Of a DNA stretch of 64,000 bases, positions 1-64,000 are shown piece by piece (positions within the stretch are counted from its first letter, which is position 1; each line of letters begins with the position of its first letter). The position numbers and the translations under genes are program-made. The notes under the pieces are model-generated. The model was not told the DNA's origin. It searched no databases and was given only the letters and a program-made list of their open reading frames with translations. The DNA is from an uncultured Verrucomicrobiae bacterium. Its GTDB lineage: Bacteria; Verrucomicrobiota; Verrucomicrobiia; Chthoniobacterales; JAFAMB01. The stretch covers positions 165,149 through 229,148 of the forward strand of contig CAWEXO010000009.1 of NCBI GenBank assembly GCA_963813025.1, written 5' to 3'.

Positions 1-566
1 TCGGCACCACTCTTGCCGGTGTCGTGAATTTCGAGGATCGCACCGCGTTGCGCTATTTGCGTTCGCGTCCGGATGTAAGCGCCGGTCCAATCGGCTGCGT
101 GGGTCTGTCCGGCGGCGGATGTCGCGCCGCGCTGCTCCAAGCAACCAGTGGCGAGATCGGGGCCGCGGTGATCGTCGGCATGATGAGCACTCACCCGAAG
201 CTGTTGGATCGTCACCTCGCTTGCCACACCTGGATGTTTTTTCCGCCGGGTCTGGCCCGGTTCGCGGACTGGCCCGATCTTGCGGCCAGTCGCGCGCCGT
301 CGCCTTTGCTCGTGCAATACGATCGGCACGATGAGCTTTTTCCTCTTGACGGCATGCGCGCCGCTCATGAGCGCATCGCGGCTTACTACGCGCAGGCTGG
401 GCGAGCCGAAGCCTATCAAGGGAAATTCTACGATGGACCACACAAATTTGACTCGGTCATGCAGGCCGACGCCTTTGCCTGGCTACGGGCTCAACTGCTA
501 GGTACCGCTACGCCGACCGAAACCGCCAGCGGCAGGACGCCGATGCGACACCACCCAAAACCATGA
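1..566 (+). CDS. Dienelactone hydrolase-like alpha/beta hydrolase, 5' part lies outside the window
   Basis: Nucleophile elbow GCVGLSGGG, later D and GPH(K)F catalytic-type motifs; frame is open from the window start. Confidence 0.75.
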   Translation, partial: GTTLAGVVNFEDRTALRYLRSRPDVSAGPIGCVGLSGGGCRAALLQATSGEIGAAVIVGMMSTHPKLLDRHLACHTWMFFPPGLARFADWPDLAASRAPSPLLVQYDRHDELFPLDGMRAAHERIAAYYAQAGRAEAYQGKFYDGPHKFDSVMQADAFAWLRAQLLGTATPTETASGRTPMRHHPKP

Positions 567-567
567 G

Positions 568-960
568 CTATACAACTCGATACTCTTTGAATCGAAGATT
601 TCGGATCCGTCGAAAATGGCGAACATCGCGGGTGACCAACGGAATTTGAAAATGCAGGGCCGTGGCGGCAATCAAAATGTCGAAATCACCGATCATCTGG
701 CCGGCTGATCGCAGCTCCCTCCGAAGACGGCTTCCCTTTTCTGCGACCCCAGTATCAACGTGGAGACAGCGAAACAAACCAGCGATTCGCCAACCTTCAG
801 AGGTGTTCGAAAAACCTTCGAGAAACTCCAGAACAGTGACTACCGAAATCGCAAACTGATCGTCTCGATTTTCACTGAGAAAGCGGAGCGCTGTGCCGTT
901 TCTGTTTCTCGTACGTTCCCTCTGCAGATCGATCAGGAAACCCGTATCGAGCAACATCAT
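568..960 (-). CDS. vapC: VapC-family PIN-domain toxin
   Basis: LLDT start, E in TVLEF, DFDILIAATAL and LVTRD PIN motifs; ATGA overlap with the upstream antitoxin. Confidence 0.9.
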   Translation of the reverse strand: MMLLDTGFLIDLQRERTRNRNGTALRFLSENRDDQFAISVVTVLEFLEGFSNTSEGWRIAGLFRCLHVDTGVAEKGSRLRRELRSAGQMIGDFDILIAATALHFQIPLVTRDVRHFRRIRNLRFKEYRVV

Positions 961-1202
961 TTCGTTGCCCATTTCGAAGGTGAGATTGTTCTTGCGCGCT
1001 GTCTCTCCCAGTAAGAGGAAGCCTCAAGGTCCGCGGCGATGACCGGAAGCTTTGCCAGCTGGGACAGAATATTTGCTCCAGACGATTCTTCCGCGTCAAA
1101 ATGCGCCCGCCGCACAACCTCAGAAAAGGATTCACCCTCGCGCTTCGCCGCCCGGAGCTTTTCGTAGGCATCGAGTTCAAGCGAAATGGTTTTCGTAGCC
1201 AT
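957..1202 (-). CDS. vapB: VapB-type antitoxin
   Basis: 81 aa, MATKTISLELDAYEKLRAAKREGESFSEVVRR, coupled to the PIN toxin. Confidence 0.85.
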   Translation of the reverse strand: MATKTISLELDAYEKLRAAKREGESFSEVVRRAHFDAEESSGANILSQLAKLPVIAADLEASSYWERQRARTISPSKWATK

Positions 1203-1217
1203 GCATGAGACCATGCA
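1202..1217. promoter_or_regulatory. Probable vapBC autoregulatory operator
   Basis: Inverted repeat TGCATG-AGAC-CATGCA touching the antitoxin start codon. Confidence 0.45.
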
Positions 1218-1304
1218 CGAAACATCGGGTCCGATCAACGGTTTTCAGCTCCCCCCTTGAGTGAAAGACCCTTCAGCCGGCCATGACTTATCGGCTTTCA
1301 GTCA

Positions 1305-1875
1305 TCAGTGATCGGCCATTCGATCATCGGCTATCGGCGCGAAAGCGCCCCGTTCCGCTTTTAAGGAAAAGGCGAGCGGAAGCCAAGGTTTGTCTGGCCA
1401 GCGGTACAAACGGTCCGGGCCTTGGCTAAGCTGATTAAACATCTTCCACTCTGTCGCAGCGTGCTCATGCAGCCAGCGCAACGTGAGCCCGGCCGCTAGT
1501 AAGCCGCCAGTAATCTCGCTCAAGGGGTGCATCCATTCGTAGGACAGCGCGTTTCGCAGCAACGCTTCGCTGGCATAATCGTGCGGGTCGTCAATTACCA
1601 CCGGCTCGGTTTGAAAATAGGGGGTGAAGTATCCTGGCAAGCCTTCTGGTGTTCGCTTGGCACTGTCAAAGACGTAGGCAAAAGGATGTCCATCCGCCAG
1701 GTAGAGGGAACCGCCCGGTTTCAAAAAGTACGCGACAATTTCTGCCCATCTGCCGATATCCGGAAGCCAGACAATTGTTCCCCAAGTAGAGTAGACTAGA
1801 TCGAATGACGCGAGTTCAGGAATTGTTTCCGCAGCGTCGTACAAATCTGCTTCAACAAACTTTGCTCGCTCAGTG
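1305..1875 (-). pseudogene. Class I SAM-dependent methyltransferase, 5'-truncated
   Basis: AKFVEADLYD, FDLVYSTWG, LKPGGSLYLADGHP present; the N-terminal SAM-binding motif I is missing. Confidence 0.75.
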
Positions 1876-2057
1876 AACCACCGTCTTGTTTTCCTTCGTC
1901 GCCATGAGCAGCAGATCCGGTTGCCATTTCAGCTTTCTTCGAAAATCTTCGCGCAAATCATTGCCGTGACCAGCTAAACCGCATCGTTCCCAAACTTCAA
2001 CGACCGCCGCTTCGTCCTCGGTGGACAAGTTCGAATCGTCAGGTTGCTATCGGGCAT
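1876..2057 (-). pseudogene. GNAT acetyltransferase (YpeA-like) N-terminal remnant, frameshifted
   Basis: Across a frameshift reads MPDSNLTIR..DEAAVVEVWERCGL..NDLREDFRRKLKWQPDLLLMA, then runs into the methyltransferase remnant. Confidence 0.55.
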
Positions 2058-2172
2058 CGCGAAACGCTCCAATGAATGTTTGTAGTTGGCTTGGCCGTAG
2101 GGAAAGAAATATTGAGCGCTCCGATTGCCTCTATCCAGTTGAGCGACGAATTGTGAAGAGGAGAAATTGCCT

Positions 2173-3282
2173 ATGAGCGCATTGCTTTTCACCCCGTGGA
2201 AAATCAGGGAGGTTGGGCTTCGTAACCGGATCGGCGTTTCGCCCATGTGTCAGTATTGGGCGACCAACGGATTCGCGTCGGACTGGCATCTGGTTCACCT
2301 GGGTTCGCGAGCAGTTGGTGGCGCCGGCCTGGTAATGACGGAAGCGTCGGCGGTCGAGGCGCGGGGCCGGATTACCCCCGCTGATCTCGGAATCTGGTCG
2401 GACGAACACATTCCAATGTTGTCCCGCATCGCCGATTTCATTCACAGCTACGGTGCGGTCGCCGGCGTGCAATTGGCGCATGCCGGGCGCAAGGGCAGCG
2501 CGGCACGCCCTTGGGAGGGTGGGCGATCTTTGTCCGACGAAGAAGGCGGTTGGGAAACCGTTGCGCCAAACTCGCTCGCCTTCGGAGGTCCGAAGAACGA
2601 ACTCTGGCGAGTGCCTCACGAATTGACGGAGGAAGAAATCGCAGTGGTCCAGGCTGCTTTCGTATCGGCCGCCCAGCGTGCTTTGACCGCTGGGTTCCGA
2701 TTGGTCGAACTGCATTTTGCTCATGGTTACCTGGGACACAGTTTTCTCTCACCAATTACCAACCAGCGAACCGATCGGTACGGCGGTTCGTTTGAGAACC
2801 GGATTCGTTTCGCCATCGAAACAGTGCAGCGGGTCAGGTCGGTCTGGCCGGACTCGTTGCCCTTAGCAATGCGGATCTCCGCAACCGATTGGATCGATGG
2901 CGGCTGGGATATCGAACAAACCGTCGAGCTGGCCAGAAGGTTAACCCCTTTGGGTGTTGATCTCCTTGATTGCAGCTCGGGCGGTATCGCGCCTGGTGTT
3001 CGCTATGACACCCGCACTGCCTACCAAGTTCCTTTTGCGGAGCGCGTCTTGAAAGAGGTAGGACTGCCAACTGCGGCGGTTGGTTCAATTACCGAGCCGA
3101 AGGTTGCCGAGGAGATCCTGCAGCAGGGCCGGGCTACTCTGATCTTTTTGGCTCGAGCGATGTTGGACGACCCGTACTGGCCGCTGCATGCCAGCTTTCA
3201 ACTGGATATCCGCCGTGAGGTCAATCTGCCGCCGCCCTATGAGTATGTTTTGCAAAACCCAATCACCGCGACCCACAACTGA
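2173..3282 (+). CDS. NADH:flavin oxidoreductase, Old Yellow Enzyme (YqjM/NamA-like)
   Basis: NRIGVSPMCQY, VQLAHAGRK, ELHFAHGYL, RTDRYGGSFENRIRF. Confidence 0.93.
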   Translation: MSALLFTPWKIREVGLRNRIGVSPMCQYWATNGFASDWHLVHLGSRAVGGAGLVMTEASAVEARGRITPADLGIWSDEHIPMLSRIADFIHSYGAVAGVQLAHAGRKGSAARPWEGGRSLSDEEGGWETVAPNSLAFGGPKNELWRVPHELTEEEIAVVQAAFVSAAQRALTAGFRLVELHFAHGYLGHSFLSPITNQRTDRYGGSFENRIRFAIETVQRVRSVWPDSLPLAMRISATDWIDGGWDIEQTVELARRLTPLGVDLLDCSSGGIAPGVRYDTRTAYQVPFAERVLKEVGLPTAAVGSITEPKVAEEILQQGRATLIFLARAMLDDPYWPLHASFQLDIRREVNLPPPYEYVLQNPITATHN

Positions 3283-3348
3283 AGAGCGTGCGCGTTACGT
3301 AGCGTGGGACGGGACCGTGGCGCGACCTAAGACGCACGGCGCCGAGTT

Positions 3349-3474
3349 GGTAGGGCGAAAATTCATTCGAGCTTTAGCGAGAACTTGTTTGAGCCGGACA
3401 CCGGAGTGATCAACGCTCCAGACGGCTTAAACAAGTTCTCGCCTGGCGCTCGTCCGCCCAGGCGGATCGCCCCC
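3349..3474. repeat. GTAG-type REP/REPIN-like palindrome, family A, copy 1
   Basis: GGTAGGGCGAAAATTCATTCGAG..GCGAGAACTTGTTTGAGCC..GGCTTAAACAAGTTCTCGCC; similar copies at 15377, 40978, 52893. Confidence 0.8.
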
Positions 3475-3864
3475 ATCGGCACAGGACAGTGCGGCATTAT
3501 CAGACAATATCTAACCCTGGCGTGACCCATCGCTTGATTGCACGTGCTACGAGTTGCCCAAAGTCCGACAGACCCTGCACCCCTCGTCCGTACTCGGGTA
3601 GCGGCACCAATGCTTACGCGATTTCCTTTGGCTCCGAAGAGGTCTTAATGCCAGAGCCAACAGACCCTATGAAGTCTGGATCACTTAGGTTGACAGGCGG
3701 CGCAAAGATAAAGAAGCTGAATATGCCATCCCCCAGATCCTCTTAAAAGTCGCCGCTCCAGCCCAAAAATTTTGCCGGAGGCCAGCGACGGTTTTCGAGT
3801 CACGGTAAGGGATCGTGCAAGACCCTTCGTATTGACATCAACCTTCAGACAAAGATCAACTTCC

Positions 3865-4971
3865 ATGCCTATCCTTAGCATTCGCGCTCTGGCGCTTAAT
3901 GACGATGAACCCTGCGGTCAGCACGCACAGCCGCGGCAGTCTGTAAGAGAGACGGTTTCCGGCCGCCTCCACTACCTGTTGCGGTCAGGTCTAACCGGGG
4001 CCCTGGCGGCTCTCGCTGCACCGGTGCTCGCCCTCTTCGGCGGAGCAACACTGTCATCCGCTGCTGCCTCCAGCGATCAGATCCTGATCGGACTCGTCAC
4101 CAAGACCGAGGTTAATCCATATTTCGTCAAGCTGCGGCAAGCAGCAACCGCCGAGGCCGAGGCGAAGGGAGGAAAACTAATTGCCCGGTTCGGTAAGTTC
4201 GACGGCGATAACGAAGGACAGGTGGCCGCCGTTGAGGACCTGATCAGCGCGGGCGTAAAGGGTATCCTGCTCACCCCAAACAATTCTACCGGAATGCTCG
4301 GCGTCATAAAAAAGGCACGCGACAAGGGTATTCTCGTGATCGCGCTCGACACCGCGACCGATCCGGCTGATGCCGTCGATGCGACGCTCGCCACGGACAA
4401 CTTCGAGGCGGGTGTCCTGCAAGGGGAATACGCTAAGAAGGCCCTCGGCGGCAAACCCGCAAGACTGGCGATGCTTGACGGCACGCCTGGCGGAACCGTC
4501 GATACGCAGCGGCACAACGGATTTTTAAAAGGGTTTGGAATCAAGGAAGGTGATCCCGCCATTGTTGGGAAGGCGATTACGCATGGCGCCCAGGATGAAG
4601 GACAGACCGCGATGGAAAATCTCCTCACGGCGCATCCTGATATTAACGTCGTTTATACGATCAACGAACCGGCCGCCCAAGGCGCCTACGCGGCAATCAA
4701 GGCCCGCGGCAAAACGAAGAATATCGTCCTGACTTCAATCGATGGCGGTTGCTTGGGCGTGAAGTATGTCCATGATGGAAAGATCGCCGCAACGGTGATG
4801 CAGTTCCCGAAAATTATGGCCACACGCGGTGTCGACTATGTCGTTGATTTTGCCAAGACCGAGAAGAAACCGAGCGGATTCATTAACACTGGCGCCAAGC
4901 TAATTACCGACAAGCCTCTCGGTCTTCCGGCGAAGGATACGAAATGGGGCTCTGAGAATTGTTGGGGATAG
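3865..4971 (+). CDS. frcB: Sugar ABC substrate-binding protein, FrcB (fructose-binding)-like; start uncertain
   Basis: LVTKTEVNPYFVKL, ATDNFEAG, C-terminal NCWG; hydrophobic signal-like segment. Confidence 0.75.
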   Translation: MPILSIRALALNDDEPCGQHAQPRQSVRETVSGRLHYLLRSGLTGALAALAAPVLALFGGATLSSAAASSDQILIGLVTKTEVNPYFVKLRQAATAEAEAKGGKLIARFGKFDGDNEGQVAAVEDLISAGVKGILLTPNNSTGMLGVIKKARDKGILVIALDTATDPADAVDATLATDNFEAGVLQGEYAKKALGGKPARLAMLDGTPGGTVDTQRHNGFLKGFGIKEGDPAIVGKAITHGAQDEGQTAMENLLTAHPDINVVYTINEPAAQGAYAAIKARGKTKNIVLTSIDGGCLGVKYVHDGKIAATVMQFPKIMATRGVDYVVDFAKTEKKPSGFINTGAKLITDKPLGLPAKDTKWGSENCWG

Positions 4972-5010
4972 CTCGTTGGGCTGAGGCGCGGCCTCGCTAG
5001 TCGATCAACA

Positions 5011-6024
5011 TTGAGTGCGGAACTGCAGACTGCGGATCGTAGACCGAGGCCAAAATCACTGAGCGTCAGCGTGACGTGGTTGGGTCGGATTGTATTGACT
5101 CCGACGTTCGGGCCGCTGGTCGTTCTGCTTCTGTTTGGCGTAGTATTTTCCTTGGCCACGCGCACGTTCCTGGCCGCCGGCAATCTCTCGCTGATCGTCC
5201 AGCAGAGCGTGATTGTGGGCACTCTGGCGATTGGCCAGACCTTGGTCATTCTCACGGCCGGGATTGACTTGGCCAACGGCGGAATTGCCGTTCTCGGAAC
5301 GATCATTGCTGGAAAGCTTGTTGCCAACCATCAAGATCCGGCGCTTTCGCTCCTTTTTGCGCTGGCAGTCTGCACCTGTTTCGGACTGATCTCCGGGGTG
5401 TTGGTGAGTCGCCTGATGCTGCCACCGTTTATCGTCACGCTTGGTCTACTCGGGATTATCACCGCAACGACGCGTCTGGTGGCCGGAGGCGGTGCGTTTC
5501 CGGTGACCGATGATCTGCTCGGTTGGACGGGAAACGCGTTCGCTGTCGGGGATACCTCGATCACCTATGGCATGATCATCATGTTCGGCCTCTACGCGCT
5601 TTTGTGGTACTTACTAACGCAAACCGCCTGGGGCCGGCACGTCTACGCCATCGGAAATAATCGGGAAGCGGCTCGGCTGGTCGGCATCCCCGTGCAGAGC
5701 AGACTCCTTACGGTCTACACCTTTGCTGGTCTGCTCTACGGAATCACTGCCTGGCTAGCCTTAGGCCGTATTCCGAACGCCGATCCGAACGCGCTGCAGT
5801 CTGCGAATCTGGACAGCATCACCGCGGTGGTTATCGGCGGAACGAGCTTGTTTGGCGGCCGCGGAAACATCTGGGGAACTCTGGTTGGAACACTGATCGT
5901 CACCGTCCTGCGTAACGGCCTCACGCTTACGGGCATCGACCCGCTTTGGCAGGATCTCGTCACCGGTATCCTCGTGATCAGCGCGGTCGCACTGGATCAG
6001 ATTTCGCGAAAGAGACAACGATGA
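5011..6024 (+). CDS. Sugar ABC permease (RbsC/FrcC type)
   Basis: ILTAGIDL, WGRHVYAIGNNREAARLVGI, AVVIGGTSLFGGRG. Confidence 0.92.
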   Translation: MSAELQTADRRPRPKSLSVSVTWLGRIVLTPTFGPLVVLLLFGVVFSLATRTFLAAGNLSLIVQQSVIVGTLAIGQTLVILTAGIDLANGGIAVLGTIIAGKLVANHQDPALSLLFALAVCTCFGLISGVLVSRLMLPPFIVTLGLLGIITATTRLVAGGGAFPVTDDLLGWTGNAFAVGDTSITYGMIIMFGLYALLWYLLTQTAWGRHVYAIGNNREAARLVGIPVQSRLLTVYTFAGLLYGITAWLALGRIPNADPNALQSANLDSITAVVIGGTSLFGGRGNIWGTLVGTLIVTVLRNGLTLTGIDPLWQDLVTGILVISAVALDQISRKRQR

Positions 6025-6854
6025 GTAGAGAGGTTGAGAAGAAGCCCGCCCTCCCCCTCCCAGGAACCGTGGTTCTGGAAGCACGCGGGATTACTAAACG
6101 GTACGGGCATGTCACCGCGCTTGACCATGCTGACCTGGAATTACGCGCGGGTGAAATACTCGCGATCGTGGGGGATAATGGTGCTGGCAAAAGCACCCTG
6201 ATCAAGGTCCTTTGCGGCGCGGTCGTTCCGGATGCAGGACAGGTTCTTCTTGATGGCAAACCGGTTCATTTTCGGAGTCCTCTGGAGGCGCGCAAACTTG
6301 GGATTGAGACTGTTTACCAGGATCTCGCCGTTGCTCCGGCGCTTGATATCGCGACCAATCTCTTTCTAGGGCGAGAAGTGCGCCGGAGCGGGCTCCTCGG
6401 ATCCTGCTTGCGGCTGCTCGACAAGAAGAGGATGCGGCGCGAAGCGCAGCAGGAGATGGATGCGCTGAAGTTTCATCTTCCTTCGATCGACAGCGCAGTT
6501 GAGAAACTCTCCGGCGGACAACGACAGGGCGTGGCGGTCGCCCGCGCCGCGATCTTTGCCCGCCGGCTGGCGATCATGGATGAACCCACCGCGGCACTGG
6601 GTGTTCGCGAGTCAGGTCAGGTGCTCAGCTTGATTCGGACAATTCGGGACCGCGGACTTCCGGTGATCCTTATTAGCCACGATATGCCGCATGTGTTCGA
6701 GGTGGCGGATCGTATTCAGATCATGCGTCTGGGTCGTGGCGCCGCCGTCACTACGCCGCAGCGCCATACCATGTCGGAAGTAGTCGCTATCATGACTGGC
6801 GCGGCCAAAGGAGATGGGCTGCCGGCTGCATCGAATGAGGCGAGCCCGGCGTAG
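6021..6854 (+). CDS. Sugar ABC ATP-binding protein (single domain)
   Basis: GDNGAGKST, LSGGQRQ, MDEPT, ISH. Confidence 0.92.
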   Translation: MSREVEKKPALPLPGTVVLEARGITKRYGHVTALDHADLELRAGEILAIVGDNGAGKSTLIKVLCGAVVPDAGQVLLDGKPVHFRSPLEARKLGIETVYQDLAVAPALDIATNLFLGREVRRSGLLGSCLRLLDKKRMRREAQQEMDALKFHLPSIDSAVEKLSGGQRQGVAVARAAIFARRLAIMDEPTAALGVRESGQVLSLIRTIRDRGLPVILISHDMPHVFEVADRIQIMRLGRGAAVTTPQRHTMSEVVAIMTGAAKGDGLPAASNEASPA

Positions 6855-6941
6855 GCTGATGCTTGAGAAGCATCGGCCTGGCTCGATTAAAATGCTTTTT
6901 GTAGTTGCTCGTGCATCATGTATCATGCACGATACTGCGCG

Positions 6942-7631
6942 ATGTCGGAGACCTTGGTCAAACCTCTTGAGCGCAAATTGATTGCACCGCCCTGGTCGAG
7001 CCTCGCCGCAATCGCTTACGAAGCGATTGTCGAAGGCATCCTGACTGGCGTTCTTCCCGCTGGCTGGCAGATCAGCATCGCCAGCGTCGCTCAGCAGTTG
7101 AAGATGAGCAACACCCCCGTGCGCGAAGCGTTAAGCAGAGTTGCCGCCGAACGACTAATCACACTCTCCGCCAATCGCGGCTATACCGTCGCTCCGCGCA
7201 TCTCCGAACAAGACTACCATCAATTATTCGAAGCTCGACGCATCCTCGAGCTCGCGGCGATCAAATCTGCGATCATCAACTCGGAAACCACCTCGAGAGT
7301 GACCAACGTGATGAAACGGTTTGCTGGGACTGACTCCAGTCCAGAGTACAGGCATTATCGAGATTTCAATCGCGCAGATCGCGAATTTCATCTGGCTCTC
7401 GTGCAGATGTCTCGCAATCGATTTCTGTGCCATGCTTGGGAACAGTTACATTTTCATCTGCAGGTCGGGCGCCTTTACGCCGGCGCCGGCATCATTGACC
7501 ATAAGGAAGCCTGCAACGAGCATGAGCGAATCTTCGCTGCGCTGAAAGCGGACGATCGGAAGAAAGTCCTGAAGTGCGTCGGCGAACACATCCACGCGGC
7601 CAAGCGGCGTCTAACTCAACTTTTTCCCTGA
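6942..7631 (+). CDS. GntR/FCD transcriptional regulator
   Basis: N-terminal HTH MSNTPVREAL; FCD motif DREFH..EH. Confidence 0.9.
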   Translation: MSETLVKPLERKLIAPPWSSLAAIAYEAIVEGILTGVLPAGWQISIASVAQQLKMSNTPVREALSRVAAERLITLSANRGYTVAPRISEQDYHQLFEARRILELAAIKSAIINSETTSRVTNVMKRFAGTDSSPEYRHYRDFNRADREFHLALVQMSRNRFLCHAWEQLHFHLQVGRLYAGAGIIDHKEACNEHERIFAALKADDRKKVLKCVGEHIHAAKRRLTQLFP

Positions 7632-7660
7632 AGATCCAGAACCGCACCCCAGAAACAAAT

Positions 7661-8617
7661 ATGAAAATCCAAACGAGCGCTTTTGCCATCATGGCTTGCG
7701 CCAGTATGCTCTTGAACTCGGTTTCCGGCTCCGGAGCGGCCGGCAATGCCCGTTTCACCGTAATTATCTACGACACCACTGGAAATCCTTTCTGGTCGAA
7801 AGTTGTGGCCGGCGTCAATGAGGCTGCCAAGGCTTTCAATGTGAATGTCGACACTGAGTTTGCGAATAATGATCCGGTCCAGCAGAATAATGCGATCGAA
7901 GCAGCCTTGGCGTCGAAGGTTCAAGGGATCGGTTTGGCGATCAATGTTCCGAACGCTTACGAGCGGAATATCAAGAGGGCCATTGAGGCGGGAATCCCTG
8001 TCGTGGCATTCAACATTGACGATCCGAAAGGAGCCGCCGGTAGTGCTCGATTGTCTTTCATCGGCCAAAGCTTTCCATCGGCGGGCTACGCGATCGGTAA
8101 GCGGATGGTTGACGCAGCTTCGCTAAAAACAGGGAGCCATGTGGTTTGTCCCGTCGAGCATCCGGAAGCAACCTACGCCGTCGAGAGATACGCTGGTGTA
8201 AAGCGAGCGTTAGACGAGGCAGGAGTGACCTCCGAAATATTGGATACAGGCGCCATCGGGCTGGAAGATACCGTCAACAAGGTAAATCAGTACCTGTTGG
8301 GGAAACCCGACACCGCCGCTGTCATCGGATTGGGACAACTACCAACTGAAGCAGCACCGCAAGCGATCAAGGAAGCCAACTTGAAAATTCCCACTGGTGG
8401 CTTCGATCTCAGTAAGGCGATTCTCCAGAACATCCTCGACGGTAAAACCATTGCGACGGTCGATCAGCAGCCGTTTTATCAAGGTTTCCTAACCGTTACT
8501 CAACTCTACTATAAGAACAAGTACGGTCTTATTCCGGTGGATGTAAATACCGGCTCAGCCCTGATTGATAAGACGAACGCTGCGGTGGCCCTTCAGTTCG
8601 CCGACACCACTCGTTAA
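7661..8617 (+). CDS. Sugar ABC substrate-binding protein
   Basis: Signal peptide, NPFWSKV, GGFDL, ATVDQQPFYQG. Confidence 0.9.
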   Translation: MKIQTSAFAIMACASMLLNSVSGSGAAGNARFTVIIYDTTGNPFWSKVVAGVNEAAKAFNVNVDTEFANNDPVQQNNAIEAALASKVQGIGLAINVPNAYERNIKRAIEAGIPVVAFNIDDPKGAAGSARLSFIGQSFPSAGYAIGKRMVDAASLKTGSHVVCPVEHPEATYAVERYAGVKRALDEAGVTSEILDTGAIGLEDTVNKVNQYLLGKPDTAAVIGLGQLPTEAAPQAIKEANLKIPTGGFDLSKAILQNILDGKTIATVDQQPFYQGFLTVTQLYYKNKYGLIPVDVNTGSALIDKTNAAVALQFADTTR

Positions 8618-8656
8618 ACGCGGCGAGACGGCGCCGTGCGGCTGCAAAAGAAAGCC

Positions 8657-9697
8657 ATGTCACTTCACCGACAGGACGCCAAAGCATCCTTTTCCCGCAG
8701 CGGCCGCGAATTGGGCTCTCCACCTTCTTTTGCATCGTCTCTTCTGGATGCGCTGCGACGCCATCCGGCCGGTAATATTCTGATCATCTTCGTTCTCCTG
8801 GAGATTAGTTGTATTGTCGCTTCTCTGGCGTTCCCGGATCAATTCCGGTATGTCAGTCCGCTCAATATCCAGTCAGTTCTCCGAGCGATTCCCCAGTTGG
8901 GGATAATCTCTATCGGAGTAGGGATTCTGATGATTGCCGGGGAATATGATCTATCCGTCGGTGCAAACTTCACCTTCTCCGCCTTGATTATGGCTAACAG
9001 CTACAATGCACGATGGCCTCTGACTCTGGCCGTTTTTCTCGCCTTGCTCACTGGAGCTGCGCTTGGGGCGGTGAACGGAATGATCACTTTGCGAGCGAAG
9101 ATTCCCTCTTTTATTGCCACATTGGGTATGATGATGCTGCTGCGTGGACTAATCCTTTTTTCTTCAGGTACCCAAACTCGTCCTTTTCATCCGGGAACAT
9201 TTTTTGAGAACGTAATGACTGGATCCGTCGGCCTAGTCCAATTCGCTTTCCTCTGGCTACTTGCGGTCACCGGTGCGGCGTACCTGCTGATGGACCGCCA
9301 TCGCCTTGGCAATCATCTCTACGCGGTCGGTGGGAACCGCGAAGCGGCAACTGCCATCGGGGTGAAAGTTTTCCGCGTAAAGCTATTGGCGTTTTCAATC
9401 GCGGGTTTCACCGCAGCCCTGTCTGGAATAATCAGTACGGTCCGGGTCAGTTCGGTGTCCCCGATTCAGGGTCAGGGTCTCGAATTGCAGGCGATCGCAG
9501 CCTGCGTCATCGGCGGGGTGTCTTTGGCCGGAGGAAAAGGTTCGATGATTGGCGTCCTCTTGGGAGCCGCCCTCCTTTATACAATTCAAGACATTCTCCT
9601 GTTGCTGCGCGCGCCCGGTTTCTACCTCGATGCATTTATTGGATTCATTATCCTCGTCGCCGCAACCCTGAATCGTCTGGTACAAAAGGAGGCTTGA
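8657..9697 (+). CDS. Sugar ABC permease
   Basis: MIAGEYDLSVG, GNHLYAVGGN, ACVIGGVSLAGGKG. Confidence 0.92.
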   Translation: MSLHRQDAKASFSRSGRELGSPPSFASSLLDALRRHPAGNILIIFVLLEISCIVASLAFPDQFRYVSPLNIQSVLRAIPQLGIISIGVGILMIAGEYDLSVGANFTFSALIMANSYNARWPLTLAVFLALLTGAALGAVNGMITLRAKIPSFIATLGMMMLLRGLILFSSGTQTRPFHPGTFFENVMTGSVGLVQFAFLWLLAVTGAAYLLMDRHRLGNHLYAVGGNREAATAIGVKVFRVKLLAFSIAGFTAALSGIISTVRVSSVSPIQGQGLELQAIAACVIGGVSLAGGKGSMIGVLLGAALLYTIQDILLLLRAPGFYLDAFIGFIILVAATLNRLVQKEA

Positions 9698-9699
9698 TC

Positions 9700-10464
9700 A
9701 TGACGAACCCTCCTGGAGCCGCCGAGACCTCCGTTTTTCCTTTGATTGAGCTGAAGGGCGTCTGCAAAAGCTTCGGAAAGGTCGTCGCGCTCAATCACGT
9801 CGACTTCGAGATCAGGCTGAACGAGGTGGTTGGCCTGCTCGGCGATAATGGGGCAGGGAAGTCGACATTAGTGAAGATGCTGTCCGGAGTCGTCTTCGCG
9901 GATGAGGGCGTCATTCTTCGCAACGGGTCGGCCGTCAAAATCACCTCGTATTCCGACGCCGAGAGACTCGGGATCGAAACAATTTACCAAGATATCGCAC
10001 TGGTGAATACGCTGTCGGTGTATCGCAATATGTTCCTTGGACGCGAACAAACCAATGCACTGGGTTTTCTCCATCGGCGGGCCATGCGATCAAAAACTAT
10101 TGAGATTCTTCGAAGCTCTGTAAAGATCGCGGGCATTGACTCCCCAGATCAACTGGTTGGAGGACTGTCCGGAGGCCAAAGGCAGGCGGTGGCTATAGCC
10201 CGAGCAGTCTACTTCCGTAAAAAAATACTTTTACTCGACGAACCGACCAGCGCCCTATCGGTTCGTGAGACAGAAAATGTCCTGGATTACATCGTCCAGC
10301 TGCGGCGCGACGGAGTTACCTGTGTCTTTGTCACCCATAATCTTTACCATGCCTTCCGCGTGTGTGATCGGTTCGTCGTCCTATCCAGAGGGCGCAAGGT
10401 GCTCGACGTCGCCAAGCCGGCCACGAACCTGGAAAAGCTCACGTCAGTAATCGTGAACGAGTGA
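9700..10464 (+). CDS. Sugar ABC ATP-binding protein
   Basis: GDNGAGKST, LSGGQRQ, LLDEPT. Confidence 0.92.
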   Translation: MTNPPGAAETSVFPLIELKGVCKSFGKVVALNHVDFEIRLNEVVGLLGDNGAGKSTLVKMLSGVVFADEGVILRNGSAVKITSYSDAERLGIETIYQDIALVNTLSVYRNMFLGREQTNALGFLHRRAMRSKTIEILRSSVKIAGIDSPDQLVGGLSGGQRQAVAIARAVYFRKKILLLDEPTSALSVRETENVLDYIVQLRRDGVTCVFVTHNLYHAFRVCDRFVVLSRGRKVLDVAKPATNLEKLTSVIVNE

Positions 10465-10471
10465 CCTGATT

Positions 10472-11323
10472 ATGATTCTCGATGCCCATCAACACTTTTG
10501 GAAAGCTGACCGAGGCGATTATCACTGGATGACCCCAACCGTGCCTGTTCTGGCCCGCGACTACTTACCCGGTGATCTACGGCCCGAATTGCGGAAGACT
10601 GGCGTGACTAGAACGATTTTGGTTCAGGCTGCGCAAACGCTTGCCGAAACACAGTTCTTGTTGGCGCTTGCCCGCGAAACTGATTTTGTTGCCGGAGTTA
10701 TCGGATGGTTTGACCTCGAGCAAGAAGACTTTCCAGACACATTTCAACGCTGCCGCCGCGAAAACCCTTGTCTGCTCGGTGTGCGACCGATGTTGCAGGA
10801 TCTCGAGGACGACCGCTGGATTTTGCGACCGCAGGTGATCACGAACCTTCACTATCTAAGTGCGTGCAAGGTACCGTTCGAATTCCTTACCTATACCCGT
10901 CATTTGCCGAGTGTGCTGCAGGTTCTGGAGCAGGTTCCGGAATTGCCCGCTGTGGTCGATCACCTTTCGAAGCCGGAGATCAGAGCAGGGAAAATTCAAC
11001 CCTGGGCTGATCTCATACTGGAAGTAGGTAAACACTCGAAAGTCTTTTGTAAGCTTTCCGGTATGGTTACCGAGGCTGACCACCAGTACTGGTGTCCTGC
11101 ACATCTTGCTCCATACGTCGATCACGTATTGCGTTCTTTCAGTGAGGATCGCATCATGTTTGGTAGCGACTGGCCTGTTTGCTTGCTCGCGGGTAGCTAT
11201 GCCGAAGTCATCAATGCGCTTCGGACCGTTTTAGCTCCGCGGCTGACACCAGTTGGCCTCGCTAAAGCGTTTGCTGAAAACGCCGCCAGGTTTTACGGCA
11301 TCCACGGTTTGCTCGATGAGTGA
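10472..11323 (+). CDS. Amidohydrolase_2 family sugar lactonase (L-fuconolactonase-like)
   Basis: DAHQHFW, VVDHLSKP, CKLSG, MFGSDWPV. Confidence 0.85.
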   Translation: MILDAHQHFWKADRGDYHWMTPTVPVLARDYLPGDLRPELRKTGVTRTILVQAAQTLAETQFLLALARETDFVAGVIGWFDLEQEDFPDTFQRCRRENPCLLGVRPMLQDLEDDRWILRPQVITNLHYLSACKVPFEFLTYTRHLPSVLQVLEQVPELPAVVDHLSKPEIRAGKIQPWADLILEVGKHSKVFCKLSGMVTEADHQYWCPAHLAPYVDHVLRSFSEDRIMFGSDWPVCLLAGSYAEVINALRTVLAPRLTPVGLAKAFAENAARFYGIHGLLDE

Positions 11324-12302
11324 GAAAATTCTGAACCTGGGGGTGATTGGTGCGGGAATAGTCGCCGCAGGACCGTACCGGAAAGCTTTGGCCCGCCAGC
11401 CCATGATTAAAGCGACTGGTGTGGTCGATCCGGATAGCAAACGAGCGGAAGCCTTGGCGAGTGAGCTGAAGACGAGGGTTTATCCCGATTTGGATGCCCT
11501 TCTCGGCGATCCAAAGATTGATGCCGTAGCGATCTTAAATCCTAACCATCTCCATGTGGAGACCGCCTTGCGCAGCCTGCAAGCAGAGAAACACGTCCTC
11601 TTAGAGAAGCCGGTTGCCGAAACCGTTGAAGAAATTGACCGACTGCAGGCAGCTTCGAAACGGGCGGCGAGAGTCTGCATGCCTGCCCATAATTACATCT
11701 ATAATGCCAGTATAGAACGGGCGAAGCGCTTAATCGCAGAAAAGCGACTGGGCAAGATTGCAAGCGCCTGGATTCTCTACAACATCTTCCACTCGGAAGA
11801 AATCGCCAGCCGTTATGGTGGAGTATTGCGCGAGGTTTGTGTACACCACGCTTATTCATTGTTGTACCTCCTGGGCCGGCCTGCGCGGGTTGGCGCGACG
11901 GTGTCACGAGTGCATTATCAAGAACTGACCTGTGAAGACCAGGCGATGCTAACCTGCCAGATGGCAGGCGGTGCTCTGGCTCACCTCTGGGCGAGCTTTG
12001 CGGCGAGCGATCCAACGGGTGATTCTTGGACAGTCATTTACAAGATTCTCGGAACTGGCGGCGGCGTTACTTACACCTGGGACGATGCCCGGTTTGAAGA
12101 CAGTGGAGGTCCCGCTTGGGGAATCCCGAATTACCTGGATGGCTTTTCGAACGAACTGGACTTTTTTGTGCGTCGAGCCATTGCTAACAGCGAAGCGCCC
12201 CTTTCCACCCTCGCCGACGCTCGAGATGCCATTTGTATCATCGAAGCTGCCGAGCATTCCTTGAGTCGTTTCGGTGCCGCCGTTGAAGTAAATTATCGTT
12301 AG
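11316..12302 (+). CDS. Gfo/Idh/MocA oxidoreductase
   Basis: GVIGAG Rossmann motif, HVLLEKP. Confidence 0.88.
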   Translation: MSEKILNLGVIGAGIVAAGPYRKALARQPMIKATGVVDPDSKRAEALASELKTRVYPDLDALLGDPKIDAVAILNPNHLHVETALRSLQAEKHVLLEKPVAETVEEIDRLQAASKRAARVCMPAHNYIYNASIERAKRLIAEKRLGKIASAWILYNIFHSEEIASRYGGVLREVCVHHAYSLLYLLGRPARVGATVSRVHYQELTCEDQAMLTCQMAGGALAHLWASFAASDPTGDSWTVIYKILGTGGGVTYTWDDARFEDSGGPAWGIPNYLDGFSNELDFFVRRAIANSEAPLSTLADARDAICIIEAAEHSLSRFGAAVEVNYR

Positions 12303-12307
12303 CAATT

Positions 12308-13480
12308 ATGGGATCGACGATCACTCGGGTTCAGGTTCATGAATTTCGGTATGAAGTAAATGACCTTGGGATGGACGCCGGCGGGTTTGACTTTGTATAT
12401 CTTCCCGCTCACCGCCAAGCAATTACCAAGGCCGCCATTGTCATCGAGACAGCGGATGGTGCGAAGGGCGAGTATGTCGGTTTATGGGGCGCAACACCGA
12501 TGGCGCTCGCCCAAACGATTATGCTGGCGCCGCATCTTCTCGGCAGAGACAGCTTTCAGCGAGAGCTCATTTATGACGAATTCAAAAGAGCGCTGCGTCA
12601 GTACGATCATATGGGCCACGGAATGATCGATATCTGTCTTTGGGACCTGGCTGGAAAACAGCTCGACGCTTCCGTCTCAACCTTGCTGGGCGGTTATCGA
12701 TCCCGCCTTCCGGCTTATGCGAGCACATTGCATGGCGATCGCCATGGCGGCTTATCTTCCAAAGAAGCATACGCCGATTTCGCGATCCAATGTCGGCAGA
12801 TCGGCTATCGAGCTTTCAAGATCCATGGGTGGTATGACGGTAATCCCAGGGAAGAGGCGGCAACAATTGAGCACGTTCGCAAGAGCGTCGGAGACGAGAT
12901 GGTGCTGATGTTAGATCCCGCTTGCCAGATACGCACTTTTCTCGATGCACTGGCGGTTGGAAAGGCATGTGATCAGGCCAACTTTCTTTGGTTGGAAGAT
13001 CCTTTTCGGGATACTGGCGTTTCCCAGTTTGCTCACCGAAGATTACGCCAGCTCATCAAAACGCCGATTCTCTGCTCTGAACACGTTCGCGGCCTCGAGC
13101 CAAAAGCGGATTTCGTTATAAACGGCGGAACGGATATCTTGCGGACAGATCCGGAGTACGACATGGGAATAACTGGTGCCTTGAAAATAGCGCATTTGGC
13201 TGAAGCGCTAGGTCTTGATGTCGAGGTGCACGCCGCCGGCCCAGCACACCGGCATTGTATGGCGGCGATTCGGAATACCAACTATTACGAACTCGCCTTG
13301 GTTGGTCCGAAGTGCCGAAACCCTTTGCCGGATGTGTATTCTTGTAACTATTCAGATCAGTTGGATTGCATCGGCCCGGACGGCTGTGTTCCAGTGCCTG
13401 ATGGGCCTGGCTTGGGAGTCAATTACAATTGGGATTTCATTGCGAGTCATCGCTTTGCCCTTCACGAGTTCCGGGCTTAA
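12308..13480 (+). CDS. Enolase superfamily (mandelate racemase-like) probable sugar-acid dehydratase/isomerase
   Basis: DICLWDLAGK, FKIHG, LMLDP, WLEDP, PDGPGLG. Confidence 0.88.
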   Translation: MGSTITRVQVHEFRYEVNDLGMDAGGFDFVYLPAHRQAITKAAIVIETADGAKGEYVGLWGATPMALAQTIMLAPHLLGRDSFQRELIYDEFKRALRQYDHMGHGMIDICLWDLAGKQLDASVSTLLGGYRSRLPAYASTLHGDRHGGLSSKEAYADFAIQCRQIGYRAFKIHGWYDGNPREEAATIEHVRKSVGDEMVLMLDPACQIRTFLDALAVGKACDQANFLWLEDPFRDTGVSQFAHRRLRQLIKTPILCSEHVRGLEPKADFVINGGTDILRTDPEYDMGITGALKIAHLAEALGLDVEVHAAGPAHRHCMAAIRNTNYYELALVGPKCRNPLPDVYSCNYSDQLDCIGPDGCVPVPDGPGLGVNYNWDFIASHRFALHEFRA

Positions 13481-13634
13481 GCCGCCGTCGCATGAGCTTC
13501 CAGCTATTCGTGCCTCAGATCGGGACCATTCGTGACTGCGGGCTTCCAGTGACTCCTATCAGCCGCGACCTGCCGTACGTGTCGGACTTTGGGATCTGTA
13601 GCGCTCCATCAAGCGATTGGTCGCACGAGCGCTC

Positions 13635-15031
13635 CTAAGAAACTAAATCCGTTGCTGGCTCTAAAGGCGTGAGTTGGAAGCCGAATTCTTTAGCTCGTTT
13701 GCTGAGATTGTGAAGTAGGCGGTCTTTGTACTTTTCTTCATAGTAGGTTTGGCCTTGCTCGACGTAGGCGGCGCCGAACTTGAGCATGCGATAGAACAAG
13801 CGTGCGAGTTTGTGAGCCCCGGCGTTAATGGCCGTGGGTGCGCCCAGTCGGGCTTTGATGCGGCGGATAAAGGCCCCAATGGCGGTCTTGCTTTGCATCG
13901 CTCCTTGGGCCGCCAGGCGGAACATCGCCGCGGCGCGATTCTTGGTTTTTCTGGGTCTGGAACTGAGAAGTTTGCCTCCGCTGATGCGATTGTCCGGGCA
14001 GAGTTTGAGCCAGGAACAAAAGTGTTTTTCGCTTTTCCAACAGTTCATGTCTAAACCCGTTTCGCGAAATGATGACTTCCACCGCCAGGGTGCTCAAGCC
14101 AGGCAGACGAGTCAGATCGACTCCGCAAACGCTGGCCAGATAGGCTTGACGTTGCAGTTGCCAGGCGAACTTGGGCCGAACGTGCTTTCAAAGCGCCGCT
14201 TTGCTCGAGGAATTTGTTCAAAATCGAGTTTGGTCTCGAATTGCTCAAGTTGTTGCTCAATCTTGTTTTCACATTCGGTGATCTTAAGCTGATAGGCATC
14301 ATAGAGTTCGAGCGCCGTTTGCAAGGCGAAGAGATGCTCGGCTCGGTAATCTCCTTCTAAAGCCTTAACGATCTGTTCGGTGGATGCCTTGACTTGAGGG
14401 TGTTTCATCTGGGCAAGCTTGAGCGCATCGCGTTCTCCGGCCAAGATCGCCCGAATCATGGCCATACCGGTGTAGCCGGTGATGTCGCTCAAGACTCGAT
14501 GGATTTGGATGTTCATTTCGGTTAAGGCCTTCTGCATGCGTAAAACATGGCTGCTGCAGTCTTTGACTAAGGTGTCACGCAGGCGCAGAAAGCTGCGCAA
14601 AATGCAGACTTCGTCCTTTGGTCGGAACGAGCCGTTTAAAAGCCCAAAGGTGTGGAACTGTTGAAGCCATTGGCAGTCGGAGACATCGCTTTTGCGACCG
14701 GGCAGATTCTTCACATGAGCAGCATTGACCAATTTTACCTCCAAGCCTCTCTGCTCCAGAATCTGGAATACCGGAATCCAATAAACCCCGGTTGATTCCA
14801 TCACCACCGTCTCAATGTGATGTTCATTGAGCCAGTCGGCTAGCCGGTGCAGATCGCTGGTAAAAGGGCCAAACTTACGGATATTTTCCTCGAGCTGCGA
14901 TCTTCGGGAATGGCCACGAGGTGAAAATTGGCTCCGATATCGATTCCTGCAGCATTGAGATTGATCCGTTCGAGAACATTTTTGCGGGCTTTTGATTTGC
15001 CCTTGCGGCTGGTCGTGGTTTTCTTTGCCAT
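13635..15031 (-). pseudogene. IS110 DEDD recombinase, split by about 3 frameshifts
   Basis: AGIDIG, VMESTGVYW, GRKSDVSDCQWL, RISGG Ser loop, AHKLARLFY. Confidence 0.88.
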
Positions 15032-15064
15032 ACGTATCTTCGGGCTTAAGATGTTGTTTTTACT

Positions 15065-15300
15065 TTCAAAGCGCAGCGCATCGGCCCGAGTTGGTGATAT
15101 TTGAGATAAATCTCCTAAACAGGATAGCTCCAGATCGGCTAGCCACCGATCTGGAGCTTCGCTAATGCAACAACCAAATCGCTCGGAACCAAACTAGCTA
15201 TCGGGCATGAAGCTCCAATGCCGTACATCGGTCTTAACTGCCGACCCACTGCTGCCTACTCTCGTACAACAAGTGCCCGAGGCGATCAAACCAACGTTTC
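15065..15300 (-). ncRNA. Candidate IS110 bridge/seek RNA
   Basis: Structured non-coding end (13-bp hairpin 15126-15158) containing CTCCTAA and AACTAGCT, both matching the element ends. Confidence 0.55.
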
Positions 15301-15339
15301 TTGCCGCAACAAGAACCCGCAGGAGTTCTGGGGAACTAG

Positions 15340-15537
15340 CTAGAGATCGTCTCAGAATGCCGCACTGTCCTGCGCTGGTAGGGCGAAAATTTATTCGAGC
15401 GCAGGCGAGAACTTGTTTGAGCCATCTGGAGCGGGTGGCTCACCCAAGCGTCTGGCTCAAACAAGTTCTCGCCAAGGCTCGAATAAATTTTCGCCCTACC
15501 GGCGCAGGACCAAAAACGCGTTGAGACATGTCTCTAG
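15340..15537. repeat. MITE/REPIN-like ~200-bp palindrome containing family A copy 2
   Basis: CTAGAGA..GTCTCA and TGAGAC..TCTCTAG ends; GGTAGGGCG..CGCCCTACC inner arms. Confidence 0.8.
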
Positions 15538-16510
15538 CTAAGTACTCACGTTCGGAATTACGGTGACGTATTTCGTCAGGCTGCTCGAGCCAGCCGTTTG
15601 ACGGCGATCTTGGCCAGAAGACATTGAGATCGCGGCGGGTGAAGGTCCAATTGAAGGGCGATGCCGAGCGCTTTTGACTTCACAGCGGCCGAAGACTCTT
15701 CTCGATGGACATCCCAGGCTGCCAGATAGGTCCAGGCACCCATGCGGAAGTACTCATGCTCGACGTGCCTCGGGCGAGTGGGCGCCGGCGGTAGCGTCGG
15801 TTGTTTTCGGCGGCGGGATTGAATACTGGTCTTTTCGTCTGCGCAGATGACGTAATCATCGGCACCCAGTGGAGCGCCCTCCCAGACACGTTGGTAAAGA
15901 TCGAGGATGGGTCCGGCTTTTCCGGCAAAGTCCGGATCGCGGGGGAAGATCCAGCTTCGATGTTTCCAGGGGCGAAGGGCATCGCTGCTCTAACCAGCGC
16001 CACAAAGTAGCGCCGCTGATCTCAGCGACCAGGCCTTGCGAAATAACGTGCTGGCGGGTTTCCTCAACCGAGAGCCGAGACAATGGGAGCCCGAGGGTGT
16101 AAGGAAGCTCGCAGGCGAGTGCCTTAACCTGAACGATGAGACCGGGGGGAAAAGCGGGCCTTACGCCCGCCTCGAGGCTGCGCCTCAAGGCCAGGCAATC
16201 GGGCAAAGGCGAATCGCTTACGCCACTTGCTGACAATCTGACGCGGCGTATCCAGCCGGGACGCGATCACGTCATTGGAGAGTCCTTCATCTGCGAGGAG
16301 GATGATTTTGGCACGGATCACATCACAATACGATGACGTATATTTCCTTGCCATTGATTCCAGCGTCTGTCGCTCCTCGCTGGAAAGATTCACATTAAGT
16401 GGGCTTTTTCTTGGCATTAGGGACACTATTCCTCTGATGCAAGCCTATCAGATTACGTCACCGATTCGACTCTAAAATACGTCACCGTATTTCCGAATAG
16501 TTGTACTTAG
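15538..16510 (-). mobile_element. IS630-family element, internally deleted
   Basis: TIRs CTAAGTAC..TTCGGAA.TACGGTGACGTAT at both ends; HTH ORF 16124-16417 (RAKIILLA..VSKWRKRF); slippery TTTTCCCCCC; ISADEKTSIQ remains but later DDE residues are missing. Confidence 0.85.
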
Positions 16511-16631
16511 CCAGCGGTCACAACTAACGGGGATTTCTCGCAACGGAGGTCGAGGTGCGATTGTATTCGCCATGCTGCGAAAAGAAAATCGGGTCTTGAT
16601 TAAAACGATAAAAAATGTCGTTATGGATTCG

Positions 16632-17275
16632 ATGGCAGATTACCGCATCAAAGTTCTCGCGGATCATCGTGAATCCGCGTCGGGGGTGCTCGATTTTTTG
16701 CAGGCCTTACCTGGGACTATTGTCGAGATCACTACCCTCTCGACCGGCGACTATCTCGTTGCCGATCAGGTACTCTTTGAACGTAAGACTGCGACCGATT
16801 TTGCGGCATCATTAGTCGATGGACGGCTTTTCTCGCAGGCCGCCGCCTGGTCAAGCAACCGTTGCGGGCCGCTTATGTCATTGAGGGAACAGCAACCGAT
16901 TGGCTTACGCTTGGTATCCGCCGTGAGTCGCTGCAGGGTGCGTTGATCACACTAAGTTTGATTTTCGATCTGAATGTCTTTCGTTCCTCTACTCCTCAGG
17001 AAACGGCTCAGCTGCTTTTGTATGCCGGCCGGCAATTTGCCCGGATTCATTTTGCCGAACCGCCCGCCTATCGAATTCAAAAAGCAAAGCGATTGCGCAC
17101 CCGGCAGCTGCGGGTGCTTCAGGCCCTGCCGGGGGTCGGACAAGATCGATCGCGAAGTTTGCTCGATCACTTCGGCAGTCTGCGAGCGTGTCTTGCCGCT
17201 TCTGTCGATGAGCTTACTCAAGTACCCGGAATCGGAGAGAAAACGGCGGCCGGCATCTGCAAGGTGCTGGGGTAG
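16632..17275 (+). CDS. ERCC4/XPF-like nuclease with HhH tail, one frameshift near 16845
   Basis: ADHRE, GDYL, FERKTATDFAASLVDGRLFSQ, VIEG, LPGVG and VPGIGEK HhH motifs. Confidence 0.8.
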
Positions 17276-17643
17276 AGAGATCATGGCAAGCGGCCAATGG
17301 ACCGACGGGAGCCGGTCCCTACCGACGCACAGCTATCACAGTGTGTAGGGACGAGCTCACCCCGGCCCTAACTAACTAGACTAGTTAGTCCACAGCAAAT
17401 GGTCAAACTCCCTGATACTCACGGTCCCTCGAAAGTTGCCGCAAGGTATAATGTCGGCCTAGTCGAATCGCTTTCCAGCAGCTCTTTGTTATCCCAGATG
17501 CCGTGAACACGGAAACCCTTCGAGCGGAGCAAGTACTCAAGCTCGCCGAGAAAGAACACGCGATAACAACAGTAAGCCTCGACGCCTCGACGATACTTTC
17601 TCCCTCGATTTCCCAGTCGATAGAGGACGTTGCGTGTACTTGG

Positions 17644-17796
17644 AGAGAGCTAAGAACCGCCGGTGAGATGATCGGCGATTTCGACATTTTGATCGCCGCT
17701 ACCGCCCTGCATTTTCAAATTCCGCTGGTTACGCGGGATATTCGCCAATTTCGCCGGATCCGAAACCTTCGATTCGAAGAGTATCGAGCCGATTAA
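17644..17796 (+). pseudogene. vapC: C-terminal fragment of a VapC PIN toxin, near-copy of 568-720
   Basis: ELRTAGEMIGDFDILIAATALHFQIPLVTRD..RRIRNLRF is nearly identical to the first vapC. Confidence 0.85.
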
Positions 17797-17913
17797 CTTC
17801 TTGGTTTCGAACGACGTAGCATCGGCATCCTGCCGGTCCGAAAACCTGACAAGCTGGAAGTTTATTCCACCGTGCCGTGGCAATGCTCATCGACTTTGGC
17901 TATTGGTTATCGG

Positions 17914-18915
17914 CTATTTGATTTCCAGCCGGACCGGCTGCTGGTCTCGTGCCGACTCATAGGCCGCCAAGGCAACTCTTAAGGCCTCGTACCCGTCTTT
18001 CCAGGTGACCTGGGGTTTACGTTTCTGTCGAATGCTCGCAATAAATTCTTCAAGCATCGCGAGGTTCGGATCGGGACCGAAACCAACCCAGCAGGGGTTT
18101 CGAGAAGAGCGCTCCGAGTAGAGAGTCACGTATTGAGCAAAACTGTCCATCACCGCCAAGCCGTTCTCTCCGACTACTTCCATCTTCAGGTGCCCCCAAC
18201 GAGGATAGGAAGCCGGACGGCTCCAGCTGCAATCGATGCAGGCGTGGACGCCGTTGGAAAGAGTGAGCAACAAAAATCCCGCCGTATCAACGGCCAATTC
18301 TTCTCGCTGAAAAAGGTTATCTACTTCGGCGTAAACCTCGACTACCTCCGCGCCGAAATACCAGCGGAGCAGGTCGACCAGATGCACGGTGTGGTCCATT
18401 ACCGCACCGCCACCAGCTAGTTCCCTGTCCGCAAACCAGGCTCGGTGGCGTGCTGGATTCTCGCTGTGATTAACCCCGTTCACACCGAGCACAGCCCCGA
18501 GCTCACCGCTCCGGATCATGCGACGGACGACTTGAGTCGAGGGCGCAAAACGCATCGGAAAAGCGGTCATGAAGTGCACTCCGCTCTGCCGGCAAGCCGC
18601 CAGCATCGAGCCCGCGTCGGAAAGATGGGTCGCGATCGGTTTTTCGCATAAGACGTTGCTCTTGGCCTCAGCCGCCATTTGTACCAGCTCCCGATGACGC
18701 GCGCTCTCCGAACAGATCAAAACGCCCTCAAGTCCTTCTGCCAAAAGGTCACGATGCCGCGGGAACCAGTGCAGCCCAGATTCCTCCGCGACTCGACGCC
18801 CGAGGTCTCGATTCTCTTCCGAAAATCCGACGAGCTCAGCCTCTGGAAGTGTTTTGATGAGAGCTGCGTAATGGTCGGCATGAACATGAGCGAAACTGAG
18901 AATGCCAAGGCGCAT
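17914..18915 (-). CDS. Gfo/Idh/MocA oxidoreductase
   Basis: NVLCEKPIA, GGGAVMDHTVH. Confidence 0.9.
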   Translation of the reverse strand: MRLGILSFAHVHADHYAALIKTLPEAELVGFSEENRDLGRRVAEESGLHWFPRHRDLLAEGLEGVLICSESARHRELVQMAAEAKSNVLCEKPIATHLSDAGSMLAACRQSGVHFMTAFPMRFAPSTQVVRRMIRSGELGAVLGVNGVNHSENPARHRAWFADRELAGGGAVMDHTVHLVDLLRWYFGAEVVEVYAEVDNLFQREELAVDTAGFLLLTLSNGVHACIDCSWSRPASYPRWGHLKMEVVGENGLAVMDSFAQYVTLYSERSSRNPCWVGFGPDPNLAMLEEFIASIRQKRKPQVTWKDGYEALRVALAAYESARDQQPVRLEIK

Positions 18916-18924
18916 AAATGAGGC

Positions 18925-19929
18925 TCAAACGGTTGCTGACCTGCCAGTAGACAGCGATTCTTTCACCGCCAAGGCGATTCGCAGAGCCTGGAACGCGTCA
19001 TCGGCTGTTAACTCAAAAGGTGATCCGGACTCGATAGCACTATACGCGTGGCGGATTTCCGCGGTGTAGGGATCTTCCGAAAGGTCGGACAGCGGCAAGC
19101 CCACGGATTCTGCTTCACCGGATCTTGATCTTGGCGGGAAAAACGTCTGAACCGCCGGCGCCTGATCCGAATGCCACTCGACAAGGCCGCCTGATCCCGC
19201 GAGGTCTATCGCGGTACGAAAAACTCCTGGTGGGTTAGCCCACCCTCCCTCGACGAGAGCCAAAGCACCGCTCTGGAAGCGCAGGATAGCTTGCACATAC
19301 TGCGCCGGGCCAGTTGCGGATTGCCCTCTTCGGGCGTAGACCCGTTTTACCTCTCCGGCCAGCCAGCGGGCATAATCGAAATCGTGGATCATCAGATCGA
19401 CGACCATGCCGCCCGAGCGGTTCTCATCAAGATACCAGTTGTCGTGAGGCGATCCTGCTCCCGCGTCTGGGATCCGCGGCGGATAAGCCACGCGTTTAAG
19501 ACGTACCACCCCTAGCTGGCCAAGTTGGCCGCCGGTGACGAGTTCTCTCGCTAAACGGTACTGCGGGAAGAACCGCACGACCATTCCGACAAAGAGGCGA
19601 ACTCCAGCTTGCTCGCAGCCATGGATCATCGCGGCGGCGTCTTGGAGCGTGACAGAGATCGGTTTTTCGCAAATCACGTGACGGTGGGCGTTGGCCGCCT
19701 CCAAAACCATCGATTTGTGCAGAAAAGTCGGTAGGCAAATATCCACGATATCGACGGAGTCCAAGAGCTTGGCCCGGTCGGTAAAGCCGCGGATATTGTG
19801 ACGTTTGGCCAAGTCATCTCGCTGAGCAGCATGCAGCGACGTACAGCCTACCAGCTCGGCATCGGTGCTGCGCCAGGCGGTCGCATGGATTTCGCCCATC
19901 GTTCCCGTGCCGATAATGCCAACGCGCAT
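18925..19929 (-). CDS. Gfo/Idh/MocA oxidoreductase
   Basis: GIIGTGTMG, HVICEKP, DLMIHDFD. Confidence 0.9.
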   Translation of the reverse strand: MRVGIIGTGTMGEIHATAWRSTDAELVGCTSLHAAQRDDLAKRHNIRGFTDRAKLLDSVDIVDICLPTFLHKSMVLEAANAHRHVICEKPISVTLQDAAAMIHGCEQAGVRLFVGMVVRFFPQYRLARELVTGGQLGQLGVVRLKRVAYPPRIPDAGAGSPHDNWYLDENRSGGMVVDLMIHDFDYARWLAGEVKRVYARRGQSATGPAQYVQAILRFQSGALALVEGGWANPPGVFRTAIDLAGSGGLVEWHSDQAPAVQTFFPPRSRSGEAESVGLPLSDLSEDPYTAEIRHAYSAIESGSPFELTADDAFQALRIALAVKESLSTGRSATV

Positions 19930-19948
19930 AGATTGGAAAACGGCAGGT

Positions 19949-20785
19949 TTATTTCAGCGCTCCCGCCGTGATACCCCGAATGAGTTGTCGCGAGAAGATG
20001 AGGTACAGGAGCACCGGAGGCAGGATCGCGAGTGTCAGTGCCGCTAATACTGAGGTGTAGTCGTTCGCAAACTCGCCCAGGAACGTCTGCGCGCCCAGGA
20101 CCAATGTCTTGGTCGATTCCCCCGGTGCCAGGATCAAGGGGAACCACAGATCGTTCCAAATAGGTATCATTGATATCGCTAAGACTGACCCGAGCGCCGG
20201 CCGAACTAAGGGGAGGATCAGCCAGTAAATGCGATATTCGCTCGCGCCATCAATGCGAGCCGCGTCTTTGAGATCTCGCGGCAACTGTCTCATGAAGATC
20301 GTCAAAATGAATACTGCCAGCGGAATACCCTGGGCCGTGTAAACCAGAATCAGCGACCAGAGTGTATTAGCCAGGTGGAGACCGACGATCAGCCGTAAGA
20401 TGCCAATGGTGCCGAGCCGGATGGGCACCATGATTCCGATCGCCAGGTAAAGGCCGGTTAAAGTATTCAGCCGGAACCTGTACTCCGCCAAAGCAAAACC
20501 GGCGAGTGAACTTACCCACAGGATGAGCACGAGAGCACCAACGGTTACCACAAAGCTGTTGAAGAAATATAGATCAAAGCGGCTACCCGCGAAAAGGTTC
20601 TGGTATCCGTCCAATGTAAAAGTCTGAGCGTTGGGCAAGCTATAAGGTGCACTAAATATAGCGAGGCGGTCTTTGAACGAGTTAACGAAGGTGAGCAGAA
20701 TCGGGAAGAGAGCCAGGGCCGAGTAACTTAAGAGGACGAGGTGGATGGCACCGACACGGAAAGCCTTTAGGCCGAACTTTGCCAT
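19949..20785 (-). CDS. Carbohydrate (CUT1) ABC permease
   Basis: DAARIDGAS EAA loop, IWNDLWFPL. Confidence 0.92.
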   Translation of the reverse strand: MAKFGLKAFRVGAIHLVLLSYSALALFPILLTFVNSFKDRLAIFSAPYSLPNAQTFTLDGYQNLFAGSRFDLYFFNSFVVTVGALVLILWVSSLAGFALAEYRFRLNTLTGLYLAIGIMVPIRLGTIGILRLIVGLHLANTLWSLILVYTAQGIPLAVFILTIFMRQLPRDLKDAARIDGASEYRIYWLILPLVRPALGSVLAISMIPIWNDLWFPLILAPGESTKTLVLGAQTFLGEFANDYTSVLAALTLAILPPVLLYLIFSRQLIRGITAGALK

Positions 20786-20790
20786 TGCTT

Positions 20791-21738
20791 CTAATATTGG
20801 ACCTGCTGCAGCCGACGTTGCCAGCCCAGAAGGTAGACCAAGACCCCCGCCAGAATGATGAGAAGCATTACTCCGGCCACGGCGGCGCCCATAAAAGGAT
20901 CGGCTGGTTGCAACTGATAGCCAAAGAAGGTCCGGAAAAAGAGTGTGCCCAGGATATCAGAGGCAAAGTTTGGTCCCGCGATTGCACCCTGCGTGGCGTA
21001 GATCAACTCAAATGCATTGAAGTTGCCAACAAAGGTGAGCACTGCGACCAACCCCACGGTTGGCAGGATCAGAGGAAACTGAACACTCCAGAAAATCTTC
21101 CATGCGCCGGCTCCATCTACCTTGGCGGCTTCGAGTAACTCTTCCGGGATACGGATGAGGGCAGCTAAAAACAGGATCATCGGAATACCGACGTTCTGCC
21201 AGACAGAGATGAGAGAGAGGGTGGTGAGGGCGGTGGATTCGAGACCCAGCCAGGGCCTGTCTAAACTGGCTAATCCGACAATGTTGAGGACCGTCCGCGA
21301 GATGCCCCAAGCCGGATTCAGGATCAGCTTCCAGATAAATCCAATGATGACTACCGACAGGATCGTTGGCGTAAAGATGATGGTGCGATAGATCCAGGTG
21401 CCTCGGACACGGCTTGCCAATAACGCTGCCAAGAGCAAACCAACGGGGTTCTGCACCAGCATGTGAATGAAGAAAAATAAGGCGTTGTTGCGCAGCGCGT
21501 TCCACAGCGGTTTCAGCCACTCCTCATGGCTAAACAAGATTTGATAATTTCGTAGGCCAACGAAGATCTGCGTTGATTGAGCGTTCTGGTTGTTCAGCGA
21601 TAACCAGAGCGAATCAAAGATTGGGTAGATCATGAAGACGGTGTAGATCAACACCGCCGGCATCAGGAAAACCAGGAGGTGAACGGGAAAGGAACGGCGT
21701 CTCCTCATGGCAGATTGAGCGCTGAAGGCGCGCCTCAT
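20791..21738 (-). CDS. Carbohydrate (CUT1) ABC permease
   Basis: EAAKVDGAG EAA loop, multiple TM segments. Confidence 0.92.
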   Translation of the reverse strand: MRRAFSAQSAMRRRRSFPVHLLVFLMPAVLIYTVFMIYPIFDSLWLSLNNQNAQSTQIFVGLRNYQILFSHEEWLKPLWNALRNNALFFFIHMLVQNPVGLLLAALLASRVRGTWIYRTIIFTPTILSVVIIGFIWKLILNPAWGISRTVLNIVGLASLDRPWLGLESTALTTLSLISVWQNVGIPMILFLAALIRIPEELLEAAKVDGAGAWKIFWSVQFPLILPTVGLVAVLTFVGNFNAFELIYATQGAIAGPNFASDILGTLFFRTFFGYQLQPADPFMGAAVAGVMLLIILAGVLVYLLGWQRRLQQVQY

Positions 21739-21778
21739 GAAAGCTGCGCGACCAGTGAGAACGATATTCCCGGCCTCG

Positions 21779-23050
21779 CTAGAAATTTTTTATCGGTTTG
21801 AACCAGGAAGTCAGGTCCTTCTGAACAAAATCGGCCGCTTGTTGCGGAGTCATGGTGCCGTTCAACACTTGGGCGCAGGCATTCCAGAGGTCGTTTTCAT
21901 TATTCGGATTCGCGTTCCGGGAGAGGATTTGATAAGAAGATCGGAAGGTCGTTGGCCACTTCGTTCGCCAGCTCAGGAATTCCTGGGCAACCGGATCGTT
22001 TAGCGTATATTTCACGTTGCCTAACGGAAAAAATCCGGGCAGCGCGTTCGCATACAGCTGAGCAAACTCGTCTGAAGCGACCCAGGCGAGAAACGTCCGT
22101 GCGGCTTCCTTGTTCTTGCTCGCAGCGTTAAGTCCCAGAGCGATGTCGGGATGATCATTAATCACCGGTGTGCTTTTCCCCTCAAACGTGTAGGGCGGGA
22201 AAGCGCCGAGATCTAACTTCGGATTCATTTGGCGAAAAACGCTTATGTCCCATGAGCCGGCCGGGTAGATCGCTCCGCGCTCCTGGGCAAAGAGATTCTG
22301 GGAGTCAGGATAAGCCAGCGCCTGGTAGCCTGGAGGCAGATAAGGCCGCCATTTCGCCAAGGCTTCGAACGCGGCCAGGAAACCACCTTCATTGTATTGC
22401 GCGGTGCCGCGGATCAGGCCTTTCCGGCCATTTTCGCCATCCCACAACGTGGGACCGATGTTCTGATATCCCATCGTCGCCGACTCCCATTGATCCTTCG
22501 TGCCGAGAACCAACGGGATGTACTTGCCATTGGCCTTCAATTTTTCGAGCACCGCGAGAAACTCTTGCTCGATGTGCGGGACACTGAGGCCCAATTCTTT
22601 GAAGATGGCTTTGTTATAGAAAAAGCCGTGAATGACCGAAGCCATTGGCACGGCAAAAGTGGTTTTGCCATCATCTGTGGACCACGCCGCCTTCGCAAGT
22701 TCGGAGAAATGATCCATTCCCGGCAGGTCATTGAGCGGGACCAGTTCGCCGGCTTTATAGATGTCCAACGACTTGTCGAACGGTCGACACGTGATCAGAT
22801 CTCCCGCGGTTCCCGCTTTGAGCTTGGCGTCCAATACGGCGTTGTACTCGGTCGGCGCGGTAGGCGAGAACACAACCTCAATCTCTGGATGCTTCTTCGC
22901 GAATGCCGGCAAAATGGTATCACGCCAGATCTTGAGATCGTCATTACGCCAGCTTTCCATGATGAGCTTAACCCTGCTCTGCGCCCAAGTCTGATCAGCG
23001 CAGATCAGAGCGATCAAACTGAAAACAAACAGCCCGAATTTTTTGAGCAT
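21779..23050 (-). CDS. Carbohydrate ABC substrate-binding protein
   Basis: Signal peptide, GFFYNKAIFKELG, adjacent to CUT1 permeases. Confidence 0.9.
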   Translation of the reverse strand: MLKKFGLFVFSLIALICADQTWAQSRVKLIMESWRNDDLKIWRDTILPAFAKKHPEIEVVFSPTAPTEYNAVLDAKLKAGTAGDLITCRPFDKSLDIYKAGELVPLNDLPGMDHFSELAKAAWSTDDGKTTFAVPMASVIHGFFYNKAIFKELGLSVPHIEQEFLAVLEKLKANGKYIPLVLGTKDQWESATMGYQNIGPTLWDGENGRKGLIRGTAQYNEGGFLAAFEALAKWRPYLPPGYQALAYPDSQNLFAQERGAIYPAGSWDISVFRQMNPKLDLGAFPPYTFEGKSTPVINDHPDIALGLNAASKNKEAARTFLAWVASDEFAQLYANALPGFFPLGNVKYTLNDPVAQEFLSWRTKWPTTFRSSYQILSRNANPNNENDLWNACAQVLNGTMTPQQAADFVQKDLTSWFKPIKNF

Positions 23051-23772
23051 AAGGTCCCCATTATTAGAAACCGCTCATCCGGAATCAATCAAAACCAGTG
23101 GCGCCGAGGATAAGCTTGCAACATGTCCGGTTTCACGGCCGGCAATGCCGATGCGACAATGCACGAAACGAGCCGGTAGGCACAGGTTTAGAACCTGTCT
23201 TTGACCGGCGGACACGTCAGATAAATTCGGAGCGCATCTTTGTCCGCCAAGCTGTCAGCCCGCGGGCAGCCACGGTCAGTTCGAGGACAATAATTCAGTC
23301 ATCGCGAAACCTGAGTCCAGCAATTCCGCCGGGTAATTCCACCCGGAGGTCGTATCAGATTGGTCCGGGGACTCCGCAGAGGCCGCGGCCGGTGATGATG
23401 GGTCATGCTTCTGAGACGGATGTTGAGGTGTGTCCATAGGTCATTTTTTGTTGAGGGTTAAGTATTAGATTAGCGCTCCGAAGAGGGAGCAAGGGTCGGT
23501 CGAGCGAGTTCCGTCCGAGTTTGACCGGCGGTCAGACTACTCGGGCGAGACCAGCGAGGAAGGCCCCAGTAGCAATGGATACAGCTACCGGAGTGATAGA
23601 TGATACTTCGGCGACAATCGAGAGATGGCGCGGTCGAAGCAACATAACGAGCGCCAGACTAAGTGGGCAATTCCTGGAAGTCAAGCAGCCGATCAAGCAA
23701 AATACAGATGGGCATTTGCCTTCCTGCGTTCGACTTTTTCAACTTACACGCTATCTATTTGCCAACGAAGTC

Positions 23773-24612
23773 ATGGGCAAAGCTCTTTTGTTTCTTCTGA
23801 TATCGATGTTCGAGATCGGGTCGGCTTGGGCCCAGCGCTCAGTGGAAATTGATCTGACCAACCAGGAAATTTACCTGATGGAGGGCCGTCGGGTGATTCT
23901 GCAGTCGCCAATCTGTTCAGGTCGCGCGGGTCACGAAACACCGACCGGGTATTTTAAGGTAACGCAAAAAGACTTAAATCACGCCTCAAGCGTTTACGGT
24001 TTCTTTGGCAACCCAGTGACCAAGCAGATCGTGGTGCCAGACGCTGACATTTATATGAAAGTTCCTCGCGGCTTGGAATTTGTGAAAGCTCCGATGCGTT
24101 ACTATACCCAGTTTGCGCATGCGATCGGCTTGCATGCCGGATTCCTTCCGGGCATCCCCTCGTCTCATGGCTGTGTGCGTTTACCGGAGGAATATGCGGT
24201 CGCCTTTTTTGAGCAGGCGCCAATCGGCACGCCCGTGCACGTCTTTGGTCATCCCCAAGGCGGCCGGCAATATTGGGCGTCGGCGCGAACCACTCCGATC
24301 GTCGGCGCGCCGTCGGTCGCGCGATTTGGTTGGACCGCCGCTGATCGAGCTTTCGCCGCCCGGGGCGGCGATAATCGCGACTTCCGGCGCAGCCGCGACT
24401 TGGCTTTCGATCAATTCGACTCCGAGTGGGATCAGCGAGAAAAAGCAGTCAAACGACAAATCGCGGAGCTGAAGTCGTTGCGTGATTATGCGCAGGGATA
24501 TCAACGGGAGGACCTAAAATCCCGGATCAAATCCCTGGAGGACTACAAAGACGAACTCGAATCCCGGCGGGACGCCGCGAAAGAAGCGTTGAAAGAGCAG
24601 TGGGGCGATTAA
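23773..24612 (+). CDS. L,D-transpeptidase (YkuD) family protein with charged coiled-coil tail
   Basis: Signal peptide, TPTGYF, IGLHAG..SSHGCVRLP catalytic motif. Confidence 0.85.
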   Translation: MGKALLFLLISMFEIGSAWAQRSVEIDLTNQEIYLMEGRRVILQSPICSGRAGHETPTGYFKVTQKDLNHASSVYGFFGNPVTKQIVVPDADIYMKVPRGLEFVKAPMRYYTQFAHAIGLHAGFLPGIPSSHGCVRLPEEYAVAFFEQAPIGTPVHVFGHPQGGRQYWASARTTPIVGAPSVARFGWTAADRAFAARGGDNRDFRRSRDLAFDQFDSEWDQREKAVKRQIAELKSLRDYAQGYQREDLKSRIKSLEDYKDELESRRDAAKEALKEQWGD

Positions 24613-24786
24613 GAGCGGCAGAGAGGCCGATTCCAAGGACACCTTGTACCACTTTTCCTTCAAGATGCCGATGCCTCGGCGGAAAAGTGGACAGGCCCTT
24701 TGCCGCCGGCCCGCGATGAAGCCTACCTCCCAACGAGGCGCCGATTACACTCGTCACGGCGGGCTTGCGCGTTAGAATATTTCCCG

Positions 24787-26524
24787 TGAACCGCGAACTT
24801 CCAGCATCCCCCCTCCGCAGCCAGCAATGGTTCGGGAGAACCGATAAAATGGGCTTCATCTATCGAGCCTGGATGAAAAACCAGGGCATGCCGCAACACG
24901 TATTCGACGGACGGCCGGTCATCGGCATCTGCAATACCTGGTCCGAACTCACTCCCTGCAACGCGCATTTTCGCGAGCTGGCCGAGTACGTGAAGCGCGG
25001 CGTGTAGGAAGGCGGGCGGTTTTCCGGTCGAATTTCCGGTGATGTCGCTCGGCGAAACGAATCTTCGTCCCACTGCGATGATGTTTCGCAACCTCGCTTC
25101 GATGGACGTTGAGGAATCGATCCGCGGCAACCCGATCGATGGAGTCGTTCTGCTTGTGCGGCTGCGACAAGACCACTCCGTCGCTGCTGATGGGCGCGGC
25201 GAGCTGCAATTTGCCGGCCTTGGTGGTCTCGGGCGGCCCGATGCTCAATGGCTATTATCGACGGCAAGAACATCGGCTCCGGCACCGGCGTCTGGCAAAT
25301 GTCCGAGGAAGTGCAGGCGGGGAAGATAACTCCGCAGGAGAATTCATCGAGGCCGAATCCTGCATGAATCGTTCCCGCGGGCACTGCATGACGATGGGAA
25401 CGGCGTCGACAATGGCTTCGATGGTCGAAGCCCTCGGCATGGGCCTGCCGCAAAACGCCGCTATTCCGGCGGTGGATTCTCGCCGGCAAGTGCTGGCGCA
25501 TATGGCCGGCCGGCGATCGTCGAGATGGTCCGCGAAGACCTGACGATGGACAAGATTCTGACCCGGGAAGCGTTCGAAAATGCGATCCGAGCCAACGCGG
25601 CGATTGGCGGCTCGACCAATGCCGTGGTGCATTTGGTCGCTCTGGCTGGGCGGATTGGTGTTCCGCTTTCCTTGTAGGATTGGGAGCTGGGGACCGAAAT
25701 CGCCTTGCCTGGTCAATCTGCAGCCGTCGGGCGAATTCCTGATGGAGGATTTCTACTATGCTGGCGGGTTGCCGGTCGCGCTGCGTGAACTCGGTCATGC
25801 CGGTTTGCTGCCATCGTGAAGCGCTGACCGTCAACGGCAAGACGATCTGGCAGAACGTCTTGGCAGCGGAGTGTTATGATCGGCAGGTCATTCCGACGTT
25901 CGACGAGCCCTTTAAGGCCCATGCTGGCATTGCGGTATTGCGCGGCAATCTCGCTCCCGACGGAGCTGTGCATCAAACCGTCCGCTGCGACGCCGGCTCT
26001 GCTGAAGCATCGTGGGGCCGCCGTCGTGTTTGAGAACATCGAGGAATTCCACAACCGGATCGGCGATGAAGATCTCGGCGATCGATGAGAATTCGGTCAT
26101 GGTTCTGAAAGGCGCAGGCCCAAAAGGGTATCCGGGTTTTGCCGAGGTTGGCAACATGCCTCTTCCGCCGAAGCTCCTCCGCAAGGGCATAACGGACATG
26201 GTGCGAATTTCTGATGGGCGAATGAGCGGGACGGCGTACGGCACAGTGGTGCTGCACGTGTCGCCGGAAGCCGCCGCGGGTGGCCCGCTCGCTCTAGTCC
26301 AGACCGGCGATATCATCGAGTTGGATGTCAAACAGCGACATTTACACCTGAGTGTTTCTGATCGCGAACTCGCTCAGCGCAGAAAAGAGTGGCGACCACC
26401 GGAAAAGCCGGCTCGTGGCTATTACCGGCTATTTCACGACCATGTCCTCCAGGCGGACAAAGGAGTCGATTTGGATTTCCTCGTAGGGAAGACTGGAGCC
26501 GCCGTGCCGCGCGACAACCACTGA
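24787..26524 (+). pseudogene. IlvD/Edd-family sugar-acid dehydratase (L-arabinonate dehydratase-like), multiply disrupted
   Basis: [39 protein letters not shown]-terminal PRDNH; several frameshifts and TAG stops at 25005 and ~25675. Confidence 0.85.
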
Positions 26525-26684
26525 GCAGCTGATCAGCTGCTCAGGTAACAGTCAATTGAGCGGAGGAAGCGGAGGGAGCGGCTTCAGCGGAGGGATGTAG
26601 CCGGCCAGCTCAGAAGTCGGGTAGCGGGCAGTCCAAGGGCTCTGCGGACAATGTCTGATCAACTAGCTAATTTGCGGTCCTTAG

Positions 26685-28456
26685 CCCGTTATGCGAAGCA
26701 TGACGCGAATTTTGTTCTCGTTGTTTCAGGCAGCTTTAAGGCCAAGAGCACCAAGAAGGTTGTCGAGATCGTCTACGATCTTTTGATAAAGACGATCGAG
26801 CTGGGTTCGTTTGTGCTGTTGGAGTTTGGAGTCGGCCCGGTAGGGCTGAAGTAAGCCGGCAGTCGAGCGGTGAGTAGATGCGTTCAAAGAGTTTGAGAAA
26901 GACCAGACAAATGGAATAGCCCTGTGGCCAGAGGCGATAGCGGCGCGATTTGCGGGAGTTTCTCGACCAAAGCTTTGGCTCTCAATTTGGAAAGATCGTA
27001 TCGAAGCGAAGCCAGACTGTATTGGTCGGCAGGATATTTGCAGAGCGGCCAAAACGTAACGGATAAAGCTCAGCGGTCGTAAAGGTGCTTCCGGCGGCGA
27101 TGTGAGCGAAACGTACCAGGGCATGCATCAAAGCCAGTTGTCGTGGATGGTCGAGTTTCAAGTCCGGGAATGCGTTTGCCACTGGGAAGCACTGTGGGCT
27201 CTGTCAACTTACGCAGTTGACCTCGGTCGACGAAGGTCTCCAGGATGTCCTGCTGAACCGTGAGATAATTGTCGCAGATAGTCGCCAGCTTCTCTCGTAG
27301 TTGGGGTAGGTTTTCCACGGCCTTCTTGATCCCATAGTCGGTGACGTCATTGGTCGCTGGCTCGGTGCGCAGGCACAAGTGATCGCGGACATACTGTTTG
27401 AGGAAGCCCTTTCCATAATGACTGCGAATCACTGGGTTAGGAAGCTCCAGATCCTCGATGACGGTCTGAAGCTTTCCCTTGTACTGCTTAGTGACCTTGC
27501 GACCGAAGATCATGGTGATCTTGTTGGGCTGCCCGATGGTGCGGTTGGCATCGAGCAGTCTCTGGCCGAGTTGATCCAGTGCGGCCCGCCGGTGAAAGAT
27601 CAGGTTGTCACAATATTCCACTTGGGAGAAGAAGAGCCGATGCTGACAGCCGCGCTTCTTTGCGTTCGCTTTCTTTGAAGAATGGAGTCAGACAGGCCAG
27701 CCATTTTTGCCCACAGCTCAGCAGATCGTGGGCAGTCAAGGAATCTGCCAGTTCCTGGAGCTTCTGCGGATGACTGCATTTGAGGAATGCATTGGAACAT
27801 TGCTTAAAATCGATGCCTTCGGTGCGCATGCGGTTAGCCAGCCAGTGGTGCTGATTGAGGCAGACACGTGCTGAAAAGGGCAGATAGGGACAGATTCGCA
27901 CGAACATCCGACCCCAGCGTTGGTCGTTAATGTAAAAGTTGTACTGCACGATCCAGCGCTGCGCCAACTGCAGGTGCCAGCGATCTTCTGCGCCGATGGC
28001 AATCATAATCCGGGCCGGTTCCCTGGCTTTGAGAATCACCACCACCTCATCTTTCTTGGCGTGCTTAAAGTAGGGATCGACAAAGTCATCACGCCTTCCC
28101 TCCGGCGCATCCAGAACAGGGACGCCCCATTTTTCGCAACGGTTCTTGAGCCAGTTCTGAAATTGCTGGGCGATATCGCGCAGACGGTTTCGAGTAACAC
28201 GCTCTGCGTTGCGATACGCATTAAAGAAACCGATCACTCGCTCGGGTTGTTGGAAAGGCTGAATCAATCCGTTTAAGAGAATGCGATCAAAACAACGGTA
28301 GGCAAAATTTGATGCTATTTTTATGGTGTTCGTAGAAGGTGTTCATCGCTTGCTCCTGTGTGGTCAGATACCAGGAACATACCGCTCTGAGCGCCTTCTA
28401 CGACACCACTGACGCAGCCGGAACGGATATCAAGGGCGAAGCCCTTGGCTAGTTAG
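26685..28456 (-). mobile_element. Unclassified TIR-less insertion element bounded by TTAG
   Basis: TTAG at 26681-26684 and 28453-28456; empty site GCGGCCC-TTAG-GTCGGCC at 28615-28632; terminal hairpin 28431-28447. Confidence 0.85.
26726..28346 (-). CDS. Putative non-DDE transposase, ~540 aa after repairing about 4 indels, with C-terminal wHTH
   Basis: RBS AGGAG then ATG 28346; CFDRILLNG, YNFYIND..WGRMFVRICPYLPF, EYCDNLIF, KQYVRDHLCLRTE, LRYDLSKLRAK. Confidence 0.7.
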
Positions 28457-28866
28457 GTCAGCCACTGAGCAGCTGATCAGCTGCTCAGGTAACAGTCAAT
28501 TGAGCGGAGGAAGCGGAGGGAGCGGCTTCAGCGGAGGGATGTAGCCGGCCAGCTCAGAAGTTGGGTAGCGGCCGATCCAATGGCTCCGGGGATAATCTCA
28601 TCGTTAGCCAATTTGCGGCCCTTAGGTCGGCCACTGAGCAGCTGATCAACTGCTCGGGTAACAGTCAATTGAGCGGAGGAAGCGGAGGGATGTAGCCGGC
28701 CAGCTCAGAAGTTGGGTAGCGGTCGATCCAATGGCTCCTGGGATAATCTCATCGTTAGCCAATTTGCGGCCCTCAGGTCAGCTAAGAGCTTCCGTCGCTT
28801 TGGCGCTACCTTCAGCCGCTGAGGCCGCCTCCTCCGCTCCCTCCGCTCCCTCCGCTCAATTGACCG

Positions 28867-29607
28867 TTACCTGGTTACCTGATTCCCTGTACTGATTCTC
28901 AAGGCGTGCAGCAGCTTGCTGTCTACTTTTCCCGTTACTGGCAGATCATTATCAGACTGGAACGAGCGGATGGCATCCTGGGTCGCGTCCCCCATAATGC
29001 CGTCAACCTTTCCATGGTAATAGCCCCGGCGCGAAAGCGCCACTTGCACCGCGACATCGACGTTGCCCGGAGTCGTCGAATAGCTATACCTGGGTCTACC
29101 CGGCCCGTACTGCCCGTTACTCATATAATATCCCTGGTCGGTGGAACTCGGGCTATACGAATATCCAGGGTCGCCGTAGCCGGAGGGACCGCCGTAGTAA
29201 GAGGGGTCGCCATAATAGGAGGAATCCCAACCCCAGCTCCAGCCCCAACCCGGATACCACCAAGGATCCCACCAGAACGGATACCCAAAACCGAAGCTGA
29301 CGAATGACGGGGAATAAAAGAAGCGGCGACCTCGGAAGAAGCCGCGCCGAGCGAAACGCCCCCCTCGAAAGGAGCTCCCTCGCCAATAGCCATAGTTCCG
29401 CCCATTACGCCAAGCGCCTGGCCAAGCCCGTCCGTAATAGCCGCCGCGCCCGCCAAAAGCGTGGCCACCAGCAAAGGCGGGGCCGGAATGTCCGGATCCT
29501 CCCATGCCACCTCCATGAAACGATCCACCTCCCGCAGCGAAACCACTTTCCGGAAAAAGCCCAAAAAGCGCGGTTGCGAGCAAGCAACCGAAGAATTTCT
29601 GAAGCAT
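28867..29607 (-). CDS. Exported Gly/Tyr-rich protein with C-terminal peptidoglycan-binding domain
   Basis: Signal peptide; VQVALSRRGYYHGKVDGIMGDATQDAIRSFQ..LPVTG. Confidence 0.85.
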   Translation of the reverse strand: MLQKFFGCLLATALFGLFPESGFAAGGGSFHGGGMGGSGHSGPAFAGGHAFGGRGGYYGRAWPGAWRNGRNYGYWRGSSFRGGRFARRGFFRGRRFFYSPSFVSFGFGYPFWWDPWWYPGWGWSWGWDSSYYGDPSYYGGPSGYGDPGYSYSPSSTDQGYYMSNGQYGPGRPRYSYSTTPGNVDVAVQVALSRRGYYHGKVDGIMGDATQDAIRSFQSDNDLPVTGKVDSKLLHALRISTGNQVTR

Positions 29608-29892
29608 GATAACGACCTCCAGAGCAATCTATGCCTCTTTTGGTAAAAGTCGATTCCACGGGGTTGCCGGCGTTTTGGAGTGCGCGCGACTTGTCGCCGC
29701 TTTAGGATCCCTGCGGAGCGGGGCAAGCCATCCCGGGACGCGATCACTCCGAAGCTCGATTCCTTTTTCCTTCGGCCGCGCTCCGCGCGATAAGAAAGCG
29801 GGAACACAGCGTTCTGTGATGCATCCTCTCGCGGTGGCTTGCAATTGCCTCCATTTCACGCTTTGTAGGAACACCTTTTCCTAAACCCTCCT

Positions 29893-31572
29893 ATGCGATT
29901 CTTTTGTGCCCTGGTCGTTGTCTTACATTTTTCCCTTACCAGCCGCGCAGCCGAAGAACCCGGCCAAGCGAAGCCGTTAGAGACTCCCGCCGCAGCCGAA
30001 TCTCCCAAAGCGGTCACCCCGGTCAAACCGCCGGGCGGAGCTCAGCAAACGGAATTTGAACCGCCACCGCCGGTGGTTACGGAACACGTTTTGAGCTTGC
30101 CGGGCGGCAAGACATTGAAATACCGAGCAATCGCCGGTTACCTGCTGACGCGGAGCGAGAGCGAACCACGGGGAGGAAAACCGGGTACATCGCCGGGAGG
30201 CCAACCTCCCCAAACCTCCGAGAAACAAGAGGTCAATCCTGCCAAAGGTAAACCGAATGCCCAGATGTTTTTTGTGGCGTACCTGCTGGACGATGTCGCT
30301 GATCCCGCAACGCGGCCGATCACCTTCGCCTTCAACGGTGGCCCGGGCTCTTCCTCGGTTTGGTTGCACATGGGAGCGCTTGGACCGAAGCGGGCGCTGC
30401 TCTCGGAGGACGGCGAGGCACTGCCGCCACCTGCTCGTGTTATCGATAATGAATCCACGTGGCTGGATCGCACTGACCTCATTTTCGTCGATCCGGTCTC
30501 CACTGGCTTTAGCCGGCCGGCACCCGGGTTGGAGGCTGCCCGGTTCCATGGCTACAAGCAGGACATCGAGGCGATGGGCGATTTTATCCGACTGTGGACC
30601 ACGCGTTACGCGCGCTGGGCTTCGCCAAAGTTTATCGTCGGCGAGAGCTACGGAACGACCCGGGCAGCTGGTCTGAGTCAGTATTTGCAGGAACACGAAG
30701 GCTACTATCTCAATGGGATCGTTCTGCTGGGTTCGGCGCTGAATTTTCAGACGCTCGACTTCACCAATGGCAACGATGATCCCTATCCTTTGTTCCTGCC
30801 CAGTTATGCCGCGGCCGCCTGGTATCATCACCGGCTCGGTCCTGAACTGGCATCCAAGCCTTTGGGCGAGGTGCTGACTGAGGTCGAGCAGTTCGCCTCC
30901 AACGATTACCTGGTCGCCCTGGCTCGAGGCGATGGGCTCTCTCCAAGCGATCGGGAACAGGTGGCCAGGCAGCTGGCGAAATTTACTGGGTTAGACGCTG
31001 GCTATCTGGCGCAGATTGGCTTGCGCGAACCGGATCGTCGTTTCTTGTTCAATCTCCTAAAAGATCAGAACAGATCGATTGGCCGGTATGATTCCCGGTT
31101 TAGCGGTATTCGCACTTCTCCAGGAACGGTCGAACCGGATTTCGATCCGAGCTACGAAGCGGTGCATGGCACTTACACCGCCGCGTTTAATGACTACGTT
31201 CGGCGCGAGTTGCACTTCTCGACCGATCTATCCTACAACGTGCTCGCCGATGTCAAGCCATGGGAGTTGTCCAAAGACCAGTACCTCGATGTGTCCGATA
31301 ATCTGAAAAATGCCATGAGCGCGAATCCCTACCTAAAGGTGCTCATCTGCTGTGGATACTATGATCTGGCTACTCCTTACTTTGCCGCGCGAACCGTCGC
31401 GCATAAAATGATGCTCGACCCGGCGATCCGGAACAATTTGCAATTGGACTACTATGAAAGCGGCCACATGGTCTACATCCAAGGGCCGTCACTCCGAAAG
31501 TTCAGAGATGATTTTGAGCAACTGCTCAACACGGCTTTGAATGCTGAACCGGTCAACAACGCGGGGAGGTAA
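29893..31572 (+). CDS. Peptidase S10 serine carboxypeptidase
   Basis: FNGGPGSSS, GESYG, GYYDLATP, SGHMVY. Confidence 0.92.
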   Translation: MRFFCALVVVLHFSLTSRAAEEPGQAKPLETPAAAESPKAVTPVKPPGGAQQTEFEPPPPVVTEHVLSLPGGKTLKYRAIAGYLLTRSESEPRGGKPGTSPGGQPPQTSEKQEVNPAKGKPNAQMFFVAYLLDDVADPATRPITFAFNGGPGSSSVWLHMGALGPKRALLSEDGEALPPPARVIDNESTWLDRTDLIFVDPVSTGFSRPAPGLEAARFHGYKQDIEAMGDFIRLWTTRYARWASPKFIVGESYGTTRAAGLSQYLQEHEGYYLNGIVLLGSALNFQTLDFTNGNDDPYPLFLPSYAAAAWYHHRLGPELASKPLGEVLTEVEQFASNDYLVALARGDGLSPSDREQVARQLAKFTGLDAGYLAQIGLREPDRRFLFNLLKDQNRSIGRYDSRFSGIRTSPGTVEPDFDPSYEAVHGTYTAAFNDYVRRELHFSTDLSYNVLADVKPWELSKDQYLDVSDNLKNAMSANPYLKVLICCGYYDLATPYFAARTVAHKMMLDPAIRNNLQLDYYESGHMVYIQGPSLRKFRDDFEQLLNTALNAEPVNNAGR

Positions 31573-31585
31573 AACGCCGAGCGGT

Positions 31586-31830
31586 GCCTGGCACAGGCTT
31601 CCGACCTGTCGTCTCCTGACGGGCAGGATGGGTCTGTCGGACTTTGACGAGTTGAATCGCTCCTTCAGAGCTGCGCGGTATTTCATGTGTGTTCCTGGGG
31701 CTGCACCCCAGGCTGGCTTGCTCTGGCGCTTTCAGCGCAAAGAGCGCCGAAGGCGCGGTTCAAGAGAGCCCAGCGCGTAGCCCGAGGAACACGGATTTGA
31801 AAGCGGCGAGCTCTGAAAGAGCGCGACAAC
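31586..31830. repeat. Cluster of REP-like palindromes
   Basis: GGCACAGGCTTCCGACCTGT (family B core, reversed); CGCTCCTTCAGAGCT..AGCTCTGAAAGAGCG; GCGCTTTCAGCGC. Confidence 0.55.
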
Positions 31831-32129
31831 AGCAGGCGGCAATCACCCCAAAGGCCAAAGTCCTTCGACGCCCAATTTCCTTCGGCCAATGCCTTCGCTT
31901 TCCTCGAAAAGGTCCAGGATTATCGGTGGGACCTACGCGAGGTGGCAGTTGTCTCGCCGTTCGCCTTCGGCAATGTACGTCACAAAAATCAAGGAAGCGA
32001 TGACTCATGAAGACCCATAAACGATCGTGGAACGACTCTATCATGAAATGTAGAGGTCGCGTGTCCAAGCGTGACTCTGCCTGCATCGTTCGTCTGGCGT
32101 AGGCCGGACGAGCGACGCAGGCCTTGCAT

Positions 32130-33554
32130 ATGAAAAACGGCCAATCACGCGGAGAACTGCGCAAAATCGTCGACATCGCAGTCCCGGTAGGTCTGGAAGC
32201 CGTCTGTCAGATGGCATTCAACCTGATTGACCAGGTGATCGTTGGCTTCCTTGGCTCAACGGCGGTAGCTGCTGTGGGCTTGTCGAACAGTGTCGGGGCA
32301 ATTGCTATTCTGCTCTATGCCGCCATTGGCACCGGAAGCGGCGTCCTGATTGCGCAGGCTTATGGTCGCAAGGATTTTTCGGAAATTTCCCGGATCGCTT
32401 CGATCGGTTTGTTACTGGCCGGCGCTTTCGGCATTTTGACTGCTTTGCCCCTGATTCTATTCTCCCGACCGATTCTGATCGTAATCGGCGCACACGCTGA
32501 CCTGGCCGACTTGGCCGACGGGTACTTCAAACTGTTTTCCGCCTCTCTGCCGCTAATGATCTTCAGTTCGATTTTGACCGGTGGATTCCGATCTTTGAAC
32601 GATTCCAAAACACCGATGCTGGTCACGATTGGCGCAGTCGTGTTGAACACAATCCTGGGATTCCTTCTAGTCTTGGGAGCGGGACCAATTCCTCGGCTCG
32701 GCACCGCTGGAGCCGGGTTGGCAACCCTGATCTCGCAAACCGTTCGAACGGTTCTTATCGTCTGGCTCTTCTACCGCACAAAGGAGGAAATCAAGTGGAT
32801 TTGGCCTTCTCTCAGGAAAGCCACTCTTGCCACGGCCGGACGTCTAATGAAGCTTACCTCTCCCATCGCTCTGGCGGAGGTCCTTTGGGGCACAAGCGGT
32901 TTCATCTACGCGATCGTTTTCACTCGGATCGGAACGACGGCTCTGGCCGCCAGCCAGATCGCGATGACAATTGAAAATGTCTTTCTCGTAGCTTCTTCCG
33001 GGCTTGGTCCGGCAGCCGTTGCCGCCGTCGGACAGCGTCTCGGCACTCGTTCAGTAGGAGAAGCCAAGGCAAATGCCAATCTTGTTTTGCGTTTTGGTCT
33101 CTTGGCTTCCGTGATACTTGCCGGGTTATTTGCCACAGTTACTTTTATTTTGCCGCTACTCTATCCGAAAGTGGGCGACGAAGTGCTCCACTTGGTCGCC
33201 TGGGGAATCATCATCTTTGCTTGTGTTCAGCCCGCCAAGGTACTGAACAGCGCCCTCGGGAACGGCGTTTTAGCCAGCGGCGGGGATACGCGCTTTATCC
33301 TCCTGGCCGATTTAATCGGCACCTATGCGATAGGCTTGCCCGCCGCCATTTTCCTCGGTCTGTTCACTCCTCTCGGGGTTTATGGAGTTTTCCTCGCCAG
33401 GGTCGGCGAAGAAATCGTCAAATTCGTCTTCTTCTATCTCCGGTTCAGAACACCGCATTGGTACCAGAAATCGCTGAAAGAACTTACGCCTTCCAAGGAG
33501 GAGAGTGTGCCGGATGCAACAGTCCGCGGGGGGCCAATGACCGATGATCGATGA
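32130..33554 (+). CDS. MATE family efflux transporter
   Basis: NLIDQVIVGFLG..AVAAVG, GAGLATLISQ, GGDTRF; about 12 TM segments. Confidence 0.92.
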   Translation: MKNGQSRGELRKIVDIAVPVGLEAVCQMAFNLIDQVIVGFLGSTAVAAVGLSNSVGAIAILLYAAIGTGSGVLIAQAYGRKDFSEISRIASIGLLLAGAFGILTALPLILFSRPILIVIGAHADLADLADGYFKLFSASLPLMIFSSILTGGFRSLNDSKTPMLVTIGAVVLNTILGFLLVLGAGPIPRLGTAGAGLATLISQTVRTVLIVWLFYRTKEEIKWIWPSLRKATLATAGRLMKLTSPIALAEVLWGTSGFIYAIVFTRIGTTALAASQIAMTIENVFLVASSGLGPAAVAAVGQRLGTRSVGEAKANANLVLRFGLLASVILAGLFATVTFILPLLYPKVGDEVLHLVAWGIIIFACVQPAKVLNSALGNGVLASGGDTRFILLADLIGTYAIGLPAAIFLGLFTPLGVYGVFLARVGEEIVKFVFFYLRFRTPHWYQKSLKELTPSKEESVPDATVRGGPMTDDR

Positions 33555-34380
33555 CCAATGACCAATCGGCTACTCGCCAATGCCGATTTACGGGGCATCA
33601 GCCAGGAGTGGGGGAGTCCGAAAGGGGCGTACAGGAGTTCGTTCGGCTCTCCGCACGGAGCCGGCAAGAGCTGATTTATCCAGACACTGAGCCGCGCAAC
33701 CTTAACCGGAGCGGCCAATCAGTTGGCAAGCTGAGCCATTGTTTATCACCACCAGCCGGCGGGCTGGTCGCTGGGACTGAAAACCACCGCCCAAGCAGAG
33801 CTCATTGAAGTCTGCCACCTCCAAACTCACTCGTCGGCCGCAGGAGGCGAGCACTCCGCTCAAGTCTGTTCAAGGCGAATCCGGCATAAACGGCCTCCTC
33901 CCCGGCGCTGCGCGCCGGGTCCCCTCCATTTATTCCGTTTCGTCCTTGAGCAGACTTCGCTGCGCGCCAAAGGCAGTCACTGTATTTTGCGTTCGGCAGC
34001 CTGTTCGCTCGTTCCTCGCTCCAGACTGTCAAACGCAGAAACAGAGCCGGCCAGATTTGCCAAGCGGTGCCAACTTTCACATTGAACAATCAAACTTATC
34101 TTAACGACATAGTGTTACCGATGTCCTGACCGCACCCCGCGCCCGTTCAGCGCGCATTGGTCATCGGTCATCGACGTTGGCCGTCTCCTCGTTGCGTATT
34201 GCTCACCTCGACTTAAAAAGTCCATCGTTTTTGCGCAAGCTTGTCCACGCTTCCCCAGAAATCGGCCAGGCTCCGCCGGCTCAAGCGCTCAGGCCGCTCG
34301 AGCCGCTTTTGAGTCACTGGCCCTGGCACTTTTGTTGGCAAGCGGATTGCTTCTATCCGACGAAACAGGCAGTCCGACAT

Positions 34381-34920
34381 ATGATGCCCTATCTTCTCGC
34401 AGTGACCGATGCGTTCACCAAACACACCAAAACGTCATTTCTTCTCCAAGCACTCGCAGGATTGCTCGAAGAACGAGGTCTCCGGTTGCACTCGGCGTTG
34501 ACCGTCGAGCCAAATCACGGCGACAGCAGTCGGTCAGATAACTCCGCGGCGGCCAGCCAGGACTTCGCGGAACTGGCCTGCGAGAGTCACGGCCTGGTGC
34601 TGGTGACCGTCGCCGCGAAAAGCCCTTGCGGCTGTCCATTGAAAACCCTGCTTGAGCAACAGCCCGATCATTCCTGGAGAGATAAACCGGTTCTCTTAAT
34701 TGTGATTGGCGGTTTGCCGAGTCAAACTGTCGAGCTCGAAAAGCTTCTACGCCCAGCTGTGCGTCGGCTGGAAGCTGGCAAGATGATCTCTTCGGTCCAT
34801 CTTCCCGCAGGCAATTGGATCCAGGTTTCGGACGATCGCCCGCGTTTCGCGCGCGGCTCGGAAAAAGCCGTTAACAATTCCCTGGACTTACTGCTCGGCT
34901 TTTCGCAGGCGTCCGATTGA
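34381..34920 (+). CDS. Degenerate NADPH-dependent FMN reductase (SsuE-like)
   Basis: Flavodoxin-like pattern LKTLLE..WRDKPVLLIVIGG..LLRP; cofactor motifs are divergent. Confidence 0.5.
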   Translation: MMPYLLAVTDAFTKHTKTSFLLQALAGLLEERGLRLHSALTVEPNHGDSSRSDNSAAASQDFAELACESHGLVLVTVAAKSPCGCPLKTLLEQQPDHSWRDKPVLLIVIGGLPSQTVELEKLLRPAVRRLEAGKMISSVHLPAGNWIQVSDDRPRFARGSEKAVNNSLDLLLGFSQASD

Positions 34921-35081
34921 AATGCAATAAAACGAAACAGACGAGGCTTCTTGAAACCCTTCTTTCAAAAGCAGCAGAACTCTGCGGCGTAAGCCGGAGA
35001 GTTCTGCTGCCGTAGCCTCCTGCATCGCCCCCCTCCGGCCATCGTCTATCGGTCATCGGCCATTGGTCATCCGTCAGTCAT

Positions 35082-35849
35082 CTACTCCCGAAGCCAGGCG
35101 CCGCACTCCCGAAAGACGGTTCTCAGGGATAGGGCAGGATCAGTCTTGGGAAGAAATTCGTGCGCCAGATAGCCGGTGTAGCCAGTATCGCGGATCGCGG
35201 CGATGACCGCTGGGTAATTGATTTCCTGCTCGCGATCGAGATCATGCCGTCCCGGATTTCCGGCAGTGTGATAGTGGCCGATGAACTCGTGATTCGTTTG
35301 AATGGTTCGAATGAGGTCGCCCTCCATGATCTGCATGTGATAGATATCGTAGAGCAGTTTCACCCGCGCGGAGGAGACCTGCCGGCAGACTTCCACCCCG
35401 AAAGCGGTGTGATCCGCTTGGTACCCGGGATGATCGACTTTGCTGTTGAGAAGTTCGAGGACCAAGGTCACACCTGTTTCCTCTGCCGTGGAAGCAACCC
35501 GCTTCAAGCCCTCGGCGGTAATGGCTGCTCCAGCGTTGTCGTCCAGGCCGTCGCGATTTCCGGTGAAGCAGATCAGGTTTGGTATGCCCGCTTGCTGGGC
35601 CAACTGGAGCATCTCCTGCAATTCCTTTTCGATTCGGTCGTGCTGGTCGCGCCGGTTGAATCCGGCGGTGATCGATCCATGTCCGTTGGCCGACGAGATC
35701 GTGAGTCCGCGCGATTGGACCAGCTTCCAATATTCGGGCGGCACAAGTTCAACGGCCGTGAATCCAGCCTGCACCACGGATTCCAGAAAATCTTCCGGAG
35801 TCAAAAGGCTCGGGACAAAGCACCACCAGGAGACCGACTGAGTGATCAT
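35082..35849 (-). CDS. Hydroxypyruvate isomerase-like TIM barrel
   Basis: [37 protein letters not shown]. Confidence 0.9.
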
Positions 35850-35895
35850 CGCGCAAAGGTGATAACGTGGGAAAAGCGAGAATAGCAAGTCTTGA

Positions 35896-36399
35896 TCAAA
35901 ACCAACCGCCGCTCCGCCGCTTCTCTTCGGACGGCAGCGCGCCATAGACTTTGATCGCGGTAAAAACTAATCGGTAATTGATTGGACCGTGGTCGCCCTG
36001 AGCGGAAATAGAACGCGAAACTTGCCCGCCAAGCTGGAGAGAAAAACCAAACCGGTTATCCTCGATCGTTGAGCCTTCCCCGAATGGTTTACCCGGTCGA
36101 GGCGCCGCCAGACCGAGGGCCTGGTAGTTCGCTACCGCACACAATCCACTCGGAAGCAAGACACCGATGAAACGTACAACTACCTGCTGGCCTTCGGCTC
36201 CCGGGAGAACGGCTTGATACGCGTGCGACCGGTGTCCCAGAGGAAACAGTTGCCGGCTGACTTCATTGGCGGGTGCTTCTCCGGTTGAGTCGGCCGACGC
36301 CGCCGAGATGCGGTTGACCGTCATTAGCAAAAACGCTTCCTGGGCGTTCGCTGCGCCGCCAAAAAGCGCGAGCGCCAAGCCAAAGAGAAAGTACCTCAC
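35896..36399 (-). CDS. Hypothetical exported protein
   Basis: GTG start, signal peptide ending ANA-Q; co-oriented with the isomerase. Confidence 0.55.
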
Positions 36400-36482
36400 G
36401 CCCGGTAGTGTCAACAGTTCGCGGCCAAGATTCAACACTCAAAAAGTCTAGCATTGGTCGAACCTGAGGGCTTCTGGTCAAC

Positions 36483-37547
36483 CTAGTGCGGCGTAGCGTT
36501 TAAACCTGATACGGGATTGATACGACGCTCTGCTGATCGGTAGGTCCACTTAAAGGGTTTGGCCTTCATGTTATAGCGTCGGATATAGGTCATGAGTTTT
36601 TTAGCCAAGTCTTTGACCGAACGGAAGATTCCGCGGGCGATGACGTCGCGTTGGATCTTGGAAAACCAGATCTCGACTTGGTTAAGCCATGAAGAATAGG
36701 TCGGTGTAAAATGGATCCGCACGTGGCGATGACGATCGATAAACTGCCAGACTCTGGAGGTGCGATGTGCCGAGAGATTATCTGCGATAATGTGGATCTG
36801 CTGGCCCTCGGGAAAGCTGGCGACGATCTGTTCAAGAAAAGCAACAAACTCGGCACTGGTGTGACGAGGCACAGTTTGGCCCAGCACCTGGCCGGTTTTG
36901 GTGTTGAGCGCTGCGTAGAGCGAAAGCGTGCCGTGACGGTAGTACTCAAAACCGTGCCGCTCGGCTCTTCCGGGCGAGAGCGGCAACACTGGATCGAGCC
37001 GGTCCAGCGCTTGGATGGCGCTCTTTTCGTCGACGCAGAAAACTGCGGCATTGACCGGAGGCTTCAGATACAAACCAATGATATCAGCAGCCTTGGTTTC
37101 AAAATCCGGGTCGTCGCTGGCCATGTAGCGGCGCAGGCGGTGCGGCTGCAGTCCGGCTTTGGCCAGAACACGGGCGACTCGGGTATGGTTGGTGCCAAGT
37201 TCGGCCGCCAACTTCCGAGTACTCCAGTGCGTCGAGCCATCCGTGGGTTTATGTCGGGCCGCGGCCAAAATCTGAGCTTCGAGCTTGGCGCTCTGTTGGC
37301 TGGCTACCTTGCCACGATGACGACTGAAAAGACCTGCCAAACGTTCCTCCATAAAGCGCTTCAGCCAAAGTCGCACGGTGTTGATGCTGCATCCCAGTTG
37401 CCGACTTACCGCCCATTGCGATCTGCCGCTAGCAATCAAGAGGACAATCTTGGCTCGCTGCACCTCCTCTGCTCGCCCGCTACGGGATCGGACCCGCTGC
37501 CTAAGTCGTCGACGTTCTGGCGGAGAAAGAACCAATCGTTTTAACAC
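36483..37547 (-). CDS. IS630 DDE transposase
   Basis: FCVDEKS, IIADNLSAH, WLNQVEIWF. Confidence 0.93.
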   Translation of the reverse strand: MLKRLVLSPPERRRLRQRVRSRSGRAEEVQRAKIVLLIASGRSQWAVSRQLGCSINTVRLWLKRFMEERLAGLFSRHRGKVASQQSAKLEAQILAAARHKPTDGSTHWSTRKLAAELGTNHTRVARVLAKAGLQPHRLRRYMASDDPDFETKAADIIGLYLKPPVNAAVFCVDEKSAIQALDRLDPVLPLSPGRAERHGFEYYRHGTLSLYAALNTKTGQVLGQTVPRHTSAEFVAFLEQIVASFPEGQQIHIIADNLSAHRTSRVWQFIDRHRHVRIHFTPTYSSWLNQVEIWFSKIQRDVIARGIFRSVKDLAKKLMTYIRRYNMKAKPFKWTYRSAERRINPVSGLNATPH

Positions 37548-37599
37548 TCCTTTTTGCTAGCAGATCATCATATCAGAAGTCAATGCTACAATGCACTAG
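36483..37599 (-). mobile_element. IS630-family element, apparently intact
   Basis: Imperfect TIRs CTAGTGC..GTAGC.TT.A..CTGAT at both ends, TA/CTAG target. Confidence 0.92.
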
Positions 37600-38151
37600 G
37601 TGTGAGCATAGCTGCCAAAAGCTCCGATGACCAGGTTATTCAGAATCCGAAACAAAACCGGCGGGACCCGGCACGGAGCGCGTCAAATCGAGCGGCAATA
37701 TTGAAACACTGGGTATTGGCGCCGGTAATTCCCACCTCGAACAGACAGCTGTATTGCTCCAGGTTAGGATCAAATAAACTGATAAATAGTGGACACTGCT
37801 GGCCGTCAGCTATCGTGAAGGCGGGCTGGGTCCGTTGTGCTAACCACGTTGATCAATTGGGCCGCACTAGAGACTGGGCGCAAATACGCGATGGTTATAT
37901 TGTTCGGAGTGTAGATCTGGGCCCGCGAAAGGTAACAGCTGTGCGCAGGCTGCCCGCAACTCCATGCATTCTCCTACCATCAAACAAACGACGGCTAACA
38001 AACTTACCGGGTAGCCGGCCTCCGAGTGCCAAAAGCTTCATTTTTGAGCACATAAGAGGAGAAAACAATTCAACAAAGGTTAGTCAGAAGGCGAAAACGG
38101 CTGTCGAGAAAAATAACGTGGCGCGTTAATTGTTACCATTGGTTCGAAGAT

Positions 38152-38485
38152 TTTGAACAGAAGATCCCAAGATCACAGCATGGCATAATCGCAACCAAAG
38201 CATCCGCAGACTCCACTGACAGGCTGGAAGCCTGTGCCACTTTCCCGCCGTGACACCGGCATCTTGGTCTGTCGGGCTTTGGTAATTTGTAACGCGCCAT
38301 CAAGCGATTGGCGGTAGGGATGAGCTCCCGACTACGGACAAGCCTTCGTCGCGACCCGGACATGGAATAGCACAAAAACCTGAACGGAGGGCGCGCCGTA
38401 GACTTGCGGAGGTGGCCGGCTCGGTAGGGATGAGCTCCTGCTCGTCCGGATCGAGATGTGATCCAACGCGGATCGCCCTACCGCT
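38152..38485. repeat. Family B repeat followed by GTAGGGATGAGCTCC REP doublet
   Basis: TTTGAACAGAAG..GCAGACTCCACTGACAGGCTGGAAGCCTGTGCCAC..GTGACACCGGCATCTT; related copies at 40774, 50881, degenerate tail before 13633. Confidence 0.8.
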
Positions 38486-38605
38486 ACAGGGCCAAAGACG
38501 CGTTGGGACAAGTCTCTAACCTCCCTTTCGAACGATACCTCGATTGCGCGCGCTACAGATTACCCACAGTCCGAACAGTTCCCGGAAGCCCGTACCACTT
38601 TTCCT

Positions 38606-39550
38606 TCAGGAGAAGGCTTGTTCCAAAGCGGGGCGCGCGGCTTCGAAGGAAGCTAGATCGCCGATCGAGATTGTCGGCGCCCCTTTGCGGATTCGCTGCA
38701 CCAGACCGGCGAGAACTTGGCCCGGACCAAGTTCAATCAGAATATCGCAGCGTTCGTGATCCAGCAAATACTCGACGCTTTCCTTCCATCTGACCGAACC
38801 GCTTACCTGCTTGATAAGGGTGGTCCTGATTTCCGCCGGTTCGCGCGCGGGCCGCGCGGTCAAGTTGGCTACTACCGTCACTTTTGGGGACTTTATTTCG
38901 ACGTTTTCAATCTCCTTACACAACCGTTCTTCCGCCGGAGCCATTAGGCGCGAGTGAAACGCGCCGGCCACGGTTAAGGGAAGAGCGCGCCTTACCCCGA
39001 AGTTTGTGGCCAGATTAATCGCGTTTGCAATTGCCGCGCTTGGCCCGGATAAGACGATCTGGCTCGGAGCATTGATGTTGGCTATGTCGACGCCCGCTTC
39101 ATTCGCCAGCGCCTGCACCGCTGCTTCCGCTCCGCCAATACACGCTGCCATGGCGCCGCAAGTGGCGGCGCATGCATCGTCCATGTAAGCCGCCCGTTTC
39201 GCGACCAGTGACAATCCTGTTCGAAAATCAAACGTCCCGGCAGCACAATGCGCGGTGAATTCTCCGAGTGACAGACCGGCAGCCGCGGCAAAACGAAATC
39301 GCGGAAGCTCTTCCCGCAGCACGGCTAACATGGCCAGGCCGTGGACAAAAAGGGCTGGCTGACAATTCACGGTGCGGGTGAGCTCCTCAACCGGTCCTTC
39401 AAAACTGACGTGGCTGAGGGATCTGCCTAATTGGCGATCCGCTTCAGCATAAACGTTGGCCGCTGCGGCAAAGCGCTGAGCGACGTCTTTGCCCATACCA
39501 ACCTGCTGGGCGCCTTGACCGGAAAAAAGAAGAGCGATGTTTTTTGCCAT
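38606..39550 (-). CDS. fabD: Malonyl CoA-ACP transacylase
   Basis: FSGQGAQ, GLSLGE, VAGAFHS, ELGPG. Confidence 0.95.
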   Translation of the reverse strand: MAKNIALLFSGQGAQQVGMGKDVAQRFAAAANVYAEADRQLGRSLSHVSFEGPVEELTRTVNCQPALFVHGLAMLAVLREELPRFRFAAAAGLSLGEFTAHCAAGTFDFRTGLSLVAKRAAYMDDACAATCGAMAACIGGAEAAVQALANEAGVDIANINAPSQIVLSGPSAAIANAINLATNFGVRRALPLTVAGAFHSRLMAPAEERLCKEIENVEIKSPKVTVVANLTARPAREPAEIRTTLIKQVSGSVRWKESVEYLLDHERCDILIELGPGQVLAGLVQRIRKGAPTISIGDLASFEAARPALEQAFS

Positions 39551-39658
39551 AGAAAACGATTATTCAAGATTCGACGTTCAGGTCGTCTTTTCCACAACAT
39601 CTCCTTGATCTGTGGCGCGGTTTCGCTGGGTCCGACGTTCAAAGGCAAACTCCAGAGG

Positions 39659-40297
39659 TTATTCCCGCGGCGCGTTTAGTGCGCCAGCCGACTGCTTTTT
39701 TCGTTGATAGTAACGGTGGGCCTTGGCCCGACTCCCGCAATCACTCATGTCGCACCAGCGACGGCTATGATTCTTCGTCAGGTCCAGGAAAAGCCAGCCG
39801 CAAGTTGCGTTGGCGCATTGACGAACGAGACGTCGCCGGTCCTCGGAATTCATTAGTTCGGCCGCCGACCAGGCGATTGGGCCGAGCAAACGAGCATCGT
39901 CGAGCGTAGAACATTCCCTGGTACATTGCAGCGTTGTTCCAGAGGTCTGAATTCGCAAGGTGATCGGTGCCCGGACGAGGATCTCGTTGAGTATTTCCAG
40001 ATCGGCCGGGGAAGGTTTCTCCTCTTGGGAGATCGCTCGGAAGATCCGATAGAGCGCCTCCCGAAACTGCACAGCGGTATTCAACAATCGTCCGGTGATC
40101 AGCGGCTGGTCGGAGGAACGCCGGAGCAGTTCCCGGGCGACGCGCGAGTCGATCAAGCCGGCTTCACGACACCAGTCGACCAAGTCGGACCAGGTCTTCA
40201 GTTTTTCTGAAACCCTGAGTCCGGCATGACTGCCGACGGTGTTGGCGAAATCAAGGCAGAGAGCACCGCCAATCCAGCCAAACCGAGATTTCGTCAT
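39659..40297 (-). CDS. ABATE/CGNR zinc-finger regulator
   Basis: LCLDFANT; CANATCGWLFLDLTKNHSRRWCDMSDCGSR. Confidence 0.9.
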   Translation of the reverse strand: MTKSRFGWIGGALCLDFANTVGSHAGLRVSEKLKTWSDLVDWCREAGLIDSRVARELLRRSSDQPLITGRLLNTAVQFREALYRIFRAISQEEKPSPADLEILNEILVRAPITLRIQTSGTTLQCTRECSTLDDARLLGPIAWSAAELMNSEDRRRLVRQCANATCGWLFLDLTKNHSRRWCDMSDCGSRAKAHRYYQRKKQSAGALNAPRE

Positions 40298-40379
40298 ACC
40301 GTCAAAATAACAGTTGAATGGTATGACGCAATCGGTATGATTTATCACCATCTAAAGAGCTATTAGATGGATTAAGAAA

Positions 40380-40652
40380 ATGAATAGACAATTGCTTGCC
40401 TTAGCTCAGCCGAACTCCTTTGGGACAAACTTATTTGGACATTCCGGCCAATTGGCCCGTCCGGCGCCGAATCGCTGGGCTCTCTGGAAGGTCAGAAGTC
40501 CGTTTCGAGCGAGCGGCGAATCGGGGAAATTCCTTCGAAACGACGTCTCGATCGAGCGGGCTTTCGGGTGGGAGATCTGGGGCGCCGCGCTTTATGCGGC
40601 GGCCGGAGTAAGCGGGATCCTGGCAGCCTGTTTCTCGGTGATTGCTCCTTGA
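40380..40652 (+). CDS. Small hypothetical protein with C-terminal TM helix
   Basis: ATG ORF divergent from the CGNR regulator; hydrophobic C-terminus. Confidence 0.45.
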   Translation: MNRQLLALAQPNSFGTNLFGHSGQLARPAPNRWALWKVRSPFRASGESGKFLRNDVSIERAFGWEIWGAALYAAAGVSGILAACFSVIAP

Positions 40653-40773
40653 GTTATTACCTGTAAAAACCATTTAGGAAGTCACATACAAATCTCGATG
40701 AGTATTGCCAACTTCGCGATCCTTTGTTCAGTTTTCTTCCGTGTTCTGGTTTCCGGTCAATAACATCGGAGAG

Positions 40774-41112
40774 TTTGAACAGAAGATCACAACGCGGCGT
40801 AGCCGCAACAAAGCAGTCCGCGCAGACTCCAGTGACAGGCTAAAAAGCCTGTGCCACTTTTCCATCGTGACACCGGCATCTTCGGTCTGTCGAACTCTGT
40901 AAATCTGTAGGACGCCATCAAGCGTTTGGTCGCGCGAGCGCTAGAGATCGTCTCAGAATGCCGCACTGTCCTGTGGCGGTAGGGCGAGAATTTATTTGAG
41001 CCGGACGCTTGGGTGAGCCACCCGCTCCAAATGGCTCCGCCTTCACCAAGCTATGGTGGACAGGGTCAAACAAGTTCTCGCCTGGCGCTCGTCCGCCAAG
41101 GCGGATTGCCCG
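40774..41112. repeat. Family B plus family A composite repeat (empty IS110 target)
   Basis: CATCAAGCG.TTGGTCGC.CGAGCG-CT-AGAGATCGTCTCAGAATGCCGCACTGTCCTG uninterrupted, CT at 40941-40942. Confidence 0.85.
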
Positions 41113-41155
41113 ATCGGGCCGCGACCAGCTTGCGAGGTCAATTCTCCGTCTGAGT

Positions 41156-41767
41156 CTAACGCTCGCTCTTTAGTATTCCGGAATCGTCGGATTCCAGCGC
41201 TTGATCGACTACCTCCGGAAGGTGTCGCATCGTCTCGGTAATTGTCTGCAGGCTCTCTTCAGTCGGAACCGCGCCATCGAGCTTCTCGTTGAGCTTTTTC
41301 GCGGCATCGACAGCCGCGGGAAGTTTCTCCGCCAGGATCTTGCCCACAGCGCTCTTTACTCTCTCCTTTTCTTCCTTCTTGCCCTCGGTTAATCCACTCA
41401 GAAATTCCTCGGCAGCAGCGGGATCAATCTGCGAATCGAGGAGCACCAGCACGAAGTCATCAGCTCTCTTGAAAGCACAGCCCGTCTTAAAACGACGCGA
41501 AGCAGCCGGCCGAACCGTACAGGCAACAAAATGAACCGGCACCGGAGAAATTTCGCACTCGGAGGCCTCGTTCTCCGCCGGCCACTCCAAGCTGATGACT
41601 TGATCGACCGGAGTTTGCCTGATTTCCTCGGCGCTCAGCTGAGCATCTTCGAGAAACCCTGGATTCCAGGCCAAGAACCGGTTCTGCGACAAATCGGCCA
41701 GGGCGCCCGGCACCGCGAAAAAGTTCAGGGCTGCGCAAAGTCCCTCGGAATCGGTTGGAGTGGTCAT
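41156..41767 (-). CDS. Hypothetical protein, PAS-like N-terminus and helical C-terminus
   Basis: 203-aa ATG ORF with purine-rich upstream; FLAWNPGF PAS-like motif (weak). Confidence 0.55.
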   Translation of the reverse strand: MTTPTDSEGLCAALNFFAVPGALADLSQNRFLAWNPGFLEDAQLSAEEIRQTPVDQVISLEWPAENEASECEISPVPVHFVACTVRPAASRRFKTGCAFKRADDFVLVLLDSQIDPAAAEEFLSGLTEGKKEEKERVKSAVGKILAEKLPAAVDAAKKLNEKLDGAVPTEESLQTITETMRHLPEVVDQALESDDSGILKSER

Positions 41768-41869
41768 TTCTGTCTTTTTCCTTTAATAACGAACCAGCGC
41801 GAACGTTAACGAGCGCGGCACTGCCGAAGAAAACAATCTAGCGCATTGTCGAAGAATTGTCCGGAGTCT

Positions 41870-42036
41870 TCCTCATGGCGTTTCTTCAACCCCGCGTTTG
41901 GGATTTGCGGAACAATCTTACGGCGTATGACGCCGTTTATGTTGCCCTTGCCGGAGTCCTGGATGCTCCACTGATCACGCGCGATCGGCGTCTCGCCACT
42001 GCAGCCAGCCAGCATGCACGGATCGAACTGATATAA
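41870..42036 (+). pseudogene. VapC PIN toxin C-terminal remnant
   Basis: VWDLRNNLTAYDAVYVALAGVLDAPLITRDRRLA. Confidence 0.75.
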
Positions 42037-42074
42037 ACACTCCGCGCCTCTACGAAAGTCGTGGACAATCAACC

Positions 42075-42163
42075 TGGCGGAGGGAGTGGGATTCGAACCC
42101 ACGGACCCTTGCGGGTCTCCGGTTTTCAAGACCGGTCCATTAAGCCAGCTCTGGCATCCCTCC
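42075..42163 (-). tRNA. tRNA-Ser(TGA)
   Basis: GGAGGGATGCCAGAGCTGGCTTAATGGACCGGTCT-TGA-AAACCGG, long variable arm, GGTTCGAATCCC, CCA end. Confidence 0.96.
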
Positions 42164-42253
42164 TCTTTAGGCTTCCAGACTTAATTCAGCAGTTTTTCAC
42201 TGATCCACAAATCAGCCTATTCGCTACCATGTCGTCCAGGAACGCGCTGATCA

Positions 42254-42961
42254 TCATGTCGGCTTTCTTTGAGCTGTTGCGGACCGAACCACCTCGTATC
42301 GAATCCAGAGCGCGTCACGTCCGCGCTGCTCAACGGATTTGAGCCTGAGGGGAACGGCCGTGCTTCTTGAAGGGCTCACACTGTCGAAGACGGCAGGGAT
42401 GTCGTGGCGTCCATCGATGCCAGGAACAACCAAGAGGCTCACCTCATCGACCAGATCGGCCTGGAGGAAGGCCCCGTTAATGTGGCCGCCTCCTTCGAGA
42501 AGTAGAGTGCGGATTCCGAAATGCTCTCCGAACAGGTTCACGGCATTAGCGAGGTCGACAGAGGACTTTCCGGAGACGATATAGGAGATTCCCTTCTCCC
42601 GGAGCATGGTCAGGTAGTCCTCCGGGACTTGTTCACTCACCAAACAGATGAGGTGATCGCCATCGAGATCACCGTCTGGCCACCGTAGCTTGCCGAGCGT
42701 ATCAACGGAGATGGCATGGGATTTTACTCGTCGAGCGACAAAGACGGGCCGAGGTCCTGCCGGCGTGTTCGAGTCAGCGACGAACGGCTCATCCTCCGCG
42801 AAGTGCTGCTGCATTGTCGTGCGACCGCAAATCCAGGCATCGCCGTTCAGCTTCGCAGCCGTTGCCTCGTACTCGCCGTCGCCCGTGACTGCGCCCAGAG
42901 CTGCGCCGTCGATCTTCCCATCCACAGACGAGAGCATGTGACAAATGATATAAGGTCTCAT
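42254..42961 (-). CDS. RibD C-terminal/dihydrofolate reductase-family protein
   Basis: MLSSVDGKI, LLLEGGGHING, LVDEVSL. Confidence 0.88.
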   Translation of the reverse strand: MRPYIICHMLSSVDGKIDGAALGAVTGDGEYEATAAKLNGDAWICGRTTMQQHFAEDEPFVADSNTPAGPRPVFVARRVKSHAISVDTLGKLRWPDGDLDGDHLICLVSEQVPEDYLTMLREKGISYIVSGKSSVDLANAVNLFGEHFGIRTLLLEGGGHINGAFLQADLVDEVSLLVVPGIDGRHDIPAVFDSVSPSRSTAVPLRLKSVEQRGRDALWIRYEVVRSATAQRKPT

Positions 42962-42968
42962 TGCGGAA

Positions 42969-43610
42969 CTATTTCCTAAGCCACTCGAACCGGTAAGCCA
43001 GTTCCGGCCCCCCTTTTCCCTCGTACGCGAGCTGGGCCACGAGCAGCGCGAACGGCTCGGTGTATCGGGCGATCCGCAGCGGTCCAGTGTCCACCGGATC
43101 GAAACCCACGTCGCGGATCAATCCTGCCGCTAATTCTTTGGCGCGTTGGTCGTCCCCGCAGTACACTAGACTCGGTCGGCTGGCCTTGCGCTTGGCTTCG
43201 TACACGCCGAAAAGCACTTCGCTGGGTACGGTGTTGAATGCGGCCACGACCCGAGCCTTCGGAATCATCTTGGCAAGTTCCTCCGCCCCCGACGAGTGCG
43301 GCACGACGAGCTCGGTGTTGTCATCATTCATCGGGAGAGAGCAGGTTACGATCACCTTGCCCGACAAATCGCCTGTCTGATTCAGCACGTCCTTTATTCG
43401 CGACCAATGCACGGCGAGCAACACCGCGTCCGCTTCCTGCGCGGCCTCTCGCGGTGTGCCGGCCCGCGCCTTGCCCTTGGCGTCCCGTGCGAGCACCCTG
43501 AGCTTCTGCTCGCTGCGGACGTAGCTGAATACCACCTCATGTCCGGCTCGCGCAAAGATTGTTCCGAGATTGCCGCCCATTAATCCCGAACCGAGAATAC
43601 CAACTCGCAT
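42969..43610 (-). CDS. F420-dependent NADP oxidoreductase-family protein
   Basis: GILGSGLMG, VVAAFNT, GFDPVDTG. Confidence 0.88.
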   Translation of the reverse strand: MRVGILGSGLMGGNLGTIFARAGHEVVFSYVRSEQKLRVLARDAKGKARAGTPREAAQEADAVLLAVHWSRIKDVLNQTGDLSGKVIVTCSLPMNDDNTELVVPHSSGAEELAKMIPKARVVAAFNTVPSEVLFGVYEAKRKASRPSLVYCGDDQRAKELAAGLIRDVGFDPVDTGPLRIARYTEPFALLVAQLAYEGKGGPELAYRFEWLRK

Positions 43611-43681
43611 GCTACTCCTTCGATTTGATGGTGCGCGTGCATCAGCAATAGAAATACGTTTCTCTTTGATTTCGATGGTTC

Positions 43682-43864
43682 TCACCCATGCCGCTCAGCC
43701 TCCCCTTGTTCACGTTTCTTGACAAGTACGTGGTACCTGACGACGTCCCAGGCATTGTGAATGCCAACAAAGAGGAGCAGCAGCGTCGCAGCGCCAACGA
43801 CGAACAGAGCTGGGCGCGCATGGGAGTGAGCCACGTATGCCGATCCAGCTAGCGGCGGTAGCAC
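43682..43864 (-). pseudogene. Membrane protein C-terminal remnant
   Basis: Hydrophobic LFVVGAATLLLLFVGIHNAWD with no convincing start. Confidence 0.4.
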
Positions 43865-43918
43865 CCACGACTTTTAAGAATTTGCGACGAGGGCAGAGCA
43901 TAGGGATGACTCACGCGG

Positions 43919-45230
<1,312 letters not shown>

Positions 45231-45398
45231 TTGGGCAACTAATGGGCAACACACTACTCCGCTATCTTCTGTTGCCAGATTGTTGCCACTGAGAACCGTT
45301 TCCCGTTTGCGTCGCCTCTCGTGAGGGTGGTAAGCACACAGCTCGGAGGCGCAATCAGCAAACGGGGGCTAAGTCAACGATTCCTAGGCGTCAGGTAT

Positions 45399-46361
45399 TC
45401 AAGATGGGCGGCAAAACCAGCCGAGCACGGACCACAGACTGAACCATTCCTTAATTTGCTCCGGCCAATCGATGTTTGTTCTTCTGCTCGCTGCCGCGAC
45501 GTCGGCGCAGGCATTTTCGACCGTTGCGCCACGGTTCAGTGCGCTCAGGATCGCGAACGCCTCTGGGTCCAGGCGCTTATAGTACAGCATGTTGTCCTGG
45601 CGATGCACGGCGAGGTAAACCTTCTCGCGTTTCGGTAAACGGATGCGTTTGCGGCGTTTCGCTGGCTTCGGCGCAGCCTCGACGGCATTGCTCGCTTCGC
45701 CGCGCAACGTGTCAGAGTCGCGCTTTTTTACGGCAATGAGGAACTCATCCACCGCGTAGTCCAGTTCGAGCAATGAAAGATACGGTTGCAAGCCGAGCCG
45801 TAGCTGCGCCGGCGCGGTATCCAGGATATCGTCGCTGCTGATCGGCGGCTTCGCCGGCCCATCGAATGCGACCACCTGCGCCCACTCGAAACGCACCATG
45901 TTGAGCGCCAACTCCTGGCGAGAGCCGGCCCACTGCGGTTCCTCGCAGATAAATTGTTCGAGCCGGCCGCCCAGATCGCGCAAGGTATACGAACTCGATG
46001 GAAAACGTGCTAAATAGGCGGACGCCAGCTTCATGAACTTCCGCACGCCGAGGATCGCGCGCAAACCCGGATAATCGTCATAGAGGCAATCGAGCACTCG
46101 AAACCAGTACTGCCGGTTATAAATTTCCAGGCGTTCAAAAGAGCTAAGCCGGTCATTCGGCTTAATGAATTCTGCCGCGAACTCCTGCATCTTTCTGCCA
46201 TCGGTCCAACGCTTCTGCATACCCCACTGAGGCGTCAGTGGACGGAACAATGCGCTGGCCATCGCTCGCTGCAGTTCGCGCAAGTCTTCGCAAGAGGTGA
46301 TGTCACGCGGCACTCGTGGCGAGTTGTTCGTCGCGGAATTTATTGGCTTTGAGTGCTTCAT
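45399..46361 (-). CDS. DUF2063 MNIO partner protein (BufC/HvfC-like); alternative GTG start at 46313
   Basis: ERLEIYNRQYWFR..DDYPGLRAILG..F..Y...PS.S.TL; overlaps the DUF692 stop. Confidence 0.88.
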   Translation of the reverse strand: MKHSKPINSATNNSPRVPRDITSCEDLRELQRAMASALFRPLTPQWGMQKRWTDGRKMQEFAAEFIKPNDRLSSFERLEIYNRQYWFRVLDCLYDDYPGLRAILGVRKFMKLASAYLARFPSSSYTLRDLGGRLEQFICEEPQWAGSRQELALNMVRFEWAQVVAFDGPAKPPISSDDILDTAPAQLRLGLQPYLSLLELDYAVDEFLIAVKKRDSDTLRGEASNAVEAAPKPAKRRKRIRLPKREKVYLAVHRQDNMLYYKRLDPEAFAILSALNRGATVENACADVAAASRRTNIDWPEQIKEWFSLWSVLGWFCRPS

Positions 46362-47154
46362 TGTGAACTTCGTTGAAGGTCGGGATGCGGTCATCCCATT
46401 CGAGCAGCGTGGCAGTGTTACCGACCAGCTTGATAGCGTGAGCGTACATCTTCCATACCGGGTCGAGTACCGGATGATCATGGGTATCCAGAATGTACTT
46501 TTCGAACTTCGAGTGACCGGCGATATGGATTTGGCCGACCCGGTGATGCGGGATGTTGTTCAGGTAGTCGTACGGATCAAAGTTGTGGTTCTTTGACGAG
46601 ACGTAAATGTTGTTAACGTCCAGGAGAATACCGCAATCAGCCAGTTCGACGACCTCGCTCAGGAACTCCCACTCCGTCATTTCCGATGCGTGGTATTCAG
46701 CATAACTGCTGACATTTTCGACGCAAACTGGTACTTCGAGATGGTCACGCGCAGCACGGATTTTTTCGGCGGTGTGGCGGGCCACGGCAAAGGTGTAGGG
46801 CATGGGCAACAGATCATGCGTATAACGTCCGTCAACGCTACCCCAGCACAGATGATCAGACAGCCACGGGGTGTTCGTGCGTCGAACCAATCGTTTGAGC
46901 CGCTTTTGATGCTCGCGATCGGCCTTGTCAGCCGAACCAAAATACATTGCAACACCGTGCTGGACAACGCGGTATTGTTCGAGAATTGCATCGAGCACTT
47001 CGAGCGGTCGGCCGCCGTCGACCATGAAATTCTCCGAGATGATCTCAAACCAATCGACGACGGGCTTTTCCGCCAGAATATGTCGATAGTGAGGTACACG
47101 CAGGCCAATCCCGATACCGTATTCCGTGAATCCATTGAAGGGGTTCGCAGGCAT
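46303..47154 (-). CDS. DUF692 multinuclear non-heme iron oxidative enzyme (MNIO)
   Basis: GIGLRVPH, FEIISENF, HGV, SDHLCW, ENVSSY, LLDVNN, QIHIAGH, DTHD, LLEWD. Confidence 0.95.
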   Translation of the reverse strand: MPANPFNGFTEYGIGIGLRVPHYRHILAEKPVVDWFEIISENFMVDGGRPLEVLDAILEQYRVVQHGVAMYFGSADKADREHQKRLKRLVRRTNTPWLSDHLCWGSVDGRYTHDLLPMPYTFAVARHTAEKIRAARDHLEVPVCVENVSSYAEYHASEMTEWEFLSEVVELADCGILLDVNNIYVSSKNHNFDPYDYLNNIPHHRVGQIHIAGHSKFEKYILDTHDHPVLDPVWKMYAHAIKLVGNTATLLEWDDRIPTFNEVHNEALKANKFRDEQLATSAA

Positions 47155-47270
47155 AGTTTTCGATTCTCCTAAAAGCTGGTTAAAAGTCTTGCGCAGGGGC
47201 TGAAGCGGGAAAACTCCGAGCCCCGCGCAACTGCACTAACCGTTCCAGAGAGAGCGGTCGTTTGCGATTT

Positions 47271-47528
47271 TTACTTGCTACCGTCGGTGGCACACCCTCC
47301 TTGACCTTTGCAGGCGTTTTGGCCTGGATGGGGGCCGCCGCCCTGGCCCTTACAGTCGTTCTGACCTTTACACGCATGCTTGGGCAGGGCCTTCTGAGCG
47401 TCGGCCATAGAGTGGAGAGAAACGCCCGCCTGACTCGATGCGCTCGCGGCGGAAGTACGCACCGCCAACGATCCGGTTAGAAGACCGGCGACAGCCGCAC
47501 TAGCCAATACTGCTTTGGATGGTTTCAT
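47271..47528 (-). CDS. Exported Cys-rich RiPP precursor (bufferin-like)
   Basis: Signal peptide; core HACKGQNDCKGQGG..NACKGQGGCATDG; directly upstream of the MNIO. Confidence 0.88.
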   Translation of the reverse strand: MKPSKAVLASAAVAGLLTGSLAVRTSAASASSQAGVSLHSMADAQKALPKHACKGQNDCKGQGGGPHPGQNACKGQGGCATDGSK

Positions 47529-47659
47529 TTCTATTAACTTTCCTTTATTGTGGTTGGGTTTTCTTTTTTAATTGCGGCTTCCCGATCCGAGCGTTCGACT
47601 TGGCTCATCCGGTCCGCAGCTTCGTGGTAGGCTTCAAGCCTATTACCGCTGGCAGTTCA

Positions 47660-47686
47660 GTCGGGGAACGCCGGCAAATCCTTACA
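47660..47686 (-). promoter_or_regulatory. Candidate ECF sigma promoter for the precursor operon
   Basis: TGTAAGG-N16-CGAC on the minus strand, resembling the SigF/ECF16 consensus GTAACC-N16-CGAA. Confidence 0.5.
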
Positions 47687-47715
47687 AAAACATCCTAATT
47701 TTTGCGCCTTCTAAC

Positions 47716-48249
47716 TCAAACCTTGGCGTTGCTCGGCCCGGTGGGTGCTCTATTCGGATCGTCGGCGGTCCGACCCCTCTTCGCAAACGTTCTCGATTGT
47801 AGCAGGGCGTCCACGGAGAATCTGCCGGGTCCGTACACAAGAACGATCAACGCAGTCAGTAGAAATGGAAACGGGTCAGCCTTCACAAACTTGTCAGGAT
47901 CGCTGAAGATGCTCGAGATGGCTTCGAAATCTGCCGTCAAGTAAGCAACGATCATCGACATTACGATCAGAAGAGACACAGGTCGCGATGCCAGGCCGAT
48001 AATCAGCAGCAAGCTGCCGAAACACTCGAGAGAACCAATAAAGTACGCATTCAGCGTCGGCAGCGGAATCCCAAGGCTGGTGAAGTACTCCGCAACCTTT
48101 CCGATGTTGCCCAGCTTGCCTTTTCCAGTGAGAAAAAGCTGCCAGAAGAAGTAAAGCCGCAAAACAAGCAGAAATGGCGACTGCAGAGCCCGACCACCGG
48201 TCTCAAGGAGTGCGTAACCGCGGCGACTAAAATCAACTAGTGCTTTCAT
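47716..48249 (-). CDS. DoxX family membrane protein
   Basis: LRLYFFWQLFLTGKGKL, ECFGSLLLIIGLASR, GPGRFSVD. Confidence 0.9.
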   Translation of the reverse strand: MKALVDFSRRGYALLETGGRALQSPFLLVLRLYFFWQLFLTGKGKLGNIGKVAEYFTSLGIPLPTLNAYFIGSLECFGSLLLIIGLASRPVSLLIVMSMIVAYLTADFEAISSIFSDPDKFVKADPFPFLLTALIVLVYGPGRFSVDALLQSRTFAKRGRTADDPNRAPTGPSNAKV

Positions 48250-48706
48250 GCTTGGAGCTAGCAATCGAATGTGGGGCGAATCGGCTGTTGCCGCGCTGGT
48301 CCGGATTGCCACGGTGTGACATGATCGGACGTGGTGATCGCGACGAAATGGAATCCGCTCGTTCATAAACATTCGAGTTTGTTCATTTGTCGGAGAAGTC
48401 TTCAAATCCTTACGGTCTCCGAAACGTTTCAGGTTTTCATGGCGATTGTTGACGCGCTTCATCGTGCAAAACGGGCCCTTCACCGCAATGTCACCAGGAC
48501 ATTAGAAGGATAAGCGCGCCTATTTATTCCCAGAGGGTAATTATTTGCGCACGCCTTTCCTCAAGTGCACCTCGTCTCCTGACGCACAAGCGGCGCTCCA
48601 AGAAGCAGAGGCGAATATGCGCCACAGGCAAAGATCCGCTGTCCAACGGCCCGAGAGGCTCTCTCAATAATCCGAGGTAACTACACCCCCGGAACGCAAG
48701 AGGACG

Positions 48707-50789
48707 TTAAAAGCTGAAACTAATCGTACTGGTAACACCGTTCGCGTCGTAGTTCTTTCGACCCAGTTGTCCTTGGTAACCCACGTAGACGGAAATCCGT
48801 TGGTTTAATAGAACCCCGACTCCGGCATTGATGATGGCGCTGTCGTGCCCTTCATTGGGGCCAAAGAAAGTCGCTGTCGCTCCGCCTAAGGCAGGAGCGC
48901 TGACAGTTATGGGCAGAGCCGAGTATTTGAACTCATGTTCCCAGGCGGCAGTGACGGAAGGAATCACCAAGAAATTCCCGACATGCCAGGTGTAAGAGGG
49001 CTGTAGGCCCAGGTCGGTTCTCCAGGATTCTTCGGAATCCTCATGGATCTGTAAGGGGATCAGTGAACCTTTTTCGGAGAACCCGTTGATATGGACGTTG
49101 GTGTATTGCACCGCGCCCGTGGGTCCCACGGTAAAATTGCCAAAAGAGAAGTTGTAGCCGAGGTCGAGGAAAGTGCTGAATTCGTAGCCATCGGTGCTGC
49201 CGCTGGCTGGCCCGAGCAGCCCCTGCCGCCTTGTGTCGTAGGAATTGTAGGCGCCGAAGGCGGCCGTGTTGAGGTAAAAGCCGTGGTCAAAGTAGGTTGC
49301 GTAAAGACCGAACCGTCCGGTGTCGACGTCGATATTCCCTGAGGGTTGCAGGGATGTCCAGGTATGGGCGTAAGAACCGAAGATGCCCAGAACGAAGTGA
49401 TCGGTGATCCTGTAATCAATACCTGTCGACACTCCGCCGGTAGTGAAGTCGTAGCCCTTTGCGAAGTGATCGGTATCGACTGACACAAAATCGCCCCAGC
49501 CATTCACCCAAACACCCCAGCGATTTTGGGGGGTAGGCTGAAAGACGGGGGGTGGTGCAACCCCTTTTCCTTCTCCTTTACCTTCCCCTATAGTCGCCTT
49601 GCCCTCGGGCGGAGGCGGCGGAGCCGGAAGCGGGGACGCAAAGCCCGTTGATCCCTGTTGAATCTGCGTCATGCGATCATCCAGATTAAACCTCAGGGAA
49701 TTGGCTCCCGAAAAGGAGATTTCAAAGAGAGAGGTGAGCTGTTCCGCCGTCGGATCGAGAATTGCAACTACCTCCGCCGGCGGCAAAGGCGCTTCTGGAT
49801 TGACGGGCGGAAGGGGTTCCGGAATAACCTCAGTGATTGGGGGTTTTGGAGTTGGTGTTGGCGTTGGCGGGGGCGGTGGCGGAGTCGGCGTGGGCGTGGG
49901 CGTGGGGGCCGGTGTGGGTGTAGGCGCCGGCGTGGGCGTAGGCGTATGCGCTGCGTAGACCAGGGCCACTCCATTTGGCGCGTAGACGTCGATCCGTTGC
50001 AGATTGGCATTGTTATTCAAAGAATCGTTCACCTGGGAGAACTCGCCGCTCCGCGTGCTAGTGCTGTGAAGGACTTCGAAGGCATTCCCGGCGGAGGGAC
50101 GGAAATTATTCAGGGAACTCACGGCCAGGGTTCCGTCCAAACTGGCGGTCCCGCCAACCTGCACGTGATCATATTCCTCCCCATTGATGCCTCCAACTCC
50201 CAAGGCAAGCGTCCCGCCCGACCCTTGCGTATAATTGCCACCGACATTGATGGTCAGCGGCAAGCCGGTCTGGAAGCTTGTACTGCGTAAGGTTCCTCCG
50301 TTCAAAAAAACATCTCCTGTGCCTAGCGCCATGTATGTTTCTTGAGTAGACCCCTCCGGTACCCCGACAGCGAGAGTACCACCATCGATACTGGTTCCAC
50401 CACTGTAGGTGTTGTCGGCGGTGAGGATAGTCGTGCCGGCAAGGACGTTGACCTCCCCATTCCCGGGCCCGAAACTCGGGTCGGAGTCAATCCTCGTCGC
50501 GAATGTATAGTCGGTACCGGTGTAATTAAAGGGAACCCGCCGTAGCGACGCTCTCTGCCGCGATTCGGGTCGGATGGAGTGGGTCGGTGTCGAGAATGAC
50601 GGTCCCCGTCGTCGGCACGGTCCCGGTATCCCAATTAGTACCGGTAAACCAGTCATCCGAGGTTATTCCGGTCCAATCCGTTGTCTGCCCAAAGGCGACG
50701 CCAGCTAGGATTATATTCAGGGCCACAGCCATGCCCTGCCGCCGCGTCTGAAACAGGTACAGCCGAGAAAAGCCATCCCTTGTTTTCAT
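48707..50789 (-). CDS. Autotransporter with short passenger and Pro/Thr linker; frameshift or deletion near 50530-50560
   Basis: Signal peptide, LTADNTYSGGTSIDGGTL repeat, PT-rich linker ~49840-49950, beta-barrel ending ISFSF. Confidence 0.85.
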
Positions 50790-50880
50790 GAAGAGTCTCC
50801 TTGGAAGGGTTTGGCGCGAATTATAGGGATTTTTGCCCGAAAATAGCAATCACGAAAGATTGCCATCTCGAAATGAGGAT

Positions 50881-51000
50881 TTAAACAGAAGCTCTCAAAG
50901 TTCACAGCGCGGCGTAGCTGCAACCAAAGCATCCGCGCAGACTCCACTGACAGGCTGGAAGCCTGTGCCACTTTACCGCCGTGACACCGGCATCTTGCCG
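50881..51000. repeat. Family B repeat copy
   Basis: GCAGACTCCACTGACAGGCTGGAAGCCTGTGCCACTTT.CCGCCGTGACACCGGCATCTT shared with 38206-38265. Confidence 0.85.
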
Positions 51001-51049
51001 GTGAACCTTCAAACTGTTCAGCTCCTCGTAAATCCTCGCAGGAAAACAA

Positions 51050-51207
51050 GATTTTCCGGATTCGTCGCGTGGTGGCTTTGGCGAACGATCTATTTGCTAA
51101 AACTACCCCGCATAGAAAAGATGTTGCGGGTTGCGCTCGACTGGACTCTGGATCTCTCTTCCCTAAGATTTCGTCCAGTATCTCCACCAACGCACGCCCG
51201 CCTTTGA
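51050..51207 (+). pseudogene. Type II NADH dehydrogenase C-terminal remnant
   Basis: FSGFVAWWLWRTIYLLKLP..K.LRVALDWTLDL. Confidence 0.7.
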
Positions 51208-51775
51208 CGACGCATTGTCATCCCGTCTGTCTGGCCAATCTCTCGACACCGACGAATAGTATCCCGGCCGCCAGCCGCAAATACCCGATCTGACAGCCGG
51301 ACACGCAAAATGATTCCGGGTAATTGTCCTAATTGGCGGAAAAGTGACAGTAGGTCGGTGTAGGGAATCTTCGCTCCAGCAGCTCGACAAGCCGGGCGTA
51401 AACCTCTTCCACCGGTACGCCGAGTCTGACGCTGATGGCGTTCAGCTCTGCGATCTGGGCTTCCCGCAAAGCCTTACCGGCAATTTTCTTGTTCAGGTCG
51501 TTCACTGGAATGTGGGTATGACGCTTACAACGGTTCTTTTATTGCGTTCTGTAACCAAGATCGACAAATCCTTTTTCGGCGACAGTACCCGAACGGGTGA
51601 GGAGCGTTTCCTTCTGGCCCTTTGGTTCCATTTACGAACGTCCGTCAATGCCCTACCAGTCAGGCCGAGCAACTGAAAACAATGTGCGCTGGAAGGCTCA
51701 GGCACTTACTGGCGCACGTTTTAACTGCGAAGACAAAAAACAGAATAGCCAGTGATTAAAGAGGAAACGATCAAT

Positions 51776-52003
51776 ATGAACATAGCAAAACGTTCGGTGA
51801 AACAGACGATGATGTGGGCAGTCCTGCCACTATTACCATTCTTTCTGGGGTTGACGTCGACCCAAGCCAAAGAACGAAAAGCTCACCCCACACGTCACGC
51901 ACGGTCATCGGCTTATTTCCAGCGACAAAATGTGCAGCGGGATCCCGATCCGTCGTATGCCCCTCCGCGCAGCCCGGGCTTTAACGATGAAATTGGAAGT
52001 TAA
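51776..52003 (+). CDS. Small exported hypothetical protein
   Basis: GAGGA upstream, signal peptide ending TQA. Confidence 0.5.
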   Translation: MNIAKRSVKQTMMWAVLPLLPFFLGLTSTQAKERKAHPTRHARSSAYFQRQNVQRDPDPSYAPPRSPGFNDEIGS

Positions 52004-52239
52004 GTGAGGCAGCAATGTTTTGGCGGGAAGCTTCGGGTTTGGGAGGGGGCACTCGAGGAGGTTGCCGAGGAGATGAGTTTCGAGCTGCTCTTCGGGCCGA
52101 CACAGAAACGGTCACCTGGTCAACCGAGCGCTCGGTCCGCCAAAGACAAGAATCGGCTTTGATGTCGGCGACTGTTGTGTACATAGAGCATGAAATGATC
52201 GATTGGATTGAGTGACGAATCCGCGTTAACAGACCTCTG

Positions 52240-52875
52240 ATGCTCTTCGATTTCGAGAAACTACCGCCGCGCGAGCGCTACAAATTGCTTGTTTCCACGA
52301 TCACGCCGCGACCCATCGCCTGGATCGTCAGTCAGAACGTTCACGGCCGTCTCAACGCCGCTCCCTTTTCTTTCTTCAACGCCTTTGCCGGCGATCCGCC
52401 GGTCGTTGGCATCGGCATCGGCAGCCATAAGCCGGGCCGTGCTAAAGACACCCGCGCCAACATTCGCGAGACGCGCCAGTTCGTTCTGAATCTCGTCTCG
52501 CAGGAAGTCGCGGACCGAATGAACATCACCGCCATCGAATTTCCCCCAGAGATTGACGAACTGCAACAAGCCGGCCTGACAACCTGCGCCTCTGTGTACG
52601 TAAAACCCCCGCGCATCGCCGGAAGCCCCGTGTCGCTCGAATGCGAGCTGATGCAGATCGTCGAGTTGGGAAACGAGAACGGTCTGGTGCTGGCCCGTGT
52701 CTTGGCCATGCATGTTTGTGACGAATCCGTTCTCGACGCGCAGAGAAACTACATCGACACGCCCAGCCTGCACCTGATCGGTCGTATGCACGGCAGCGGG
52801 TGGTACGCTCGCACCACAGACCTCTTCGACATGCCCCGCATTCCTTTGAAGGACTGGAATGGAAGTTCCGAATAA
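52240..52875 (+). CDS. Flavin reductase-like FMN-binding protein
   Basis: PRPIAW, NAAPFSFFN, KDTRANIRET, IGRMHG. Confidence 0.92.
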   Translation: MLFDFEKLPPRERYKLLVSTITPRPIAWIVSQNVHGRLNAAPFSFFNAFAGDPPVVGIGIGSHKPGRAKDTRANIRETRQFVLNLVSQEVADRMNITAIEFPPEIDELQQAGLTTCASVYVKPPRIAGSPVSLECELMQIVELGNENGLVLARVLAMHVCDESVLDAQRNYIDTPSLHLIGRMHGSGWYARTTDLFDMPRIPLKDWNGSSE

Positions 52876-52892
52876 ACGAGGCGTCCGGCTTC

Positions 52893-53012
52893 GGTAGGGC
52901 GAAAATTCATTCGAGCGTCAGCGAGAACTTGTTTGAGCCGTCTTGGCTATGGCAACTCCATCGTCCGGCTCGAACGAGTCTTCGCCGAAGGCTCAGATGA
53001 AATTCTCGCCCT
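52893..53012. repeat. Family A REP copy interrupted by IS110; resumes at 54024
   Basis: GGTAGGGCGAAAATTCATTCGAG...AAATTCTCGCC-CT|ACCGG. Confidence 0.85.
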
Positions 53013-53039
53013 TGTACCTTGCCCCACCAACTTTTTTCC

Positions 53040-53260
53040 CTTTTAAAGCCGCCCGCAAGGGCGGAACTCTGGAGGTGAAGAACTTGGCCGAGGGGGGTGG
53101 AAAACTGCTTCGCCCAAAGGTCGGTAGAACCTGTCCGCTAGATTAGTCCACCCTCCTCGTGCCGCACCTTGCAAAAGACCGAACCGTATCTTAGGCCGTT
53201 CCAAACAGGGTTGGAACATGAGCCTGTGTGGACAAGGCTCTGTCGGAAAGGTGCGCGCCC
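53040..53260 (+). ncRNA. IS110 bridge RNA
   Basis: Two stem-enclosed internal loops carrying target guides (CTTCGCCC, CCGCTAG) and donor guides (ACCGTATCT, ACAAG). Confidence 0.8.
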
Positions 53261-53307
53261 AAGCGCTTCATCAAACAAAGAACCAATTCAACGCGAATTC
53301 CTGTCTG

Positions 53308-54001
53308 ATGAAAAAACCTTACTGCATCGGTATTGACCTGGCAAAAGCAACCTTTGACTTTTGCGCGCTTTCCAAAACCGGCACCGGCCCTCTGGCGGGG
53401 GAAGTTCAGCAATGATGCGGCGGGCATCGGAGCATTTTTAGCCCAACTCCAAGCCCGCGGTTGGCCGCTCCGCCAAATCCACTTCGCCTTGGAAGCCACT
53501 GGCGTCTACGGCAAGCAGTTGGTCGCCGCCCTGCACCAGGCAGGCGTTGCGGTCATCGAGTCAGTCTTCTTGGAGCTGATCGCCGCCGATGAGTCTTTAA
53601 GCCGCCAAAGCAAGCTGCTGTGCTCCATTCCCGGTATTGCCCAGCTTACCGCCGCCAAGTTGCTGGCCGAATTGGCCGGTAAAGAGTTCCAATCGGCTCG
53701 CCAACTGGCCGCTTATGCCGGACTCACTCCCGCCGAATGCCGTTCGGGTTTCTCGCGCTACGGCAAAACCGTGCTGTGCAAAATCGGCAACGCCTTCCTG
53801 CGTAAAGCCCTCTATCTGCCTGCCGCCGTGGCCCGTCGTTGGTGCAAACCCATCCGACAATGGGCTGCAGAGCTTGAGTCGCGCAAACTACACTCCCTGG
53901 CCATCCGTGGCGCGATCATGCGCAAACTCCTCCACATTGTTTTCGGCGTTCTTCGCCACCAACAACCCTACAATCCCCGCTTGGCTGCTATCCTCAAATG
54001 A
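53308..54001 (+). pseudogene. IS110 recombinase with frameshift and internal deletion
   Basis: CIGIDLAK, LEATGVY, SIPGIA, AAYAGLTP..CRSG, MRKLL; the KTD..DA segment and coiled coil are absent. Confidence 0.88.
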
Positions 54002-54076
54002 CTTGACATTCAAGACCGTATCTACCGGAACAAGAGATACGTTCTGGAGTTGTCGACCCAGCCCGTCAGACCTTAG

Positions 54077-54334
54077 ATCGGACGGGGAACTACCACGGAT
54101 CAGAGCGCGCTGATCCAGGCGCTGCGATCCGCCCGGCTGGCGGCGGCTTACCTGGATGTAACCGATCCGGAACCGCTTCCCGCGGAACATCCCCTCTGGT
54201 CGACGCCAAACTGTTATATCACTCCGCACACTAGCGGCGGGCACATCAATGAGTCCGTCCGGCTGGTCAGACACTTCCTCGATAATTTGCGGCGCTTCGA
54301 GCAAGGCATACCGCTCATCAACCGGGTGTGGTGA
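54077..54334 (+). pseudogene. D-2-hydroxyacid dehydrogenase C-terminal remnant
   Basis: IGRGTTTDQSAL..AYLDVTDPEPLPAEHPLW..ITPHTSG. Confidence 0.8.
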
Positions 54335-54579
54335 GCTGACAGGTTCTCTCCTACGGAAGCGTCTCACCATCCCCACCGATTCGTCGAGGGTCTTTTTGTT
54401 GGACTGTGGGGATGACGGCAAACCAATAAATCTCGGAGCGGAAGCGACGAAGGATGCTACGTTCGTCAGACGGGCGTCCTGCAATCGAGCGATCCCCTGG
54501 ACCGGATAACGCCTGACTAAATAATGGCGTTGGGGGAGAAAGAGAATCGACCGAGTGAGCTTCTTGCGGGTGATTGGTT

Positions 54580-56328
54580 CTAGCCAAGACATTGTCCATT
54601 TCCAAGCGTTTTCGGTACTCCACTTTTCCGCAGGAACCCAAAGTCGCAACCCTCATTGGCCTGAGTAATGAACGTCTCATACAGCCAGTTGTACCCTCGG
54701 ACATGGGATACCGCTGAGCTTGTTTCTAACGTAAACGCAGATCGTCGACGACCGAGTTCGTCCTCCTCAACCAAGAGGTCTAACCGATGTTCACGTACAC
54801 TGAGGCGAATCCGATCCCCTGTTCGAACAAGAGCGAGCGGTCCACCAGAGGAGGCATCCGGCGTCACGTGTAAGACAACTGTGCCAAAGGCGGTGCCGCT
54901 CATCCTGGCGTCAGATATCCGCACCATATCCTTGACACCCATACGAGCTAGCTTCTTTGGAATTGGCAAGTAGCCTGCCTCAGGCATAGCAGCGGTGCTT
55001 CTCGGACCGGCATTCTTGAGCACCAAAAAATCGTCCGGGGCAACATCCAGATCGGGGTCGTCGATTCGGGAAGCCAGATCATCGAGCGACGTGAAAACGA
55101 CGCATCGTGCCTCTTGTTCACATAGTCGCGGGTCGGCGGCTGAACGCTTTATGACCGCACCGCCCGGGGCAAGGTTGCCAAAGAGTATCGCGAGTCCACC
55201 ATCAGGTAGAACGGGATCATCGATCGAATGAATAACACTCCTGTCAACCCACGTGTTCCACGCCGCCAAGCGTTCGCCTATGGTTTCACCGGTGACCGTG
55301 ATGCAGTCGAGGTGAAGCAGTTCTCGTAGCTCTCGCATTACTGCGGGAATACCTCCAGCCGCGGACAGGTCCTCCATATAGTGAAGGCCAGTGGGCTTTA
55401 AATTAACGATGACAGGGGTTGTGTCGGAAAGGTCGTTCAATCGTTTGAGATCAACCGAAAGGCCGAGCCTTCCTGCGATCGCCGCAAGGTGGATCACAGC
55501 GTTTGTCGAGCCACCAATGGCAAGCAGAACACGAAGCGCATTTTCCAGAGCCCCTTCATCGATAATTCGGCTTGGCCGACGTCGCGAGCGGATAAGCGCA
55601 ACCGCCGCCCGCCCCGTCTGCTCTGCGATTCGTAAACGGTCGGCATCGACTGCTGGGACTGCCGCCGCTCCAGCCGGCATCATGCCTAAAGCCTCCGCGA
55701 TCGAAGCCATCGTGCTTGCCGTACCCATCACCGCACATGTGCCCGCAGTCGCGGCGAGCCGTCCCTCTACGGCGTCAATTTCACTATCCGAAATCTCTCC
55801 TGCGCGATACCGAGCCCAGAAGCGCCTACAGTCGGTGCAGGCCCCCAATCGTTCTCCACGATAGCGGCTCGTCGACATTGGTCCCGTGACAAGCTGTATC
55901 GTCGGTAGATCAGCTGATGCCGCACCCATGAGCTGGGCAGGTACCGTCTTATCGCAACCACCGACAAGAACCACCGCATCCATTGGCTGAGCGCGGATCA
56001 TCTCCTCGACGTCCATGGACATGAGATTGCGGAACTTGAGGCTTGTCGGGACGAGGAACAGCTCACCAAGAGAGATCGTTGGAAACTCAATAGGCAACGC
56101 ACCTGAACAGAGAACGCCGCGCTTCACGGCCTCGATCAGTTCAGGGACATGGCGATGGCAATTGTTGAAGCCGCTCGCCGAATGACAAATGCCGACGATC
56201 GGCCTATCTAGCATCTCGCGACTGTAGCCCATCGAACTCGCAAAGGAGCGCCGCAGGTACACACTGAAATTAGCATCACCATAGTTCGTTAGCCCGCGGG
56301 TGAGGCCTTGCGGCTGGATATCGGCCAT
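54580..56328 (-). CDS. IlvD/Edd-family dehydratase
   Basis: FNNCH, GGCDKTVP, CAVMGTAS, ISDARMSGTAFG. Confidence 0.92.
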   Translation of the reverse strand: MADIQPQGLTRGLTNYGDANFSVYLRRSFASSMGYSREMLDRPIVGICHSASGFNNCHRHVPELIEAVKRGVLCSGALPIEFPTISLGELFLVPTSLKFRNLMSMDVEEMIRAQPMDAVVLVGGCDKTVPAQLMGAASADLPTIQLVTGPMSTSRYRGERLGACTDCRRFWARYRAGEISDSEIDAVEGRLAATAGTCAVMGTASTMASIAEALGMMPAGAAAVPAVDADRLRIAEQTGRAAVALIRSRRRPSRIIDEGALENALRVLLAIGGSTNAVIHLAAIAGRLGLSVDLKRLNDLSDTTPVIVNLKPTGLHYMEDLSAAGGIPAVMRELRELLHLDCITVTGETIGERLAAWNTWVDRSVIHSIDDPVLPDGGLAILFGNLAPGGAVIKRSAADPRLCEQEARCVVFTSLDDLASRIDDPDLDVAPDDFLVLKNAGPRSTAAMPEAGYLPIPKKLARMGVKDMVRISDARMSGTAFGTVVLHVTPDASSGGPLALVRTGDRIRLSVREHRLDLLVEEDELGRRRSAFTLETSSAVSHVRGYNWLYETFITQANEGCDFGFLRKSGVPKTLGNGQCLG

Positions 56329-56354
56329 AGAATTTTGTCCAGTCCTCAGATCGC

Positions 56355-57794
56355 TCAAGCGAATTTGAGCTTGGTATATTTTGCGTCCAAATAATCAAAG
56401 ATGCCGAGCTGCCCGCCCTCCCGGCCCGTACCACTGGACTTAACTCCACCGAAAGGCATCTCCGCTGTTGCGAGAAGCAGGTCATTTACGCCAACCATGC
56501 CTACTTCAAGAGCTTCGCTTGCACGAGTCGCAGTAGCCAGAGAGCGCGTGAAAACGTAGCCCGCAAGCCCGTATGGTAGCGAGTTCGCTCGACTTATAAC
56601 CTCTTCAAAAGTTTCGAATATTGCGATCGGTGCGACCGGGATGAAAGGTTCTTCCTGCATGATCGTCGCCTCTTCCGGCACTTTCCCGAGCACGGTCGGC
56701 TCAAAAAAGAAGCCGCGCGCCATCCCTTCTACTCGCTTTCCTCCTGTTAACAGTTCGGCACCACGGGAGAGCGCGTCCGCAACGAGCCGTTCGGCTCGAG
56801 CAAGCCCACGGGCGTTAGCCAAAGGGCCCATATCGACACCTGCATCGAGACCTCGGCCAACAACTAGTTTCGTCGCACCTGCAGCAAACGCTTTGCTAAA
56901 CGGATTGTACTGAGAGGCATGGACAAAAAAGCGGCACGGCGAAATACAGACTTGACCTGCATTGCGGAACTTTGTCCGCACACACAGCTGCGCTGCCTGC
57001 TCAGGATCCGCGTCTTCAAACACTAAAACTGGCGCATGTCCGCCTAGCTCAAGGCTGACCCTCTTGAGATCCTGGGCTGCACGCTTCATGATCTCTCGAC
57101 CGACGGGGACCGAGCCAGTAAAGGAAATCTTCCGGATCACTGGAGATCCAAGCAAGTGTGCCGAGATGGCAGCCGGATCGCCAACGACGACGTTCAGGGC
57201 CCCAGCAGGCAAGCCCGCAGCATTGGCAGCCTCCGCAATTCCAAACGTGCTTCCTGGAGCTTCCTCCGATGGCTTCACCACAATTGAGCAACCTGCCGCG
57301 AGCGCTGCCGCGATCTTCCGCGCAGGCAATAGAGCCGGGAAATTCCAGGGGCTCATGGCAGCTACCGGCCCAATTGGTTCAAAACGAACTTGGAGGCGAA
57401 TAGTGTGGTCCCGACCGTCGAGCGTGTGCCCATAAATGCGCTTGGCTTCCTCAGCGTACCACTCGAATTGCTCAGCAGCCGCGTTAAGTTCGGCGCGCGC
57501 TTCGGCAATAGGCTTCCCAGTTTCCACCGACATTAGCGTAGCCAGTGTCTCAAGACGCTTTCGCAATGAAGCAGCTAACTGGCGCAGCACGCCGGCTCGA
57601 CTGAATGGAGGCGTCCGACGCCAGACCTCAAAGCCGTTCGCGGCTGCTCGCAGGGCGTCGTCAAGATCGGCGGGAGCACTTCTAGGAATGACACCGATAG
57701 CCTCTTCTGTGGCCGGATCGATAACGTCAACTGTTCCGCCGTCAGACGCCTCACGCCATTTCCCGTCGATGAAAAGTCCATAGCATTCATACAT
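56355..57794 (-). CDS. NAD(P)-dependent aldehyde dehydrogenase (SSADH/KGSADH-like)
   Basis: PWNFP, FTGS, LELGG, GQVC, PFGGVKSSG. Confidence 0.92.
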   Translation of the reverse strand: MYECYGLFIDGKWREASDGGTVDVIDPATEEAIGVIPRSAPADLDDALRAAANGFEVWRRTPPFSRAGVLRQLAASLRKRLETLATLMSVETGKPIAEARAELNAAAEQFEWYAEEAKRIYGHTLDGRDHTIRLQVRFEPIGPVAAMSPWNFPALLPARKIAAALAAGCSIVVKPSEEAPGSTFGIAEAANAAGLPAGALNVVVGDPAAISAHLLGSPVIRKISFTGSVPVGREIMKRAAQDLKRVSLELGGHAPVLVFEDADPEQAAQLCVRTKFRNAGQVCISPCRFFVHASQYNPFSKAFAAGATKLVVGRGLDAGVDMGPLANARGLARAERLVADALSRGAELLTGGKRVEGMARGFFFEPTVLGKVPEEATIMQEEPFIPVAPIAIFETFEEVISRANSLPYGLAGYVFTRSLATATRASEALEVGMVGVNDLLLATAEMPFGGVKSSGTGREGGQLGIFDYLDAKYTKLKFA

Positions 57795-57854
57795 ATTATG
57801 CATTGCCTGATCCTCTATTTATTCGTGCTTTGTACTGAGGGTCTGCCGCTCCGC

Positions 57855-59801
57855 TCAGATTTGCTGGCGGCGATAAAGGGACTCCACCTCCTGGCACCAC
57901 GGTCCCACGTTCCAACGTCCGTAAGCACCCATTCCGCCGCGCGGGTCATCACCCCAATAGACCGGTATGTGGACCAGAGAGAGTCCATCATGCTCATAAG
58001 CCTTGCCGAGAGCAACCTTGAGACTTTCCTCCGAGTCGCCGCCGTGCACGCCGAATACCCCAGGGACTGACGTTGCCAATCGGACGAAATCGATCTCGAG
58101 ATTGTCATTGGTAGCAAAATCCAGTCCGTACTGGGCCACTTGCAGGCTTGAGATCGCACCCATCCTTCTATTGTCTAACAGCACTATCATCCCGCGCACA
58201 CCGTGCACAGCCCCGTCGACTAAGATCTGCGGATTCATGATGAAGGAGCCATCGCCTGTGAAGGCAATCAAGTAGCGGTGTGTCTCGGATATGGCAGAGG
58301 CGAGCAACGCACTAACCGCGAAGCCCATATACGAGGAGCCCGCTTCGGTGAACGTCTCACCTTGCCGTTGATCCTCAACAATTTGGAAGCCGTTTGCTTG
58401 TACATCACCGGCATCGAATATTTTTATAGCTCCCACAGATTTGGCGAACTCTGAAACAACACGGATCGCCGCCGGTTGAGTGAGCATTGCCAATTCCATG
58501 GTCGGGTCATGAATCGGCATGGCAACGGTGCGCTCCGATTTAAGTCTCGCCCACTCTTTCTTTTTTTCTGCGCAGGCATTGAGCCAAGGATGCCCATTGG
58601 CGGGACTCACCCGACGCCGCTCTGCGATGCGCGTGACCAACTTCTCGGTCACGACACCAATGTCCCCTATCAAGGCCACGGTGCGGTTGTACTGATTGGC
58701 ATCGCTCAGATCGGCGTTGATATTCACCACCGCCTCGGCGTTCGGGTACCCGGTGCCGGAGCAGTCAGCCTGGCACACAGCTCGGGAGCCTACAACGATG
58801 AGCAGGTCAGCATTCTCCATGGCGTAGTTGCCGCTGATTGACCCTTTCGATCCGCCCACGTGCATATTATTAACATCGTCGTCCGGAAGGACGCCAACTG
58901 AACCGGGCGAGAGAACCACAACGCTGTTCGTCGCTTTGGCCAACGCTGCGATGGAAGCGCCATATTGTCGTGCACCACTGCCGGCCTTAATGATCACTCG
59001 CCGATGGTCTTCTATCAGCTCGCAAGCCCTGTCGTAAACTGCGCCATCTAACACTGCTGTTTTTGGAGCGCAAAGGCAACCCGGCAGCGTCTCGATATTT
59101 AAGCCTTCGATCGGCTTCGGCTGTACGTTAATCGGCAGCAAGAGATAGAAAGGCCCCGCGAAATAGGGATGATGAACACGCGCTGTGCCCCGGCGCATCG
59201 CTTCACGGAGGGCTTCAGGAGTGTGCAAAGTGTACGATTCGCCGAGGACGTCGGTCAGACGTTCAAATTGATGCTGCTTTCGTTTCGGCACCTGCTGCAT
59301 GTTGTATCCTTCACCATGCGTCGTCTGGTCGCCGTAAATGTGATAAACCCCAACACCGTTTGAGGCCGCTGCGAGCGAACCTGCAAAAGCCTGGAGGGCG
59401 CCGGGACCGATTGAAGTCACGACGGCCGAAGTCTCCCCAAATATCCAGCGCAACGCCGTCGCAGCGTGGGACATCGAGATTTCGTTACGGCAGTTGTAAG
59501 TTTCTACCACTTTCTCTGCTGAATAAATACGCAGAATCTCTCCCAAATCCGTGTTGCCGTGACCAAGTACGACGAGATACTTGCGAACCCCTTGCCGAAG
59601 TAGACCAAGAATAACCCCCTCGGAAACTGATACAGTTATTTCAGGTGGCAACGTTCCAGTGACAAGGGCGGCTTCAATGCTACCGGCCTGACGAATCGCC
59701 TGCGCACGGGCACGCACGTCTTGCCTGATTTCTCTCCATGATTGCGGGCCTGGAGAATTGGGGAGCAAGCTAACAGCCTTCGTAGTTGAAGAAATCTCCA
59801 C
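57855..59801 (-). CDS. ThDP-dependent enzyme, divergent IolD-like
   Basis: GHGN, RNE..M.HAA, TSIGPGA, GDGSF..N ThDP-binding motif. Confidence 0.8.
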   Translation of the reverse strand: MEISSTTKAVSLLPNSPGPQSWREIRQDVRARAQAIRQAGSIEAALVTGTLPPEITVSVSEGVILGLLRQGVRKYLVVLGHGNTDLGEILRIYSAEKVVETYNCRNEISMSHAATALRWIFGETSAVVTSIGPGALQAFAGSLAAASNGVGVYHIYGDQTTHGEGYNMQQVPKRKQHQFERLTDVLGESYTLHTPEALREAMRRGTARVHHPYFAGPFYLLLPINVQPKPIEGLNIETLPGCLCAPKTAVLDGAVYDRACELIEDHRRVIIKAGSGARQYGASIAALAKATNSVVVLSPGSVGVLPDDDVNNMHVGGSKGSISGNYAMENADLLIVVGSRAVCQADCSGTGYPNAEAVVNINADLSDANQYNRTVALIGDIGVVTEKLVTRIAERRRVSPANGHPWLNACAEKKKEWARLKSERTVAMPIHDPTMELAMLTQPAAIRVVSEFAKSVGAIKIFDAGDVQANGFQIVEDQRQGETFTEAGSSYMGFAVSALLASAISETHRYLIAFTGDGSFIMNPQILVDGAVHGVRGMIVLLDNRRMGAISSLQVAQYGLDFATNDNLEIDFVRLATSVPGVFGVHGGDSEESLKVALGKAYEHDGLSLVHIPVYWGDDPRGGMGAYGRWNVGPWCQEVESLYRRQQI

Positions 59802-59987
59802 GTTTTCTCGCCTTCAATGCCGAGGTTATCGCGATAGATGGATCTGTTAGTCCATTGGTGCGATATCGTCAACACGTTTGTCGGATGTGCATCAACTGCT
59901 CACAAGCAAAAATTCGGGGCAGGCTGCTCTGCGGCTGTTAGACCAAAATCGCGCGTCTTCTTTTTGCGCCCAAGTAGGCACGCTTCC

Positions 59988-60779
59988 CTACAACGAAACA
60001 GCAGTCATCTTGGAGATTTCGGAGTCGTCCATCCAACCGATTTTGCGCGAAAGAGCGTATGCTTCCGCGCGCAAGACCTCCTCGCATTCGTGGATTCGGT
60101 GATCGTTGAGTCGCGGGCTTGTGGCCGAGATCCCAAGGGCGCCTGCGACAGAACAATCGTGCCGGAAAACGGGCGCGGCGATGCAGCGGATACCTACGCT
60201 AAACTCCTCATCGTCAAATGCGAGGTGTCGCATTCGCACCAGGTCAAGCTGGATACGAAGTGCGGTGGGATCGGTGATGGTCCGCCGAGTAAAGGGCTCT
60301 AGACCTTGCTTCGAGAGAAACGCTTCCCGCTCCTTTTCTGGTCGAAAGGCTAGAAGAACTTTTCCGAGAGCGGTACAATGAAGCGGTGCGAGGGTCCCCA
60401 CGGGAGCGTCCACGTTTACCCCTAGGCCGGATGTTTTCTGAGCGATGTAGAGAGCCCGGTCACCTGACAGGACCGCGAGATGAACGCATTCCCCCGTCTT
60501 CTGCACAAGGGCAACAAGGGAATCCTCTCCGATGGCGCGAAGATCGAGGCGCCGGAGGACTGTTTGTCCAAAATTGACCAGCCCTAGTCCCAGTGCATAT
60601 CTTCTGGTTGCACCGTCTTGAGCAACGAGAGTAACACTCTCAAGCGTGCGCAGCATCCGCGACACTGTGCTCTTGTCCATACCGAGCTGTCGAGCCAACT
60701 CGGTAACGCCTTGCGGTTCCGGCTCGCGGGCAAGAGCCTCAAGCAGGCGGACCGCCTTTAATACTGAAAGAATTTCCAA
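59988..60779 (-). CDS. IclR family regulator
   Basis: GVTELARQLGMDKSTVSR, HCTALGK, CIAAPV. Confidence 0.92.
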   Translation of the reverse strand: MEILSVLKAVRLLEALAREPEPQGVTELARQLGMDKSTVSRMLRTLESVTLVAQDGATRRYALGLGLVNFGQTVLRRLDLRAIGEDSLVALVQKTGECVHLAVLSGDRALYIAQKTSGLGVNVDAPVGTLAPLHCTALGKVLLAFRPEKEREAFLSKQGLEPFTRRTITDPTALRIQLDLVRMRHLAFDDEEFSVGIRCIAAPVFRHDCSVAGALGISATSPRLNDHRIHECEEVLRAEAYALSRKIGWMDDSEISKMTAVSL

Positions 60780-61042
60780 TGTCTAAAAATGTTTTTTTTG
60801 TTCAGCCATCACGGCTGATTGGCTGAATAGTCACCGTTCGATGCGCAATAGTCAACTAGTCGGCAGGTTATGAAACACCCCTCCCTTCGCTGGCCACCGT
60901 ACTTCGCTAATGCAGATCTCAATGCGCAACACTATTGACAATAAAGAGATACCATGCCAAAAATGTGATTACCGGCGAGCAGACGGTTCCCCCCGCACAC
61001 CGCGCGGCATCCCGCCACTATCGACAAACCCTATTAAACAAA

Positions 61043-62119
61043 ATGTCTATCCAGTTTCCTTCCAGAGCCTTCTGGCGCACTGCTCTTGCGGTGCCCCTCT
61101 TAATGCTTGCTATATCACAGTCCCCGATCATAACGTCCTCACACGCAGCGGAGGCCGTTACCATCGGCGTCTCTATTCCGACTCTCGACAACCCATTCTG
61201 GGTGCGGGCCGTCGATTTTGCTAAACACACTGCAAGTACGCTTGGGGTAGAATTAGTTGTGGTCGGCGCAGAAAATAAAGAAGAAAAGCAACTAAACGAT
61301 GTTCAGTCGCTGATCTCACGTGGTGTCAACGCTTTGGTAGTCACTCCTCAATCGACCGCAAGCGCACCTGGTCTGATTCGCCTCGCAAACCGGTCAAACC
61401 TGCCAATCATGATTGTCGATCGCTACCCTGGTTTCCCGGCCAAGAATGACAAAGCTCCCTATCTAGCTTTTATCGGGCCGGATGATGTAACCGCCGGACG
61501 CGATATCGCGAATTTCCTTATCGAACGTGGCGCAAAAAACCTTGTTGGACTTGGAGGGTTACCCGGTTCCTCAGTCGCAGAAGGACGCCAGAAGGGATTA
61601 AACGAAGCGGTCACTGCAGGAGCTGCTAAGGGCCTTAAGCTCATCCAGTATGTTGGCGTGGGGGAATCGGAGGACAAGGGTTACAATGCCATGCAGAACA
61701 TCCTGGCGGCTCATCCGGCTGGAAGCATTGACGGGGTTTGGTGCTATAACGACGCGCTGGGGGTGGGAGCCTATCGGGCCATTGAACAAGCCGGTCGGAG
61801 TAAAGAGATCATTATTGGCGGCATGGATCTCACGCCGGAGGCCCTCAGCCTTATTGAAAAGAATACAAATTTCGTCTACTCAACCGGCGGACATTGGCTT
61901 CAGGTCGGGTTCGGAGTGATGATCGCCTATGATGCACTTAAGGGTCACCCTCCAATTAAAGATGACATCCGACTTTCCCTCATCGGCGTGGATAGTAGCA
62001 ACTTCGCCAAATTCAAGCAGGAATACATTGATAACCCTCCCCCCTTTGATGTGAAGAAGTTTATGCTGAGTTTCAACCCTACGACGGACCGGCAGACATT
62101 CCCTCTTCAGGTTCAATAG
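61043..62119 (+). CDS. Sugar ABC substrate-binding protein
   Basis: Signal peptide, LDNPFW, YNDALG, GGMD. Confidence 0.9.
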   Translation: MSIQFPSRAFWRTALAVPLLMLAISQSPIITSSHAAEAVTIGVSIPTLDNPFWVRAVDFAKHTASTLGVELVVVGAENKEEKQLNDVQSLISRGVNALVVTPQSTASAPGLIRLANRSNLPIMIVDRYPGFPAKNDKAPYLAFIGPDDVTAGRDIANFLIERGAKNLVGLGGLPGSSVAEGRQKGLNEAVTAGAAKGLKLIQYVGVGESEDKGYNAMQNILAAHPAGSIDGVWCYNDALGVGAYRAIEQAGRSKEIIIGGMDLTPEALSLIEKNTNFVYSTGGHWLQVGFGVMIAYDALKGHPPIKDDIRLSLIGVDSSNFAKFKQEYIDNPPPFDVKKFMLSFNPTTDRQTFPLQVQ

Positions 62120-62178
62120 AGGCGCCCTGAAGAGAAGAATCTTTTTGATGCCGGTCTTGTCAATCGGCACTGAGCGGC

Positions 62179-63180
62179 ATGAGAATATCTACCCCGCCAG
62201 TACTACCACCCCAAGGACGGGAGCAAGGTCAGAGCTTGTTGCGAATGCAACCAGCTCTAGCCGATTTCCTTCGGCTCTATATCGCGTATATAGCCCTCGT
62301 TGTTTTGATCTTGATCTTTGGCAGTGCTGCCCCGCAGCGATTTCTGACGACTACAAATCTTTCGGTGGTCCTACAGAACAGTGCTGTCCTTTCGCTTGTT
62401 GCTATCGGTATTACGTTCGTCATTATCGTCGGAAGCATCGACCTCTCAGTCGGCTCTGTCATGGCGTTCTCCGGCGTAGTCGCAGCAACACTCTCCTCGA
62501 CTGGGGTGGGCGGCTACGCCTTTTTCGCGGCACCTCTTGTGGGCGCTCTTATTGGTGCGATTAACGGATCACTGTTCGTCTTTGGCCGCATACCGTCGTT
62601 TGTGGTGACGCTTGGGATGCTTTCGATGGCACGCGGAGCGACTGTGATATTTACCGGAGGTTCGTCTATTCCTGTGCCATTCGACAGCTTCTTTTATCAA
62701 TTCGGCACACCACCTGTGCCCTTTGTACTCGTTGTGGTTGTCGCAGCGGTCGCTGCCTTCTTCCTCATCGCTACAACATTTGGTCGTTACTGCTTCGCCA
62801 TCGGCGGCGACGAGGACAAAACTCAGATACTCGGGCTTCCCGTTAAAAGGGTTAAGTTCCTGGTATTCGTGATATCTGGAGCACTCGCCGGTCTCGGTGG
62901 CGGTGTAGTCACCTCGCAACTCGGCTCTGGAAGCCCAACGGTTGGAATCGGGTTCGAACTCATGGCAATCTCAGCCGTAGTAATCGGGGGCACGCCTCTT
63001 ACCGGCGGCATGGGGTCGATTATTGGCACTGTGGTAGGTAGTCTTGTTATCACCATACTAGCGAATGGCCTGATCATGCTTGGGATTTCAACCAATGTGC
63101 AAACGGTTCTCACAGGTGCGGTTCTAATCGTTGCGGTACTCATCTCCATACGCCGCGACAAAATCCGCGTCATGAAATAA
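62179..63180 (+). CDS. Sugar ABC permease
   Basis: GSIDLSVG, FGRYCFAIGG, AVVIGGTPLTGG. Confidence 0.92.
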   Translation: MRISTPPVLPPQGREQGQSLLRMQPALADFLRLYIAYIALVVLILIFGSAAPQRFLTTTNLSVVLQNSAVLSLVAIGITFVIIVGSIDLSVGSVMAFSGVVAATLSSTGVGGYAFFAAPLVGALIGAINGSLFVFGRIPSFVVTLGMLSMARGATVIFTGGSSIPVPFDSFFYQFGTPPVPFVLVVVVAAVAAFFLIATTFGRYCFAIGGDEDKTQILGLPVKRVKFLVFVISGALAGLGGGVVTSQLGSGSPTVGIGFELMAISAVVIGGTPLTGGMGSIIGTVVGSLVITILANGLIMLGISTNVQTVLTGAVLIVAVLISIRRDKIRVMK

Positions 63181-63205
63181 ACCCTCAGACTTGCTGCACG
63201 GATTT

Positions 63206-63967
63206 ATGCCGAAACATTCTAGTCAACCCCTCAGGATCGCTCTGGTTGGCGCTGGTGCCATTATGCGTTTGTCGCATGCGCCGACGATCCGACGGTCGTC
63301 TGACGCGGAACTTGTTGCGATCTTTGACAGGGATCGGGAGCGAGCCGAAGCGCTCGCGCGCGACTATGAGATACCGCGGCATACAGACAACCTCCAAGCC
63401 GTTTTAGAAGCTTCAGACATCGACGCGGTGATCGTCGCAACTCCAAACGTGGTACATCCGGAGGCAGTTCTCGCTGCCGCCGCAGCGGGAAAGCACGTCC
63501 TCTGCGAGAAGCCTCTGGCAATCGATATTGCCAGCGCTCGTGCCATGGTCGAAGCTTGCGAGCATGCTGCAGTTGTTCTCCAAGTCGGATTCAATCAACG
63601 TTATTGGCCTCAAGTGCAAATCGCCAAAAGCCTTGTAGAATCGGGATTCATTGGAGAGATCCATGCCGCGAGATCCGTCTACGCCGAGCGCTGGAACGTC
63701 TACCCTGCTGCGACGCGTTATCGCTATGACCTCGCCAAGTCAGGCGGAGCCACAATCATCGACCTCACGATCCACCGCATCGATCTCGCGCGCCACCTAA
63801 TTGGCGACATGACAGCCGTTTTCGCCGAGATAACCCACAGCGTCGTACCTGACAAGGTTGACGACAACGTCTGGCTTCTTGGCCGCTTCGCCTCGGGGGC
63901 GCGAGCTTGCCTCTCTTCTGATCGCTATTCGCCAACCATAGGCGACGGAACTGACCTCTATCGATAA
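63206..63967 (+). CDS. Gfo/Idh/MocA oxidoreductase, C-terminus truncated or in error
   Basis: LVGAGAI, HVLCEKPLA, DLTIHRID; stops about 80 aa earlier than its paralogs here. Confidence 0.8.
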   Translation: MPKHSSQPLRIALVGAGAIMRLSHAPTIRRSSDAELVAIFDRDRERAEALARDYEIPRHTDNLQAVLEASDIDAVIVATPNVVHPEAVLAAAAAGKHVLCEKPLAIDIASARAMVEACEHAAVVLQVGFNQRYWPQVQIAKSLVESGFIGEIHAARSVYAERWNVYPAATRYRYDLAKSGGATIIDLTIHRIDLARHLIGDMTAVFAEITHSVVPDKVDDNVWLLGRFASGARACLSSDRYSPTIGDGTDLYR

Positions 63968-64000
63968 GAAGAGGAATTATTCATTTCGTAACTGAGACAA

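What the first reader, a model, noticed from the sequence alone, without database searches (positions are those of the whole stretch)
53011..54023. IS621-like IS110 with a fully readable bridge RNA programmed for the local REP
Seen: removing 53013-54023 restores TCTCGCC-CT-ACCGG, the end of the family A REP (TTTCGCC-CT-ACCGG at 15489-15502). The circle junction is ACCGTAT-CT-TGTAC and creates TTGACA-N17-TACCTT. In the left end, stem 53089-53101/53147-53159 encloses CTTCGCCC (53108-15, left target) and CCGCTAG (53135-41, reverse complement CTAGCGG versus CTACCGG, 1 mismatch). Stem 53164-70/53248-54 encloses ACCGTATCT (53183-91, exact 9-nt left donor) and ACAAG (53232-36, reverse complement of CTTGT). 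Established: this is the IS621 bridge-RNA layout, and IS621 targets REPs. The recombinase here is internally deleted, so an intact relative elsewhere would be a new programmable recombinase candidate.
Basis: partly seen in the sequence, partly recalled or inferred. Interest (0 to 1): 0.75.

Follow-up and report, generated by a model that had tools for sequence, protein, structure and literature searches.

The report
Broken RNA-guided jumping gene, intact sisters
This is a damaged copy of a known kind of jumping gene that uses a built-in guide RNA to insert itself at the end of a common genomic repeat, and complete sister copies that could still do so lie elsewhere in the same genome.

Summary
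Observation confirmed in full. 53013-54023 is an IS621-type IS110 element at the CT of a GTAG-ended palindromic repeat. Its recombinase is dead: 102 codons are missing, with two of the four DEDD acids, and there is a +1 frameshift. The genome holds 12 copies with both ends, 11 of 12 at TCGCC-CT-ACCGG; 7 encode an intact 336-aa recombinase (DEDD plus serine, about 35% identical to IS621). I add a 7-pair right donor guide, handshake bases, a GNRA hairpin and a natural 7-nt right target guide (12 of 12 copies use GG ends; 95 of 231 empty ends have GG). The same deletion at a second site points to movement in trans. All this is published biology. Two small unexplained points: one guide mismatch arose three times, and a second IS110 family inserts a few bases away in the same repeat end (the scan noted IS110 copies at such a repeat in this genome before). 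No circle or RNA evidence was obtained. New member of a known kind.

The parts
52892..53010 (.). GTAG-ended long palindromic repeat (REP/REPIN-like, about 125 bp); its 3' end is the left target TCTCGCC (53004-53010)
   Evidence: inverted arms; dispersed family, 231 empty TCGCCCTACC ends in the genome against 7.9 expected
53011..53012 (+). CT core, left copy
   Evidence: same core at both ends of 12 of 12 two-ended copies
53013..54023 (+). IS110 element, deleted derivative (subfamily B), 1011 bp including one CT
   Evidence: 99.4% identical to a copy on contig C15 with the same deletion
53013..53017 (+). right donor TGTAC (donor positions 10-14)
   Evidence: pairs 7 of 7 with the discontinuous right donor guide
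53015..53020 (+). -10-like box TACCTT of the circle-junction promoter (weak, 3 of 6)
   Evidence: 17-base spacing from TTGACN in 41 of 42 two-ended elements; function inferred
53033..53083 (+). 5' hairpin of the bridge RNA, tipped by CCGCCC-GCAA-GGGCGG (53049-53064), a GNRA tetraloop
   Evidence: fold; loop is GNRA in 54 of the 55 records where the stem was found (87 examined), in four sequence variants
53089..53159 (+). target-binding loop: outer stem, inner hairpin 53118-53132
   Evidence: 6 of 13 outer-stem pairs with a change on both sides
53108..53115 (+). left target guide CTTCGCCC (matches target positions 3-8; position 2 U-G or U-A)
   Evidence: covariation with targets, 116 of 125 against 92.5 +/- 3.3 shuffled
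53135..53143 (+). right target guide CCGCTAG (7 nt, C-C mismatch at target position 11, base 53138) plus handshake bases AT, which pair with donor positions 6-7 after strand exchange
   Evidence: covariation 73 of 85 against 44.9 +/- 3.9; handshake as A81/U82 of IS621 (PMC11208158)
53164..53254 (+). donor-binding loop: outer stem, inner hairpin 53193-53225
53183..53191 (+). left donor guide ACCGTATCT, 9 of 9
53228..53238 (+). discontinuous right donor guide GT-[GG bulged]-ACAAG (7 pairs) plus handshake bases GC (G pairs with target position 7)
   Evidence: 7 of 7 pairs in 47 of 47 records with both parts; GT changes to AT where donor position 14 changes from C to T; same bulge as IS621
53308..54001 (+). 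IS110 recombinase pseudogene: ATG 53308, +1 frameshift near 53388, 306-nt deletion (residues 83-184 of the intact 336) at about 53555, stop 53999-54001
   Evidence: Pfam PF01548 partial and PF02371; alignment to intact copy; a contig of run X1 carries 330 letters in place of 24 at 53555-53580
54003..54008 (+). -35 box TTGACA of the circle-junction promoter
54015..54023 (+). left donor ACCGTAT plus CT core, right copy
54024..54028 (+). right target ACCGG (rest of the repeat end)
   Evidence: same five bases after 12 of 12 two-ended copies

Best explanation
An IS621-type IS110 insertion sequence of a soil Verrucomicrobia-related bacterium. Shown from sequence: ends, CT core, bridge-RNA layout, guide-target covariation, repeat targeting, dead recombinase in this copy, intact sisters. 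Inferred from IS621: the element leaves as a circle; joining the ends builds a sigma-70-type promoter that makes the bridge RNA; a recombinase tetramer uses the target loop (about 6 left plus 7 right pairs) to find the GTAG end of the repeat and the donor loop (9 plus 7 pairs) to hold the circle junction, then exchanges strands at CT, helped by handshake pairs. The repeat gives about a hundred harmless intergenic landing sites. The window copy is non-autonomous: it most likely arrived, or was copied from here, after the deletion, using recombinase from an intact sister, since both subfamilies share the same 14-base donor and target.
For: Ends and targets of 12 copies. Intact protein matches IS621 at E 2.6e-46 and ISCro4, NCBIfam NF033542 above cut-off, both Pfam domains; D10, E62, D104, D107, S248 present in 7 full-length copies. 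Right guide 73/85 v 44.9 shuffled, 0 of 20000; left guide 116/125 v 92.5, 0 of 20000; one pair per guide gives 61/65 v 35.1 and 69/75 v 52.9. Stems: 12 of 35 pairs with changes on both sides v 2.9 shuffled, 1-6 when slid. The RNA model built here finds the matching place upstream of distant IS110 genes. Same 306-nt deletion at two sites whose flanks share only 11 and 5 bases. Trans mobilisation of left end-cargo-right end is shown for ISPpu10 (10.64898/2026.03.19.712850).
Against: No circle junction and no RNA were seen: no RNA run was listed and only contigs could be laid. The -10 box is weak (3 of 6). No intact subfamily-B copy was found, but the assembly is 80% complete, so the helper may be an unassembled B copy. 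10 of 49 records with both parts do not pair 7 of 7. Homologues are kin, so shuffle counts are not probabilities. The two registers of the left-guide test were chosen after looking at the data.
Confidence: 0.9

Rival explanations
1. The element and guides are as described, but the deleted copies never moved in trans: intact B elements inserted at both sites and the deletion was later copied between them by gene conversion, or a B helper now lost or unassembled moved them.
For: Assembly only 80% complete. A third B copy (C12) has a different, larger deletion. A relic on C4 looks like a mosaic of A and B letters, so copies do exchange sequence.
Against: Two copies share one precise 306-nt deletion and differ at only 5 bases and 1 indel; no B copy with a full gene in 3 found; donors and targets of A and B are identical.
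Confidence: 0.3
2. Target choice comes mainly from the repeat's hairpin structure or from protein-DNA contacts; the matches in the left end are secondary.
For: All 12 two-ended copies sit at repeat ends and 85 of 95 empty sites are repeat-like by my crude flags, so sequence and structure cannot be separated in this genome. A structural gate is reported for ISPpu10 (abstract). A relative with a position-11 mismatch has spread to 6 or more copies.
Against: Guides change base for base with targets across homologues. Among ends of the same repeat this family uses only those with GG at positions 13-14, 12 of 12, where 95 of 231 empty ends have GG; the other IS110 family in the same repeat has GG in 4 of 10.
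Confidence: 0.08
3. The frameshift or the guide mismatch of the window copy is a long-read assembly error.
For: The extra base lies in a short C run and the sister copy lacks it.
Against: The guide mismatch also stands in the C4 relic and in two other lineages; the 306-nt deletion is shared with a second locus, so the copy is dead either way. Could not be tested: no reads of this strain.
Confidence: 0.15

Closest known systems
IS621 (Escherichia coli) and its bridge RNA (PMC11208160; PMC11208158)
   Same: DEDD plus serine recombinase; bridge RNA in the long left end with 5' hairpin, target loop, donor loop; CT core; discontinuous right donor guide with a 2-nt bulge; handshake A-U in the target loop and G in the donor loop; junction promoter; inserts at the CCTAC end of a GTAG repeat (IS621 target ATCAGGCCTAC as printed).
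   Different: About 35% protein identity (112 of about 322 columns, counted by hand). Natural right target guide 7 nt (IS621 4 nt; longer ones are known in orthologues). Left guide pairs only positions 2/3-8 and sits in one of two registers one base apart. Different repeat, about 125-bp palindrome. This copy is non-autonomous.
ISCro4 / IS622 (10.1101/2025.05.14.653916; PDB 9T56)
   Same: Same clade and layout; 14-base target and donor recognition; E 1.5e-44.
   Different: ISCro4 is 88% identical to IS621 and tested in human cells; the element here is distant and untested.
ISPpu10 and ISPpu9 of Pseudomonas putida (10.64898/2026.03.19.712850; PMC12288879)
   Same: IS110 elements that target REP repeats; ISPpu10 has a CT core, a junction promoter and acts in trans; ISPpu9 has non-autonomous modules that circularise.
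   Different: ISPpu9 uses an AG core and no junction promoter; no stem-loop gate was tested here; the non-autonomous unit here is an internal deletion that keeps its own bridge RNA.
GTAG-tagged REP repeats (PMC3733652)
   Same: Abundant intergenic palindrome ending in GTAG; reported in Verrucomicrobia (O. terrae).
   Different: Long double-ended palindrome; 3 weak Y1-transposase matches in the genome, none with this repeat end within 1.5 kb, so no RAYT link shown.

Membership tests
IS110 family, IS110 group (IS621 type) | DEDD RuvC-like domain plus Tnp domain with catalytic serine | tested here: met
   Intact sisters: PF01548 and PF02371 above cut-off, NF033542 208 bits v cut-off 140, five catalytic residues aligned to IS621. 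The window copy itself lacks D104 and D107 and scores 114 bits, below cut-off.
IS110 family, IS110 group (IS621 type) | No long terminal inverted repeats, no target duplication beyond a shared dinucleotide core | tested here: met
   CT at both ends, empty site restored exactly, 12 of 12 copies.
IS110 family, IS110 group (IS621 type) | Long left end, short right end, bridge RNA in the left end | tested here: met
   Left end 295 nt, right end 22 nt; two-loop fold.
IS110 family, IS110 group (IS621 type) | Target guides pair and covary with target, donor guides with donor | tested here: met
   Donor covariation rests on one change (position 14) between two clades.
IS110 family, IS110 group (IS621 type) | Handshake guides pair with the opposite substrate after exchange | tested here: met
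   AT after the right target guide in 58 of 59 anchored records (the exception is a spurious anchor, L109); donor-loop G pairs with target position 7 here, but not in the clade whose target has G at 7.
IS110 family, IS110 group (IS621 type) | Promoter formed across the circle junction | tested here: inconclusive
   TTGACN-17-TAYCTT in 41 of 42 two-ended elements, but -10 is 3-4 of 6 and no transcript was seen.
IS110 family, IS110 group (IS621 type) | Circular intermediate and expressed bridge RNA | not testable with these tools
   No RNA holder listed; only low-depth contigs laid.
IS110 family, IS110 group (IS621 type) | Match to the published IS621 bridge-RNA covariance model | not testable with these tools
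   Rfam gave no family above threshold; the published model is not held. My own model finds the matching region of distant IS110s weakly (25.7 bits for a plasmid element closer to IS621).
IS1111 group | Long right end with the guide RNA, 7-17 bp sub-terminal inverted repeats | tested here: not met
   Right end is 22 nt; RNA lies upstream of the gene; group definition from PMC11208160 section 12.
RAYT-associated REP/REPIN | Y1 transposase gene flanked by the repeat | tested here: inconclusive
   3 weak PF01797 matches, 0 of 3 with the repeat end nearby; genome 80% complete.

The most novel reading that the evidence does not exclude
The repeat end is a contested landing site shared out between two unrelated RNA-guided IS110 families by their guides (this family takes GG-tailed and TC-type ends, the other takes TT-type ends with any tail, a few bases away, each insertion destroying the other's site), while this lineage tunes itself down by a recurrent one-base mismatch in the right target guide and throws off deleted copies that keep a bridge RNA and ride on sister recombinases: a natural system for testing guide competition and self-attenuation in bridge recombination.
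Probability: 0.15. Interest if true: 0.55.

Novelty: new member of a known kind. Interest (0 to 1): 0.27.

Why it matters
Modestly. It is a clean, fully annotated, distant (about 35% identity) IS621-type orthologue with 7 intact copies, a natural 7-nt right guide and a small natural series of retargeted guides, so it is ready for the standard plasmid assay. But the mechanism, REP targeting, longer right guides and trans activity are all published, and large orthologue sets have been mined. The two-family sharing of one repeat end and the recurrent guide mismatch are the only points a specialist might not expect.

Tried and rejected
Rfam: nothing near a gathering score. Sequencing runs: no RNA holder listed; one small-share DNA holder; laying 3 runs gave contigs only, no circle joint, no test of the frameshift or mismatch. 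First left-guide test used wrong offsets (105 of 175 v 94.4; 56 of 20000 shuffles as high); redone with the two registers seen in the data, positions 3-7. Exact look-ups of intact proteins found none in the protein collection (one search lacked the start codon), which says nothing on novelty. RAYT link not shown. Idea that the mismatched guide tracks a CTAG variant of the repeat: rejected for this genome, 0 of 59 single-base variants of anchored repeat ends have C to G at position 11 and only 2 TCGCCCTAGCGG sites exist; in a relative the listing was cut, so not settled there. Idea that B copies at TC-type sites prove use of the A guide: rejected, since the B guide's U can pair with either by wobble. 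Linear promoter scan found no promoter in 52800-54100, as expected for a junction promoter. Literature: searches showed no paper on this element or on two IS110 families sharing one repeat end; subscription journals and ISfinder were not searched. Supplements of PMC11208160: 6 of 7 files searched, one cut when stored; the two motifs were not found and the 10 Verrucomicrobia rows do not resemble this protein by eye; its full orthologue database was not visible. No structure prediction or wide protein search was run.

Full report
What is there. All coordinates of the finding read back exactly. The element runs 53013-54023 with CT on both sides; taking it out restores the end of a GTAG-tagged palindrome of about 125 bp. 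That repeat end is abundant: 231 empty TCGCCCTACC sites against 7.9 expected, and 95 TCGCCCTACCGG against 0.9. The left end folds well (z = -3.5, 0 of 200 shuffles); Rfam has no family for it.

Copies in the genome. A search of the laid genome found 12 copies with both ends, one truncated copy with a left end only and one fragment; an RNA model built here finds the same 14 loci and no others. Eleven of the 12 lie at TCGCC-CT-ACCGG, one at TCGCT-CT-ACCGG. Subfamily A has 9 copies, about 99% alike: 7 with a full 336-aa gene, 1 with an 81-nt in-frame deletion, 1 split by an inserted IS3-like element (name from my reading of its frames, not from a library call). Subfamily B, 86% alike to A, has 3 copies, none intact: the window copy, a copy on C15 with the same 306-nt deletion (5 substitutions and 1 indel apart), and a copy on C12 with a larger deletion. 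The deletion removes residues 83-184, with D104 and D107; the window copy also has an extra base near 53388 that stops its frame after 35 codons. The intact protein matches IS621 (E 2.6e-46) and ISCro4, passes NCBIfam NF033542 and has both Pfam domains.

The RNA. With the IS621 numbering from PMC11208158 (passages) the anatomy is complete. Target loop: left guide 53108-15, right guide 53135-41, handshake AT 53142-43, which pairs with donor positions 6-7 after exchange as A81/U82 do. The 5' hairpin ends in a GNRA tetraloop in 54 of 55 records where its stem was found (87 examined), in four variants, which speaks for function as RNA. On 16 de-replicated left ends, 12 of 35 named pairs show a change on both sides (2.9 in shuffles, 1-6 when slid); the structure came from the window sequence and the rows are kin, so this is support, not a probability.

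Covariation. Relatives came from 41 related genomes (5 with a match), 22 loci of the genome collection, labelled mostly as Verrucomicrobia, and 53 metagenome loci. Of 88 records examined, 59 had the target-loop anchor and 29 (partial or distant) did not. The right guide, fixed by a flanking anchor, matches its own target at 73 of 85 non-core positions in 17 distinct pairs (44.9 +/- 3.9 shuffled); 39 of 49 records pair 7 of 7, and 10 of 13 distinct guides do so with their commonest target. Examples: CACAAAG with CTTTGTG, CCCGGAG with CTCCGGG, CTTGTAG with CTACAAG. The left guide matches positions 3-7 at 116 of 125 (92.5 +/- 3.3), allowing two registers one base apart that I chose after seeing the data; a first run with wrong offsets gave a weaker result. 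The right donor guide pairs 7 of 7 in 47 of 47 records and changes with donor position 14. The junction places TTGACN 17 bases before TAYCTT in 41 of 42 two-ended elements.

A natural 7-nt right guide is used. All 12 copies have GG at target positions 13-14, though only 95 of 231 empty ends do (chance about 5e-5 if independent; two copies share 101 bases of left flank and may not be independent). An internal control: a second, unrelated IS110 family (10 copies with a 431-aa frame) inserts in the same repeat end a few bases to the left, with a single shared G, and has GG in 4 of 10, like the background. Longer right guides are already known in orthologues (PMC11208160 section 9).

How it works. 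By inference from IS621: excision or copying out to a circle, junction promoter, bridge RNA, strand exchange at CT into a repeat end. Whether excision is double- or single-stranded is debated (abstracts of PMC13626964 and 10.64898/2026.08.31.748434) and not addressed here. The window copy cannot make an active enzyme; the same deletion at two unrelated sites, with donor and target identical to those of subfamily A, is best explained by movement in trans (my odds about 65%; the rival is gene conversion or an unassembled B helper). Trans activity is shown for ISPpu10 (section 6) and suggested for ISPpu9 modules (passages).

Unexplained. The window copy's guide mismatch (G to C facing target position 11) is absent from 11 of 12 two-ended copies but present in the C4 fragment. 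All 3 distinct right guides that fail to pair 7 of 7 with their commonest target carry this same change, and a tree built without the guides puts them in three separate, well-supported clades (39 of 46 sequences after removing duplicates). In one relative it is fixed in 6 of 6 left ends and the sites still have C at position 11, so it is tolerated. The change lets the guide fold on its own 3' linker (GCTA-GAT-TAGY; seen by eye), which might damp activity; this is post hoc, and two of the three lineages are damaged copies. Also, the two IS110 families lean to different ends: the other family has TT-type left flanks in 10 of 10, this one TC-type in 5 of 12 against 11 of 95 empty sites (Fisher p = 0.017).

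Comparison and verdict. It works like IS621 and meets every sequence-testable feature of the IS110 group; circle and transcript could not be tested. Bridge RNAs are predicted in 85.7% of catalogued IS110-group elements (PMC11208160 section 12), REP targeting is known for IS621, ISPpu9 and ISPpu10, and 72 orthologues have been screened (passages). Earlier notes of this scan describe IS110 copies at a GTAG repeat in this genome with a one-base core; fits them and suggests they concern the second family, which I infer from spacing and core, not from a record match. Papers seen: PMC11208158 passages; PMC11208160 passages, sections 9 and 12, supplement searches; 10.1101/2025.05.14.653916 passages; PMC13626964 and 10.64898/2026.08.31.748434 abstracts; PMC12288879 passages; 10.64898/2026.03.19.712850 abstract and section 6; PMC3733652 passages. 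Preprint supplements were not visible and may list this clade. Verdict: real, correctly read, a new member of a known kind; interest 0.27.

Noticed in passing
G000: C1:107375, C4:4004, C5:141867, C8:161183, C11:76476, C11:83042, C13:93901, C13:132857, C14:434850, C16:83865: A second, unrelated IS110 family (431-aa frame, 10 copies) inserts in the same GTAG repeat end a few bases left of this family's site, sharing a single G; two copies carry a 13-nt tandem duplication of their left end.
   Followed up: partly
G000: C2:76040, C9:94115, C11:491478 and others (467-aa frame): A third IS110 family with about 12 matches and a TAG-like shared end; mostly not at this repeat end, one copy inside the repeat. 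43 IS110 Tnp-domain matches in all.
   Followed up: partly
L007:742-906 (G000:C4:5741-5905, minus): Gene-less bridge-RNA relic: the repeat's internal CTTCGCC is joined to the left target guide, the 5' stem is lost, the donor loop is whole; carries the same guide mismatch and a mix of A and B letters. A contig of run X1 has a similar 3' junction.
   Followed up: partly
window 54077-54334 (+): C-terminal fragment of a D-2-hydroxyacid dehydrogenase (PF02826, E 6.5e-18) right after the element, with a stop just upstream: a truncated gene.
   Followed up: partly
window 52240-52875 (+): Flavin reductase-like gene (PF01613) ends just before the repeat.
   Followed up: yes
window about 13887-14051 (minus): Weak match to the IS110 Tnp domain (G000:C9:179035-179199, E 4.3e-4), probably another IS110 relic.
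   Followed up: no
L050 / L027 (relative G012), left end: Three tandem copies of an 11-nt piece of the element's left end at the left junction; like the duplications in the second family.
   Followed up: no
G000:C13:237818 and C11:733730: Two A copies share 101 identical bases of left flank but have different right flanks: possibly a rearrangement or duplication rather than separate insertions.
   Followed up: no
L058-L089 clade: Left target guide sits one base further along the loop than in this genome's family (core C followed by 2 rather than 3 linker bases) at equal loop length: two natural registers.
   Followed up: partly
window 48707-50656 (minus): Long frame that reads like an autotransporter beta-barrel protein with a Pro-Thr linker (by eye; no library call).
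   Followed up: no
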